Translations under genes and position numbers: made by a program | Shown: in pieces, positions 1-64,000 of the stretch | Layout: the number at the start of each line of letters is the position of its first letter | How positions within the stretch are numbered: position 1 is the stretch's first letter | The notes under the pieces: generated by a model | What the model saw: only the letters and a program-made list of their open reading frames with translations | What the model was told of the DNA's origin: nothing | Databases searched by the model: none | From: Candidatus Heimdallarchaeota archaeon | GTDB taxonomy: Archaea > Asgardarchaeota > Heimdallarchaeia > Heimdallarchaeales > Heimdallarchaeaceae | Length of the DNA: 64,000 nucleotides | Direction of reading: 5' to 3' | Assembly (NCBI GenBank): GCA_030603365.1 | Contig: JAUVXV010000004.1 | Coordinates: 1 to 64,000 of the forward strand

Positions 1-667
1 GGGGCACCCGACTGTTTAATAAAAACATAGCTAACTGCAAGGGCGAAAGCCTTAGTACAGTTAGTGAATCCTGGCCGGTGCTGGTGATTGAAACCTGGGT
101 TCAACCAGGCTAAGACCCAGTAAACGCCGGAGCTAACTATGAGCTTCTTAAGGTAGGCAAATGCCTTGTCTGCTAATTACAGACGTCCATGAAGGGACCA
201 ACGAGGTGCCCACTGTCTCCACCCTAAGCCTACTGAACCCACAGTCCAGCGAACAGTCTGGAGCGCACCATCGGGAAGAGAAGACCCTGTGAAGCTTTAC
301 TGCTGTCAGGGGCTGTTGTATTGGTGTACATACATAGAATAGTCAGGAGACGTTAATACTATATTCTCCGGGATATGGAGTAGTCGAACTTGAAATACTG
401 ACTTTGTGCATTGGTACGACTTACCTCTCGCGAGGGGGACACCCCCTGCCTGGCAGTTTCACTGGGGCGGTAGCCTCTTGAAAAGATATCAAGAGGGCCC
501 AAAGCCGAGCTCAACCGGGACAGAAATCCGGTGAAGAGTGCAAGGGCAAAAGCTCGGTTGACTGTGAACTAACCAATAAGGTTCGCAGATGTTAACGCAG
601 GGCCTAGCGATCCTTCGCAGTGCCATTAGTAGGCGGCGGAGGTGGCAGAAAAGTTACTCCAGGGGTA

Positions 668-1031
668 ACTGCGCTTCTTGAAGTATCACGAATAGAAGTG
701 CTCTCTGTCTATAACGCTTATATTGATAATTCCATCTTTTCTGAGGCAGAATAGATTTAAAGTGAATTAAGCAAGGCTTCTGTCTTCTTCCAATGTTGTG
801 AGGAAAGAAAGTTTTCGCCATTTAAGGCTACAAAACTTGAGCAGAGTGAATCTAATTTCTGTCAATTAATCCATAAGATATAGTTAAATCCCTAGAGAAA
901 GATGGAGAGCCAAAATAAGCGTGAGGACTAAAAGATAGGTGAAGGATCAAGTAACTACCTAGTCGTAATACCAGGTGACAACTAAGATCCTAAAGCCGAT
1001 GTGTATATGTTGTGCGCAAGCGCAGCCCTGA
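668..1031 (+). other. 364-nt ORF-less 23S rRNA intron, BHB/BHL type, between the A2450 and A2451 equivalents
   Basis: Removal restores GGGGTA|ACAGAGTTGTC. Terminal stem CTGCGCTT/AAGCGCAG, 4-bp central helix GGGG(662-665)/CCCT(1026-1029), 3-nt bulges TAA and GAA; cutting after the 2nd nt of each bulge gives the exact exon. Confidence 0.85.
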
Positions 1032-1180
1032 ACAGAGTTGTCGTGGGTAAGAGTTCACATCGACCTCACGGCTTGCTACCTCGATGTCGGCTCTTCCTAG
1101 CTTGGTGGTGATTAAGCCGCCAAGAGTGGGGTTGTACGCCCATTAAAAGGGAACGTGAGCTGGGTTTAGACCGTTGTGAG

Positions 1181-1329
1181 ATGGATTTAAGCTGTAATGG
1201 AGTTAGGTAGAAGTATGAAAATGCTTCAACTCAACTCCATCCAAGTATGGTAAAGTTCTGGATAGTTGTAAACCCCGAAAGGGAATCCCTTCTACCAGCG
1301 CGGAATACTCGGGCTTAAATTCACGCAAA
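1181..1329 (+). other. 149-nt ORF-less 23S rRNA intron, BHB/BHL type, between the G2599 and A2600 equivalents (H93)
   Basis: Removal restores GTTGTGAG|ACAGGTTGG. 11-bp terminal stem TGGATTTAAGC/GCTTAAATTCA, central helix TGTG/CGCA, bulges AGA and AAA. Confidence 0.9.
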
Positions 1330-1749
1330 ACAGGTTGGATTCTATCTGATGGTGCTGACGGGTGATTGAGAGTAAAGTCTCCACAGTACGAGAGGAACAG
1401 GCGGCTGGGGCCTCTGGTGTACCGGTTGTCCTTACGGGCATCGCCGGGTAGCTAAGCCCTCGACGATAAGAGCGGAATGCATCTACGCTCGAAGCGTCTC
1501 TCGAAACGAATCGCCCACTCTGTATCACTACAAAGGGGCCTGGTGACAGTAACCTTCGGTACAGACGAGAGCGCGGAAAGAAGATCCGTTTGATAGAATT
1601 GGGGTGTACGCGTCGAGCTTCGGCGAGATGTTTAGCCCACAATCACTAATTGCTCAAGCGTAGTTAGGTAAAATAGAGATCGGTTCGTCAGATTCTAGGA
1701 GAGTTCTTGTCAGCTAATTTGAGTTTACAAGAAACTTTTTCCCAGATTA

Positions 1750-3354
1750 TCAAATCATTTTAATAGAATCTTTTTGCATTTGCAAGTAATCTATAAGTCT
1801 ATTTTCTAATCTACTAAATCCATAATTTTTACATTTTTTGATAGCCATGTATTGTAGAGCGGGTCCTAATGGATCACCGTTCTTGTAAGCACCAATTTGG
1901 ATGAAAGCTTCCATGAAGACACGTAATTCAAGAACTTCGATACGATGGAGCTGGTTTTCATATTTCTTTAAGAGTGGATAGATATCTGTAAACCTATTTA
2001 ATTTATAATATTCCTGTGCTGCTAATAAATCTGCAAAAGCCTTCTCTGCAAAGGTCATTCTTTCCTCAACAGGTTTCCTCTTTAGGGCGGAGATTAAATT
2101 TATGATTTGTTTTTCTTCAGTATGAGTTGCTTTTTCAATAAGGAAATTGATGATGTGTCCAACCCTCTTAGTACTGGGATTGTTCAAATTTTTTATTTCT
2201 ATCAGTTGTTCATTGGTAAGGTTAGCATTCAAAAGAAGCTCACTAAAGAAAATCGCATTGCTGTAGTATTTGCTAATGTTAGTAAGAATGGTTTGTAATA
2301 ATTCTTGTAGTTCTTCTATATGAAACCCTTGTAATCTAGATTTGATGTAGAATATTGTCAGATCGAAATTATGTATTATTTGCCCTTTACTGAAAGAGTC
2401 TAGATTTTTTGTTACAATTCCTTCTTCTATCAATGCATCTACTTCTCTCACTTGTTTGAGAGCTAGTTCTAGTTTACCTTGAAGAGCATAGGTAGCAGTG
2501 AGATAAGAAAGAGTTATCAAATAATATCCTGAGTACATATCTTCTTTGTAAAGGGGTTCTAGTTTGCTTTTAGATTCTGATAAATGTGTTGTTGCTTCTT
2601 TAAGATTGAAATTTAACTCATGAGTGACACCTATAAAGTAATGTATAATTGATTGGACATCTTTGGGGATTTTATACAAAAAATCACCTCTATTGAAGAT
2701 TTCTCTAATTAGTTCCATTGAATTTTTTTTATTTTGTGTTTGTTGATATATCATCATTAAAAGGGAAAGACATTGAGTGAAACTTCTGTAAAAACCACTT
2801 CTGTGGAAATAATTTGCACATTTTTCTAAAATAAGTGAAGATTCTACATCACGTTTTGATAACCAATTTTCAACGGCAAAGGAATAATTGCAAACATAGT
2901 ATTCATATTCTTCAGAATTCAAATATTGAGATACATAGTTCATTGAGATTTCGAGAGCTTTTAGGCTTCTTTCTATTCTCCCATTGTATTTTTCTATATA
3001 CCATTCAATATTATATGCAAGTGCTAAACCTCCTAGATAATTAATTTTCTTCGATATATCTTTCATCTGACGAACTAATCGACTAATATCTTGTTGTTTT
3101 TCTTGTAAATGCTCAATTTGAGATACTTTGATTTCATATAGTTTAACCAATGATTTCTGGTCATCAAGCTGATTGCATTTCTGTATAGCTTTACTAATTA
3201 AATCCAAAATATTCTCATTGTTTCGATTATTGGAAGCAAGAACTCTAAATCGGTCTATGAATAATGACATAGATTCTTTAGAATTAATGGTATCAATTTC
3301 CTTAACCTTATCTTCCATAAAGTAGGTCACCAGCAAACTGAATAAAACATCCAT
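1750..3354 (-). CDS. Helical-repeat (TPR-like) hypothetical protein, 534 aa (start may be MEDKVK at 3318)
   Basis: Long ORF with TPR-like helical patterns (e.g. HYFIGVTHELNFNLKEA, YLTATYALQGKLELA). Confidence 0.7.
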   Translation of the reverse strand: MDVLFSLLVTYFMEDKVKEIDTINSKESMSLFIDRFRVLASNNRNNENILDLISKAIQKCNQLDDQKSLVKLYEIKVSQIEHLQEKQQDISRLVRQMKDISKKINYLGGLALAYNIEWYIEKYNGRIERSLKALEISMNYVSQYLNSEEYEYYVCNYSFAVENWLSKRDVESSLILEKCANYFHRSGFYRSFTQCLSLLMMIYQQTQNKKNSMELIREIFNRGDFLYKIPKDVQSIIHYFIGVTHELNFNLKEATTHLSESKSKLEPLYKEDMYSGYYLITLSYLTATYALQGKLELALKQVREVDALIEEGIVTKNLDSFSKGQIIHNFDLTIFYIKSRLQGFHIEELQELLQTILTNISKYYSNAIFFSELLLNANLTNEQLIEIKNLNNPSTKRVGHIINFLIEKATHTEEKQIINLISALKRKPVEERMTFAEKAFADLLAAQEYYKLNRFTDIYPLLKKYENQLHRIEVLELRVFMEAFIQIGAYKNGDPLGPALQYMAIKKCKNYGFSRLENRLIDYLQMQKDSIKMI

Positions 3355-3376
3355 TCTATTTAAGAACCATTTTCGA

Positions 3377-3400
3377 AATTGCAGTTTAATTGCAGTTTAA
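3377..3400. repeat. 11-bp tandem direct repeat AATTGCAGTTT x2, candidate operator upstream of the TPR-like gene
   Basis: AATTGCAGTTT at 3377-3387 and 3388-3398. Confidence 0.55.
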
Positions 3401-3429
3401 AAAGGGGAAAGGGGAGACTTTGGTTTGTT

Positions 3430-3501
3430 TTATGGTCTCCACAAAGGTGGCAAAACAGAATCGTCTCCTTCGTTAGGATCGTATTTTTCTTTGTACATCA
3501 T
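3430..3501 (-). CDS. Putative 23-aa peptide MMYKEKYDPNEGDDSVLPPLWRP
   Basis: Manual translation; preceded by GAGTGAGTG (SD-like) and a TTTAATA box at 3551-3545; followed by a pyrimidine/oligo-T tract. Confidence 0.45.
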   Translation of the reverse strand: MMYKEKYDPNEGDDSVLPPLWRP

Positions 3502-3644
3502 CACTCACTCTTAGGAAAGGGTCACCATAATAGTAGAAGGAAGCTATTAAACACCTAAAGAAAGAAAGTGACATACAGTTTCTAACCATTTTTCGTCTTT
3601 GGTAAGGTTTTTATTTTTGTTCTGCTTCAATTCAAAAGAGGATA

Positions 3645-4190
3645 ATGAAAAAAGAAGAATCCCTTTGGCACAGAATTGAAACAGGACCTAATCCTCCTGA
3701 AGAAATTTATGCAATAATTGAAAATCCTAAAGATAGTAAGAACAAGTATGAGCTAGGAAAGGATGGTATATTATATTTGGATAGAGTCTTGCATTCTTCA
3801 GTCCACTTTCCTGGTGATTATGGATTAATACCTCAGACTTACTTTGAGGATGGTGATGCTCTAGATGTTCTTGTATTAATCTCCGAACCAACTTTTACTG
3901 GTTGTGTTTTATCAGCTCGACCAATAGGAATATTGAGAATGAAGGATGAAAAGGGATATGATGATAAAATACTAGCAGTAGCTACGAAAGATCCTTTCTA
4001 TCATGGAGTCTATAATTTAGATGATGTTTATCCACACACATTAGAAGAAATTTCTGAGTTTTTTAGAACGTACAAAGGTTTAGAGCACGGTAAGAAAGTC
4101 GAAGTAATTGGATGGGATAAAAAACAGGAAGCATTCAAGAGTATAACTCATTCCATGAAACTGTATAAAGAATTATTCAAAGATAAATAG
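3645..4190 (+). CDS. ppa: Inorganic pyrophosphatase (family I)
   Basis: KNKYE, LDRVL, YGLIPQT, DGDALD and DDKILAV motifs. Confidence 0.97.
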   Translation: MKKEESLWHRIETGPNPPEEIYAIIENPKDSKNKYELGKDGILYLDRVLHSSVHFPGDYGLIPQTYFEDGDALDVLVLISEPTFTGCVLSARPIGILRMKDEKGYDDKILAVATKDPFYHGVYNLDDVYPHTLEEISEFFRTYKGLEHGKKVEVIGWDKKQEAFKSITHSMKLYKELFKDK

Positions 4191-4304
4191 AACTATTTTT
4201 CCTTACAATTAGTCTTATAGATTTGTTGTCATACTGACAGATTTATAACACTCATTTATCGAAAGTGATTCATATAATATGTATATTTCAGGAGACTACT
4301 TTAG

Positions 4305-6203
4305 ATGAATCTCAAAAAGTGGATTAATGAAAAGGATTTAGAGAAAATTAAAGCTCTAAAGAATCCTAAGGTCGAAAAAGTAATTGATAAGTATCTAACC
4401 CTATGTAAGCCAGAAAAGGCAACAGTTATTGATGACTCACCAGAAGATATTGCATTTGTTCGTCAAATGTCTGTTGACAATAAAGAGGAAATTGAACTGG
4501 CTATAGAAGGTCATACAGTACATTTTGATGGATATTATGATCAAGCAAGAGATAAAAAAAATACCAGGTTATTGGTTCCTTTTAAAGAAAAAGAAAAATA
4601 TGGTAAACACATCAATACAATTGATCGTGATGAGGGATTAGAAGAAGTTATGGAGATAATGGATGGAGTAATGAAGGGGAAAACTGCTATCATTAGATTT
4701 TTCAGTTTAGGTCCAACTAACTCTCGATTCTCTCTATGTGCTTTGCAAATAACTGATTCTGGTTACGTAGCACACTCTGAAGATTTGTTATATAGACAGG
4801 GATATGAAGAATTCAAAAGACTAGAAGGCTCAGAAGATTTCTTTTATTTCATCCATTCTGCTGGAGAATTAACTGAAAAACATGTAACTAAAAGTGTAGA
4901 CAAAAGAAGAATATACATTGATTTAGTAGAAAACCGTGTTCTTACAGTAAACAATCAGTATGCAGGAAATAGTTTAGGTCTGAAAAAACTTGCTCTCCGT
5001 TTAGCAATTAACAAAGCAATTCATGAGAATTGGTTAACAGAACACATGTTCATTAGTGCAGTCTGGTCTCTAGATAGAAGTAGAAAGACTTACTTCCTAG
5101 GAGCTTTTCCAAGTGCTTGCGGAAAAACAAGTACAGCAATGATTCCAGGAAATACTATTGTTGGAGACGATATTGCATTCCTAAGAATCTGTGAAGAAGG
5201 TGAAGTAAGAGCAGTTAACATCGAAAGAGGTATTTTTGGAATCATTAAAGATGTTAGTCCAAAAAACGATCCTGTTATCTATAACAGCTTGAAAACGCCA
5301 AGAGAAACAATTTTCTCAAATGTATTGGTTTCAGAAGGGCATACATATTGGTTGGGTATGGGAAAACAAACAACTATCCCAGATAGAGGAATTAACTGGA
5401 CTTCTTCTAAGCTAGGTGAATGGCTAGCAGGTATGTGTTGTGATGAAGAGGGAAAAGAGCTTAAGATCTCTCATCCTAATGCTAGATATACACTCAGATT
5501 AGAAGAACTAGAGAATGTTGATGAAGCGTTGCATGACCCAGAGGGTGTAGAAGTATCTGCAATAGTTTATGGAGGAAGAGATAGTGATACATCAATACCA
5601 GTTTATGAATCTTTCAGCTGGGACCATGGTGTTTATATTGGAGCTTCAATAGAATCAGAAACTACATCAGCAACCTTAGGAAGAGCAGGAATTAGAAAAC
5701 ATCAACCTATGGCAAACTTGGATTTCATAGTTGTACCATTAGGAGAGTATCTTGAAGCTCATTTTGAATTTGGAAAAAGAATCGCTTCAGATAAATGTCC
5801 AAAAATATTTTCTACAAATTATTTCCTAAAAGACAAAAAAGGAAAATATTACGACGAAATACTTGATAAGAAGATATGGCTACTATGGGCTGAAGGTAGG
5901 GTTCATAATGAATATGACGCAATTGAAACACCAATAGGATATATTCCAAAATATGAAGATTTAGCTAAGTTATTCAAAGAGTTTTTTGACACAGAATATG
6001 ACAAACCAAGATATGAAGCTGAATTCTCAATTAGAATACAAAAGTTTCTTGAAAAAATTGATCGAATAGAAAAAATATTCAGAAGTGAAGCTAATGTACC
6101 AGTGTTGTTCTTTGAAAAACTAGAGGAACAACGTAAGAAGCTATTAAAAGCTAAACAAGCTTATGGTACAGATATCATCTCTCCATTCCTTTTTCTTTCG
6201 TAA
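4305..6203 (+). CDS. pckG: Phosphoenolpyruvate carboxykinase (GTP)
   Basis: YAGNSLGLKK, FPSACGKTS, VGDDIA, HPNAR, YGGRD motifs. Confidence 0.96.
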   Translation: MNLKKWINEKDLEKIKALKNPKVEKVIDKYLTLCKPEKATVIDDSPEDIAFVRQMSVDNKEEIELAIEGHTVHFDGYYDQARDKKNTRLLVPFKEKEKYGKHINTIDRDEGLEEVMEIMDGVMKGKTAIIRFFSLGPTNSRFSLCALQITDSGYVAHSEDLLYRQGYEEFKRLEGSEDFFYFIHSAGELTEKHVTKSVDKRRIYIDLVENRVLTVNNQYAGNSLGLKKLALRLAINKAIHENWLTEHMFISAVWSLDRSRKTYFLGAFPSACGKTSTAMIPGNTIVGDDIAFLRICEEGEVRAVNIERGIFGIIKDVSPKNDPVIYNSLKTPRETIFSNVLVSEGHTYWLGMGKQTTIPDRGINWTSSKLGEWLAGMCCDEEGKELKISHPNARYTLRLEELENVDEALHDPEGVEVSAIVYGGRDSDTSIPVYESFSWDHGVYIGASIESETTSATLGRAGIRKHQPMANLDFIVVPLGEYLEAHFEFGKRIASDKCPKIFSTNYFLKDKKGKYYDEILDKKIWLLWAEGRVHNEYDAIETPIGYIPKYEDLAKLFKEFFDTEYDKPRYEAEFSIRIQKFLEKIDRIEKIFRSEANVPVLFFEKLEEQRKKLLKAKQAYGTDIISPFLFLS

Positions 6204-6273
6204 GATATTGGGACAGGTCATATCTCAGAAGAGAATAATTGTGGGGAATAAATAGTTAAAGATAGGAATAATA

Positions 6274-6498
6274 TTGATCAAAGTGACTCTTAGCTATACA
6301 GTAGGAAAAGAGAAAGAGAAGAAGAAGTTAAACAAGTTTGCACTTATTAACTGTATATTAGGTATCCCCACAATTACATTTTTAAGCCTATTAGTTGCAA
6401 AAGGATTTCTAGAAGATTATCTTATTATTGCATATAGTGCAATTGCGGTTCTATGTGTTTGTATGATATATTCAATTTACAAATTAATAAAAGGATAA
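6274..6498 (+). CDS. Small two-TM membrane protein
   Basis: Two hydrophobic segments, basic N-terminus. Confidence 0.5.
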   Translation: MIKVTLSYTVGKEKEKKKLNKFALINCILGIPTITFLSLLVAKGFLEDYLIIAYSAIAVLCVCMIYSIYKLIKG

Positions 6499-7777
6499 TT
6501 ACCAAGTTTACTATTAATAGAAACACATTATTTCTAGTTCTAGATTGAGAAAAAAGTAGATTGAATACACAATTTTTGTTAAAAACATTCAATTTATCGA
6601 AAAATAAGCCTTACACCGACAAAAAACGTTAAAATTCATTCTGTAAGCTCCCAATTTCGATATACTAAGTTACTCTAGAATAATGTCGGAAGTTAATTGA
6701 AAGTATATTGTTTTCACTAAATCTAAGCTTAATAATATTATTGTAGTAAAGATAAACAATATATTAAAAAAATTAGACAATTAAGAGATGAAAATCAAAC
6801 AGGAAAATATAGAAAGGTTCTAGACTTCCTTTGTAAGTTTTAAAAAGAGTTAAAATCATTGTGTTTGTTTTTCTACAATAATCATAATCCAAATAATTTT
6901 GCTTAGATAAGGAGAAGCTTATCTGTGAGATTGTATTCAGATTTATTTTTCAGTAAGATGAGAGATAATAGAGTTTCTAGATACCTGTGATTAAATCATA
7001 ATTGCAAGAGATAATATATTAGCTGAATTTATTTTATATAACAAAATTGTAATGATTTTTTTCTTGTTTAGGATTAATATAGTTTTTTTCGTGATTTTCA
7101 AAATGTATAGAATAGTTACTACAAGTTGGAGATATATTCAACATTACTAGTTTGAAAGAAGATTAAAAAATATGAATAATGTATAAAATAAAATTAATAT
7201 ATCATAGAATCAATGATCTTAAGCTCCTTTCATTAATTATTAATCTTATATTTTGTATAGATGTATTTGTATATTCAATTATAAAACAATGATTTTAGAC
7301 ATTATTTGTACAAAACAGTTTAGGATTTAAAGAACATTAGTTCTAACGAATATTAAGATACAAGATATTACATAAATAATACATTAATAATATATAGTAA
7401 ATACAGTATAGGATTTAGAAAATTTTTATCTCCACCTTAATTCGATATCACAATGCTAGAAGAAATTTGAAATCTATTGCAAAAAATAGAATAAATAGTT
7501 GACTCTGAAGCAAGAAGATTAATTGATGATTTAGATGTGCTTGTTGTACTTTCATCATCACCTAACCATGAATCCACGTTTAAAGTGTTACAAAAGGATA
7601 ACAATACCTGCTGTTACATTGAAAAACAGAATCATTCCTATTCTAGAAAATAATTCAATGGTAAAGGTAAGAAATAATAATATACAACTCACAATAGCAG
7701 AAATTAAATAAACAAAGGTATTTTTCAGGAGAAGAGTTCCATAAAATTAAATAAGACTAAAACAAAACTATTCTTAC

Positions 7778-8590
7778 ATGAAGAAACTATACAAATCCAA
7801 GCGAGGAGTCTCAAATATTATTTCTACCTTGGTAATTTTCACAGTCATGGTCAGTGCTTTAGGGCTAGCTTTTGCACAAATCGTACCATCATTAGAAAGG
7901 TTTCAGACTGAAAGTGATTTGACAGCTGCAACAAACACTTTTTTATCATTTGATTCAGAAATTAAAAGATTGATAACTGCACCTGATGGTTCATCAAATG
8001 TTGTAAGATATAACCTAAATAATGGAATACTTGACTTATCTCAAGACCGTGAAATTTTCTTGTTAATAGCTTCAGGTGGTAGTAATTTACTTAATCATTC
8101 TCTTCGAACAGGCGAAGTATCATACAAACTTGAAGGAAATTTCAAGGGGTCTGGCGGAGTAATCTATGATTTTGGAAGCCCTTTGTTAATGGTCTATTCC
8201 ACTAACAGAACAACTCAAATAACTAATATCGCACATCAATCTTTTGATGGTTATAAGCTTCTAAAATTGTATTATAGTTTGTATGTTAATGTTGAACTAA
8301 TAACAGAAACTGAACTAGAAATTAACTTCATAATAATACATCTGAACACAACTAGAACAGAAGGGGGACAAGGAGAATACTTCCCTATAATTAATGATTC
8401 AACTATGATCAAAATTTCCAAAAAGAGTCAAAGCATCGAAACTTTTAATCTTGGGACTCATAATGATGATTTGAGCATTACGGCAAATACGCTAGGTTTT
8501 TCTCAGCAAATTGAGTATCCAATAGCTCCTACGACATTCCACTTAACTCTAAATCTAATACATATTGAAATTGATTTTAGCACCGTATGA
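7778..8590 (+). CDS. Archaeal type IV pilin-like protein (class III signal peptide)
   Basis: MKKLYKSKRG|VSNIISTLVIFTVMVSALGLAF prepilin cleavage motif plus hydrophobic helix. Confidence 0.8.
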   Translation: MKKLYKSKRGVSNIISTLVIFTVMVSALGLAFAQIVPSLERFQTESDLTAATNTFLSFDSEIKRLITAPDGSSNVVRYNLNNGILDLSQDREIFLLIASGGSNLLNHSLRTGEVSYKLEGNFKGSGGVIYDFGSPLLMVYSTNRTTQITNIAHQSFDGYKLLKLYYSLYVNVELITETELEINFIIIHLNTTRTEGGQGEYFPIINDSTMIKISKKSQSIETFNLGTHNDDLSITANTLGFSQQIEYPIAPTTFHLTLNLIHIEIDFSTV

Positions 8591-8673
8591 GCTTATTTTC
8601 TTCTTTTTTATTTCATTTTACCTTTTCTATTATCAAAAGTAGAATTTATATTCAATGAGAATATTGTTCTTTC

Positions 8674-8747
8674 AGCGAAGTTTTCTCGTGTGGGACTTGA
8701 CTTATGGCATCCTGCCTTGAATGATAATCTCATCTCGAAACTTCGCT
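8674..8747 (+). ncRNA. Candidate structured RNA (K-turn-bearing hairpin) or 5' leader of the ABC operon
   Basis: 10-bp closing stem AGCGAAGTTT/AAACTTCGCT, inner TGGGA/TCTCA and GGCA/TGCC stems, TTGA/ATGATA K-turn-like pair, TATA-like TTTATATT at 8645-8652. Confidence 0.4.
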
Positions 8748-8790
8748 ATTAAACTTTTGAAATCTTTAATTTAGATAAATAAATTCATAA

Positions 8791-18225: not shown

Positions 18226-20220
18226 TCATCGTTTTCTTTTATATCCTGCAAATTCAAAATGCCAGAATGCATATCCTTCAGAAGCTGCTCTTAATTCTGA
18301 AGCGATCTGTAAAGATGATTTTACACTTATTTCTCCTGTTATAATGGTTTTTGAACCAATATGTTCAGTATCTTCGATTTCGCCTCCAAATCTCTGCATT
18401 ACAGTTAGTACAGATCCTAGATAGTGAAGCGGTGTGTTAACTGTGAACCTATAAAGTGGTTCATATATACCAACATTTCCATCTATCATTGCTTCATGAA
18501 TAGCATTTCTTACAAGTGGAATAATGATTTCATACCTGAAGGAATTGGGTTCTATTTCTTCTATATCTTCTACTATTAGATGAAGTTTGCGAATAGGAAA
18601 TCTTTTGAGTGGTCCCTTAAAAATCGCATTTTTGAAGCCTTCCCTTAGTAAATCTAAGATTTCTTCTGTTGTGTTCACAAATTTAACTTCAAGACAGTTA
18701 TCTTTGTAATCACTGTATATACAGTCTTCATTTTCTTTACTATCTTCTTCAAAAGGCTTACAACTTATAGTAATTTGTAAAAGATCTAGTTGGTCTTTTT
18801 TCTGCAGAGATACTTCTTTATCAATTTGCTCTACTAGATTTACTTCTGGATTAGATACTTCTACAATTATGTTTCCCTTTTGAATTTCACCTAGAATGAT
18901 TTCTAGTTGCAATTCTCCTATTCCAAATATCTTAATCTCTCCAGTATTTTCATCTACATTGTAATGAAAATTAGGCTTGATCAATGATAAAATTTCTAAA
19001 ACTTTAAGTAATTTTGGAATATCAGAAACTCTTTTCGGTTCTATTCTTTGAGAGATAACAGATTCTTGAAGATATGGTATTTGCTTGAAAAGAATATTAG
19101 GGAAATCTTGAATATCATCAACAAAAGTGTCACCAATTTGTACGTTCTCTAATCCTATAAGGACAGCAACATTCCCCGCTCCTACTGAATCCATAGTAAT
19201 AAGAGATTGACCTTTATAGACACAAACCTGTTGTATTCGAGTTACTTCTCCTGTTCTTCTATTGCGAAGTATTGAACCAGATTTTACTTTACCTGAAAAA
19301 ACTCTAGTTACAGCAATAAGGCCTCTATTATCTTCATGTAAAAGTTTTCCCAAACAAATTATAGTAGATCCTTTATCATCACAGTTAGCTAGTGAATCTT
19401 CTGCCTTTTTATCTAAGAATTGTGTGATTAGCTTAGACCGATTCTTTTGCCCAACTTTTGGATTGGGTACGTTTTCTATAATAGCAACCTTAAAAGAGTC
19501 AATTAGAGTGTATTCTTTTTTTAGAATATCAACTTGATTCTCTAAATGATGCTGAATTATTTGTTCAAATGGAGGAATGTTCTTAGAGTATGCTGAAATT
19601 GCCCAACCATGAAGTGCTGAACCAATTAGAACAGTCCCATTATCGAATCTTACTTTCCATTCTTTGTTTAATTGCTCTAGAGAATACTGTTCAATTAGTT
19701 CATTTATCATCTGTATTATATTATTAATTCTTGTTTCGATTTCTTCTTTTGGTAATTTTAATTCATTTATAAGTCTATCAACTTTATTTATGAAAAGGAT
19801 TGGTCTTAGACATTCATTCATAGCTTGTTTGATTACAGATTCTGTTTGAGCCATTACTTGTTCTACTGCATCAACGACAATAACGACGCCATCAACAAGT
19901 CGCAATGCTTGCGAAACCATACCTGAAAAATCAACATGACCAGGTGTATCTATAAGATTAATTAAAAAATCTTTATCCTCGAAGCTAGATATAAGAGAGA
20001 TATTTGCTGTTTTTATAGTAATACCTCTTTTTTGTTCTTCTTCTAGGTAGTCTAGAGCTCTAGCTGTACCAGCCATTGTTCTCGAAATTAACCCTCCGGC
20101 TTGAAGTAAATGGTCAGATAGTGTAGTTTTGCCATGGTCTACGTGACTCACAATACTTACATTACGTATATTGGCTTTGTTTGTCATTAAATTAGAGATG
20201 CTATCAGTGTAAGAGCTCAT
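18226..20220 (-). CDS. Elongation factor 2 paralogue (aEF-2p-like), diphthamide loop degenerate
   Basis: SHVDHGKTT, RGITI, DTPGHVDF, NKVD; no HxDxxHRG in domain IV. Confidence 0.85.
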   Translation of the reverse strand: MSSYTDSISNLMTNKANIRNVSIVSHVDHGKTTLSDHLLQAGGLISRTMAGTARALDYLEEEQKRGITIKTANISLISSFEDKDFLINLIDTPGHVDFSGMVSQALRLVDGVVIVVDAVEQVMAQTESVIKQAMNECLRPILFINKVDRLINELKLPKEEIETRINNIIQMINELIEQYSLEQLNKEWKVRFDNGTVLIGSALHGWAISAYSKNIPPFEQIIQHHLENQVDILKKEYTLIDSFKVAIIENVPNPKVGQKNRSKLITQFLDKKAEDSLANCDDKGSTIICLGKLLHEDNRGLIAVTRVFSGKVKSGSILRNRRTGEVTRIQQVCVYKGQSLITMDSVGAGNVAVLIGLENVQIGDTFVDDIQDFPNILFKQIPYLQESVISQRIEPKRVSDIPKLLKVLEILSLIKPNFHYNVDENTGEIKIFGIGELQLEIILGEIQKGNIIVEVSNPEVNLVEQIDKEVSLQKKDQLDLLQITISCKPFEEDSKENEDCIYSDYKDNCLEVKFVNTTEEILDLLREGFKNAIFKGPLKRFPIRKLHLIVEDIEEIEPNSFRYEIIIPLVRNAIHEAMIDGNVGIYEPLYRFTVNTPLHYLGSVLTVMQRFGGEIEDTEHIGSKTIITGEISVKSSLQIASELRAASEGYAFWHFEFAGYKRKR

Positions 20221-20344
20221 AATTGTTCTGTATTAGACTTGTTTGTTTAAAGATTTATCTTAAATAGTTAAATTAACTTGGGAATTTCCGTTAATGTTTT
20301 AAATTTAAAAGATATAATCTATAATAATCATTCAATCTGCATTT

Positions 20345-20758
20345 GTGAGGTATGATAAAATGTATGAAACAAAAGTTCCAGGAACAAGATATTCTGTCGC
20401 TTTAACTAATGTGAAAGGACAATGGATGCTCCAGATAAAATTAGATGAGCTTGTAGAGGCTGAAACAGCAGTAAAAGACTTGAGTGAGAGGGGTATTCAC
20501 GAGAATATTAAAACTGTAGTGTCAGAAGTTAATCTATATCTGAATGATTTTTTGCTTGATCAAATAACTAAGAAGATTACAGAACAAGCTAATATTCTGT
20601 TCAAGGAAGTATCAGCTACAGCAGCAGTTGCAACACAACAAAGCTCACAGGCAGAGATGTCTGCAATCGAGGAAACACTGATTCAAATTGTCAAAAGAAT
20701 TGAAACATTGGAAGACAGAATTAATCGATTAGAAAGTAATCAATTACATGGTGGGTAG
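20345..20758 (+). CDS. Hypothetical protein with C-terminal coiled coil
   Basis: IVKRIETLEDRINRLE heptads. Confidence 0.6.
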   Translation: MRYDKMYETKVPGTRYSVALTNVKGQWMLQIKLDELVEAETAVKDLSERGIHENIKTVVSEVNLYLNDFLLDQITKKITEQANILFKEVSATAAVATQQSSQAEMSAIEETLIQIVKRIETLEDRINRLESNQLHGG

Positions 20759-20860
20759 TTGAGAATCGAGCATCTTTGCACTCAATCTTTTTTTCTTTAT
20801 TTTCTTACTTAAACGAAATCTTCTTAAAACCCTCAAAACTTCTTTACAAAAGGTGACACA

Positions 20861-21175
20861 ATGGCTCAAAGAGCAAGAATCAGACTAATTGGTAATGACC
20901 CACATTCCATACAAAAGATTTGTAATCAAATACAAAAAATCGCAGAAAGAACCGGAGTACGTATTAGAGGACCAATTCCTTTGCCTTCCAAAAGGATTGT
21001 AATTCCAGTTAGAAAGTCTCCTTGTGGAAATGGTACAGCTACTTATGATCATCTAGAGATGAAACTTCACAAAAGAATAATAGACATGGACGCAGAAGAA
21101 AAAAGCATGAGGCTTCTGATGAGAATTCATGTACCTGAAGATGTTCATATCGAAATAGCCATTGAAAGAAAATAA
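20861..21175 (+). CDS. rpsJ: 30S ribosomal protein uS10
   Basis: ARIRL, GPIPLP, RKSPCGNGTAT, HKRIID. Confidence 0.97.
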   Translation: MAQRARIRLIGNDPHSIQKICNQIQKIAERTGVRIRGPIPLPSKRIVIPVRKSPCGNGTATYDHLEMKLHKRIIDMDAEEKSMRLLMRIHVPEDVHIEIAIERK

Positions 21176-21196
21176 TTTCTAGAAATAATCTATTAT

Positions 21197-22144
21197 CTAG
21201 GAATTTTCTTTTTTAAAAGAGGGATAATAGTATTTTAGATATGTTACTAATTCCTCGGGATTTTTTATATTTGAATTTCCATAAATTGTATCTCTCGCAA
21301 AATTGACCATTGAATCAAAATATTGCTCTATATCTGATTTCGAAATAAGTATGTTATAGGGATATTTTACTTCACCATCTAGTATTTTTGATAATAACGT
21401 TTCTTTAAGATAATCAAGTAAGGTTTTGGATACTTTGCCTCTCATATTGAATAGTATATCTTTGAAAGTTGTATGAAAGGTTTCTATATAATTTATCAGA
21501 TTGAGAATTATCTTACTAAAATACGAGGTATATTCTAATTTTCCTTGTTTTATGTCAATTAATCTAGTTATGAAATGGTTTTCATTCAGTAATTCGATAT
21601 TCAGAACCAAAAAATCTCTGAAATCTTCTTTTCCCTCTAGTATTATTGTTTTATTAATAAACAAACCAAGTTTTTCATTTATATTAAAAAGTTGATTAGG
21701 TTTTTGTTTATTAATTATAAGTTCATATCTACTAAAAGGAGGAAAAGGAAATTCAAAGATAACAATACTTGTATCATTCTTCTCTGTTATTTCTCTAATT
21801 GTCCCTACTAATACTTTCGTTTTACCATCTAATCGTTTAATGAAATTTAAGTCAATCTCGGTGCTTATATTACCAAATTTGCCATCAGAGACTACTATTT
21901 CACCTTTTTTGTTCTCATAACAGTATCCGTTTGTAATAGTTAGCTTTAAACCCACCATTATATCATTAGATGCTGAAATAGAATCTTTTAGTTTATAGTT
22001 ATAATCTCTATATTTGGTTTTTAATCTTCCAACAAATCCCCACTGGTTAAGTTTAACTGAAAGTATCTCTCCTTGAAGAAAAACAATTGTTTTTCCTGAT
22101 TGTGGAGGTTCACTATTGGAATTGTTCTTTTTACTATTCATCAT
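21197..22144 (-). CDS. Hypothetical protein with probable OB-fold domain(s)
   Basis: LTITNGYCYENKKGEIVVSDGKFGNI resembles SSB/RPA OB-fold C-terminal strands. Confidence 0.5.
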   Translation of the reverse strand: MMNSKKNNSNSEPPQSGKTIVFLQGEILSVKLNQWGFVGRLKTKYRDYNYKLKDSISASNDIMVGLKLTITNGYCYENKKGEIVVSDGKFGNISTEIDLNFIKRLDGKTKVLVGTIREITEKNDTSIVIFEFPFPPFSRYELIINKQKPNQLFNINEKLGLFINKTIILEGKEDFRDFLVLNIELLNENHFITRLIDIKQGKLEYTSYFSKIILNLINYIETFHTTFKDILFNMRGKVSKTLLDYLKETLLSKILDGEVKYPYNILISKSDIEQYFDSMVNFARDTIYGNSNIKNPEELVTYLKYYYPSFKKENS

Positions 22145-22185
22145 ATTCTATCAAAAATAAACTATAAAAAGTCGATAGTTCAGAT

Positions 22186-23760
22186 TTAAAGCTCAGTTAA
22201 TTCTTTTACTTTAAATGGAATTTTATTTTCCTTGAATTTTGATTGAATAAAGGAAAACAGATCTTTAGCTTCTTCTTGTTTCTCAATTTGACATATTATA
22301 TGTTTATCATATTTCATTTTTGCAATGAAAGTAACGGTTTCGAACCAAAGGTTACTGAGCATTTCTTCTGATATAACTGAGGAAAAAACATATTGACTGA
22401 ATGGAAAAGTCTCACTAAGTTCAATAGGAAGAAGACCGATAAAAGGAACAAGAAACGCAAAATCATACTCATTTGATGTTTCTGTAACAAATTTCTTTAC
22501 ATCTGGTCTTGAATAAAGAAATTCTGTTGGATTCTTCCACCCTGATGAAATGAGGATAACAAGTTTAGAACTTTTAGGTTTAAAAGAATCATACATTTGA
22601 GTTCTAGCCCTTGTATATTCGGGTCGGTAGAAAGAATCTTCATCATAGATTTTCAATCCAATTTGCTTTGTAACTGGTGTAGCAAATTCAAGAAAGTCTC
22701 CCTTAAATTCATCGATTATAAACTTGAAAGCTCTATATAAAGCGGGGTGTGATTTCGATCTCCTTTCCAGCAATTCCCATAAATTCCCATCCTTAATGCT
22801 TACTTTGATGTTCTTAATCTCCGCTTGAGAAACATATAGGTTATGTAAAGCAATGTTTCGTATTCTGGATTCTTTATCAGATTCTAGGAGTTCCTTAGAT
22901 GTCCATTTTGAACAGATCTCACAGGGACATGGGAGTTCTAATAAGTCGGATAAATGGTAGGTTCCTGAGGTTGTCATATAACGGTTCTCTTTGGCATATA
23001 AGATATACGCTGCACTATCGAAAGTATCACAACCTAAAGCTACTATAAAGGGAAAAATCATTGGGTGACCTGCACCAAATAAGTGAAAAGGTATGTTATG
23101 AGGAAGCAATTCTCTTGCTGTTTTTATCATAGAAAATAAACTTGTGAAGTCATACCGTGACATTAAGGGTGCTACACTACCAAGAGCATGAAAATTAAAA
23201 CTCTCAAGATAATTCTTTTGTTTTACTGTTTCTATATATTGCTTTAGTAAATGAATGTTCTTTCCTCCCTGTATGGGGAGTGTCCATACTGTTTCTGGAT
23301 GACTGTTAATATATGGTATAGATATTTCAACACGTCTAATTGTCTCTTCGACTTTCTGCTTAGCTTGTGTGTATGTGTCGGTAGGAGGAGTTGGTACATC
23401 TAAGATGACTCCTACATCGGTCCCTAAATTAGTTTGAATAGTAAGAGATTGTATAGGATCTATTTCAACATCACCATATACAAGAACTTGGTAGGCTCCA
23501 CTATCCATCATTATATTTCCATCATAATCCAGAGTCTTATGTATGTCATCAGAGCTAGACGGCATCCCAAATCGTTTGAAATAAAGGTAAGCACTTGTGA
23601 TCACAAAATTGAAACCGAATTTTTTCTTCATATCCTGAGGTGGAATAATATTGTTCTTAGGGTCTATTACTGGTAAAAGTGTAGGAGTCACAACTTCCCC
23701 CTTTGGTAGTAATACTTTGCCTATTCTTCCGTGTAAATCTGAGGATGTTATTTCGTCCAT
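22186..23760 (-). CDS. tgtA: Archaeosine tRNA-guanine(15) transglycosylase
   Basis: MMDSGAYQ, PIQGG, HLFGAGHP, DTFDSAAY, CPCEIC, HNL. Confidence 0.94.
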   Translation of the reverse strand: MDEITSSDLHGRIGKVLLPKGEVVTPTLLPVIDPKNNIIPPQDMKKKFGFNFVITSAYLYFKRFGMPSSSDDIHKTLDYDGNIMMDSGAYQVLVYGDVEIDPIQSLTIQTNLGTDVGVILDVPTPPTDTYTQAKQKVEETIRRVEISIPYINSHPETVWTLPIQGGKNIHLLKQYIETVKQKNYLESFNFHALGSVAPLMSRYDFTSLFSMIKTARELLPHNIPFHLFGAGHPMIFPFIVALGCDTFDSAAYILYAKENRYMTTSGTYHLSDLLELPCPCEICSKWTSKELLESDKESRIRNIALHNLYVSQAEIKNIKVSIKDGNLWELLERRSKSHPALYRAFKFIIDEFKGDFLEFATPVTKQIGLKIYDEDSFYRPEYTRARTQMYDSFKPKSSKLVILISSGWKNPTEFLYSRPDVKKFVTETSNEYDFAFLVPFIGLLPIELSETFPFSQYVFSSVISEEMLSNLWFETVTFIAKMKYDKHIICQIEKQEEAKDLFSFIQSKFKENKIPFKVKELTEL

Positions 23761-23815
23761 CTTTCTTAACCTACCATTATTAAAAAAATAAAAAGAAATA
23801 TCTTAAATGTAATTA

Positions 23816-24235
23816 TTATGCTTTTTCTGCTTTGTACTTGTCGTAGATTTTTTGAATTCGTTCAGATATAGGTCCTGAGCCTTTAACTCCCTCTTCACTT
23901 ACAGTAAATCTATCAAAAACCTGAATTATTGCGGCCTCTTCAATGACTTTAACATTCTGAGGTTGGAACATTTGAGATAATTCACTTGCTAAACCTTGTA
24001 AGTCAAAGGGTTCTTCAGCTAAAGTTATTTCCACGATGTTCCTTCCTGTAATGAAGACCCTATAATAGTAATCTTTGTTACAAGTAGCATCTGCCAAGAC
24101 TACATTAAGCGAGGTATCTTGTATTCCACGTAGTACACCAGTGTATATGTTTCCATTATTCATTGTGAGTTTAACTCTCTTATTTACAAGTCCACTTAAT
24201 TCAAGCAGAAATTCACGATTTGGGTTTGCTGGCAT
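23816..24235 (-). CDS. Sm-like protein with C-terminal domain (SmAP3-like); start revised to MPANPN
   Basis: Sm1/Sm2 motifs YTGVLRG..LNVVLADA, ITGRNIVEI; C-terminal EPFDL..VSEEGVKGSGP. Confidence 0.85.
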   Translation of the reverse strand: MPANPNREFLLELSGLVNKRVKLTMNNGNIYTGVLRGIQDTSLNVVLADATCNKDYYYRVFITGRNIVEITLAEEPFDLQGLASELSQMFQPQNVKVIEEAAIIQVFDRFTVSEEGVKGSGPISERIQKIYDKYKAEKA

Positions 24236-24297
24236 AATTATCAATGCAAGCTCAAAGTTGCTATAAAAAAATGTTATGATTAGCGATATTGAGAGAA

Positions 24298-26313
24298 TCA
24301 CATCAAAAAAGGTTTTAATTCACTGTTTTTTATAGTGTTTTTAATTCTATCTTTTAAATCTCTGTGAACTATTGTAACAATTGGACATATTTCTGAACAT
24401 TGGTTGCATTTGGTACAGTTTGCTTCATCAACATAGATAATACTATCTTGAATTGTTATCGCTCCAACTTCACATTTTCCAATACATAGTTCACAATTTA
24501 TACATTCAAGAGCTCTCAAAATTGTATAGGTGAAATTTTCTATTACTTTCCGGACACTCATATCAGTAAGATTCTTTTGCTTACGAAAATTAATTTTGAA
24601 AGTTCCATCTGAATAGAGTATTACAGAATACTTCTTATTGAACACCCTGACAAAATCTAACTTTCGATTTACTTGAACTCTCCCTATCATTATTAAGGCA
24701 CTGGAAACTCTTTGTAGATCAATTTTATTCGAAAAATTACCAATAATACTTAATGGCATTGTAACACAATCGCTTGATTCTATTTGAAAAGCTCTTAATT
24801 CATTATTAGGTGAAATGGATTTAATGTTGCTATGGTCAAGAGATAAAGCACTAATAATTTTCTTAGGTATATTTTTGAACCTCCATAAACCATAACGCCA
24901 GTAATCATCTGACAAACTTTTTTCATCTTTCCACTTATCTACTGCTGCATGAAGTTTCTCATATAATTCAGTATGATTTTCTTTAAGAATGTTCAATTGA
25001 GCCATATCAGATGATGGGCAAACCCAACAACCTATTCTTTCATAACCGGTATCATAAAGCGGATTATAGGGTAAGTCCTTCCACATTATGTACATCCATA
25101 TCAAAAGAGAGGTCCAATTCTGTATAGGGGAAACATTAATTTGATTTGAAATATAGGAGTTTTGCCAGACATCAGATCCTGTTCTTTGAAATGATTCATA
25201 TCTTCGCTGACCTACAAAACTGATACATTGTTCACCTTTGTATATCCTATCAATTGCTCTTTTAATTGGAGCAAGTTTAGCAAATTTACAACAATATCTA
25301 AAGTCTCTTCCTGGAGGGCCAAACTTGTCAAATGCATTCCAAAAAACTTCTGTCGATACTCGTTCGATAATTAACTTATCCTGAAAACCAAGCATTCGAC
25401 TACTTTCTTCTACATACTTTACAGTTTCCGGAAACTCAATTCCTGTATCTATAAATAGAACTTTAAAATCAGTATCTGGTAATGCTTTACTAACCAATGA
25501 ATATGTGACTAGACTATCTTTTCCACCACTATAAGAAACCATTAAGGGTAAACCAAAATCGTCTTTGATCTTATTTATGAATTCTATAGCTGTACTTTCT
25601 AGTTTCTCAAGCTCCCTTCTATTCAACTCAATTACATCTTTCCATGTTCGTTTAAATATTCTTGGTCTATATTCCTTGTCAACAGCACGATAGTTCTTTG
25701 CATAAACACCCTTAGTATGTTCTTGTCTTTTCGCTTCATCTATTCTAGCAATGCCTCCCGCAACTATATTGAACTGTTCATCAACTATTGCAATGTAGTC
25801 TCCATTAATAATATCAGGATCAGCATCTAGTACGCCTGGAATAAGAACACTAGCTCCTTGAGATATTTTCTCTTTGGCTATTTCATCAACTTTAACCCAT
25901 CGTTTGGATATCTTCTTATTCAATAGCGATAATCCATTTACATTAAGCTTGATTTGCCATTTGCTGGATCTCAAATCATATCTTCTTGTACCAATGCTAT
26001 TACCATAGAAAATTATCTCTTCCAACTGATCCTCTGACCCTACATGATTGAGTAGAACAATGTCTTCTTTTTGTATTATATTTGTATTCTCACCAAAGTT
26101 AGTTTCTATTAGTTTCTTTATTTCCAGGACTTCTTTCTGCGTTGCAGGCCTTACATCAAAAGGAGGAGTAAGTTGAACTTTTCTTACATTTTTTTCACAT
26201 ATTGGACACTTATCAGTTATGATAATAGGAAGGGAACAATCATGACAATAGAATAAAAGATTTGGTCCAAGGTACGGGATGTTTTTCTTACTTCTTTTTT
26301 TACTAGGTCCGAT
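24298..26313 (-). CDS. PAPS-reductase-family protein with N-terminal Zn ribbon, PUA and 4Fe-4S domains; extended 96 codons beyond the ORF track to an apparent ATC start
   Basis: SYSGGKDS, RYCC, RIGCWVCP, two CxxCxxCxxxC; upstream frame open and encodes YLGPNLLFYCHDC..CPIC..TPPFDVRPA. Confidence 0.85.
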   Translation of the reverse strand: MGPSKKRSKKNIPYLGPNLLFYCHDCSLPIIITDKCPICEKNVRKVQLTPPFDVRPATQKEVLEIKKLIETNFGENTNIIQKEDIVLLNHVGSEDQLEEIIFYGNSIGTRRYDLRSSKWQIKLNVNGLSLLNKKISKRWVKVDEIAKEKISQGASVLIPGVLDADPDIINGDYIAIVDEQFNIVAGGIARIDEAKRQEHTKGVYAKNYRAVDKEYRPRIFKRTWKDVIELNRRELEKLESTAIEFINKIKDDFGLPLMVSYSGGKDSLVTYSLVSKALPDTDFKVLFIDTGIEFPETVKYVEESSRMLGFQDKLIIERVSTEVFWNAFDKFGPPGRDFRYCCKFAKLAPIKRAIDRIYKGEQCISFVGQRRYESFQRTGSDVWQNSYISNQINVSPIQNWTSLLIWMYIMWKDLPYNPLYDTGYERIGCWVCPSSDMAQLNILKENHTELYEKLHAAVDKWKDEKSLSDDYWRYGLWRFKNIPKKIISALSLDHSNIKSISPNNELRAFQIESSDCVTMPLSIIGNFSNKIDLQRVSSALIMIGRVQVNRKLDFVRVFNKKYSVILYSDGTFKINFRKQKNLTDMSVRKVIENFTYTILRALECINCELCIGKCEVGAITIQDSIIYVDEANCTKCNQCSEICPIVTIVHRDLKDRIKNTIKNSELKPFLM

Positions 26314-26326
26314 TTTTTACACCTAC

Positions 26327-27346
26327 TCACATCTCTCTAAGTAATTTCATAAGAATTCTTGGAATTTGCTTATGACTAGACACTTCTGCATATTTTCCTC
26401 TACCCAATCTAGCGAGATCTTTACAAACACGTCTACCCCAATCATGTTTACTCGGAAGCGATATAACATGAAGTTTTGGGAAGTATTTTAGAAGAGCACG
26501 AGGATCACCACCTCTATTGAACGCACCATCAGTTACAATAATACCAAATTTATTTTTCTTCTTTATTTTAGCAAGCTCGAGTCCTCCGTACCTTAATCCC
26601 TCAGCTAAATTTGTATAGCCTGCACTTTCACTTTCTAGAATGCGGTTAATTAGTTCATCTGAATTCAGTCTTTCTTTCATTCTTTTGATAGTATAGGCTT
26701 TTGTATTGAACAGTACTACGCTGAAATTATCCCTAGAAAGATTATAAGCCATAACAGCTACAGTTAATGCTGCGGTAGTAAATCTTTCCCCATAGAGTGA
26801 ACCTGATGTATCAAACATCAATACAGCAGTTTTCATTCTTTCTTTTTTCTCTAAACTAACAATATCTTCCGTATTTAGTATTCTGCTTCTGTTCTCTAGA
26901 AAACGTTCCATAGTTTCATCAAGATCGAATTCATCCAATCCAATTTCATATTCGGTTTGTTCAAAGACTTCTCCCCTGATACCTTGACTAGTGATTCCTG
27001 TAGCTGTTGTCATTATCACTTGTCTAGCTAATCTACGAAAAACTGGACGCATTCTATCATCTAAAGCTGAACGAAGCATGAAAAATAATTCAGGAGCACT
27101 ATTATCTCCTTTTGAAGCTCTTCGAGCTATCATGGTAAAACCTTTTTTTGAGTTGAGAGCTTCTGCAACTGCAAATTTGTTTGATATTGCCATACCTTGA
27201 ATTGCAGGCATATTATCTACGTCTATCGCTAACTCTGTTTGTTTCTTAATCTCATAATAACTCATACCTTCTGAGAGATTAGAATAAACTGAAGGGTTTC
27301 TCTTACCTGAAACTATTTCAGCCTCAAGTAACCTACCCTTATCCAT
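26327..27346 (-). CDS. VWA-domain protein (CoxE-like), possibly expressed as a -1 frameshift fusion to MoxR
   Basis: MIDAS motif DTSGS, YTN, VTDG. Confidence 0.88.
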   Translation of the reverse strand: MDKGRLLEAEIVSGKRNPSVYSNLSEGMSYYEIKKQTELAIDVDNMPAIQGMAISNKFAVAEALNSKKGFTMIARRASKGDNSAPELFFMLRSALDDRMRPVFRRLARQVIMTTATGITSQGIRGEVFEQTEYEIGLDEFDLDETMERFLENRSRILNTEDIVSLEKKERMKTAVLMFDTSGSLYGERFTTAALTVAVMAYNLSRDNFSVVLFNTKAYTIKRMKERLNSDELINRILESESAGYTNLAEGLRYGGLELAKIKKKNKFGIIVTDGAFNRGGDPRALLKYFPKLHVISLPSKHDWGRRVCKDLARLGRGKYAEVSSHKQIPRILMKLLREM

Positions 27347-27405
27347 TTTCCCTCGAAAGACAAAAGGCTTCTGGAAATCTTCTAACGGTCCTCCACTTCC
27401 CTCAT

Positions 27406-28332
27406 CTAGAAAAAATCCAACTCTTTGAAGGCACTTGTAACAATGTTACGAATTACATCTTCAACCTGACTTTCGACACCATCTTCTAATTCAATTTTAG
27501 TAGCTAATGCCATTATAGAACCATCAATCCATGATTCCATATCATTAACTTCAAGGAAACGAATTATAGCTGCTAAATCAATTGCACCTCTTATAGAAGC
27601 TCCTCTTCTTAAATCAGGCCAATCCCTTGTTTGTCTAACAATTTTAACAGCAATTGTAATTACTTTATCCTCTTTTATACCTGTACGAACACTAACAATA
27701 TTTTTCTCTTCTTCTTCAGATTGATATTGTAGTCTTATCCAAACAAATCGATCTCTTAATGCTTCACTTAATGGAGTTGTAGCAACAAGTTCAGCAGGAT
27801 TCATTGCACTTATTATGAAAAATCCTTCTTTTGCTTTAATCTTTCCAAGTTTGGGGATAATAACAATTCCTTCATCCATTGCCGCTAATAAAACATTTTG
27901 AGTTCCTTCGGGCATCCTGTTTAATTCATTCAGAAATAGTATTGCCCCTTGTTTCATAGCTTTTGTTAAAGGTCCTGTAACAAAGGAATCCCAAGAATAT
28001 CCACCTTCTATTACCATTGGAGGATCAAAATGACCTACTAGTTTTGCAGAACTGTATCTTTCATCTCCATCAACACGTTCTAAATCTTGACTGAAATATG
28101 AAGCTAAAGCATGAGCAAGAGTTGTTTTCCCAACACCTACATCTCCTTCCAATAAAATGTGTCTATTTGCTAATTTAGCAGCTAAACATTTACGAAGTTC
28201 TTCTGTTCTTCCGACTATATTGAATTGATTTTGAATTTCTTCAATCATCTCATCAATAGTTTTATCTTGCATCACTGTGCCTTCCATCGTTGTATCTTTC
28301 CCACTAAAATTTTTGCTCTTAATTTCGAACAA
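27406..28332 (-). CDS. MoxR-family AAA+ ATPase
   Basis: LLEGDVGVGKTT, LNELNR, AMNP, LSEALRDRF. Confidence 0.92.
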   Translation of the reverse strand: MFEIKSKNFSGKDTTMEGTVMQDKTIDEMIEEIQNQFNIVGRTEELRKCLAAKLANRHILLEGDVGVGKTTLAHALASYFSQDLERVDGDERYSSAKLVGHFDPPMVIEGGYSWDSFVTGPLTKAMKQGAILFLNELNRMPEGTQNVLLAAMDEGIVIIPKLGKIKAKEGFFIISAMNPAELVATTPLSEALRDRFVWIRLQYQSEEEEKNIVSVRTGIKEDKVITIAVKIVRQTRDWPDLRRGASIRGAIDLAAIIRFLEVNDMESWIDGSIMALATKIELEDGVESQVEDVIRNIVTSAFKELDFF

Positions 28333-28441
28333 TAGTTTTATACTACAAAGTTTTAAATACTTTTAGATATTTGGGTTATGCAAAAAATAAGTTTTTCTGT
28401 GATTTCTATTTCTTTCTGCTTTGTTCATGAAAAAAATGAAA

Positions 28442-29047
28442 CTAATTTTCTTTGAGCGCAATTAAGATAGCTGATTGTACATTCTTTGAAAATTTTGTAC
28501 CTAAAGGACTTATTTTCTTTTTTGATGTGAAATCTTCATTTACAACCTCAACTGGTACTTTATTGTGAAAAATATCATTTAATCTTCCAACAATTTCATC
28601 TTTGATTTTACCCCCACCTTGTCCAACTTTTATCACTACTCTAGCTGTTTCGATATTGAAGAAGACTGTTATTGCTTCCTTTACAGCATCAACAGCTGTA
28701 TAGAATTCAGCATTTCCTAAAATAATTTTTTTTTCAGCTATCACCACAAAACCGGTTGTTTTTCCTGGATCTACACCAATGGCGATTTCATTAAAATAGT
28801 CCCTTTTTGTAGCTAATAAATAGATATTTGAGAACAAGTAATAACGATTGAAAGCTTTAGGAACAAATATTGTTTTAAAATTGATAATTTTCTTTTCTAT
28901 TTGAGTTGTAATTATAATATCTGTATTAGAAGGAATTGATTCGTTAGGTAAAATGTGATTAATTTTAATTTCTTTTATATCAGATAGAACTTCATTAAGT
29001 TTATACAAAAACCTAAAATTCTTAGTTGCTATAATTACGCTAATCAC
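28442..29047 (-). CDS. RNase H-fold (YqgF-like) domain protein
   Basis: IAIGVDPGKTTG and VVNEDFTS motifs. Confidence 0.7.
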   Translation of the reverse strand: MISVIIATKNFRFLYKLNEVLSDIKEIKINHILPNESIPSNTDIIITTQIEKKIINFKTIFVPKAFNRYYLFSNIYLLATKRDYFNEIAIGVDPGKTTGFVVIAEKKIILGNAEFYTAVDAVKEAITVFFNIETARVVIKVGQGGGKIKDEIVGRLNDIFHNKVPVEVVNEDFTSKKKISPLGTKFSKNVQSAILIALKEN

Positions 29048-29173
29048 AGCTTAAACAAATTGCTCATCTTAATAAAGCTTTATCACTTTATTAATTTGAT
29101 ATAAGTTAAGAAACAGATAGAAAATTATGTATCTCTACAAATAAAGATGATTTAACAAATAAAAAATTAGCAA

Positions 29174-32100
29174 ATGAAAGGAATGGTGGATCAAATAACG
29201 GATAACAACAATCTATCTATCAGCATTCAGTCATATTTTGACATGCTTAACAAACGATTAAAGAAAATCTACAATATTGCATCTAAAGCTAGAAAACAAG
29301 GATTAGATCCGGCTCCAGAAGTAGAGATACCAATTGCAAAAGATATAGCTGATAGAGTAGAGGGATTAATTGGTCCAGAGGGAATTGGAAAGAAAATACG
29401 AGAATATGAAAAGAAAAATTTTTCTAGAGAACAAGTGGCATTTAAGATAGCTGAAGACATTTGCCAAGGAAGATTAATTCAAGGTTCTAAGGAACAATTA
29501 GCAGATCAAGCTCTTCGTAGCTCTCTTGCAGTTATTACAGAAAGTATTACCGCTGCACCAATTGAAGGGATTGCAAAAGTTAAGATTAAACGAAATGATG
29601 ATGGTTCTGAGTATTTAGCTATATATTATGCAGGACCTATACGTTCTGCTGGTGGAACAGCAGCTGGAATGAGTGTACTATTAGCTGATTATATTAGAAA
29701 AAATTTAAAGCTAGCTGAATATCAAGCGGATCAGAGAGAAGTTGAACGCTACTTAGAGGAGCTTGAATTATACAATAGAGTAAGTCATCTTCAACTTCCA
29801 ACTTCGAAAGATGAACAAAGATTTGCAGCACAAAGTCTACCAATAGAGATTACTGGAGAACCAACAGACAAGGTTGAGGTTTCAGGAAATCGTGATCTTA
29901 GAAGAATAGAAACAAACCGTCTCCGTGGGGGTGCATGTCTAGTCTTTAATGATGGTCTTGTTGGTCGTTCAAAAAAGATATATCGAAGGGTTGTGGAAAA
30001 TCGTTTAGAAGGGTGGGATTGGCTTCAAGAACTAATCAATATTCATGATAAAGTAGGACATGCAGTTAATGGTGATAATATACAAGATCATTTTATAGAT
30101 GAAGAGGATTTGGAAGTTCTTTCAGATGAAGGCTATATTAAGGATGTAATAGCAGGTCGTCCTGTTTTTGCACATCCTTCTGAAAGAGGAGGGTTTCGAA
30201 TAAGATATGGGCGATCACGAACAACTGGTTTAGCTGGAATGGGTATTCATCCTGCTTTAATGGGTGTAACAGATGACTTTCTAGCTTGCGGGACTCATGT
30301 CAGAACAGAAAGACCAGGCAAAGGAGCTATTGTGATGCCTGTCGATACTATTCACCCTCCTATTGTGAAACTGAACAATGGTGATGTAATAAAGGTTCAA
30401 ACCTACAAAGAAGCTAAGAACCTTAAAGGGAAAATAAGTGAAATCTTATTTTTAGGAGATATGCTCTATGGTGTAGGAGAATTCAATCAGAATAGTTATG
30501 ATTTAATTCCTGCTGGATATTGTGAAGAATGGTGGTCGCAAGAGTTAGAAGAACAATATATGGACATATCTGCAAAGGATAAAGATCTATTATCTAAAGA
30601 ATTAGAGCGTAGAATTAAACTTTTCATAAAAAACCCTAATTCCAATGTTCCTGCTGCTGATGAAGCCTTGGTTCTATCCAAGGTTTTCGATATCCCCTTA
30701 CATCCAGAATACACTTTTCATTGGTCAAACATAACAATTGATGATTACATTCTTCTTCGAAATTATTTTGTAGAAAAATCCTCCAAGACAACCAACGGAA
30801 TAGAAATACCATTTGATGACAATGTTAAAGATATTCTGGAATGGATATATATTCCTCATAAGGTTAGTGATGGAAAAATAAAACTGGAAGGATATAGCTC
30901 TCCAATGCTAGTTTGTTTAGGTATTCAAAATGGAAAATCTAAACCTATTGATGGTTCACATGAGAAAATTCTTGATTTAATCAATTCGATAAGCGGAATC
31001 AAGATTAGATCCAAATGTCCAGACTATACTGGAGCAAGAATGGGAAGACCAGAAAAAGCTAAGGATAGACGAATGAAACCACCTGTTCATTTACTATTTC
31101 CTATAGAAGATAAAGGTGGAAGACTTCGAGATTTATATAAAGCATCAGAAAATAAATCAATAGCAATTGAATTAGCAAAACGCTATTGTCCTGAATGTGG
31201 TAATTTCATGAATGCCTCTTTATGTGTTTCATGTAACAAAGTCACAGAATTTGCACGAAGATGTAGCTATTGCAAAATTAAGACAGAAAACGAGGAATGC
31301 TCAAAATGTGGGAGAAAGACTGTAACTTACGATAGAACTGAATTTCCAATTGCTAGTAGGGTTAGAAAAGCAAAACAAACCATTGGAGGTTTACTACCAA
31401 AAAACGTCAAAGCTGTAAAAAAGTTAATGAATAAAAATAAGGTTCCAGAACTAATTGAAAAAGGAATTTTGAGAGCTAAACATGGTATTTTCGTATATAG
31501 AGATGGCACCACTAGATTTGACTCAACAGATGCCGTTTTAACACATTTCAAACCTAGTGAAGTAAGCATCAGTATTCAACAGTTACATGAAAATGGATAT
31601 ACTACAGATATTCACGGGAAAACGTTAGAAAATGAAGAACAGATTGTTGAATTAAAAATACAAGATGTCATAATAAATGAAGATGGAGGAATTCATTTAC
31701 TTAAAGTTTCAAATTACATAGATGAGTTGTTAGAAAAAGTATACAAACTTCCTCCATTTTACAAAGCTAAAAAGCCTGAGGATCTAATAGGAAAAATTAT
31801 CCTTGGTTTAGCACCTCACACATCCGCAGGGATTACCGGAAGAATAATAGGTTTTACAAAAGCAAAAGTAAACTTTGCACATCCATATTGGCATGCAGCG
31901 AAACGCAGAAATTGTGATGGTGATGAAGATTCAATCATTCTAGCTTTGGACGCATTTCTGAATTTTTCTAAATTCTATCTCCCAGAAATAAGAGGAGGTA
32001 AGATGGATGCTCCTTTAATCTTGGTAGCAAACTTAAATCCACATGAAGTAGATGACGAATCTCATAATGTTGATACTTGTTCTAAATACCCTCTATCTTT

Positions 32101-32740
32101 CTATGAAGCTACATTAACCCGATCATCACCAAAAGCTGTTCTACCCGTCATAGATATGATAAGTAATCGTTTAGATAATCAGACAGCATATGAAGGCTTT
32201 TACTATACGCATGAAACTTCTGCAATATTTGATGGCCCTGAATCTACTGCGTATAAAAATTTAGAGACAATGAAAGATAAGGTTGATGCACAGCTTCAAG
32301 TTGCACATTTGATAAGATCTGTCGATGTTAATGATGTTGCAACACGCATTATTGTTAACCATTTTATCCCTGATCTAATAGGTAACATGAGAAGATTTGG
32401 TTCACAGAAATTCAGATGTACAAAATGTAACAAAATATACAGAAGAATACCTTTGAATGAAGTTTGCCCAAATTGTAAAATGCCTAATTTGAATTTAACA
32501 GTTCATGAAAAGTCTGTTACTAAATATCTTCAAATGGTTGAAAGTTTAATTAGTAAATATGAGCTTTCTGAATATTTGAAAAATCGATTAGCACTAATAA
32601 AACACAATATAGAAACTTTGTTTGAGGGAGGAACCATTGCTACTACCAAAGGAACCACTAGTAAAAAAGTTGAAGGTATAGTTAAGTTATCAGACTACTT
32701 TGTGAAAGCTAATGCAAACAGCAACAAGAACTCAAAATAA
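29174..32740 (+). CDS. polC: DNA polymerase II (PolD) large subunit DP2
   Basis: GPIRSAGGT, RRNCDGDED, zinc fingers. Confidence 0.98.
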   Translation: MKGMVDQITDNNNLSISIQSYFDMLNKRLKKIYNIASKARKQGLDPAPEVEIPIAKDIADRVEGLIGPEGIGKKIREYEKKNFSREQVAFKIAEDICQGRLIQGSKEQLADQALRSSLAVITESITAAPIEGIAKVKIKRNDDGSEYLAIYYAGPIRSAGGTAAGMSVLLADYIRKNLKLAEYQADQREVERYLEELELYNRVSHLQLPTSKDEQRFAAQSLPIEITGEPTDKVEVSGNRDLRRIETNRLRGGACLVFNDGLVGRSKKIYRRVVENRLEGWDWLQELINIHDKVGHAVNGDNIQDHFIDEEDLEVLSDEGYIKDVIAGRPVFAHPSERGGFRIRYGRSRTTGLAGMGIHPALMGVTDDFLACGTHVRTERPGKGAIVMPVDTIHPPIVKLNNGDVIKVQTYKEAKNLKGKISEILFLGDMLYGVGEFNQNSYDLIPAGYCEEWWSQELEEQYMDISAKDKDLLSKELERRIKLFIKNPNSNVPAADEALVLSKVFDIPLHPEYTFHWSNITIDDYILLRNYFVEKSSKTTNGIEIPFDDNVKDILEWIYIPHKVSDGKIKLEGYSSPMLVCLGIQNGKSKPIDGSHEKILDLINSISGIKIRSKCPDYTGARMGRPEKAKDRRMKPPVHLLFPIEDKGGRLRDLYKASENKSIAIELAKRYCPECGNFMNASLCVSCNKVTEFARRCSYCKIKTENEECSKCGRKTVTYDRTEFPIASRVRKAKQTIGGLLPKNVKAVKKLMNKNKVPELIEKGILRAKHGIFVYRDGTTRFDSTDAVLTHFKPSEVSISIQQLHENGYTTDIHGKTLENEEQIVELKIQDVIINEDGGIHLLKVSNYIDELLEKVYKLPPFYKAKKPEDLIGKIILGLAPHTSAGITGRIIGFTKAKVNFAHPYWHAAKRRNCDGDEDSIILALDAFLNFSKFYLPEIRGGKMDAPLILVANLNPHEVDDESHNVDTCSKYPLSFYEATLTRSSPKAVLPVIDMISNRLDNQTAYEGFYYTHETSAIFDGPESTAYKNLETMKDKVDAQLQVAHLIRSVDVNDVATRIIVNHFIPDLIGNMRRFGSQKFRCTKCNKIYRRIPLNEVCPNCKMPNLNLTVHEKSVTKYLQMVESLISKYELSEYLKNRLALIKHNIETLFEGGTIATTKGTTSKKVEGIVKLSDYFVKANANSNKNSK

Positions 32741-32812
32741 TTAATTTCAACTATAACTTTCAACATACGAATAACTTTTTATTTATCTGAACATCTCTAA
32801 ATCTGAAAGATA

Positions 32813-33547
32813 ATGGCTGATTTGAAGGAACAAGAAAAATCTCTCAAAATGAAAACATTAACCGAATTAACAGGCAAGGCAAAATATTCCTATGCGATGT
32901 TATCTTTTGTTTTTGTAGTTACTCTAACTCTTATTCTATATCTGGTTCCTGATTATTATTTTCTAGAGAAAATGACGAAGGAAACTGTTTATCAGATATT
33001 GGAAATATATCAATTTCCCATCGAAGATGGTGGTTATTATTTAGAATTTGATACAGATAAAACATTCTTTGTAATTTTTACAAGGGTTTTTTCTAGCCTC
33101 GATGGTCATGGTGGGGAAACACCGGTTATAAGATCAACAGATTTAGCTGCATATAGGCAATTTGCTGTAGTACGAGCTTGTACAGGGATGCAAGCAGGTG
33201 CATTATTATTGGCTTTAATTATTGTTACTCCTGCAGATTCGAAAAAGAAAATAAAAGCAACTATTTACTCTCTTATAGCTTTAATTATTGGGAACTTTCT
33301 TAGAATTGCTCTAGTTATAGGTATGACTATTACAATTCAAGCTTCTTATGGGGCAGATAGTGCTGCTGCTTGGTTTTGGGCACATGATGTGCTAGGCAAA
33401 CCCATTGGTTTCTTTGGAACAATATTCTTTGCTATTATTATTGAAAGACAAGGTGTTCCTATCTTAAACACCGTTAGTTTATGGATTGATTCATTTATCG
33501 ATTTACTGAAAATGATTACTGATAAAATCAAGAAATTAGCTAGATAA
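32813..33547 (+). CDS. Archaeosortase/exosortase-family membrane transpeptidase
   Basis: Multi-TM with ACTG Cys, NFLRI Arg and WAHD His catalytic triad. Confidence 0.85.
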   Translation: MADLKEQEKSLKMKTLTELTGKAKYSYAMLSFVFVVTLTLILYLVPDYYFLEKMTKETVYQILEIYQFPIEDGGYYLEFDTDKTFFVIFTRVFSSLDGHGGETPVIRSTDLAAYRQFAVVRACTGMQAGALLLALIIVTPADSKKKIKATIYSLIALIIGNFLRIALVIGMTITIQASYGADSAAAWFWAHDVLGKPIGFFGTIFFAIIIERQGVPILNTVSLWIDSFIDLLKMITDKIKKLAR

Positions 33548-33690
33548 TTACTTCTACAATATTCTAACTTAACTGTATTTTCGTTTTTTTATCTTCTTTA
33601 AACCAATTTAGCTAGACTGGTAACTTTCGATAACTTTTATTAAACGTAGTAATATATATTATCTCGAATATAATTTGAGTGTGAAGCTTA

Positions 33691-34632
33691 ATGAGATACT
33701 TAGAAGTCCATGAGGACGGTTCTTTAGTAGAAATGACGGAGTTAGAGCTTGGTTCAGAGAAAGTCATAATCATAGTTGATGAGATGGAGAAAAAAATGTG
33801 GTTATGGAAGGGGTCTAGCTGTCCAATTAGGAAAAAATTCATTGGTAGTCGTGCTTTGTCTGATTTAAGGAAAAAAGAATATGGTTTTGCTTATGTTCCT
33901 CAATCATGCGATCAAGATGATGAAACTGCAGAATTTGTTACAATGTTACAGAAAGTAGATAAAACCGGTCTGATTTCAGAGGGTGTTATGAAAAGAGCTC
34001 AAGAGATTATTGATAGACAAAGTAGAATTAATGTTTTTGAGGAATCCCAGGAAAGTGTTCCCTCTTTCCCAACTCCAACCGAAACCTCCTTACCAGATGA
34101 AGATGTGACGTTAAAAGATCGTCCTGCTCAAGTTCCATCATCTGAATTGCCTTCTCATGTAGCAAAAATGGGTGCTCCTGGTAATAGACCTATGCCAACA
34201 ATTCTGTCAGCTTTGGAATCGGAGTCCATTGAGATAAAGAAGGCTGAAGATGTACTGGCACCAAAAGATGAAGCAGTTTCTTCTCAGCCAGTTGTTGAAA
34301 CAGCACCTGTTAAGAAAGATAGCATTCTCGAACAGTCCTTTAAAGTATTGAGAGATTTAGGTGCTCCAAAAGGTTTCTACAGGGATCTAGTAATTATAGG
34401 CAATAAAGTTTATACAGAAACATATACTGGCGGATTTGAAGAACTAGATGAACCTCCTGAAGGTATTTTCTTCTCCAGTTCTCATGTACCAAGAATGATT
34501 TGTGAAAATGGTTTAGTGAGAGCCATAGAATTTCTAAAACCTGAAGAAGGAGCTGAATTGAGCGAAGAAGATGAAGCAATAGCTCAAGATATTGAAGATT
34601 TACTTGGAATGTTTGAAATTGAAGTAGGGTAA
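33691..34632 (+). CDS. Gelsolin-domain protein (Asgard type) with low-complexity linker and acidic C-terminal domain
   Basis: VIIIVD..MWLWKGSSCPIRKKF gelsolin-like core; Pro/Ser/Glu-rich linker. Confidence 0.7.
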   Translation: MRYLEVHEDGSLVEMTELELGSEKVIIIVDEMEKKMWLWKGSSCPIRKKFIGSRALSDLRKKEYGFAYVPQSCDQDDETAEFVTMLQKVDKTGLISEGVMKRAQEIIDRQSRINVFEESQESVPSFPTPTETSLPDEDVTLKDRPAQVPSSELPSHVAKMGAPGNRPMPTILSALESESIEIKKAEDVLAPKDEAVSSQPVVETAPVKKDSILEQSFKVLRDLGAPKGFYRDLVIIGNKVYTETYTGGFEELDEPPEGIFFSSSHVPRMICENGLVRAIEFLKPEEGAELSEEDEAIAQDIEDLLGMFEIEVG

Positions 34633-34661
34633 GATAACCCTTCAATTTATCTATTTTTTTA

Positions 34662-34952
34662 GTGATAACAATGAATCAATTTACGCTGACTATCATTCTT
34701 CATCCATCTATACCATCTAGTAATCGTATCTTAACAGGAAAAATAGACGGTGAAACTCGAATCTTGGATGGATTAATCTCTATTCTTACAACTGATAAGG
34801 AAGCAGCTAATTTGCTTATTATTGAGAATGATATTAGACCGGGTTATCTCCTATTATCTAATAAAATAGAACTCAAAACTACAGGGTTTTTCAATGAAAA
34901 AATTAAAACTGATTTAGAAGTAAGAATAATACCCATTTCACACGGAGGATAG
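34662..34952 (+). CDS. Ubiquitin-like Urm1/SAMP protein
   Basis: IRPGYLLLSN and C-terminal ISHGG. Confidence 0.8.
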   Translation: MITMNQFTLTIILHPSIPSSNRILTGKIDGETRILDGLISILTTDKEAANLLIIENDIRPGYLLLSNKIELKTTGFFNEKIKTDLEVRIIPISHGG

Positions 34953-35053
34953 TTTTTAGGATACTAGAGAAGAGAGAAGTATAATCTCTTGTAACTCCAT
35001 TAGATATATTTTTAATCACATTAATCTCTTTACATGTTGCTTGATTGACTAAT

Positions 35054-35139
35054 GCCAGGATAGCCAAGCGGACAACGGCGCTGGTCTTGAAAATCAGTTC
35101 CTTATAGGATCCGGGGTTCAAATCCCCGTCCTGGCTCCA
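35054..35139 (+). tRNA. tRNA-Ser(UGA), long variable arm, encoded CCA, U73 discriminator
   Basis: GCCAGGA/TCCTGGC acceptor, CTGGT-CTTGAAA-ATCAG anticodon arm, GTTCAAATC T-loop. Confidence 0.93.
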
Positions 35140-35153
35140 TCTCCCTAGTTCAT

Positions 35154-37277
35154 TTGAAAACGAAATTTAACTGTAATGGTGTTAATTATTTGTCGACAAT
35201 AGAAGCTCCATATATCTTAGGAATTGCTGAGAAACCACAGGCAGCTAGAAGATTAGCCTATGCTCTAGATGAAAATAACAAACCTATAACCAAGAAACTA
35301 AGAAACATTTCGATTTTTATTTGTAATAGGGAAGGTAATAAAATCATTATAGCTCCTGCAGTAGGGCATTTATTTACTCTTTCTTCGATAGGTAAAACTT
35401 GGAACTATCCTGTATTAGATTATGAATGGGTACCAAGTTATACTGTAGATAAGAAAGCCAGAACAAAGAATTTCATTGATGCTTTCAAATCTCTTGCAAA
35501 AGGAGCTAAAAATGTCATCATTATGACCGATTTCGATAGAGAAGGTGAAGTAATAGGTTATTTAATATTGAAATATCTGATTGGAAGAAATGATGCAGAA
35601 AGAATGAAGTTTTCTACCTTGACTGTACATGATATATTACAAGCATTTAACCAAAGGGAAAAATCTCTTGATTTAGGCTTCCTAAATTCTGGGCTGATAC
35701 GCCATTATGTTGATTGGTTGTATGGAATAAATTACTCTAGAGCTTTAAGTTTAGCATTGAAAAAAGTTTCTGGCCAATTCAAAACTATTTCAATTGGCCG
35801 TGTTCAAGGTCCTACATTAGGTTCTGTTGTGGAATTAGAAAATAAAATAAAGATGTTTCTTCCAATTCCTTTCTGGAAAATTGAAAGTGAAGTAATTATA
35901 GATAATAAGAAGTTTAAAGCATTCTATGAAAAATCTGAGATCGAAACTCAGAAAGAAGCTGTACAAATTGTTAAGGATTGTAGTAGTTTACTTGGTAAAA
36001 TAACAGATATTTCTGAGGAGATGTCCTATCAGTATCCTTTCCCTCCTTTTGATCTAGGATCACTGCAGAGAGAAGCATATAGATACTTTAAACTATCTCC
36101 TAGTAAAACTCTAGAATTTGCAGAAAATCTTTACTTAAAAGCTCTTATTTCATATCCAAGAACTGACAGTCAGAAATTACCAATGACTCTCGGTCATAAA
36201 TCCATACTTGGGAAACTGACTAAACAAAGCGATTATAGTGTTTTCGCAAATGAAATAATTTCTAGAAAGAAATTCAAACCAAAAGAAGGTAAACGTACAG
36301 ATGCAGCTCATCCCGCAATACATCCAACAGGGAATGTTCCTGATAATTCACTTTCTTCCTCTGAAAGAAAAATCTATGACTTGGTAGTTAAACGCTATCT
36401 TTCTGTTTTTGGTAAAAATGCTGAGATTCTTAAGAGACGAATTGAAATTCTTATAAATAATCATAAGTTTGAGGTTCGAGGTAGTAAAATTATTGATGAA
36501 GGTTGGATAAAATATTATAAACCATATTTTTCGCTTTCTGAGAAAATTATACCAGATGTTCTATTGAATTCTGATATCAAATTTACATACATCGATTCAA
36601 AGGAACGATTTACATCTCCTCCAGCAAGATATAATGAATCATCTCTTTTAAAAAATATGGAAACAGAGAAAATAGGAACAAAAGCTACTAGAGCTGGAAT
36701 TATAAAAACACTATTTGATCGAGGATATATTGCAGGCAAGGAAATTTGTCCTACACCACTAGGAATAGGAGTTGTAGATGTTCTACAGAATCAATATCCG
36801 GTTCTTGTGAAATCAGAAATGACAAGAAACTTAGAAGACATAATGGAAGATGTTCAACAAAAGAAAAGAAGTATTGATTCTACAATATTTTCCATAAAGA
36901 ATGAATTGAAGGATTTATTAATATTATTTCATAATAAGGAAGAGGAAATTGGTCAATCTTTATACGAAAACCTACAATTATCAGAAAAATCTGAACTTAC
37001 AATTTTAGGTAAATGTCAAAAATGCAAGAAGGGTGATTTAAGAATTATAAAGTCTAGAAAAACAGGAAAACGTTTTATCTCTTGTTCAGCATATTTTGAT
37101 AAAAGCGTTAAATGCACTACTACATATCCTTTACCAGGTACTGGAAATATTAAACCTACTTCAAAGAAGTGTCCTCACGATGGTTTACCAATTATAGAGT
37201 GGCAAAGAGGTAGAAGAAAATACCAAATGTGCATTTCGCCAGAATGTCCATCAAAGAAAGAAGGTGAAAAAAATTAA
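35154..37277 (+). CDS. topA: Type IA DNA topoisomerase
   Basis: AEKP, DFDREGE, SIGRVQGP, ISYPRTDS, C-terminal Zn ribbon. Confidence 0.96.
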   Translation: MKTKFNCNGVNYLSTIEAPYILGIAEKPQAARRLAYALDENNKPITKKLRNISIFICNREGNKIIIAPAVGHLFTLSSIGKTWNYPVLDYEWVPSYTVDKKARTKNFIDAFKSLAKGAKNVIIMTDFDREGEVIGYLILKYLIGRNDAERMKFSTLTVHDILQAFNQREKSLDLGFLNSGLIRHYVDWLYGINYSRALSLALKKVSGQFKTISIGRVQGPTLGSVVELENKIKMFLPIPFWKIESEVIIDNKKFKAFYEKSEIETQKEAVQIVKDCSSLLGKITDISEEMSYQYPFPPFDLGSLQREAYRYFKLSPSKTLEFAENLYLKALISYPRTDSQKLPMTLGHKSILGKLTKQSDYSVFANEIISRKKFKPKEGKRTDAAHPAIHPTGNVPDNSLSSSERKIYDLVVKRYLSVFGKNAEILKRRIEILINNHKFEVRGSKIIDEGWIKYYKPYFSLSEKIIPDVLLNSDIKFTYIDSKERFTSPPARYNESSLLKNMETEKIGTKATRAGIIKTLFDRGYIAGKEICPTPLGIGVVDVLQNQYPVLVKSEMTRNLEDIMEDVQQKKRSIDSTIFSIKNELKDLLILFHNKEEEIGQSLYENLQLSEKSELTILGKCQKCKKGDLRIIKSRKTGKRFISCSAYFDKSVKCTTTYPLPGTGNIKPTSKKCPHDGLPIIEWQRGRRKYQMCISPECPSKKEGEKN

Positions 37278-37515
37278 TTCTAAAACAACTCCTTCTAAAT
37301 GTCCAATCTGTAGAAAAAACAAAGAGAATTCTCAAACCAAATATTGTAAAAATCACAATACTGCTAAGAAAATGATAAAGCAAGGGTATGAATTGTGGTT
37401 AAAAGCGTACGGATTAATTTCTTGGGATGAATTTCTTAAGAGATTGATGGATTTGGAAGGTTTAATCGGTGATTATATTAAAGAAATAGTTGAATATGAG
37501 TTCTATTTTCAATAA
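37264..37515 (+). CDS. Small Cys/His zinc-binding hypothetical protein overlapping the topA end
   Basis: CPIC..YCKNH. Confidence 0.65.
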   Translation: MKKINSKTTPSKCPICRKNKENSQTKYCKNHNTAKKMIKQGYELWLKAYGLISWDEFLKRLMDLEGLIGDYIKEIVEYEFYFQ

Positions 37516-37561
37516 CATCATTCCTAATTTTTATTTTACACTCCCCTTTAAGAAAATAATG

Positions 37562-37801
37562 TCAAGAAAACAATGCTGTATGAATCTGTTCTTTTTCTGG
37601 TAACCCCTCGATTTTTGTTTGACCAACTAAAATTGTTGGAATAGAAGAAATTTTCAATTCTTTTTTAGTACTAACTTTTATACTCTTATAATTAAAAAGC
37701 CCATTATATTCATCTAGAACGTTCTTTAATATTTTTTCTGCTATGTTGCAGTAAGGGCAATCTTCAGCTGTATATAGCACAATTTGCTTCATTTCATACA
37801 T
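37562..37801 (-). CDS. Glutaredoxin/thioredoxin-like protein
   Basis: CPYC and SIPTI. Confidence 0.85.
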   Translation of the reverse strand: MYEMKQIVLYTAEDCPYCNIAEKILKNVLDEYNGLFNYKSIKVSTKKELKISSIPTILVGQTKIEGLPEKEQIHTALFS

Positions 37802-37905
37802 ATTCTCTGCTAAAGTATTAAAAGAGCAACAAAAATTTTCGGACTAGCGTAGATGATATTGTAATATTACATCTATAAAATGCCATAAAAAACCAAGTAA
37901 AGAAA

Positions 37906-38199
37906 TTAAATTAAATTACAACTACAAGGATTATTATTACATTTTGGGCATGAGTCAGCATATTTTTTGAAAAAAACTTTTTCTATATCAATCTCAAGAA
38001 GATTTGCAATACTCGCAGTCCAAGCTATAACATCAGTAATTTCTTCTGAAATTTTGTCAATATCCTCCAAAAGAACAGCTTCTGATAGTTCTCCTATTTC
38101 CTCAACAAGTTTCAATAACGTTTTCTCTTTCCCTCTTTCTTTATCCTTATCATAAAATAGATCCTTCATTAGTCTCTGAATTTTGTGAATAAATCTCAC
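37906..38199 (-). CDS. MazG-like nucleotide pyrophosphohydrolase
   Basis: LVEEIGEL, EEITDV, C-terminal CPKC..PCSC. Confidence 0.88.
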   Translation of the reverse strand: MRFIHKIQRLMKDLFYDKDKERGKEKTLLKLVEEIGELSEAVLLEDIDKISEEITDVIAWTASIANLLEIDIEKVFFKKYADSCPKCNNNPCSCNLI

Positions 38200-38229
38200 C
38201 TCATTGTTTGGTAGAAAAATACTTGCTTA

Positions 38230-38418
38230 CTAGTAAAAAATATTACCTATAATAACTACAATAATTAGGATTATACTAGCGCCAATAACATACCAAGGAC
38301 CAAGTTTTACACCTGGTAGATCTTCGTCATAATATCTCATTAACCCTGCGCCTGTGGCGGGCATTGGACTAGTATCACGCTTTTGTTGCTTTTTTCTTTG
38401 AGAACCTCTTCTACTCAT
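38230..38418 (-). CDS. secG: Preprotein translocase subunit Sec61beta (start revised to MSRRGS)
   Basis: PATGAGLMRYYDE..KLGP plus single C-terminal TM. Confidence 0.9.
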   Translation of the reverse strand: MSRRGSQRKKQQKRDTSPMPATGAGLMRYYDEDLPGVKLGPWYVIGASIILIIVVIIGNIFY

Positions 38419-38576
38419 TATGCTCAAGTGCTTCTTAAAATAGAGATATATATTATTTTTTATCAATTACATTTAATTAATGAACCAAAATGAGAATGTT
38501 CTTTTAACATACTAAATGAAACCCACCATCAAAAAATTTAAGATATGATTAAATTCAATGAACCATAACATTCATC

Positions 38577-38675
38577 GACCCCGTAGCTCAGCTGGATAGA
38601 GCACCAGCCTTCTAAGTTAAACGGATTAACGAAGATAGTTGGGGGTCGCGCGTTCGAATCGCGTCGGGGTCGCCA
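38577..38675 (+). tRNA. tRNA-Arg(UCU) with 22-nt intron (38615-38636) at canonical position 37/38; encoded CCA
   Basis: GACCCCG/CGGGGTC acceptor; strict BHB with CTTC/GAAG helix, TAA and ATA bulges, GTTAA/TTAAC intron stem. Confidence 0.95.
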
Positions 38676-38731
38676 AGTTTGTCTTCCAAATAAGAAATAC
38701 AATTCTTTATAAAAAACAACGTTGCTTTGTC

Positions 38732-40354
38732 ATGAATCCATCTAAACAGCTTCGAAAATTGGTTGCCGAAGGTTATCAACTTACTCCTGAAGCCTTTTCG
38801 TATCTTAGTTCTTTAGAAAATCTAGATTCAGTTATTGAGGAGATTCTATCTTCTGGTACTGAGAAATTAATTCTCTCTATTGACGATATAAATGAGATTA
38901 TAGATAAGGTGGGTGATGTAGATGCAAAAATTCATGCTGACTTCAAAGTTGAAGATGAAGTTGATACTGTACCAGAAGTAGAAATTTCAGAAACTACACA
39001 AACTTTGGATACAATTGATTCACCAGTACAAACTGAAGAAGAAGTTTCAGAGAAAACAATAGATCTACCACAAAAGGAACAAGAATCTCATACACAAGTA
39101 AGAAAAGAGAAAATTGCATCAGATTTAGAAGTTATCTATTCTCCTCAGGTAACCAAATCACCAGCTACTGCTGCTAGTTTTCGTAAATATTTCGAGAATC
39201 GATTTGAAGTAATTGGGTCTTATTTTTCCAAAAGAAGAGATATAACAAATAAAGTCACTATCAGTGATTTGGAACCAAACAGAGATAAAGAAAAAGTGTC
39301 TGTAATTGCACTAGTTAGTAAAATACAAAGAACAGCAAAAGGTAATGTAATAATTGAATTGGAAGATTTGTCTGGTGGTATAACATCCCTCATTCATGTT
39401 TCTAAGCCAGATCTTGTTCAAAAATCACAATTTATCTTAGAGGATTCTGTTTTATGCTTTTTTGGGGATTGGAGAAGGGAAATGTTAAATGTTAAAGATG
39501 TTCTCTGGCCTGATATTCCTTATACAAATAAATCAAATAAATCTTACGAAGAAGTGCTTTCTTTACATATTTCGGATATCCATGTTGGTTCGAGGAATTT
39601 TGCTGGTAATCTCTTCCATCGGGTTATAAATCTAATAAATGGAAAACTTGAAAGCGAAAAATATAATGAAATTGGAAGAAAAATCAAATATCTTTTTGTA
39701 GCTGGAGACGTTGTTGACGGCGTTGGAATTTATCCTGGACAAAAAGAAGATCTTGTTGTAGATAATATACAAATGCAATATCATTTAGCTACTGAATATT
39801 TCGATCAAATCAGGAAGGATGTTGAAATTATCATCATCCCTGGTAACCATGATGGTGCGAGGTCTGCAGAACCTCAGACTCCAATTCAAAAGGAATTTGC
39901 TCAAGAGCTTGCTGAGCTAGATAATGTGCATCTCCTTGGTAGTCCTTGTTATTTGAAAGCACATAATGTGGAAGTTATGTTAAACCATGGTAATTCTATA
40001 CTGGATATAAATGCGGCAATACCTGCTATTCCACATGAAACCTCTATTCCAGCAATGATTGAAATGTTAAAAAATCGTCACTTAGTCCCAATATATGGAA
40101 AAAGAACACCCATAGCACCAGCTCCAACCGACCAATTAGTTATTTCAAAAATTCCTGATATTTTTCATACGGGACATACTCATATAGCAGGTGATGATAA
40201 GTATAAAGGAGTATTATTACTTAATTCTGGAACCTTCCAACATCAAACAAGCTATCAAAAAAGTATGAATATAAACCCAACTACCGGATTAACATATATT
40301 GTAAATTTAAGTAATCTACAAAGAACTAAAATTAATTTTCAAGAAATAAATTAA
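38732..40354 (+). CDS. polB: DNA polymerase II (PolD) small subunit DP1 (start revised to MNPSKQ)
   Basis: OB fold plus phosphoesterase motifs SDIHVGS, GDVVDG, PGNHD, GHTH. Confidence 0.95.
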   Translation: MNPSKQLRKLVAEGYQLTPEAFSYLSSLENLDSVIEEILSSGTEKLILSIDDINEIIDKVGDVDAKIHADFKVEDEVDTVPEVEISETTQTLDTIDSPVQTEEEVSEKTIDLPQKEQESHTQVRKEKIASDLEVIYSPQVTKSPATAASFRKYFENRFEVIGSYFSKRRDITNKVTISDLEPNRDKEKVSVIALVSKIQRTAKGNVIIELEDLSGGITSLIHVSKPDLVQKSQFILEDSVLCFFGDWRREMLNVKDVLWPDIPYTNKSNKSYEEVLSLHISDIHVGSRNFAGNLFHRVINLINGKLESEKYNEIGRKIKYLFVAGDVVDGVGIYPGQKEDLVVDNIQMQYHLATEYFDQIRKDVEIIIIPGNHDGARSAEPQTPIQKEFAQELAELDNVHLLGSPCYLKAHNVEVMLNHGNSILDINAAIPAIPHETSIPAMIEMLKNRHLVPIYGKRTPIAPAPTDQLVISKIPDIFHTGHTHIAGDDKYKGVLLLNSGTFQHQTSYQKSMNINPTTGLTYIVNLSNLQRTKINFQEIN

Positions 40355-40368
40355 TTGGGCAAGATTTC

Positions 40369-40782
40369 CTATTCAGGTGGTATTTCGTCTTCATCAATTT
40401 GAACATACGATAATATATCAGCAATTTGTGGTGCATGATTAGATAATACGGCAATTGCTGTTTTGAATTCTTCAATATCACTGGTACCACCAACTAGATG
40501 AAAATCTCCAATGGATTTGAGTATCAAAAAACCATTTTTACCGCGAACCATTACATCGTTGATAGGAGAATAATTTAGTCTTTCAAGTGCTAATCTAGCG
40601 GCAGCAACAAGTGCAGCACCTATAGCTGACAACTCAGTTGAATTAGCTCTTTTATCCCCTGCATAAAATGCTACTCTATCACCTGTTGCAGTTAAAACAG
40701 CTAAAGCTTCCAATTTTGCTTCTTGAGTGATATCCTTCAATTCCTTTGCTAATGCATATGCGATTTTCCTTTCTAACCTCAT
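40369..40782 (-). CDS. Roadblock/LC7 domain protein
   Basis: LSAIGAAL..VMVRGKNGFLIL pattern. Confidence 0.8.
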   Translation of the reverse strand: MRLERKIAYALAKELKDITQEAKLEALAVLTATGDRVAFYAGDKRANSTELSAIGAALVAAARLALERLNYSPINDVMVRGKNGFLILKSIGDFHLVGGTSDIEEFKTAIAVLSNHAPQIADILSYVQIDEDEIPPE

Positions 40783-41057
40783 TGCTCTCTAAAACACTTT
40801 AAGTTAGAAATATCTTAATTAATGTTCCTATGGTTTCTCACAAATCTGAATATTACAAAAAAATTCGAAGCATATTTATATTACAATTGTAACCAAACTT
40901 TTTATTTCCACTAGTCATTTTTTTTCTTCCACTTCACAGCATTAGATTTTCATTCAGAAAGACTATTCATAAGTAATATTTTTAAACGTCTTTCTTTACC
41001 CAACTTCAAAAAAGTACTTGTTGTTAGTTTTAGTACTAAACATATTGGTGTATTACA

Positions 41058-43331
41058 TTGTCAGATGATTCAGGTATTTCTGGAACTCTAGGTCGATTTT
41101 GGAGAAGAATAGTAGACCATTTTGAAGATTATGAATTCAATAGGGAAGTTCTACTTAATAGACTTAGTTTGCTAATTATTCTTACTGCAGGTGTTATGAT
41201 TCGATTATTTTCATTAATGAAGGGATACGATACCCTCATAAAAGCATTTGATCCTTATGTTCAGTTGGTAAGTGCCGAATACATAAGTGAAAATGGATTT
41301 ACTGCATTCATACATTGGTTTAAGGATAATTCATGGTATCCATATGGATTTCAAACAGGGCAAGAACTATATTGGGGTGTTCCAGTTAGTGCTGTAATTA
41401 TCCATGCAATACTAAATTTCTTCTCGATTGGTGTATCTATCCAACAGGTAGCTTACTTTAGCCCAGTAGTTTATGGTCTCTTGACTATTGTTGCCGCATA
41501 TTTCTTGGGAAAAGAAGCTGTAAGTACAAGAACTGGTCTCTTTACGGCTTTCTTTATGGCATTTTCTCCAGCATTTCTATCAAGAAGTACGGCGGGTTTC
41601 TTTGATAATGAATCTATAGGTATTCTATTTACAGTATTAACCTTGTATTTCTTTATAAGAGCAATTAAGCGTGGAGGAACCATCTCTTCATTTCTTGCAG
41701 GTATCAGTTTAGGACTTCTTATTGGAAGTTGGGGCGCATATAGATATGTTTTGGATCTATTACCTCTTGCAGCACTCTTTTTGGTTTTAACAAGAAAACT
41801 AACTTATAGGCTAATCAAAGTATATACAATAACAATAGTAACGGCATTAAGCATCGGTTTTCTAATTCCAAGAGTGGTACAAAATAGATTCTACAATATT
41901 GAAGTTATAATACCCGTTTTGATGATAGGTTTTCTTATTATAGTTGGATTAGTACAAAATCTATCAAAGAATTTAAGCGAAAAGACGTTCAAACAAGTAA
42001 TAATTGTTGGTTCTATAACTGCTTTTATTCTCATCACAATATTTGTAACTATCTTCCTATCATTAGGGATTTTTTCGAATATTGCAGATAAATTCTGGGC
42101 TGTAATTCTACCTGGTAATAGAGCAAGTATCCCGATTATTTCATCAGTTAGTGAGCACCAACCTATGACTTGGGCGGAGCTCTTTAACAGTATTCACATA
42201 ATGATGTTTTTGATGCCTTTAGGTATATACTACTGCTTGAAGAAACCAACAGACGTTAACATCATCATTCTAACCATGGGCATTACTACTATATACTTCT
42301 CTGGTTCAATGGTCAGACTTGTTCTTTTACTAGCACCCTCAGCTTCATTACTAAGTGCAATGGCAATTGATAAACTACTTTACACTTATTCATTGAGCGC
42401 TCATGGTAAGATTGCTTTAACAAAGAGAAAATTGCGTATTACAAAATCTATTGGGAGAGATGAAGCAGTAATGGCATATTTGGTGATATTTGGTTTACTA
42501 ATTACCTTTACATTTCATAGTATAAACCTCGCTGATGACTACTCACAATCTGAAATGGCTCCTGTAATATTCCAAAATGACATTCCAGCTTCTGATTGGC
42601 AAGAAGCATTGATGTGGTTAAGAGAAAATGCTCAAGGTGGAGGAATTGTTGATAATAGTGATCCAGTAGTTTTAAGTTGGTGGGATTATGGTTATTGGAT
42701 TACGAACTATGGGAATGCTACGACACTTGTAGATAACGCGACTACAAACAAAACACAGATTGGAATGGTAGGTACAATGCTAATGTGGAATTTCACAGAG
42801 GCAGTAACAATGATGTATAGGTACAATATCAAATATGTACTAATAAACTCTCAAGCAGGTCTCCCTGGACTTGGATCAGATCTAGGAAAAGCACTATGGT
42901 GTATTAGAATAGCTGAATCAACCGTTCCAAGATATGGCATAGATGAAGATGATTTCTATGGAATTTCTGAAGATGAAAGACAATATCTGTACTATGACCT
43001 ATTCTATTATTCAGTTTTATACAGATTAGCAGCCTATGATAGTATAACTGGTTTCGGTTGGTCTCCAGATTTTACAGGCACCCCAACAAGTACTCAACCT
43101 GGTTTACTAACTTTGGCAGAACAATTTCCAGTTTATGACTTGAAAGGTCCCGATGGTATTACTTATTTCAAAGAAGTTTTCAGAAGCTATGGTTTAGCAA
43201 CAAGCATACAAGATGCTAGAAGATATCCATTAGTAAGGATTTACGAAGTAGTTTATCCTGAGAACATAGAACAATTATCTGCTGAATTAAACTACAATCA
43301 TCCACTTCCTGTGGAAGAAGAGACAGATTAA
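41058..43331 (+). CDS. aglB: Oligosaccharyltransferase AglB/STT3
   Basis: FDPY, GFFDNE, SVSEHQP, WWDYG, DNATTN; multi-TM. Confidence 0.95.
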   Translation: MSDDSGISGTLGRFWRRIVDHFEDYEFNREVLLNRLSLLIILTAGVMIRLFSLMKGYDTLIKAFDPYVQLVSAEYISENGFTAFIHWFKDNSWYPYGFQTGQELYWGVPVSAVIIHAILNFFSIGVSIQQVAYFSPVVYGLLTIVAAYFLGKEAVSTRTGLFTAFFMAFSPAFLSRSTAGFFDNESIGILFTVLTLYFFIRAIKRGGTISSFLAGISLGLLIGSWGAYRYVLDLLPLAALFLVLTRKLTYRLIKVYTITIVTALSIGFLIPRVVQNRFYNIEVIIPVLMIGFLIIVGLVQNLSKNLSEKTFKQVIIVGSITAFILITIFVTIFLSLGIFSNIADKFWAVILPGNRASIPIISSVSEHQPMTWAELFNSIHIMMFLMPLGIYYCLKKPTDVNIIILTMGITTIYFSGSMVRLVLLLAPSASLLSAMAIDKLLYTYSLSAHGKIALTKRKLRITKSIGRDEAVMAYLVIFGLLITFTFHSINLADDYSQSEMAPVIFQNDIPASDWQEALMWLRENAQGGGIVDNSDPVVLSWWDYGYWITNYGNATTLVDNATTNKTQIGMVGTMLMWNFTEAVTMMYRYNIKYVLINSQAGLPGLGSDLGKALWCIRIAESTVPRYGIDEDDFYGISEDERQYLYYDLFYYSVLYRLAAYDSITGFGWSPDFTGTPTSTQPGLLTLAEQFPVYDLKGPDGITYFKEVFRSYGLATSIQDARRYPLVRIYEVVYPENIEQLSAELNYNHPLPVEEETD

Positions 43332-43563
43332 CTCTTCTTTTACTTCTATTTTTCACATTATTCAACTATTTATTTTGATATGGTAGATTGCACTTTTTTT
43401 ATACTAAAATTGTGAATGTTACATAAGCAAAATACATGTCAAATTATGGTTCTTGACAAAGACAACAGAACCAAAATGCTTTTAATAATTCAAAGAGGGC
43501 AATTATTAAAGTACATCCAATAAAATAATAGTACTACTAAATCAAAAAAAAGGTGTATAAGAA

Positions 43564-44850
43564 ATGAGCTCAAAAGGAAAACCTCATTTAAATCTAGTAA
43601 TCATTGGTCACGTTGATCATGGTAAATCTACTATGACTGGTCACTTACTCTATGTCTGTGGAAGTATATCTGAAAGAGACATTCAGAAATGGGAAAAAGA
43701 TTCTGAATTAATCGGTCGAGGCAGCTTTAAATTTGCCTGGGCTCTTGATAAACTGAAAGAAGAGAGAGAAAGAGGAGTAACTATTGATCTTGCGTTTTAC
43801 AAATTCCAAACAAAGAAATACTACTTCACAATTATTGATGCTCCAGGGCATCGAGATTTCGTTAAGAACATGATCACTGGTACTTCCCAAGCCGATGCAG
43901 CTATTCTAGTAATTAGTGCTGGTACTGGTGAGTTTGAAGCTGGTATTAGTACAACTGGACAAACAAGAGAACATGCATTACTTGCAAAGACTTTAGGTGT
44001 AGATCAACTAGTAGTAGCTGTAAATAAAATGGATCTTGCTGATTATAAACAAGAACGTTTTGAAGAAATAAAGAACGAAATGGAAAGAAATCTAAAACTC
44101 TTTGGTTTTGATATGGAGAAAAAAGTAATGTTCGTACCAACAAGTGGTATGCAAGGAGATAATCTTAACACCAAACCAGACAAAATGCCTTGGTATACTG
44201 GTCCTACAATCCTTGCAGCTTTGGATACATTCACAGTACCACCAAAACCAAGCGATAAACCATTGAGATTACCTATCCAAGATGTTTATACAATAACTGG
44301 AATTGGAACAGTACCTGTAGGTCGTGTGGAAACTGGTGTTTTAAAACCAAAAGATGAAATCATCTTCCAACCAACAGGAAAGAAAGCTGCAATTATGTCT
44401 ATCGAAATGCATCATGAAGAAATTCCCGAAGCTATTCCTGGAGATAATATTGGTTTTAGCTGCAAAGGTTTAGCAAAAAAAGATGTACGACGTGGAGATG
44501 TTGTTGGTCACGTTGCCAAACCTCCAACCATAGCTAAAGAATTCAATGCTACAGTTCAAGTTATCAGACATCCATCTGCAATAGCTGTCGGCTATACACC
44601 AGTAATACACTGTGGTACAGCACAAGTAGCAACTCGTTTTAGCGAATTGAAAACAAAGGTTGCTAAAGGGAAAAAGATAGATAAACCTGATTTCCTTAAG
44701 AACGGTGATGCTGCAGAAGTAGTTATGATTCCAACTCGTGATATGGTTATTGAATCATATACAGAATTTCCACCACTAGGACGTTTTGCTATTAGAGATA
44801 TGGGTCAAACCGTAGCTGTAGGTATCGTTAAAAAAGTAACACCAAAATAG
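43564..44850 (+). CDS. tuf: Translation elongation factor EF-1 alpha
   Basis: GHVDHGKST, DAPGHRDF, NKMD, GRFAIRDMG. Confidence 0.98.
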   Translation: MSSKGKPHLNLVIIGHVDHGKSTMTGHLLYVCGSISERDIQKWEKDSELIGRGSFKFAWALDKLKEERERGVTIDLAFYKFQTKKYYFTIIDAPGHRDFVKNMITGTSQADAAILVISAGTGEFEAGISTTGQTREHALLAKTLGVDQLVVAVNKMDLADYKQERFEEIKNEMERNLKLFGFDMEKKVMFVPTSGMQGDNLNTKPDKMPWYTGPTILAALDTFTVPPKPSDKPLRLPIQDVYTITGIGTVPVGRVETGVLKPKDEIIFQPTGKKAAIMSIEMHHEEIPEAIPGDNIGFSCKGLAKKDVRRGDVVGHVAKPPTIAKEFNATVQVIRHPSAIAVGYTPVIHCGTAQVATRFSELKTKVAKGKKIDKPDFLKNGDAAEVVMIPTRDMVIESYTEFPPLGRFAIRDMGQTVAVGIVKKVTPK

Positions 44851-44937
44851 TTCTTTTACTATTTTTTCATTTTTTTATTTTTCTTAAATATTTTTCTATA
44901 AATGTAAACAATGATGTTGAGAAAGGAAATCAGAGAA

Positions 44938-45849
44938 TTACTTTTCTGGTACTATATTTTCAACTATTTTTTCAGGTAGAAAAGGTTCTAAATCTTTATA
45001 GTGTTGCCCTACTCCTAAGAAAACTATGGGTTTTTCACTAATATGAGTAACTGAAACAGCAGCACCACCTTTAACATCTGCATCTATTTTATTCAAAATA
45101 CTGCAGTCAATTCCAACTTTTTCATTGAATAGCGTAACCTGTGATATTAAGGCATTCCCAGTTAGAGCATCACCAACAAATATTTTCAAATCTGGTTCGG
45201 AGACAGAACATATCTTTTGCAATTCAGACATAAGGTTTGAACTAGTTTCAATTCGTCCTGCAGTGTCAATCAATACTACATCTATATTCTTTGAAATGGC
45301 ATGGTTAATTGCATCAAATGCTACTGCAGCTGCATCTGAACCATAAGTTTGTGCAATCACTCTGATCTGCAAATCATCCCCATGTTTCTGTAGTTGTTGA
45401 ATGCTTCCTGCTCTGAATGTGTCACCAGCAGCAAAAACGCAAGAAATACCATTATCTTTGAAATACTTCCCTAATTTCGCAATAGAAAGGGTTTTTCCTA
45501 CCCCATTTACTCCAAAGAAGGCAATAACAAATGGTGTTTTCTTCTTCTTTGATTTTTCTATTTCTTTTAAAATATCTATGGGTTCGGCTGGTGTAAGAAC
45601 CTCAAGCATCACTTCTCTCAAAGATTCTAAAACAATAGCTTTTGTATTAGTAAATCTAGTGTGTTCTGTTTTAGAGAGTTTATCTGTTAGTTTTTTGCAT
45701 ATTGTTTCAGCAGTATTTACAGCTACTTCATTTCTAATAAGAACATCTTTTAGCTCTTTAGTTACTTTAGAAATTGATTTTGGAGAAAAATCTGCAATTG
45801 TAATTTTTTTAATTGCTTTTGAGACGCTCTTTCTAAGTTGATCAAACAC
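44938..45849 (-). CDS. ftsY: SRP receptor FtsY
   Basis: GVNGVGKT, DTFRAG, DTAGR, KGGAA. Confidence 0.96.
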   Translation of the reverse strand: MFDQLRKSVSKAIKKITIADFSPKSISKVTKELKDVLIRNEVAVNTAETICKKLTDKLSKTEHTRFTNTKAIVLESLREVMLEVLTPAEPIDILKEIEKSKKKKTPFVIAFFGVNGVGKTLSIAKLGKYFKDNGISCVFAAGDTFRAGSIQQLQKHGDDLQIRVIAQTYGSDAAAVAFDAINHAISKNIDVVLIDTAGRIETSSNLMSELQKICSVSEPDLKIFVGDALTGNALISQVTLFNEKVGIDCSILNKIDADVKGGAAVSVTHISEKPIVFLGVGQHYKDLEPFLPEKIVENIVPEK

Positions 45850-45870
45850 TAGAATACCACGTCTCCTATT

Positions 45871-46308
45871 TTACATAACGGATTTAACAACCCTATCTAT
45901 CTCTCTTAAACGTTCTAGAACTTCATTATAACTAGCTTTGATTTGGGTGAGCTGGTTTTCTACTTCTGCTTTCTTCTTTTTAATACCTTCAATTGCATCA
46001 GGTAAATTACGCTCACTATGAACACCAGCACCTATTGTTACTATTACGTTTTCACCATCTTCAATAGAAGCATAAACAAAATTTCCAGCACCAATAGGAA
46101 CCAATATCTTTTGATTTGTCTTAGATTCTTTAAGATCGCCTAGTGTTTGTTCAGCAGTATAAATTTCGTTATAATAACTATTTAAAAGTTCAATTTGCTG
46201 ATTGTATCTTGTTGCTTGTTGCTCTAATTGCTGAGCTGCAAGCATTAAATTATCTAATTCTTCTTTGGAGACCTTGGGTGGAGTAGAATCTTCAGACAGT
46301 TCTTTCAC
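45871..46308 (-). CDS. pfdA: Prefoldin subunit alpha
   Basis: ILVPIGAG..VIVTIGAG beta-hairpins between coiled coils; conserved synteny. Confidence 0.93.
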   Translation of the reverse strand: MKELSEDSTPPKVSKEELDNLMLAAQQLEQQATRYNQQIELLNSYYNEIYTAEQTLGDLKESKTNQKILVPIGAGNFVYASIEDGENVIVTIGAGVHSERNLPDAIEGIKKKKAEVENQLTQIKASYNEVLERLREIDRVVKSVM

Positions 46309-46574
46309 TTCCTCTTTGGGATGGCTAAATCGTCTTCAACTGCAAAAGTCTTTACAACAGAATCTTTAATCTCTTCAGGATCTGTAATCTCTCGAATATC
46401 CTTTGGATTTATATTAATCATGTTTCTTTTTACCTTGTGTTTACTTCCAAGAGTATCATAGATGTATTCTAGAGCATCTTTTTCGTTTACTGCTCTAACA
46501 TATTTCCCAAAAGGTATTTTTCGTTTTCTCACTTGAAATTCTCCGCGAATATGAAATGTTTTGACAGAGGTCAT
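46305..46574 (-). CDS. rpl18a: 50S ribosomal protein L18Ae/LX (eL20)
   Basis: ALEYIYDTLGSKHKVKR; synteny. Confidence 0.92.
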   Translation of the reverse strand: MTSVKTFHIRGEFQVRKRKIPFGKYVRAVNEKDALEYIYDTLGSKHKVKRNMININPKDIREITDPEEIKDSVVKTFAVEDDLAIPKRK

Positions 46575-46643
46575 TTAGTATTCACCACTTACTGCAATTT
46601 GCTGATTGTAAAAGGGTTTTTCAACTTTTTGAATCTAAAGTCA

Positions 46644-47318
46644 TTAATGTGAGAGTAAAATCTCAAAAATTCTCATACTTTCTGGACCTGTACTATCGCT
46701 GCCAATAACAGCACCATTAGAATTGGCAAGTATTCCCACACGAGGATAGGGTATTCCCCTATTAATTGTACAAACATCAGTTTTAACTTTAAAAATTGAA
46801 GATATTTCATTGATTTCTTCTTCTGACAGAAGAGGATGTACAAGAGCTCCTCTATTTGTACTCATAACAATGCTTCCTACGAGAGGAGATCCTAGTAAAT
46901 TACCTACAGTAACTTCAAAATTCAAGGCATCACGTATTTGCTTCTGAGCATTCTTTTCAAACATATCACTGATAATTGCTCCCTTGTCATTAAGAACCAT
47001 AAGATTCCCTAATGCTGTGAATTTGCTGTTTAGCTCTATAATTTCAACTTCTTCTCCCAATGAATCGTGTATAGTTTTTAGCTCTTTTTCACCTATGTTA
47101 GGAGGTAAAAAGAGTGTGTTTGAGTTACCAGCTGACAATGTTCCAACAAGAACTGAATTTGAAATGGTAGTTTTGATAACTTTAACCTTCAGTGTTTCTA
47201 CTAATGTATTTACAGAAATATCCTTTACTCCGAAAGGAACAACAGAGTATTTTTCTGTTGACAATGCAAAAACACCCAAACCTGAATTACCTAAAATGGT
47301 GGTCTTTGCAATATCCAA
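46644..47318 (-). CDS. eif6: Translation initiation factor 6 (start revised to TTG at 47318)
   Basis: TALGN..NDKGA, TNRGALVHP, TINRG, TTG preceded by GAGGCTGA. Confidence 0.92.
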   Translation of the reverse strand: MDIAKTTILGNSGLGVFALSTEKYSVVPFGVKDISVNTLVETLKVKVIKTTISNSVLVGTLSAGNSNTLFLPPNIGEKELKTIHDSLGEEVEIIELNSKFTALGNLMVLNDKGAIISDMFEKNAQKQIRDALNFEVTVGNLLGSPLVGSIVMSTNRGALVHPLLSEEEINEISSIFKVKTDVCTINRGIPYPRVGILANSNGAVIGSDSTGPESMRIFEILLSH

Positions 47319-47358
47319 AATTATCAGCCTCGAAAAATAATTGATAAGAGAAACAGAT

Positions 47359-47796
47359 CTATTCTTTCTGTTCCTCTTCTGTAGATGAATCTTCAGTTGG
47401 TTCTGGTTGCTCTTCAACAACTGTAGTCTCTTCATCTTCCTCTTCTTCTTCTTCGTCCTCTTCTTCCAATTCACCAGGAATGGTGATACCTTCTAATTCA
47501 GGACGAGCAGCAGCTTCAACTTCTTCATGAATTAATTCTACAGTAGCAATTGTTTCCTCATCAATTGTTTCAACAATTGCTCGAACTTTGACTTTTCTTG
47601 GAGGTTTTCTTATTCCTCTTTTCCACATGAATTCATTTAATTCTTCATCAATTATAACAAAATCAACTTTTGTATGCTTATGAATGAATTGTTTGAGAAG
47701 CCTAATAGCTTTTGGTGTTCTTTTATAAGGTGCTGTTTCATTTAGTTGAGGATAAAACGGAATAGTGTAAATGTTCTCTATAGCTTCTTGAGACAT
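47359..47796 (-). CDS. rpl31e: 50S ribosomal protein L31e with acidic C-terminal tail
   Basis: IYTIP, KRTPKA, LNEFMWKRGIRKPP. Confidence 0.94.
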   Translation of the reverse strand: MSQEAIENIYTIPFYPQLNETAPYKRTPKAIRLLKQFIHKHTKVDFVIIDEELNEFMWKRGIRKPPRKVKVRAIVETIDEETIATVELIHEEVEAAARPELEGITIPGELEEEDEEEEEEDEETTVVEEQPEPTEDSSTEEEQKE

Positions 47797-47810
47797 TATT
47801 TTTCATCTCC

Positions 47811-47966
47811 TTATCTTTTAATTCTACTAGCCCGCCATCTTCTACGTTTAGGATGTGTTCTGAAACGACGGTTTGTTCTAATAACACACCAACTAGGAAC
47901 GGGGCTATTCTTTCGACCTTCTTTTGCGTATCTTAATTTTCTTGGTAGGTTTTTATATCTCGCCAT
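47811..47966 (-). CDS. rpl39e: 50S ribosomal protein L39e (51 aa, absent from ORF track)
   Basis: Manual translation MARYKNLPRKLRYAKEGRKNSPVPSWCVIRTNRRFRTHPKRRRWRASRIKR. Confidence 0.95.
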   Translation of the reverse strand: MARYKNLPRKLRYAKEGRKNSPVPSWCVIRTNRRFRTHPKRRRWRASRIKR

Positions 47967-48304
47967 TATAATCGCCTTATATCGACTTTAGTTTCACGCT
48001 TTTGTCCCTGGATTTTACGGAGTATATCTTTCAACTGAGCATCAGTTAATTTTTCAGACAATGACCCTTGTTGAGCAAGCTGTATTAAACGAACTTCAAC
48101 AGATTCTGCGAGTTGAGGACGTACTAATTTTATATTCGCTAGTCTTTGCCTTGCTTCTTCTGTCAAGATTTGACGAAGTATGGTTTGCTTTTGAGCCTCA
48201 AGGGTTGCTCTTTCCTCCTCTTGAGCTTCTTGAGCAGCTTGTTGCTGTTGCATTTCAGCAAGTTTTCTTTGCCTTATTAAGTCCAATTCTTCATCATTAT
48301 ACAT
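47966..48304 (-). CDS. PDCD5-family dsDNA-binding protein
   Basis: ILRQILTEEARQRLANIKLVRPQLA; synteny. Confidence 0.93.
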   Translation of the reverse strand: MYNDEELDLIRQRKLAEMQQQQAAQEAQEEERATLEAQKQTILRQILTEEARQRLANIKLVRPQLAESVEVRLIQLAQQGSLSEKLTDAQLKDILRKIQGQKRETKVDIRRL

Positions 48305-48363
48305 CTTTTTTCACATCCTTCTAATAGAGAGTGTTCTGCATTTAATTCATTATTTGCAGTTCC

Positions 48364-48837
48364 TTAATATCTTTCTAAGGATGGGATTTGTTTTTTGATT
48401 TCAGCAGATAACTTGTCAATGAATGAATGCCCTTTAGGAGTTATAACACGTCCTACTATTACACGTCCTTTACTTCCATGACCACTCTTTTTCTGAATGT
48501 AATTAGCTTTTTCCAATTGCTGCAGAATACGTCTGATAACTGCACCACTGCCTTTAGCAAAGTGTTCAGGTTTAACACCTCGTCTATTGCGACCACCATA
48601 AGCTATGCGAAGTTTTGCAACACCAACTGGTCCATAAAGGTAAATTTTGCGTAGCATAGAGGCGGCCCTAATATACCACCAGTCTTCTTGAACTGGAGAA
48701 CTTTCTTTATGTACTCCTGTTTTAGCAAAAATTGCCCACTCTGGTGCTTTGATTTCTGTTTCTTTTTTCAATTCTTCAGTAATTCGATTTATTAGTAAAT
48801 CCGCTGGAACATCGTAAGCTGTTGGCATAACTTTCAC
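48364..48837 (-). CDS. rps19e: 30S ribosomal protein S19e
   Basis: PEWAIFAKTG, DWWYIRAASMLRKIY. Confidence 0.96.
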   Translation of the reverse strand: MKVMPTAYDVPADLLINRITEELKKETEIKAPEWAIFAKTGVHKESSPVQEDWWYIRAASMLRKIYLYGPVGVAKLRIAYGGRNRRGVKPEHFAKGSGAVIRRILQQLEKANYIQKKSGHGSKGRVIVGRVITPKGHSFIDKLSAEIKKQIPSLERY

Positions 48838-49077
48838 TCTTCTTAAATATACCGTAAGAGAGAGCTCTTTCGTATTTTTTCAGTCTCTGGGGAACAAACC
48901 TCGTTTAAAAAGATTACTTTGCAAGTTATATGAATCAACAATTTTCAACAGCCAAATCCTTTCTTTAAACCAAGAAAAAGCAGTACTAAAGGGGAACTAT
49001 TAAATTTAAAAGGACAAAGAAACAATTAAAAACAAGGCGTCGTAAACGAATATATCTCAAAGAAGGCGGAAACAAAA

Positions 49078-49278
49078 TTGAGTGAAACGAATACAACTAC
49101 AAAAAGGAAAAGGAAGATGTTCTTTAATTCCATTGACGATCTATTCATACTTTTTGGTATTATTCTTAATGGTTTTAGTTCAGTTGTTACTTTAACCTAT
49201 GGTCATGTGATTGCAGGTATAATACTCATTACATGCGAAATTCTCCTTATTGGAGCTTATATTATGAAGTTATTTTGA
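49078..49278 (+). CDS. Small two-TM membrane protein
   Basis: Two hydrophobic segments. Confidence 0.5.
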   Translation: MSETNTTTKRKRKMFFNSIDDLFILFGIILNGFSSVVTLTYGHVIAGIILITCEILLIGAYIMKLF

Positions 49279-49283
49279 AAAAA

Positions 49284-49991
49284 TTACTCTTCATCTTCGG
49301 TGGATGAAAACCTATCAACAATATATTGTCCAAGAATATCAAAAGCTGTGTCTATATTTGATCCTGTTTTAGCGGAAGTTTCCAAAAAGAAATTTTCTAT
49401 TGAAAGTTCCTTTGTTTTTTTGTTAAGTTCTTTTACAAATTCTTCTGCTTCTTCTCTAGTTACCTCTTGTTCATCTACAAGATCCATTTTATTAGCTAAG
49501 ATAATCACAGGAACAACCCCTCTTCCACTGAATTGGTACAATTCTTCAATCCAGTTACTCAAATTGAGAAATGTTTCTCTACGAGTAATGTCAAAAACTG
49601 CTAAGGAACCAAAACATCCCTTGAAAAATCTTGGTCGGACATTTTTAAACATTGGTTGTCCTGCTAAATCCCATATTTGATATTTGATTTGGAAGTCACC
49701 AACGTCCTTAGTGATGGCAGCAAAATCAGCACCTAAAGTAGTCAAATGTTCTTTTTCAAAACCCTTTCCCAAATATCTCTGCCTGATAGAGGTTTTCCCA
49801 ACAGCAGCATCTCCACAAAGAACTAGTTTTATCATATAAGCATTGGTAGCTCGCCTCTTAGATCCCTCTTCAGCAACTATTGTTTTTACAGACTTAGTTT
49901 CTTTGTGCTTGTTTATGTTCTCTTTGAACATAATAGGACCTTTACCAGATTCTTTATCAGATTTATCTGAAGCTTGCTTCTTCTTAGCCAT
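49284..49991 (-). CDS. Rab-like small GTPase with basic N-terminal extension
   Basis: GDAAVGKT, TLGADF, WDLAGQ, NKMD, ETSAK. Confidence 0.92.
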   Translation of the reverse strand: MAKKKQASDKSDKESGKGPIMFKENINKHKETKSVKTIVAEEGSKRRATNAYMIKLVLCGDAAVGKTSIRQRYLGKGFEKEHLTTLGADFAAITKDVGDFQIKYQIWDLAGQPMFKNVRPRFFKGCFGSLAVFDITRRETFLNLSNWIEELYQFSGRGVVPVIILANKMDLVDEQEVTREEAEEFVKELNKKTKELSIENFFLETSAKTGSNIDTAFDILGQYIVDRFSSTEDEE

Positions 49992-50050
49992 GCTATCTGA
50001 TAAGTAGTAAAATTGAATATATAAAAATATGTGGTATGGCTATAAGGGTT

Positions 50051-50797
50051 TCATTCATTTCTAGACGTATGCTGGTGGATTATTTTGTAGTTTTTAGCCA
50101 GTTTTCCAAGTTTTTCAGCCTCAGGAATGGACAGATGAAAGGGAGTTTTCTTTTCTTTATACGTTCCTTCAATTAGTGCATAATCCACATCTGTGATATG
50201 TTTTTTGAGATCTTCAAAATACCCAGTATCTCCAGTGTAAAGAATTCGTTCACCTTTTTTTTCAATTATATAACCTACTGAAGGAATGTTAGGGAGTTTC
50301 TTACCTCCAACAATTGAACCACGATGTTGAACCGGGAATGCTGAAATAGTTATATTTTTGATATGTATTTTTTCAATAATTTCATTCAATTTAATTTCAT
50401 AAGGTATAGAATTTGAGTAACTTTCCTGAAAAGTTCTTACAATGCCCTCTATCTCTATTACTTTTGGTGGATAGATTAGCAATAGTTTCTTGTTTCGGTT
50501 TATCATTCTTAAGAAACCTAGAAATGAAAATAGCCCTCCAATATGATCAAAATGACCATGTGTGCATAATATGGCGTGAATATTCTCATAGTATTTCTCG
50601 GGAAGAGAGACAAGATCACGGAGAATTCCGTCTCCTATATCGATAAGAAAACATAATTCTTCTTCAATATCATAAACAAGAATTTGTGTAGCTATACCTG
50701 CTTTTGAATAAAGTACTTTCACGTAAAGATAATCACCTTTCCAATCCCAAAGATCCTTCTGTAGAGAATTCATGATTGAACTAATAAGTAAAAACAA
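50051..50797 (-). CDS. MBL-fold metallohydrolase (RNase Z-like)
   Basis: THGHFDHIGG, YTGDT, HLS. Confidence 0.85.
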   Translation of the reverse strand: MFLLISSIMNSLQKDLWDWKGDYLYVKVLYSKAGIATQILVYDIEEELCFLIDIGDGILRDLVSLPEKYYENIHAILCTHGHFDHIGGLFSFLGFLRMINRNKKLLLIYPPKVIEIEGIVRTFQESYSNSIPYEIKLNEIIEKIHIKNITISAFPVQHRGSIVGGKKLPNIPSVGYIIEKKGERILYTGDTGYFEDLKKHITDVDYALIEGTYKEKKTPFHLSIPEAEKLGKLAKNYKIIHQHTSRNE

Positions 50798-50856
50798 ATA
50801 TCTCTTTCGATACCTCTGCCGATATACTTTTACTTCGAAGTGTTATAACCTAACTA

Positions 50857-51876
50857 ATGACCATTGCACGTGAGGTTTTCGCTAAATTTTTGCAAAGACT
50901 TTCAACGAGATGGGAAATGAAAAACAAGTTTCACCTTGCTGCAAAAGTGGGATATTATAGTTATTCTGTTGGTGGTGGGGACAAAGAGGAACTACTGAAA
51001 CTTGCTGCTCTAGAAATGAAAGTAGAACAATACAATTCAGCAATTCAATATCTAGAGAAATACCTTGAGGAAAATGTAGATTCAGTAAAAGCTCTGCTTC
51101 TCCTTGGAATAGCATATAGACAAAGTGGTGATTATGAAGGAGCAATTAAAACTCATTTGAAATGCTTGAAAAAAGGAGAAGAAAATGTGAATATTCTGTA
51201 TACTCTAGGCTTAGATTATGAAAAAGCAAAGAAAATTAGAACGGCTAAACGATACTATTCAAAAGCCGTTGAAACAGAGAAAGCTTCTTCAAAAGCATAT
51301 TTTCGATTAGCACATCTCTATATGCAAGAAAAGAAGTATGAATTAGCAGTAAACCTATATCTAGATGGTCTTTCTCTTAGAGATGGTTCAGCAAAAGATT
51401 GGATTAATCTTTCACTTTGTTACTTGATGACTTCAAATCTGAAAGCTGCAGAAAAAGTCCTTTTGGAAGCTTTAGAGATCTTTCCTCAGTTTTCAGAAGT
51501 TCTATTTGCCTTGGGAACCTGCTACATAAGAAAACGTGATTACAAGAAAAATGCAATGATAATAACCAAATTGAATGAAAGGGGAAAAATCAGTTTATCT
51601 CTATCATTACAAATAAAGGAAGCATTTGATAGAAAAAACTATGAGCAATTAGGAAAGTTACTTGAAGAATTTACTAAGAAAGAAAGAACTGCAGAATACT
51701 GGTATATGCAGTCTATAGTATGTGCAAATACAGAGAATGATAAGAAAGCAATAACTTCTCTAAGAAAAGCAATTTCTACTAATCCTGAATTGAGAAAAGA
51801 AGCAATAAAGGATGACAATTTTGCAATAATAAGAGAACTAGCAGAGTTCAAGCATATTGTTTATCCAAGGAAATAA
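50857..51876 (+). CDS. Tetratricopeptide repeat protein
   Basis: Repeated LG.AY...GDYE.A TPR units. Confidence 0.88.
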   Translation: MTIAREVFAKFLQRLSTRWEMKNKFHLAAKVGYYSYSVGGGDKEELLKLAALEMKVEQYNSAIQYLEKYLEENVDSVKALLLLGIAYRQSGDYEGAIKTHLKCLKKGEENVNILYTLGLDYEKAKKIRTAKRYYSKAVETEKASSKAYFRLAHLYMQEKKYELAVNLYLDGLSLRDGSAKDWINLSLCYLMTSNLKAAEKVLLEALEIFPQFSEVLFALGTCYIRKRDYKKNAMIITKLNERGKISLSLSLQIKEAFDRKNYEQLGKLLEEFTKKERTAEYWYMQSIVCANTENDKKAITSLRKAISTNPELRKEAIKDDNFAIIRELAEFKHIVYPRK

Positions 51877-51887
51877 AAGAGAGGATT

Positions 51888-52367
51888 TCAAGCATCCTCA
51901 AACCATTGAACAGCTATTACCATATCTGCATATAAGGACTTTTTAGATTCCATTTTATGATAGTTAAAGCTTACAGGGAAACATTGGAAACAATTCCATC
52001 TTCTAATCTCATTGTTACCAATCATCATTACAATAGCTATGGATTTTCTATGATAATCGCCGCTATCCTGTCTGGATATCTCAAACCAATTGTAAATTGA
52101 TGGTTCTTCTGTAATGAGGATATTGTGGATTGTTATATTGTTATATGTAAAACGACCAGGTCTTTTATGGGTTAGAGGATTATCTCCATCAGTGTATTCA
52201 ATAACCTGTGTTTCAATCCCTAAACCAGAAATTGAATCAAAAACTATAGGTTCTTCACCTTCAATCTCAAGCCTGTAGGATGCAAAATTATCATTTAAAA
52301 TATTAGTTCTGAATTTCGTTTTATCTGGTACTTTGTCTGGCATTCTTTCTGGTATTCTTTCTGACAT
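51888..52367 (-). CDS. T4 gp19-like contractile tail tube protein (orphan)
   Basis: FDSISGLGIETQVIEYTDG..HKRPGRFTYNNIT..YNWF..RRWNCFQCFPV match the gp19/Afp1-5 pattern. Confidence 0.8.
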   Translation of the reverse strand: MSERIPERMPDKVPDKTKFRTNILNDNFASYRLEIEGEEPIVFDSISGLGIETQVIEYTDGDNPLTHKRPGRFTYNNITIHNILITEEPSIYNWFEISRQDSGDYHRKSIAIVMMIGNNEIRRWNCFQCFPVSFNYHKMESKKSLYADMVIAVQWFEDA

Positions 52368-52476
52368 TATTTAACCTCTTTTTTGTTTTAGAAGAGATTC
52401 TATAGACTTGAATTAATAAATCTTACACTAGTCTAAATCAAGAAAACAATTCAAAGCTCCAGAAATCTTAAATAAT

Positions 52477-52923
52477 TTGTTGAGAAAGAAAACAGTGATG
52501 TCAGAAATTGATCGCGACTCAATTATAGAAGCAGTAAAAAAAACAGTCAATAAAATCTTTGAATCATTAGAAAAACTTGATTCAGAAGTTGTTCTAGCAA
52601 ATTATCATAATCATGCAGACTTCAGATTTGTTGGACTAATTTTTGGACAAACTCTCAACCTAAACTACGATGAATTTACAATGGCTATGAAAGGAGCATA
52701 TGAGACGATGAAAGAGCAAAAAATGATCAGAGAAACAGAATATTTTAATGTTCTTTCAGAAACAAAGGTTTTGTACAACACAACAGGAACAGGATGTCAA
52801 ATACCAAAAGAAGGGGAAAGAAACGATTTTGCAGTAGTAGTGACACAAATACTTTCGTTAATAGACGGGGAATGGAAAGTAATACACGAAACAGAAGCAG
52901 CAATTCCAAAAACAGCAGAATAA
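52477..52923 (+). CDS. NTF2/SnoaL-like protein
   Basis: C-terminal TQILSLIDGEWKVIHE. Confidence 0.75.
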   Translation: MLRKKTVMSEIDRDSIIEAVKKTVNKIFESLEKLDSEVVLANYHNHADFRFVGLIFGQTLNLNYDEFTMAMKGAYETMKEQKMIRETEYFNVLSETKVLYNTTGTGCQIPKEGERNDFAVVVTQILSLIDGEWKVIHETEAAIPKTAE

Positions 52924-52954
52924 TGAGAAAAAAAAGCTCAAGATAAGAAAATTC

Positions 52955-54658
52955 TTAGCTTAGCGGATTAGTGCTCAATGGGTAAAGATCTATACTTCCT
53001 GCTGAACCATCTAAAGCATATGTTCCTGTTATCCAATCATCCCAGAAATTCCCCATCAAAGTTACAGCATTAAACCACTCATTTGGACCACTATCGTCAT
53101 AAGCTTGGGTGTTCCCTAAGTTATTTGATAAGAAAGCATTGAAAGAGATTGTATTATTTAGTGAAAAATTTAGAATTTTAATTGCATAATCTGTATTGTT
53201 ATAGAACAGATTATACTGTATAGTGTTGTTAAGCGTTAGTTTATGTCCTACTGCTAATGGAGCAAAAAGGTACATTCCGTTGAAATTTTGTTCAAAAGTA
53301 TTATTTGTAATCAAATTAAAGTAACTTCCTAGCATGAATATCCCCCAATAGTTCCCAAAGAAGAAGTTTTCATTTACATTAAAGTATCTGCAATGGTCCA
53401 TGTCCAAACCTTCTTCAGTACTATTAGCAATTAGGTTGTTCGTTATATTTCCATAAGCATTTACTGAACATCTGATTCCTGTTTCAGTGTTGAATATCTT
53501 GTTATATTCTATTGAAAAATTGGAGTTTGTCATAACTTCTATACCCATTCTACTATTGAAAATGTGATTACTTTTGACATTAGAACCAAATGTATCTAAA
53601 AGATAGATTCCTATGTTTCCAGAAGAAAGAATACTGGTTTCAATGGTACAATTATCTGATTTATGTAAAACAACTCCATTGTAAATGGAATTTGCAGTAT
53701 TGTTGAAAATATGTATGCTAACAGATTCATAAATCCCGATACTTTGAATGCTGTTTTCCAATATATTATCAAAGACTGAACAGAAGAATGACATTTCAAG
53801 AAAAATACTTTGATCACTATCTTTAACCAAATTGGAGTTTACAGAACAATTTATTGATCCATGAAGAGATATACTGCTTCCTGCATAACTACTAAGTACA
53901 TTATTTGTGATGTTGCAATGACTAGAATCAATTAATCTTACTTTAGTTAAAGGACCCATGTTGTTAGATACTGTTGTGAAATTTAATCTTTCCAAAGTCA
54001 GGCCAATGTTAGTAAAAGAGTTATTTATTATACTTATTTTGGTTGAATCCAATACCTTGAAACCTTTATGAAAAATGCTCTCAAAGGTGTTATCAGATAT
54101 CAAGGTATTTCTTGAGTCAATTATTTCAAGTAATGATCCTTCATTGTCACTTTTTGATAATGTATTATTGATTATTGAATTCCTCTCACATTTCTCCAAA
54201 GCAATTGAGTTAGTGTTTAACTCAAAAGTATTGTTCAATATTAGATTGTTATTGGAATTAACTAAATTCAAACCAATACTGCAATTTACTATCTGATTGT
54301 TGAGAACAGAAGCTGTTCCTTCTTCAATATTCTCAATATATAATCCGTAACTATTTGTCTTTAGACCTTGAATCAAACAGTTCTCTATCTTGAAGAATTT
54401 AGATGTTCCAAGAATGTATATAGCATAGTTCTCTGCCGTAGTAATATTATAGTTTGTAATTAAATATGGACTTGATTGAGTGCCCTCTCCAGGAAAACCA
54501 TAAGCTTCGAAGTCCTCATCTTCCCAAATGATGATTGGATCATGTTCAACTAGTCTTTCTGGTTCGATTACAAAGAGGGGAATTGTAACTGCTACGATAA
54601 GGATTGCTACGAACACTGCACCTACTGAACCTATTAGATATTTATTCTTGAGAATCAT
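52955..54658 (-). CDS. Membrane-anchored parallel beta-helix (NosD/CASH) protein
   Basis: N-terminal TM, GFPGEGTQSSPYLI, many I.NN repeats, GNFWDDW..DLYPL end. Confidence 0.88.
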   Translation of the reverse strand: MILKNKYLIGSVGAVFVAILIVAVTIPLFVIEPERLVEHDPIIIWEDEDFEAYGFPGEGTQSSPYLITNYNITTAENYAIYILGTSKFFKIENCLIQGLKTNSYGLYIENIEEGTASVLNNQIVNCSIGLNLVNSNNNLILNNTFELNTNSIALEKCERNSIINNTLSKSDNEGSLLEIIDSRNTLISDNTFESIFHKGFKVLDSTKISIINNSFTNIGLTLERLNFTTVSNNMGPLTKVRLIDSSHCNITNNVLSSYAGSSISLHGSINCSVNSNLVKDSDQSIFLEMSFFCSVFDNILENSIQSIGIYESVSIHIFNNTANSIYNGVVLHKSDNCTIETSILSSGNIGIYLLDTFGSNVKSNHIFNSRMGIEVMTNSNFSIEYNKIFNTETGIRCSVNAYGNITNNLIANSTEEGLDMDHCRYFNVNENFFFGNYWGIFMLGSYFNLITNNTFEQNFNGMYLFAPLAVGHKLTLNNTIQYNLFYNNTDYAIKILNFSLNNTISFNAFLSNNLGNTQAYDDSGPNEWFNAVTLMGNFWDDWITGTYALDGSAGSIDLYPLSTNPLS

Positions 54659-54744
54659 TTTTCGTCACCTAAATAATGTCCTCCCATTTAATAAGAAATT
54701 AGGTGGGCAATAAGAGGGAGAGTTGTAGGAGGTTATATAGAACT

Positions 54745-55773
54745 TCATGCAATCACCATCTCTCCTGCTTTTGTTATGTGAATAATAATATTTCTTCCCC
54801 ACTTTTCTCGTTTTACTAAGCCTTTCTCTTCTAATGCAAGAAGATTTCTTGATGTTTTGGATCTTGAAAAACTAGTAATGATAATCAATTCTCTTTGTTT
54901 GATTTTTCCATCGTTATCTTGAACAAGCTTGAGAAGGGTTTTTTGTGCATCATTCAAGAGAGAACCACTGATTGTTTGAAAAGTTGATTTAGCTCTTTTT
55001 CTCACAAGCCATAATGTAAAACCAGCACCAGCCATTAAACCAAGAATTGGTCCAACAATAACTGCCCATATTGGAAATTTTCTCTCTAGAGGTATATCAA
55101 AACGTACGAAATAGAGTGGATTGGAGGATGGAGAAACATCTTCCTCAACCCAAGTATAGATTATTCTATGACCAACTGTATCTTGAGAGTAACTAGCGGG
55201 GTAAATCTCAGTTACTGAACTTTGATCATGTAAAAAACTGTCCTTGGGAAGTTTGATGGATAATTGATGATAAAGAGTAGGAAAATTGATAGTTGAATAA
55301 AACTCAAAGTAATAGTAATTGAGTGTTTCCTCAAGAAACAATGAATCAAGAAGAGAGTAGGAAATGTAGATAATTTCAGTTTTATTAATAGCTAATTCAG
55401 GACGTAGAATAACAGAGAGGAGAAAAGAAGAATCAACCTCTAGAACAGTGTTGAAATCAAGAGAACCATCACCATCTTCTATAGTGATATTTGTATAAGA
55501 ATGGTTGAGCCAAAATTCGAAGGAAGAAATAGATGTATTCAAACTATTTTCAAGATTGAGGATTTCTAAAACATTAACAGAATCATCATTACGTATGTCT
55601 ATATTGGTTATATGGGAAACAACAAAAAGAGTTTCGTCTTCAAAGAGAAGTAAATCTTGATGATTAAGATTCAATGAGCTAATAGCAGAAGAATTGGAAA
55701 GCAGAAACATTAGAAAGAAGAAAAGAAATGCAATTTTATTCCGTCTAATAGTTTGTAAGAACACAATCTCCAC
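54745..55773 (-). CDS. Membrane-anchored wHTH protein (extracellular domain, TM, cytoplasmic HTH)
   Basis: Signal peptide, TM WAVIVGPILG.., GKIKQREL..FSRSKTSRNLLALEEKGLV..GR. Confidence 0.82.
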   Translation of the reverse strand: MEIVFLQTIRRNKIAFLFFFLMFLLSNSSAISSLNLNHQDLLLFEDETLFVVSHITNIDIRNDDSVNVLEILNLENSLNTSISSFEFWLNHSYTNITIEDGDGSLDFNTVLEVDSSFLLSVILRPELAINKTEIIYISYSLLDSLFLEETLNYYYFEFYSTINFPTLYHQLSIKLPKDSFLHDQSSVTEIYPASYSQDTVGHRIIYTWVEEDVSPSSNPLYFVRFDIPLERKFPIWAVIVGPILGLMAGAGFTLWLVRKRAKSTFQTISGSLLNDAQKTLLKLVQDNDGKIKQRELIIITSFSRSKTSRNLLALEEKGLVKREKWGRNIIIHITKAGEMVIA

Positions 55774-55921
55774 TTTCCAAACAATAAGATTTTTAGTGAA
55801 TATAATCAGTGACTAATAAGGTCCAAAGGTATATTAAGAGTCGTGTGGGAGAATTTAAAACAATCATGGAAAGAAGTCTAACAAAGATGTTGGAAATTTG
55901 AAAGTGAAAATAGTTTAGTAC

Positions 55922-55950
55922 TCAAGATAAAAAAATTGACTTCTAAAGGA
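55922..55950 (+). repeat. Direct repeat copy 1, TCAAGATAAAAAAATTGACTTCTAAAGGA
   Basis: Near-identical to 56726-56755; partial copy at 52938-52953. Confidence 0.8.
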
Positions 55951-56010
55951 CTTTTCTTCTGTTTTCTTAATTAGAAAACAATTATATGTGTTTATTACAT
56001 AGTATATTAG

Positions 56011-56673
56011 ATGAGAAGACTATTCAGACGTATTCTTTCTCTTTGTCTTACTTTCTTAATTATTCTTAGTCTTTTTATCCCACTACTCCAAGCATCTTAT
56101 TCTGGGTATACAATTTACACCAGAATAACCAATATAGACTTTCCTCCACACAAATCACCTATGACATTTTTCCCAAACCACACTCTGTTTGAGTTTGATT
56201 ATTCTCTGGAGCTTATTAATCCATCGGGGATAGAACTCGTTATCAGAACACCTTCAACATGTTTAATCTTTAATTCGGGGAACATAACTTTCGAAGATGA
56301 TCAACATGAAGGTTATATCTCAAGTGGAAATATTTACTGTGGGCAAATGTTTACAAACCATGAAATTCCGCCGGGAATCACTGACGTATCATTCAGTTTC
56401 TATATTTCTATTAATGGCACACTTGAAAGCCTTCCTTACGGGAACTACACAATAAGTATCGCAATCCCAGATTATTTGGAAGCGCATGACTATGTACATT
56501 ATCCCTCTACTATTTATTACTCAAATTCAAATCTGGAGATACTTCACACAGGTGAGAACGTAACTTTCACTTTTCCTTCAGTTCCCTCTTTTCAGAGTAT
56601 TTCCTCCTATTTCTTGTTAACTTTCATGGTAGGGTTTACTATTGTGATTTTCATAAGAAGAAAGTATTATTAG
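56011..56673 (+). CDS. Secreted, C-terminally anchored hypothetical protein
   Basis: Signal peptide; C-terminal PSF, TM, RRK tail. Confidence 0.75.
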   Translation: MRRLFRRILSLCLTFLIILSLFIPLLQASYSGYTIYTRITNIDFPPHKSPMTFFPNHTLFEFDYSLELINPSGIELVIRTPSTCLIFNSGNITFEDDQHEGYISSGNIYCGQMFTNHEIPPGITDVSFSFYISINGTLESLPYGNYTISIAIPDYLEAHDYVHYPSTIYYSNSNLEILHTGENVTFTFPSVPSFQSISSYFLLTFMVGFTIVIFIRRKYY

Positions 56674-56725
56674 TAGTATAATAGGGAGCAAAATCTGGTT
56701 AAAACAAATTCATGTGAAAAAACAG

Positions 56726-56755
56726 TCAAGATAAGAAAAATTGACTTCTAAAGGA
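56726..56755 (+). repeat. Direct repeat copy 2, TCAAGATAAGAAAAATTGACTTCTAAAGGA
   Basis: See 55922-55950; with the preceding G (56725) forms the dyad GTCAA-N11-TTGAC. Confidence 0.8.
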
Positions 56756-56803
56756 TAGAAAAGTTTTTTATTAAAAGAAAGGGAGAAAAGACAAGAAAAC
56801 TAT

Positions 56804-56877
56804 GCGGAGTTAGCAAAGCGGCTATGCGGAAGTCTGCAAAACTTTTGACAGGAGTTCGAATCTCCTACTCCGCTCCA
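56804..56877 (+). tRNA. tRNA-Cys(GCA), U73, encoded CCA
   Basis: GCGGAGT/ACTCCGC acceptor, GAAGT-CTGCAAA-ACTTT arm, GTTCGAATC. Confidence 0.95.
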
Positions 56878-57089
56878 AGCGTCACTTCTTTTACATTTTA
56901 AGCATTCTAGGTAATAAGCAAAGCGGCTATGCATCGCATGTTATGAAGCTTTCTAAGTTTCTTTTGAAGACTTAGTGCTGCTTGATGGGAACTTCCCATA
57001 CTCCTCACATGCGGAGAGGAGTTGATTGTAATTTCTTTATTCTTTCTTGTTGGGTTTAAATATAGCACTTTAGATAAACCAATGATACT

Positions 57090-57269
57090 ATGAAGGCACT
57101 TAGATTGATTAAGAGTTTCAACCTAAAGAAGAAACGCGGAAGCCCCATACTTGAGGAGATTCTTCTTATTGGCATTGCAATCTTAATCTTCGCAATCATT
57201 TTTGGTGTAATATTTAGTTTAATTGATTGGTCTTTAGTTTCTTTAGACAACCTGTTTGGTAGAAACTGA
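57090..57269 (+). CDS. Flp-like small prepilin, 59 aa (absent from ORF track)
   Basis: MKALRLIKSFNLKKKRG|SPILEEILLIGIAILIFAIIFGVIFSLIDWSLVSLDNLFGRN. Confidence 0.75.
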   Translation: MKALRLIKSFNLKKKRGSPILEEILLIGIAILIFAIIFGVIFSLIDWSLVSLDNLFGRN

Positions 57270-57489
57270 ATAAAGGCAAAAATGGTTTCTTGGTAGTTTA
57301 TATAATCTAATACCATTTTAGTTATGGAGCTAGCACTAATTCTGAAAAGAACTTTGTATTCAACATGATTCTCGCTAGCTTCTCTAATTCTCTTTAGCTG
57401 TCCTCTTTTGAATTTCCATTCTCACCTAAATCATTTATGAATTCAAGTATGGAATTAACTGCTTCAGGAGATTCCAGATAGATACCATA

Positions 57490-57884
57490 TTCCTTGGAAC
57501 ATTCCTCTCAAAATTTGGTTCCTATGGAACAGGAGATGGGGAGTTTGATGGAACTCGAGGAATATTTACAATCATCGCATTCAGGTTTTCGATTCTAATC
57601 ATAATTTCATAACAAAATTTGGTTCCTCTGGTTCTGAAGAAGGATTATTCAATGTGCCATCGGGGATAGATATATTGTATGAGGGAAATTCATCTCTGAT
57701 TTACGTAAATGACCATTCTAACAATAGAATACAAGTTTTCAGATATGATGAAAAAATTGTAACTGTGATAAAAACCATTACAATAACAGAAGAAGCTGGC
57801 TCAACTCTTACCATTCTCTTAACTACGCTTGCTTCTGTAATGGTCTTCGTGTATTTGAAAAAGAGAAGTAAATCTAAAATATAA
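57490..57884 (+). pseudogene. NHL-repeat surface-protein remnant with C-terminal TM anchor
   Basis: FLSKFGSYGTGDGEFDGTRGI, frameshift near 57570, then NHRIQVFD..KFGSSGSEEGLFNVPSGI..NNRIQVF; no 5' end. Confidence 0.8.
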
Positions 57885-57900
57885 TGAACAAAGAGCCGCG

Positions 57901-57946
57901 GTCTGCAAAACTCTTGACCGGAGTTCAAATCTCCGACTCCGCTCCA
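57901..57946 (+). repeat. 3' half of tRNA-Cys (att-like copy 1)
   Basis: 42/46 identical to 56832-56877, spanning anticodon loop to CCA, with a compensatory T-stem change. Confidence 0.9.
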
Positions 57947-57972
57947 AACTCTATTTTAGTTTGTTTTCCACT

Positions 57973-59085
57973 TCATAAGACACTCTTCAACGCTTTAAGG
58001 AATCTTTCAACATTCTCTGGTTGTGCAGTATGTCCCATTAACCCAATTCTCCATATCTTCCCTGCTAGTGGTCCTAACCCCCCACCAATTTCGATTTTAT
58101 GTTCAAACCTCAGTTTCCTTCTAACTTCTGCTTCGTCAATACCTTCAGGAATGGATACTGCATTAAGCATTGGAAGACGATACTTACCTTCAACATACAT
58201 TTTCAAGCCTAATTCTTCCAGCCCTACTTTCAATTTATTGTGACATTCTGCATGCCGTTGAAATACTTTTTCCGCTCCTTCTTCAAAAAAGAGCAAGAGT
58301 GCTTGATATAATGCGTACAGCATATTTATGGGTGCTGTATGATGATATACTCGTTTGTGATCCTTTTGCCAATATTCTCCAACCAAACTCATGTCCAAAT
58401 ACCAGTTTGGAACTCGGGTCTTCCTATTTTTAATCTTTGACAAAGCCTTTTCCGAAAAACTAACTGGAGCCAAACCGGGGGGTACCGATAAACACTTTTG
58501 AGATCCGCTGTATAAGGCATCAATCCCCCAATCGTCAACTTTCACCTCAATTCCCCCGAGACTTGTAACAGCATCCACCAAGAATAAACTCTCTGTGTCT
58601 TGAATTATGTGTGATATCTCCTCGACTGGGTTTTTTACTCCAGTTGAGGTTTCTGCATGGACCATTGCAATGAGATTATAGGAATTACCCGCCAGTTTTT
58701 CCTTTACTTGTTTAGGGTCAATGGGTGTACCCCATTCAAATTCCATGACATCTACATCTGCACCTAAACGTGTAGCTACTTCGCGCATTCGTTTTCCAAA
58801 AACTCCATTTATTAATATTAAGACTTGATCTTCTGGCTCAATCAAATTAACAAAACAAGTTTCCATCCCCGCAGATCCCGTTCCCGATACTGGAATTGTC
58901 AATCTATTGTCAGTATTCAATAATTCCTGTAGTAATACCTGAATCTGATCCATTATTTTAATGAAATGGGAATCTAGGTGTCCCAAAGTGAAACGATTGA
59001 GGGCTTTATATACGTCGGGATGGACACAAGAGGGTCCTGGTCCCATTAGCAAGATTTCATCAATATCATCTAACAAATTTGTCAT
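57973..59085 (-). CDS. Alanine-glyoxylate/serine-pyruvate aminotransferase (class V)
   Basis: LLMGPGPS, HAETSTG, DAVTSLGG, SGSQKCL, YHHTAP. Confidence 0.93.
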   Translation of the reverse strand: MTNLLDDIDEILLMGPGPSCVHPDVYKALNRFTLGHLDSHFIKIMDQIQVLLQELLNTDNRLTIPVSGTGSAGMETCFVNLIEPEDQVLILINGVFGKRMREVATRLGADVDVMEFEWGTPIDPKQVKEKLAGNSYNLIAMVHAETSTGVKNPVEEISHIIQDTESLFLVDAVTSLGGIEVKVDDWGIDALYSGSQKCLSVPPGLAPVSFSEKALSKIKNRKTRVPNWYLDMSLVGEYWQKDHKRVYHHTAPINMLYALYQALLLFFEEGAEKVFQRHAECHNKLKVGLEELGLKMYVEGKYRLPMLNAVSIPEGIDEAEVRRKLRFEHKIEIGGGLGPLAGKIWRIGLMGHTAQPENVERFLKALKSVL

Positions 59086-59187
59086 GGTTTTTCACGCTAA
59101 GGAATTTTAATATCTTATCTGATAATAAATTGAAACCATTAAAAAACTATATGTGAATCTATTCGTGTAATTGACTTATATTGTCCT

Positions 59188-59220
59188 TGGACTGGATTTC
59201 AACTCTCCGACTCCGCTCCA
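59188..59220 (+). repeat. 3' end of tRNA-Cys (att-like copy 2, more decayed)
   Basis: 29/33 identical to copy 1; ends TCTCCGACTCCGCTCCA. Confidence 0.85.
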
Positions 59221-59248
59221 AATTGTTTCTAACGTTTTTAAACTACTT

Positions 59249-59983
59249 TTAATGACTCTTCGTTTTCCTTTTTTTACGATAATTAATCCCATTAACTATT
59301 GAAATAATAATGCTAATAAACAGCAATATGGGAATTCCAATAATTGGTATTAAACATACATAAGAATAACAGATAATCTGGTTAGCAGATAATATGAATA
59401 ACACAACTAGAATAATATCAATAATGCCAAGAATTGTTTGATTAGTCGTATGTGAATCCTTGCTTCTTCTCTTCTCTGTGATTACATTCCTAATTTTCCA
59501 TCTCTCAGATATTTTCTTGAAACATTCAATTATTTCTCTCTTTTCAAATCCTATAAAATGATAAAAATCAAAATCTACATCCTTATCTAGTTGAGTGAGT
59601 ATTTTCCCTATTTCTCCTCCCCAAGAAACTATTTCACCTTCTCTGCTTTCAGGATGAATATTACTATATGCTACAATAACTTCTTGACCTTCAGATTCTT
59701 TTTCTTCATTTTTTTTCTTAAAATATGCTTCAACTACAGTAATTTCTGATACTAAACCTTTTTTATCTTCAGGTATCTTTTCAGAAATTTCTGCACTCCA
59801 TCCATCAATCTTATCTCCCCATCTTGGTTGTTGATATAGTTCTTCTTCGAAAGGTTCTAACTTTATGTTTAAGCATTTCTCAATGAGTTTGTTATTAATC
59901 TCACGAGACTTTATTATAAAAGGTAATATTTCATCATATTTTTCTCCTGTCACATAAAAGGTAAACATAGCTTTCTTTTGCAT
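59249..59983 (-). CDS. Hypothetical protein with two C-terminal TM helices
   Basis: Hydropathy pattern, basic tail. Confidence 0.65.
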   Translation of the reverse strand: MQKKAMFTFYVTGEKYDEILPFIIKSREINNKLIEKCLNIKLEPFEEELYQQPRWGDKIDGWSAEISEKIPEDKKGLVSEITVVEAYFKKKNEEKESEGQEVIVAYSNIHPESREGEIVSWGGEIGKILTQLDKDVDFDFYHFIGFEKREIIECFKKISERWKIRNVITEKRRSKDSHTTNQTILGIIDIILVVLFILSANQIICYSYVCLIPIIGIPILLFISIIISIVNGINYRKKRKTKSH

Positions 59984-60106
59984 CTTCTAATACAAAGTAA
60001 TTAAAATTTAAAATATTACCTATTTCTGTTATGTATATTCTTTGGGTATTATGCTATTTTAAATGTGAATTTACGATAAAAATCACTCGGAAACCAAATC
60101 ATATCG

Positions 60107-60400
60107 GTGAATCTTATGGTCTATGATGTAATCAACAAGATTTGTAAAACTGCAAAGATGAATCATGAACCGTTTTATAATTCTGTAGAGATAAAGGGAG
60201 ATCTAATATTGCTATTCAGAGATAAATTGGTAAAAGAAACTGAAACAAAGAAATCTATGATGTATGAGAAATACATAGAATGGAAGGAAATAAAGAACAA
60301 TGAAATGATTGATGAAATTGATGGAGTAATAGCAAGGTTGAGAGATTATTACAAAGAGAAATTGATAATATTCTATAAAACCGCTGAAATCAGAGCATAG
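60107..60400 (+). CDS. Hypothetical protein
   Basis: ORF fills an intergenic gap with genome-typical composition. Confidence 0.5.
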   Translation: MNLMVYDVINKICKTAKMNHEPFYNSVEIKGDLILLFRDKLVKETETKKSMMYEKYIEWKEIKNNEMIDEIDGVIARLRDYYKEKLIIFYKTAEIRA

Positions 60401-60510
60401 CCCCTTCTAATTCTAAACAACAGTCTATATTTCTTCCTCATTTTTACTCTACGTTTACGCTTTCGAAACATATATCAATCTTGTTTCTTCTTTTTCTTTG
60501 GGTACTCGAA

Positions 60511-61395
60511 ATGCCATTAAAAGTTTTCATTGGAGGTTTACTCGAATATAATTCAGGAAAAACAACTTTTGCAAAAGATATGCTTGAAGTATTTGAACAA
60601 GATAAATCAATGAAAACAGTTCCGTTTAAGCCATTGAGCGGTAATAATCTATATTATCATTATGACCAAATAAAAGAGCATGTAGAGAAATATGGAAATT
60701 TTGTTTCTCTTGATATCGTTGATTTAATGGAATTTTCAAGTGTTGATATTCCCATGGTTTTGGCAAATCCAGTGCATAGAGTAAATACACAGGCCCTCCC
60801 TTATCCATTTTATAAAGAGGGTTCACTTAATACTTTCTTTTCGAAATATTCCTCAAGTGTTTCCTTGTTCCAGAGACTCACAAAACATGAGAAAGAATCA
60901 GAATTTACTTCTGTGTTCATTGTGAATGAACCGATTTACAATAATCCCAAATGCTGGAACGATGTCTCTCTTTCTGATCCAATCTTGAAACAAGCAAAAG
61001 ATTTGAAACATTATAAAAATGAGCACGAATATTATACGATGAACAGTAAATTCTATGCAGATGCAACAGAAAGTTCTTTTAACTATATTAAGAACCACGC
61101 CGAAGTTATAATAACTGAAAGCTTTAACAATTCAGCTCATCCCGCTTGGTGTATTAGAGAATCAGATGTGGTTATAATCGTTGGTCCAGGATCATTCTTC
61201 TTATTTGAACCAGATGCATATTTCCGTGCCATTGATAATTCCAGAGCAATTAATCGAAGCAAACCTACAACAACAGTTGAGATTCTTAAACTTGCAACTC
61301 CAGCTGCTGCATGCTCTTTATCTCTTAATTCTGATAAAAGAAAGGAAGAAATAAGAGAATTAGTAGAAAAACTCTCTAAAGAAATCAAGGAGTAG
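60511..61395 (+). CDS. Archaeal P-loop NTPase (COG4028-like); start revised to MPLKV
   Basis: GGLLEYNSGKTT, PFKPLSGNN, IITESFNN. Confidence 0.75.
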   Translation: MPLKVFIGGLLEYNSGKTTFAKDMLEVFEQDKSMKTVPFKPLSGNNLYYHYDQIKEHVEKYGNFVSLDIVDLMEFSSVDIPMVLANPVHRVNTQALPYPFYKEGSLNTFFSKYSSSVSLFQRLTKHEKESEFTSVFIVNEPIYNNPKCWNDVSLSDPILKQAKDLKHYKNEHEYYTMNSKFYADATESSFNYIKNHAEVIITESFNNSAHPAWCIRESDVVIIVGPGSFFLFEPDAYFRAIDNSRAINRSKPTTTVEILKLATPAAACSLSLNSDKRKEEIRELVEKLSKEIKE

Positions 61396-61476
61396 ATTAT
61401 CTTTTACATTTCTTGCGTGATTTTTTTGTTGTGTTTTTAATATAGAGTATAATTCAATTATTGATTGGTGATTTAA

Positions 61477-61881
61477 TTGTCTATTTACAGTTCACAATAT
61501 GGATTGGAATCAATAAATGCTGAATTAATGGAATGTATAAATGAATTACGATTTAGATCCATAGGTATTGTGGATGTAGCAGTTGTGTCTCTTGAAGGTC
61601 TTCCTTTAGTATCTTTAGTTCTAGAAAGGATAGAAGAAACCAGATTTGCTGCAATGACTGCAGCAATGCTTTCACTTGGTGAGCGTGTATCTACAGAGTT
61701 GAATAAGGGTTTATTGAAGAAGATTTTTGTAGAAGGAGAACATGGATATATTGTTTCAATACAAGCAGGAGAAAATGCCGTTTTAACGGTCAGTGCTACA
61801 ACCGATACAAAATTAGGATTATTGTTTTTAGATATGCAACGAACTACTGAAAAAATAGCTAAAATCCTCTCTTATCATTAA
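61477..61881 (+). CDS. Roadblock/LC7 domain protein
   Basis: AVVSLEGLP..AAMTAAMLSLGER..VEGEHG..KLGLLFLD. Confidence 0.92.
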   Translation: MSIYSSQYGLESINAELMECINELRFRSIGIVDVAVVSLEGLPLVSLVLERIEETRFAAMTAAMLSLGERVSTELNKGLLKKIFVEGEHGYIVSIQAGENAVLTVSATTDTKLGLLFLDMQRTTEKIAKILSYH

Positions 61882-61900
61882 ATCAAATAAGATGAACTGT

Positions 61901-62503
61901 TCATTTCATTGTGGTAAGTGCTATTTGTTCTACTTTTATAAGTTCACAAGCTAGAATTTTTGTAGTTTTCTCAATCGTATCTTTCCTCAAATATAACTCT
62001 ACAACACTTCTATAGATGTCTGGTTCTTTTATTTCCTTAGATTTGATCTCTTTAACACTTTCTGCTACATGTTTTGTACGTTCAACAAATCTATGAATCT
62101 CTTCTTTTCTATCCAACAAAAACAGAGCTAAAGGGATTTTCGCTTTACCATCAGTCAAATAACTTTTCTTGAATTCTTCCATAACATCGTCCCTAGGAAC
62201 AACTATCAAGTCTATATTTTTACTAAGCTCACTTAGTTTTGCCAAAATTGGTAGATTCAACACAGTATCTGAACACCAGTTTTCTGCAAACACAAGTATT
62301 CTGATTTTAGCATTAATCCTAGTAATTTGGTCTTTAAGATCTTTAGGGATTTTTACGCTTGAATAAACCTTATCTAAACGTTCTCTGTTTTTAGGAGTTC
62401 TTTCGATAAATTTCTGATAAGAACATCCTTTGTTAATGAAATAATCGAGAGACATAATAATAAAAAATATACAATACGATAAAAAAGAGTTATTGATTGA
62501 CAA
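61901..62503 (-). CDS. Thioredoxin-like protein (WCxD type)
   Basis: AENWCSD, AKIP. Confidence 0.8.
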   Translation of the reverse strand: MSINNSFLSYCIFFIIMSLDYFINKGCSYQKFIERTPKNRERLDKVYSSVKIPKDLKDQITRINAKIRILVFAENWCSDTVLNLPILAKLSELSKNIDLIVVPRDDVMEEFKKSYLTDGKAKIPLALFLLDRKEEIHRFVERTKHVAESVKEIKSKEIKEPDIYRSVVELYLRKDTIEKTTKILACELIKVEQIALTTMK

Positions 62504-62551
62504 AATATTCCTTCATACGAAAAAGAGAAAAAGGACCAATTATAGATTATT

Positions 62552-64000
62552 ATGATAAACTTGGTAAAGGCAACTATGTATTCACTATCTGAAATTAGGA
62601 AAAAGATAGTGAAAACACAACAATTGTTGCAGAAATCACTAGAAGACGTAGGTAAAAAGAAAAGAGGTTCCTACTACACTCCTGATTTTATTGTTGAATA
62701 TATAGTGAAAAATTCTATATCACAAGTATTGGTTGATAAAATCAATTCTATTCAAACAAGAAAGAAATTCATAGATTTGAATGAATTAAAGAATAGTAAA
62801 GATCTCCAGATATTCAATCTCTTGTACAAACAAATTTTACCCAATATCTCAATCTGTGACATTGCAATGGGTTGGGGAGTATTTCTCTTACATGCTTTTG
62901 ATTTTCTATTTTCTCTATACTATTTTTCTCATTCTATTATCAAGCAAGACACTAGTAAAATCAACCAAGATGACTTAAAACAAGAAGTAAAATTCAAAAA
63001 CCATATTGTTAGTAGTATTATTTCGAATAATATCTATGGTACAGATTTATCCCCTTTGTCTGTCGATTTGGCTAAATTGAAGTTAATCGAAAAAGCATTG
63101 TTGTATCTAGAAAAAGAAGCTGCTGTTTTGCCTGATTTTAATTTGTATGTGGGAAACAGTTTAATTGGTCAAAATTTCGCTTCTGAAGGCATTAAAAACC
63201 TCTCTAATGCAGAATATGTACGGCATATAACTGATTTATTCTATTCTCATGATTCTAAATCTTTAGATGAATGGTTAAAGGAAGAATCATTGATTAATTG
63301 GGGAAGTTGTTTTAATCAGCTGAACAATAAAGGGGGATTTGACATCATTATTGGTAATCCTCCTTACATAAATGTGAAGAAATTAAACAAAATCGAGCGG
63401 AGTATCTATTCAAAATTATATCGGACATATAATCCAAATGGAGATATTTCTAACGTTTTCTGGGAACGAGGTTTGAACCTTTGCAAAGATGGTGGCAGCG
63501 TATCTTTTATCATTCCAAGATATTGGTTAGAGGGAAATGATAGTGATAAACTCCGCGAGTTTTTGTTGTCGAACTCTATAATCAAAGAGATAATTGATTT
63601 CCGAAGTAATAGGTCTCTTTTTCTTACAACAGAAAACAAGCTAGGTGTGGATACAGCTATAGTTTCTATTAGAAAGCATAAACACCAAGAGAATAAAATA
63701 AATGTACTCATATCTTTAGATAACACTACTATAAGATCAATAAACAAAAGCAGTTTTCAACAATTTGTTTTCAATCAGAGTTTATTATCCAAGAAAAGAT
63801 GGACATTTGAGAAAAGCCCCATAATTACCTTGATTGAAGAAAATGCGGACTATAATCTTGGAGACGATAAGAAACACAAAGAATTTACTGGGATCTGTAA
63901 CATAGGTAAAGGTTGCTCAACAGGAAATAACAGAATATTCAAACTTACACAAATATCAAGTAAAGTGTTTGAAGGTCATAATAAAATCAAAGTTGAGCTA
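62552..64000 (+). CDS. N6-adenine DNA methyltransferase / type IIG (Eco57I-like) RM protein, truncated by the window end
   Basis: Manual translation: GSYYTP, ICDIAMGWGVFL, IYGTDL, GNSL, GFDIIIGNPPY. Confidence 0.88.
   Translation, partial: MINLVKATMYSLSEIRKKIVKTQQLLQKSLEDVGKKKRGSYYTPDFIVEYIVKNSISQVLVDKINSIQTRKKFIDLNELKNSKDLQIFNLLYKQILPNISICDIAMGWGVFLLHAFDFLFSLYYFSHSIIKQDTSKINQDDLKQEVKFKNHIVSSIISNNIYGTDLSPLSVDLAKLKLIEKALLYLEKEAAVLPDFNLYVGNSLIGQNFASEGIKNLSNAEYVRHITDLFYSHDSKSLDEWLKEESLINWGSCFNQLNNKGGFDIIIGNPPYINVKKLNKIERSIYSKLYRTYNPNGDISNVFWERGLNLCKDGGSVSFIIPRYWLEGNDSDKLREFLLSNSIIKEIIDFRSNRSLFLTTENKLGVDTAIVSIRKHKHQENKINVLISLDNTTIRSINKSSFQQFVFNQSLLSKKRWTFEKSPIITLIEENADYNLGDDKKHKEFTGICNIGKGCSTGNNRIFKLTQISSKVFEGHNKIKVEL

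What the first reader, a model, noticed from the sequence alone, without database searches (positions are those of the whole stretch)
655..1040. BHB-type intron between A2450 and A2451 of the peptidyl-transferase centre, with a junction that also mimics a group I intron
Seen: a 364-nt AT-rich insertion whose ends form an 8-bp stem, a 4-bp helix and two 3-nt bulges. Cutting after the 2nd nt of each bulge regenerates the exon exactly (intron 668-1031). The outer exon helix starts only after a 2x2 loop, so the motif is relaxed (BHL-like). Shifted by one base (667-1030), the same insertion follows U2449, ends in G, forms a P1-like helix AGGGGT/GCTTCT with a U-G at the splice site, and has a GCAA-capped 7-bp hairpin just before the terminal G. 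Established: L2449 is a classic group I intron site, and BHB rRNA introns are best known from hyperthermophilic Thermoproteota. I could not find a convincing P7 guanosine-binding core. Inference: an endonuclease-spliced intron in an Asgard ribosome's catalytic centre, possibly a decayed group I intron taken over by protein-dependent BHB splicing.
Basis: partly seen in the sequence, partly recalled or inferred. Interest (0 to 1): 0.85.

Follow-up and report, generated by a model that had tools for sequence, protein, structure and literature searches.

The report
Asgard rRNA intron gripping both exons
The only large-subunit rRNA gene of this Heimdall-group Asgard archaeon is split at the ribosome's catalytic adenines by a protein-free, enzyme-cut intron of a known type, not a group I ribozyme; the new part is an internal hairpin that can pair with the rRNA on both sides of the cut and changes in step with it across Asgard lineages, as a built-in splicing clamp would.

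Summary
The 364-nt insertion is real. [quoted passage not shown] Only this register rebuilds the exon in all 39 Asgard introns compared, and all 17 family genomes with both flanks assembled carry it. Group I splicing is rejected: no RF00028 hit, and terminal G, U·G and GCAA hairpin are not conserved. The scan noted this intron family before on other DNA.

New here: a hairpin near the 3' end carries two short boxes (950-956, 976-983) complementary to the exons at -10 to -16 and +5 to +12. Their perfect complements occur nowhere else in this genome's 23S or 16S rRNA. The boxes recur at the same place in four other Asgard families and change with the exon (G-C/C-G/A-U at 2436; U-A/C-G at 2458). 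The window's second intron (1181-1329) has the same layout with other sequences; 34 control introns lack it.

Likely role (inferred): a clamp that opens a competing exon hairpin and holds the exon ends for cutting and ligation. No RNA data could be examined, a five-lineage swap test gives only p about 0.07, and some introns at this site lack the boxes.

The parts
1..667 (+). 23S rRNA exon upstream of the intron (ends ...G2448 U2449 A2450, E. coli numbering by my alignment); the gene continues on contig C8
   Evidence: RF02540; 141-nt overlap with C8
668..1031 (+). ORF-less BHB-type intron, 364 nt, between A2450 and A2451
662..668 (+). 5' strand of the central helix (GGGG) and 5' bulge (UAA); cut after 667
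1026..1032 (+). 3' strand of the central helix (CCCU) and 3' bulge (GAA); cut after 1031
669..676 (+). terminal intron stem, 5' strand
   Evidence: compensatory changes in 4 of 7 columns
1018..1025 (+). terminal intron stem, 3' strand
652..670 (+). competing local hairpin (652-659 with 663-670) that buries the 5' splice site; 652-658 is the target of box L
934..1001 (+). domain B: stalked hairpin whose internal loop carries the two exon-binding boxes
950..956 (+). box L (AGUAACU), complementary to exon 652-658 (2435-2441)
976..983 (+). box R (UGACAACU), complementary to exon 1036-1043 (2455-2462)
686..924 (+). domain A: nested structured region with conserved motifs of uncertain role (812-819, 837-844, 905-910)
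812..823 (+). tentative third box, able to pair with exon 639-652 with one bulged base
   Evidence: no compensatory change seen
1032..1180 (+). 23S exon between the two introns (A2451-G2599)
1181..1329 (+). second BHB intron, 149 nt, at G2599^A2600
1269..1288 (+). two-box hairpin of the second intron: 1269-1275 pairs with exon 1162-1168, and 1282-1288 with exon 1337-1343
1330..1669 (+). last 23S exon

Best explanation
An ORF-less archaeal BHB intron, present in every host-family genome where the site is assembled. It is removed from the pre-23S RNA by the two-subunit tRNA splicing endonuclease (cuts after 667 and 1031) and RtcB. It carries an internal hairpin that base-pairs with both exon flanks. 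In the precursor, the boxes take over exon 2435-2441 and 2455-2462. That opens the local hairpin burying the 5' splice site and keeps helices H74 and H89 from closing over the junction. It also makes a four-way junction next to the one reliable exon-exon pair (C2442-G2454), so the cut ends stay together as a broken stem-loop for ligation. Shown by sequence comparison: the junction, the BHB conservation, and the box complementarity and covariation. Inferred: splicing itself, that the pairing forms in vivo, and what it is for. My odds: BHB intron about 0.95; boxes pair with the exons about 0.75; the pairing serves splicing about 0.55.
For: Register: the group I register rebuilds a wrong exon in 2/21 family and 5/18 other introns, the +1 register in 1/21 and 8/18, the BHB register in none. 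Intron-less sister families have the rebuilt exon. Single 23S copy here and in two closed family genomes. EndA alpha plus beta-like subunit and RtcB are present. Boxes: GUAACU is in 21/21 family introns, and the only Watson-Crick complements of GUAACU and ACAACU in 4.5 kb of host rRNA lie at -16 and just past the 3' junction. An unbiased scan for conserved helices ranks both box-exon helices directly behind the local hairpin and the terminal stem. Across five families (32 introns), columns 2437-2440 and 2456-2460 pair in every sequence; 2458 is U-A in 26 and C-G in 6; 2436 is G-C, C-G, A-U or G·U in 28 of 32. Box R starts 43-58 nt from the 3' end in all. 12 of 21 ORF-less introns beat shuffles at p<0.05 and the best register is +5 or +6 in 19 of 21, against 2 of 34 controls at p about 0.05. 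The second intron repeats the layout at -13/+8. Blocking the box targets removes the local hairpin and raises the terminal stem in 19 of 20 folding runs.
Against: No RNA reads could be examined. The lineage-level exon swap gives 8-10 of 120 permutations at or above the observed score (p about 0.07-0.08). Boxes in other families were located with a pattern that favours the match. A 30-nt intron at the same site has no room for boxes, and the Thorarchaeia-like endonuclease introns keep at most box L. Crenarchaeal introns with equally weak exon arms have no boxes. Even with the targets blocked, the energy model favours a slipped 5-bp central helix (about 0.38) over the BHB register (about 0.02). 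Box R of the second intron has only 5 pairs in half the homologues.
Confidence: 0.55

Rival explanations
1. Plain ORF-less BHB intron, the remnant of a homing-endonuclease intron. The boxes are conserved for an internal reason (protein binding or tertiary fold of the excised circle) or are relics, and do not pair with the exons.
For: LAGLIDADG introns occupy the same site in two other families, and there the box-like sequences lie inside the reading frame. Part of each box (GGU/ACU) can pair within the hairpin. Some introns at this site have no boxes. The swap test is not significant.
Against: The covarying bases lie in the loop and do not pair with each other. They follow the exon in every family but one at 2436 and in all at 2458, and most departures in the core columns are G·U. 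An unrelated intron at 2599 has boxes that match its own exons.
Confidence: 0.22
2. The boxes do pair with the exons but serve after or apart from splicing: the excised circle chaperones folding of the peptidyl-transferase centre, presents 2443-2453 to a modifying enzyme, or recognises intron-less rRNA for re-insertion.
For: The pairing works equally on ligated rRNA. Domain A carries further motifs complementary to nearby rRNA (639-652; 2508-2515, the best partner in the whole rRNA). The intron is kept in all 17 family genomes without an endonuclease gene.
Against: The geometry is the reverse of an H/ACA pocket and there is no ACA box. CUGA after box R is not conserved and no box C was found. 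Rfam gives no guide RNA hit. The boxes start exactly where each exon-exon arm of the unspliced precursor ends.
Confidence: 0.18
3. A group I intron at L2449 (667-1030), active or decayed and taken over by EndA.
For: In this sequence: a U·G helix, a terminal G, a GCAA hairpin and one S-like stretch at 873-882. The terminal G is present in 20 of 21 family introns. Real group I introns occur in Asgard 23S genes, including the same order.
Against: No RF00028 match at the locus even at E 10. No conserved P7-type helix. This register would change A2450 in 7 of 39 introns, and there is no terminal G outside the family. Published archaeal group I sites do not include 2449 (PMC6125680).
Confidence: 0.04

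Closest known systems
ORF-less and remnant BHB introns of crenarchaeal 16S/23S rRNA genes (Jay and Inskeep 2015, PMC4496867; Kjems and Garrett 1991, title only, paper not held)
   Same: BHB junction, closing stem, location in conserved rRNA, no ORF, EndA/RtcB pathway.
   Different: Site 2450/2451 was not seen in the Thermoprotei searched (118 of 151 genomes matched the region). Asgard host, present throughout a family. The interior is conserved, whereas PMC4496867 reports folds not generally conserved within a locus. Exon-binding boxes were absent from 15 crenarchaeal introns tested.
LAGLIDADG-carrying BHB rRNA introns (Desulfurococcus mobilis 23S intron with I-DmoI; PMC3608112)
   Same: Same splice motif. 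Such introns (665-793 nt) occupy this very site in two other Asgard families and are the likely kind of ancestor.
   Different: No ORF here, no homing enzyme.
Group I introns (L2449 omega-type, from my own knowledge; archaeal IA3/IB4, PMC6125680)
   Same: Site one base away. Works alike only in that intron sequences pair with both exons (P1/P10 idea).
   Different: No catalytic core, no conserved terminal G or U·G. The boxes lie inside the 3' part of the intron and pair 5-16 nt away from the cuts.
H/ACA guide RNA pocket; group II EBS/IBS pairing (from my own knowledge)
   Same: Two short antisense strands on opposite sides of one hairpin loop bind two parts of a target.
   Different: Polarity is reversed relative to H/ACA, with no ACA box or K-turn. 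No group II domains.

Membership tests
Archaeal BHB intron | 4-bp central helix between two 3-nt bulges | tested here: met
   38 of 39 introns; GGGA/UCCC compensates in one. The energy model alone prefers a slipped helix.
Archaeal BHB intron | Cuts after the second bulge base rebuild the exon | tested here: met
   Only register valid in all 39; matches intron-less relatives
Archaeal BHB intron | Intron-side closing helix | tested here: met
   8 bp with compensatory changes
Archaeal BHB intron | Exon-side helix (strict BHB) | tested here: not met
   Two mismatches first, and position 2441/2455 unpaired in most: relaxed HBh'/BHL form
Archaeal BHB intron | Host has EndA and RtcB | tested here: met
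   Two EndA genes, one beta-like, and RtcB. Broad specificity of alpha-beta enzymes is from PMC6379350, which also names an exception.
Archaeal BHB intron | Excision, exon ligation and circular intron in RNA | not testable with these tools
Group I intron | Covariance-model match to the core | tested here: not met
   positive controls 59-115 bits
Group I intron | Conserved terminal G | tested here: not met
   20/21 in the family, 0/18 elsewhere
Group I intron | U·G pair at the 5' splice site in P1 | tested here: not met
   15/21 in the family, 2/18 elsewhere
Group I intron | P7 guanosine site | tested here: not met
   No conserved internal helix of that kind. A look-alike in L060 is explained by a simple stem.
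Group I intron | Match to subtype models (IA1, IB4); self-splicing | not testable with these tools
   Only RF00028 is available
Homing-endonuclease intron | LAGLIDADG ORF | tested here: not met
   No conserved ORF; no PF14528 hit at the locus
C/D or H/ACA guide RNA | Conserved boxes C/D, or pocket with ACA box in the right polarity | tested here: not met

The most novel reading that the evidence does not exclude
Asgard rRNA introns in the peptidyl-transferase centre carry an internal two-armed guide that captures both exons into a four-way junction and is needed for efficient EndA cutting or RtcB joining. This would be an RNA-assisted step in a pathway thought to read only the local BHB motif, used by unrelated introns at different sites.
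Probability: 0.45. Interest if true: 0.78.

Novelty: new variant of a known kind. Interest (0 to 1): 0.62.

Why it matters
BHB splicing is described as depending only on the junction motif, with the intron body as a passenger. An intron that reaches back to pair with both exons would explain how an essential single-copy 23S gene tolerates a large insertion between A2450 and A2451, where H74, H89 and a local hairpin all compete with the splice motif. It gives a direct mutate-and-rescue test. It would also be a ribozyme-free counterpart of the exon-binding guides of group I and II introns, in the archaea closest to eukaryotes. The intron alone is an ordinary kind at a site I found in no paper.

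Tried and rejected

Group I core: RF00028 negative. P/Q/R/S look-alikes were checked by eye and are explained by simple hairpins or are not conserved.

Origin as a duplicated piece of rRNA: a profile of 21 introns has no nhmmer hit in the spliced 23S or 16S, and no second copy in the genome.

Protein coding: no conserved ORF. C/D and H/ACA guide readings: boxes not conserved, wrong polarity.

My genome contigs pattern was too loose and mostly returned intron-less archaea. It served as a background sample: only a family member had the insertion, and two other apparent hits were chance matches.

The first automatic box picking mis-assigned several sequences and was redone with anchors. The third box (812-823) is not among the five best partners of that motif in rRNA, so it stays tentative.

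Kjems and Garrett 1991 and Tocchini-Valentini 2011 are not held, so I could not check whether they describe exon-binding elements.

Full report
Observation. The window starts inside an archaeal 23S rRNA gene. Its 5' part lies on contig C8, and there is no second copy in this genome. E. coli numbers are from my own alignment. From the window alone the junction is ambiguous by one base either way.

Host and distribution. A genome of the same order is titled Ca. Heimdallarchaeota, and the 23S tree places the window's family beside it with starred support. The family includes two closed genomes of 3.1 and 3.3 Mb, the sizes given for Ca. Heimdallarchaeum (PMC8813620); that identification is an inference. 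All 17 family genomes with both flanks assembled carry the insertion, 335-423 nt long, and a metagenome copy is 288 nt. The three sister families lack it and show the rebuilt exon; G2448 occurs in two of them, so it is not caused by the intron. Introns at the same bond occur in five other Asgard families, from 30 to 793 nt, the long ones with a LAGLIDADG gene. None was seen in the Thermoprotei searched. In about 110 randomly drawn archaeal 23S loci only one family member had it.

BHB, not group I. Over 39 distinct introns the 4-bp central helix holds in 38, and the terminal stem shows compensatory changes. The group I register would alter A2450 in 7 introns and the +1 register would alter A2451 in 9; the BHB register fits all. 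The terminal G is missing in one family member and all 18 outside. The U·G pair becomes U-A in 6 of 21, and the GCAA hairpin is not conserved. RF00028 finds nothing at the locus, while true group I introns in Asgard score 59-115 bits. The genome encodes a catalytic and a beta-like EndA subunit and RtcB. The exon-side arm is weak: two mismatches, C2442-G2454, then a mismatch in most sequences. The motif is therefore of the relaxed kind that alpha-beta enzymes usually cut (PMC6379350). Splicing itself was not observed.

The interior. There is no conserved ORF and no similarity to rRNA. The terminal stem closes three arms: a large nested domain A, a stalked hairpin B and a small hairpin. The most conserved 6-mer, GUAACU (21 of 21), and ACAACU face each other across the internal loop of B. 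Their only Watson-Crick complements in the host's 23S and 16S lie 16 nt before and 4 nt after the junction. An unbiased search for conserved helices in the family alignment returns these two intron-exon helices right after the local hairpin and the terminal stem.

Covariation. Introns at this site in four other families have the same two boxes, box R starting 43-58 nt from the 3' end. Where the exon has C2436 the box has G, where A it has U, and where G it has C or U. One sequence of the A group and the Hermod-like family mismatch. Where the exon has C2458 the box has G (6 of 6), and where U it has A (26 of 26). Nine core columns pair in all 32 sequences, and 469 of 512 cells pair overall. These sequences are related, and the boxes outside the family were found with a pattern. 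Swapping exons among five lineage representatives gives 8-10 of 120 permutations at or above the observed score, which is suggestive only.

Replication at a second site, and controls. The window's second BHB intron (1181-1329) has a hairpin whose loop strands complement its own exons, each target unique in the rRNA. An intron at that site in a distant family has the same boxes in a different part of its body. In both window introns the boxes begin symmetrically where the exon-exon arm ends (-10/+5 and -13/+8), which gives a four-way junction. A test built on this geometry is passed at p<0.05 by 12 of 21 ORF-less 2450 introns and 3 of 7 2599 introns. Among controls, 1 of 19 introns in the H89 loop and 1 of 15 crenarchaeal introns reach p about 0.05.

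Mechanism (inferred). In folding runs a hairpin between 652-659 and 663-670 buries the 5' splice site (probability above 0.5 in 7 of 10 homologues; 0.99 here). Blocking the box targets abolishes it and raises the terminal stem here from 0.005 to 0.35-0.55, and to above 0.95 in 11 of 20 runs. The central helix stays in a slipped register in the model, so the enzyme would have to select the BHB form; two homologues weaken the slipped register. Box duplexes (-6.8 and -8.8 kcal/mol) are weaker than H74 and H89 (-11.8 and -13.1), so the mature helices could displace the excised intron. After cutting, the boxes would hold both exon ends as a broken stem-loop for RtcB. Against a strict requirement: a 30-nt intron at this site and crenarchaeal introns with weak arms have no boxes.

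Comparison and verdict. BHB rRNA introns with and without homing endonucleases are well known in Thermoproteota (PMC4496867, PMC3608112). Archaeal group I introns are known at other sites (PMC6125680). I found no paper on this site, on Asgard rRNA introns, or on exon-binding elements inside BHB introns, but the key papers of the 1990s were not available. The scan had already noted this intron family and site in other genomes, and had noted exon-complementary loops in DPANN 16S introns; I did not test the latter. The intron is a new member of a known kind. The covarying two-box hairpin makes it a new variant, with good comparative support and no experimental support. Interest 0.62.

Noticed in passing
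window 1181-1329: Second BHB intron at G2599^A2600, present in only part of the genus and in one distant family (L240). Crenarchaeal introns nearby sit at 2601 instead.
   Followed up: yes
window 665: G2448 instead of the usual A in the peptidyl-transferase region; common in Asgard 23S with or without the intron, rare in other archaea sampled.
   Followed up: partly
L030-L034, L036, L037, L040-L044, L047, L211, L213-L215 (H89 loop): BHB introns of 35-470 nt at 2477 in the sister families and other Asgard groups. Those of L030-L032 have a conserved, highly structured interior.
   Followed up: partly
L203, L204, L205: An extra 32-33-nt insertion at 2440^2441 leaves a 10-nt micro-exon before the 2450 intron and splits the target of box L.
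   Followed up: partly
L181-L185: Full-length group I introns (59-115 bits) in five Asgard genomes, next to or in 23S genes where checked, one in the same order as the window. Asgard hosts are not in the table of PMC6125680.
   Followed up: no
L196, L197, L199 against L198: 145-148-nt ORF-less introns share their ends with a 665-nt LAGLIDADG intron in the same family and keep the box-like sequences, which looks like ORF loss caught in progress.
   Followed up: partly
window 905-912: The invariant AGAGCC motif of domain A has its best rRNA partner at 2508-2515, close to the junction, but it also pairs internally with 700-705.
   Followed up: partly
G000 C8 and C14: The 16S gene (C8:10098-11577) has no intron and lies about 8 kb from the 23S gene; many tRNA genes carry introns.
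   Followed up: no

What the first reader, a model, noticed from the sequence alone, without database searches (positions are those of the whole stretch)
27340..27420. Probable -1 programmed ribosomal frameshift fusing MoxR ATPase to the VWA protein
Seen: MoxR ends GA-T TTT TTC TAG, a canonical X XXY YYZ slippery heptamer (U UUU UUC, 27415-27409) directly before its stop. The -1 frame is open from there (FLDEGSGGPLEDFQKPFVFRGK) into the VWA ORF. Eight nt downstream, GGAAGT/ATTTCC can pair, and loop GGAGG could pair with CCTTT (possible pseudoknot). Established: chelatase chlD-type genes produce an AAA-only and an AAA-VWA subunit from one gene by -1 frameshifting. Inference: analogous recoding sets MoxR:MoxR-VWA stoichiometry in an Asgard archaeon. 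A GAGGG close to the VWA ATG allows independent initiation as an alternative.
Basis: partly seen in the sequence, partly recalled or inferred. Interest (0 to 1): 0.78.

Follow-up and report, generated by a model that had tools for sequence, protein, structure and literature searches.

The report
Conserved Asgard frameshift joining MoxR-VWA
In this Heimdall (Asgard) archaeon and about a hundred related loci, an ATPase gene and the partner gene behind it are best read as one message on which some ribosomes slip back one base, so the cell makes both a short ATPase and a long ATPase-partner fusion; this is inferred from sequence comparison only, and in most Asgard lineages the signal includes a kinked RNA hairpin not known before as a frameshift trigger.

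Summary
The heptamer (27415-27409), the stop and the open -1 frame are as described. This is the only one of 2,755 long ORFs in the genome that ends U_UUU_UUN-stop. Of 114 Asgard orthologous loci, 101 are -1, 10 are +1 (at UUU_CGN) and 3 are fused in frame but keep UUU_CGN. The 66-nt spacer before the VWA ATG evolves as protein in the -1 frame and has no start codon here, so it must be reached from MoxR.

(2) The pseudoknot is not supported. (3) In most other families a covarying kink-turn sits at a fixed +9 or +12; here it is degenerate, but intact in this genome's paralog. It works like frameshifted chlD but is not ChlD. No paper on it found; no RNA or protein evidence. The scan has noted this system, kink-turn included, on other DNA.

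The parts
27406..28332 (-). MoxR-type AAA+ ATPase ORF (308 aa from TTG 28332; the true start may be ATG 28287 or 28272). Walker A 28146-28123, Walker B region 27939-27925. 0-frame product.
   Evidence: (AAA_5 E 8e-22)
27412..27418 (-). Upstream heptamer G_GAU_UUU; the register conserved across Asgard families (also A_AAU_UUU/C, G_GGU_UUU, A_AAC_CCU)
27409..27415 (-).
27406..27408 (-). MoxR stop codon TAG directly 3' of the slippery run
27347..27409 (-). Start-less -1-frame linker (21 codons) between shift site and ATG 27346; evolves as protein; disordered in the model
27373..27403 (-). Degenerate 3' element: GA at +9 (27403-27402), G-rich arm 27401-27395 and arm 27378-27373; positionally the C-helix of the kink-turn of sister families, but the GAU bulge and second GA are missing
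27350..27354 (-). GAGGG, SD-like, with GAGG ending 4 nt before ATG 27346 (genome mode 7 nt); also the conserved Arg-Gly codons
26327..27346 (-). Helical domain plus VWA domain ORF (339 aa from ATG); MIDAS DxSxS at 26812-26798, T at 26620-26609, D at 26536-26525; C-terminal part of the predicted 668-aa fusion

Best explanation
moxR and the VWA ORF form one recoded gene. Most ribosomes stop at TAG 27408 and release the AAA+ ATPase alone (about 290-310 aa). A fraction slips back one base on the U-run while Asp/Phe tRNAs (G_GAU_UUU) or Phe/Phe tRNAs (U_UUU_UUC) occupy the P and A sites, reads ...D-F-F-L-D-E..., crosses a flexible linker and makes an ATPase-VWA fusion (about 650-670 aa). Both sites give the same junction. 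Pausing is most likely supplied by the adjacent stop codon plus a 3' RNA element about 8 nt downstream: a kink-turn hairpin in most Asgard families, only a weak leftover stem in this family, where a doubled slippery run is fixed instead. The likely purpose is a hexameric MoxR ring in which a minority of subunits carry the VWA/MIDAS adaptor that grips a client protein, as NorD does for NorQ. Shown here: sequence, phase, conservation, coding signature of the linker, covariation of the kink-turn elsewhere. Inferred: that ribosomes (not RNA polymerase) slip, the efficiency, L7Ae binding, the mixed ring and the client.
For: Phase: 101 of 114 Asgard orthologous loci from 18 family labels are -1. In 97 distinct junctions the -1 frame has no stop in the 60 nt after the MoxR stop, against 90 with a stop in +1 and 55 in frame 0. 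Linker: last 10 codons before the ATG give 783 synonymous to 128 non-synonymous single-base codon differences in the -1 frame, against 29:764 and 20:648 in the other frames; its length varies only by whole codons (63/66/69 nt). No start codon in this linker in the window; 27 of 101 loci have no ATG/GTG/TTG within 90 nt of the site and 47 have no ATG. Site: 91 of 101 have a perfect X_XXY_YYZ, G_GAU_UUU or a U6 run in register. [quoted passage not shown] Kink-turn: in 35 distinct junctions anchored without regard to pairing, 156/175 C-helix and 98/140 NC-helix cells pair, against 127+/-3.6 and 63+/-4.6 after permuting partners (0/10,000); with one sequence for each of 13 families, 2 and 1 of 5,000 permutations reach the observed values; swaps include G-C/A-U and G-C/C-G. 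Background for such a motif is about 1% or less per codon position. Convergence: ten loci in three families use the +1 frame at UUU_UUU_CGN, and three in-frame fusions keep the same motif, where a +1 slip meets a stop within 3-5 codons, so two products are predicted in all three layouts. The paralog in this genome has A_AAA_AAA, -1 phase and an intact kink-turn.
Against: No RNA, ribosome or protein evidence: the one RNA run laid does not cover the junction. In this family no 3' structure is conserved, the kink-turn is degenerate and the stem is no better than shuffles, so the stimulator at this very locus is unexplained. An ATG is invariant at the start of the folded domain in this family (27/27), with a GAGG 4 nt upstream in a genome that uses SD sequences. 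Ten of 101 loci have only an imperfect heptamer. Orthologues are kin, so counts overstate independence. A few distant archaeal homologues reach the -1 phase by a plain ATGA overlap (L167, L169, L181).
Confidence: 0.88

Rival explanations
1. Two ordinary genes: VWA is made only by (re)initiation at ATG 27346, and the U-run and phase are by-products.
For: ATG at this position in 27/27 loci of the family; GAGG 4 nt upstream; SD sequences are used in this genome and the anti-SD is present; residues before the Met are disordered in the model; ATGA-coupled homologues exist in some Thermoproteota.
Against: The start-less linker shows a strong coding signature only in the -1 frame and only whole-codon indels; 47 of 101 orthologues lack any ATG near the junction; the SD spacing is at the tail of the genome's distribution (25 at 4 nt, 166 at 7 nt); it does not explain heptamers, a fixed-distance kink-turn or UUU_CGN in fused genes. 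It remains possible as an additional source of free VWA.
Confidence: 0.05
2. Transcriptional slippage: RNA polymerase adds a U (or drops one in the +1 families) on the T-run, and ribosomes read the altered mRNA normally.
For: A T6 run lies at the site here; one kind of run serves -1 and +1 layouts in different families; no RNA reads across the junction were available.
Against: 53 of 101 -1 loci have runs of 5 T or fewer, one has none; the conserved unit is an in-register heptamer whose first three bases covary (GGG, AAA, GGA); the 3' element sits at ribosome-footprint distance; +1 loci need a CGN codon after UUU. From general knowledge, polymerase slippage usually needs longer runs.
Confidence: 0.05
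3. Assembly error or recent lesion in a simple fused gene (true T7).
For: Homopolymer errors are common; fused homologues exist.
Against: The same phase and a stop in about 100 independently assembled loci, with the stop varying among TAG, TAA and TGA; a public contig spans the site without a gap.
Confidence: 0.01

Closest known systems
Frameshifted chlD ('magnesium/cobalt chelatase') genes (Antonov et al. 2013, PMC3711429; Kuznetsov et al. 2022, PMC9227772; Atkins et al. 2016, PMC5009743)
   Same: AAA+ module followed by a VWA module in another frame; slippery site at the end of the AAA+ part; downstream stem; short and long subunit from one mRNA; -1 more common than +1; fused homologues exist; some carriers lack the large chelatase subunit.
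   Different: The ATPase is MoxR/NorQ/GvpN-like and far below ChlD cut-offs (TIGR02031 21.5 bits against 499.55; TIGR02442 28.4 against 779.45). The site is U-rich (G_GAU_UUU, A_AAU_UUU, U_UUU_UUN) rather than A_AAA_AAR; the stimulator in most families is a kink-turn; Asgard archaea are not mentioned in the passages read.
NorQ/NorD and CbbQ/CbbO MoxR-VWA chaperone pairs (PMC9976466)
   Same: Nearest solved AAA+ relatives include NorQ and CbbQ; the best fold matches of the VWA part are NorD chains in NorQD complexes (E about 1e-7, TM about 0.43); MIDAS intact. NorQ is a hexamer with one NorD.
   Different: There the two are separate genes and the adaptor has no AAA+ module; the client is known (nitric oxide reductase, Rubisco), while here neighbours are not conserved beyond the family and no client is evident.
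Kink-turn hairpins in archaeal l7ae 5' leaders (Daume et al. 2017, PMC5539422; Huang et al. 2019, PMC6298567)
   Same: [quoted passage not shown]
   Different: These sit in coding sequence 8-11 nt 3' of a slippery site, not over a ribosome binding site; L7Ae binding is untested; the window's own copy fails the consensus.
Saccharolobus solfataricus fucA1 -1 frameshift (PMC8211752)
   Same: Archaeal chromosomal gene with an X_XXY_YYZ site; the only case shown experimentally in archaea according to that review.
   Different: fucA1 is strain-restricted and its short product is a fragment; this signal is conserved across a phylum and both products are probably functional.
Viral shift sites: umbravirus G_GAU_UUU (-1) and influenza PA-X UCC_UUU_CGU (+1) (PMC5009743)
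   Same: Same heptamer with a stop 3 nt downstream in the window; same UUU_CGN core in the +1 and fused Asgard lineages.
   Different: Cellular archaeal genes; the resemblance is by motif only.

Membership tests
Programmed -1 ribosomal frameshift | In-register slippery heptamer in the 0/-1 overlap | tested here: met
   27415-27409 and 27418-27412; overlap 37 nt
Programmed -1 ribosomal frameshift | Conservation of site and phase, and coding selection on the -1 frame from the site onward | tested here: met
Programmed -1 ribosomal frameshift | 3' stimulatory structure 5-9 nt downstream | tested here: inconclusive
   Met in most other families; in this family only a weak, partly conserved stem, pseudoknot not met
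Programmed -1 ribosomal frameshift | Transframe product shown at the protein level with unaltered mRNA | not testable with these tools
   No RNA cover of the junction; no proteomics
Frameshifted chlD (ChlD/BchD/CobT medium subunit) | AAA+ module of the ChlI/ChlD family | tested here: not met
   TIGR02031 21.5 bits (cut-off 499.55), TIGR02442 28.4 (779.45); best Pfam AAA_5
Frameshifted chlD (ChlD/BchD/CobT medium subunit) | AAA+ then VWA with a frameshift between them | tested here: met
Frameshifted chlD (ChlD/BchD/CobT medium subunit) | A_AAA_AAR shift site | tested here: not met
   U-rich here; A-rich in this genome's paralog and in bacterial homologues
Frameshifted chlD (ChlD/BchD/CobT medium subunit) | Overlap with the published fs-chlD gene set (e.g. 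the Spirochaeta genes without a large subunit) | not tested
   Those sequences were not fetched; spirochaete homologues with A-run -1 junctions appear, so the wider family may touch that set
MoxR AAA+ / VWA pair | Clade-7 AAA+ with intact Walker A/B next to a VWA protein with MIDAS | tested here: met
Standard kink-turn (window copy) | C-helix, 3-nt bulge, tandem G.A/A.G, NC-helix | tested here: not met
   5' GA and C-helix present; the bulge strand reads AGA-AG
Standard kink-turn (orthologues of families f2, f3, f4, f10, f12, f14, f15, f17, f19, f20, f24, f25, and the paralog) | C-helix, 3-nt bulge, tandem G.A/A.G, NC-helix with covariation | tested here: met
   in f14 the C-helix is only 2 bp
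Standard kink-turn | Folds and binds L7Ae | not testable with these tools
   An L7Ae-like gene and an L30e-like gene are present in the genome; binding not tested

The most novel reading that the evidence does not exclude
Asgard archaea (and some Hadarchaeota/Thermococci-labelled genomes) carry an ancient chromosomal frameshift whose stimulator is a kink-turn bound by L7Ae, i.e. a protein-assisted frameshift that ties the ratio of AAA+ to AAA+-VWA subunits to the free pool of a ribosomal/sRNP protein. Lineages that lost the kink-turn replaced it with a doubled slippery run (this family), a plain hairpin (f5, f7) or a +1 shift at UUU_CGN (f6, f21, f23), always keeping two products.
Probability: 0.4. 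Interest if true: 0.88.

Novelty: new variant of a known kind. Interest (0 to 1): 0.7.

Why it matters
Only one archaeal chromosomal frameshift has been shown experimentally (fucA1; PMC8211752). This one is conserved across nearly all Asgard families sampled, uses shift sites known from eukaryotic viruses, and can be tested in cultured Asgard archaea or in reporters. It would mean that this VWA gene is mis-annotated (wrong or missing start) in many genomes, that recoding to build mixed AAA+ rings extends from chelatases to MoxR chaperones, and, if the kink-turn works through L7Ae, that a new class of frameshift stimulator exists in the closest prokaryotic relatives of eukaryotes.

Tried and rejected
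Pseudoknot as drawn: no loop between the first stem's 5' arm and the second helix, an 11-nt middle loop, second helix paired in 39% of cells and no better than slid controls: rejected. Conserved hairpin in this family: RNAalifold finds none; mean z -0.5. Rfam: no match in 26000-29200. Promoter/terminator scan: nothing above shuffles and not suited to archaea. Reads: only contigs were available; the RNA run covers 26600-26836 and 27947-28089, not the junction, so it says nothing; runs with small word shares were not used for habitat. The search for related loci with the VWA alignment failed for lack of conserved words. Neighbour clustering found no partner gene conserved beyond single families. 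My first anchoring rule mis-placed several heptamers and was replaced; L099's stop was mis-called and corrected. The tree is the quick version without bootstrap; no one-clade test was run, so the order of events is tentative. Literature searches for MoxR+VWA+frameshift, kink-turn+frameshifting+L7Ae, Asgard+ribosomal frameshift and Heimdall+frameshift gave no paper on this system; the library lacks most subscription papers, and Antonov 2020 was not read.

Full report
Observation. The MoxR ORF (28332-27406, - strand, 308 aa) ends GAT TTT TTC TAG; the heptamer T TTT TTC is at 27415-27409 and the stop at 27408-27406. The VWA ORF (ATG 27346 to 26327) lies in the -1 frame, which opens at 27445 and has no ATG, GTG or TTG before 27346. 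A shift gives 308 + 360 = 668 aa from the TTG start. Pfam gives AAA_5 and VWA. Among 2,755 long ORFs of the genome only this one ends T TTT TTN-stop, and only two ORF pairs have a terminal heptamer, an open -1 overlap and a late start: this pair and its paralog on contig C17. Close relatives are labelled Heimdallarchaeota, AB_125 among them.

Conservation. I fetched 114 orthologous loci from relatives and from across the phylum. 101 are in the -1 phase, 10 in +1 and 3 fused. The stop codon varies (TAG, TAA, TGA) and sits 1, 4, 7 or 19 nt after the site, so this is not an assembly error; a public contig also spans the T6 run without a gap. In 97 distinct junctions the -1 frame is never closed in the 60 nt after the stop, the +1 frame is closed in 90. 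In this family the spacer before the ATG changes almost only at synonymous positions of the -1 frame (783:128) and only by whole codons, though no start codon precedes it in the window. 47 of 101 loci have no ATG within 90 nt and 27 have no ATG/GTG/TTG at all.

Which site. Aligned across families, the constant unit is the heptamer that ends on the first Phe codon: G_GAU_UUU (47 loci), a perfect X_XXY_YYZ such as A_AAU_UUU/C, G_GGU_UUU or A_AAC_CCU (25), other (29, of which 19 have a U6 run). Both registers give the same junction, so sequence cannot choose between them. G_GAU_UUU followed one codon later by UAG is the pea enation mosaic virus site, where the stop matters (PMC5009743).

3' element. 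In most other families, however, a GA dinucleotide sits at +9 (f25 and the paralogs: +12) wherever the stop lies, followed by a short helix, a loop, the complementary arm, a GAU-type bulge and a second GA whose flank pairs back: a standard kink-turn (definition and both polarities in PMC6298567). With anchors chosen without looking at pairing, both helices pair far above partner permutations, also with one sequence per family, and show compensatory changes. The Promethearchaeota-type family f14 has the opposite polarity in 17/17 loci, with a C-helix of only 2 bp. Background is 0.35-1% per codon position. Hadarchaeota- and Thermococci-labelled loci L143 and L145 show the same site and kink-turn. 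The window keeps the +9 GA and a C-helix-like stem but not the bulge strand. On the quick tree this family nests among kink-turn-bearing families, so loss looks derived; this was not formally tested. The paralog of this genome (L058) and about 20 relatives have A_AAA_AAA, -1 phase and an intact kink-turn. L7Ae-like and L30e-like genes are in the genome.

Other layouts. Families f6 (8 loci), f21 and one f23 locus put VWA in the +1 frame and all have UUU_UUU_CGN at the end of the ATPase; in f6 the +1 frame reads F-G-P with synonymous Gly codons while frame 0 varies. CGG is the rarest Arg codon in this genome. Three f23 genes, and L161, are fused in frame yet keep UUU_UUU_CGN, where a +1 slip meets a stop within a few codons. 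UCC_UUU_CGU is the influenza PA-X +1 site. Distant bacterial homologues are mostly -1 with A-runs, most Thermoplasmata homologues are plain fusions, and some Thermoproteota use an ATGA overlap. Selection thus seems to act on having both a short and a long product.

Protein function. Nearest solved relatives of the ATPase are midasin modules, NorQ and CbbQ; it is far below ChlD and CobS cut-offs. The model of the -1 product (pLDDT 87) has a disordered first 21 residues, a helical domain and a VWA fold whose best matches are NorD chains. NorQ works as a hexamer with one NorD (PMC9976466), so a minority fusion subunit in a ring is the natural reading; this is inference. Neighbours are conserved only within families, so no client is named.

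Rivals. Independent initiation at ATG 27346 is possible as a second route (ATG invariant in the family, SD used in the genome, but GAGG is 4 nt from the ATG against a mode of 7) and cannot explain the linker. Polymerase slippage is unlikely because half of the loci have five T or fewer but was not excluded with RNA reads.

Novelty. The principle is known from frameshifted chlD; I found no paper on this MoxR-VWA family, on Asgard frameshifting or on kink-turns as stimulators. Earlier notes of this scan describe the same system on other genomes; I reached the site, kink-turn and +1 readings before opening them (notes) and do not count them as support. One earlier +1 reading in other archaea is marked as having fallen on later check, for reasons not shown, so the +1 part deserves extra caution. 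Verdict: real, new variant of a known kind, frameshift 0.88, L7Ae-dependent kink-turn mechanism 0.4, interest 0.7.

Noticed in passing
L058 (G000:C17, MoxR stop near 69682): Second MoxR-VWA pair in this genome with A_AAA_AAA, -1 phase and an intact kink-turn at +12; conserved in about 20 relatives.
   Followed up: yes
L045-L050, L107, L108, L101, L103: Orthologues with VWA in the +1 frame and UUU_UUU_CGN at the ATPase end; f6 and f21/f23 fall in separate parts of the quick tree.
   Followed up: partly
L104-L106, L161: In-frame fused Njordarchaeota-type genes keep UUU_UUU_CGN at the end of the ATPase, with a +1-frame stop soon after: predicted truncating frameshift.
   Followed up: partly
L063, L064, L102: Fused paralogs of 600-650 aa have an A-run (up to 9-10 A in L063 and L064) just after the ATPase, with stops close by in both other frames: possibly a dnaX-like truncating slip.
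   Followed up: no
L062:144-2903 (- strand offsets, G031): A stand-alone AAA+ gene overlaps by 4 nt a 643-aa gene that begins with a second, degenerate AAA+ module and ends in VWA: a ChlI/ChlD-like two-gene layout of the same family.
   Followed up: no
L143, L145: Genomes labelled Hadarchaeota and Thermococci carry the Asgard-type site and kink-turn.
   Followed up: partly
L068: A second copy in an f20 genome is f5-like in sequence and signal; transfer or binning contamination (that genome has 11% contamination).
   Followed up: no
window 18226-20220 (-): 664-aa EF-2-like ORF, shorter than canonical aEF-2; possibly the Asgard EF-2 paralog.
   Followed up: no
window 22186-26025 (-): Downstream string: PUA/PP-loop/ferredoxin protein (PRK13795-like, below cut-off), Sm-like protein, tRNA-guanine transglycosylase-like ORF; the first is linked to MoxR-VWA only within this family.
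   Followed up: partly
G000:C1 about 260490-260545: The leader of the L7Ae-like gene holds a kink-turn-like sequence (AAU bulge-GA ... GA) overlapping its SD, like the known l7ae leaders.
   Followed up: no
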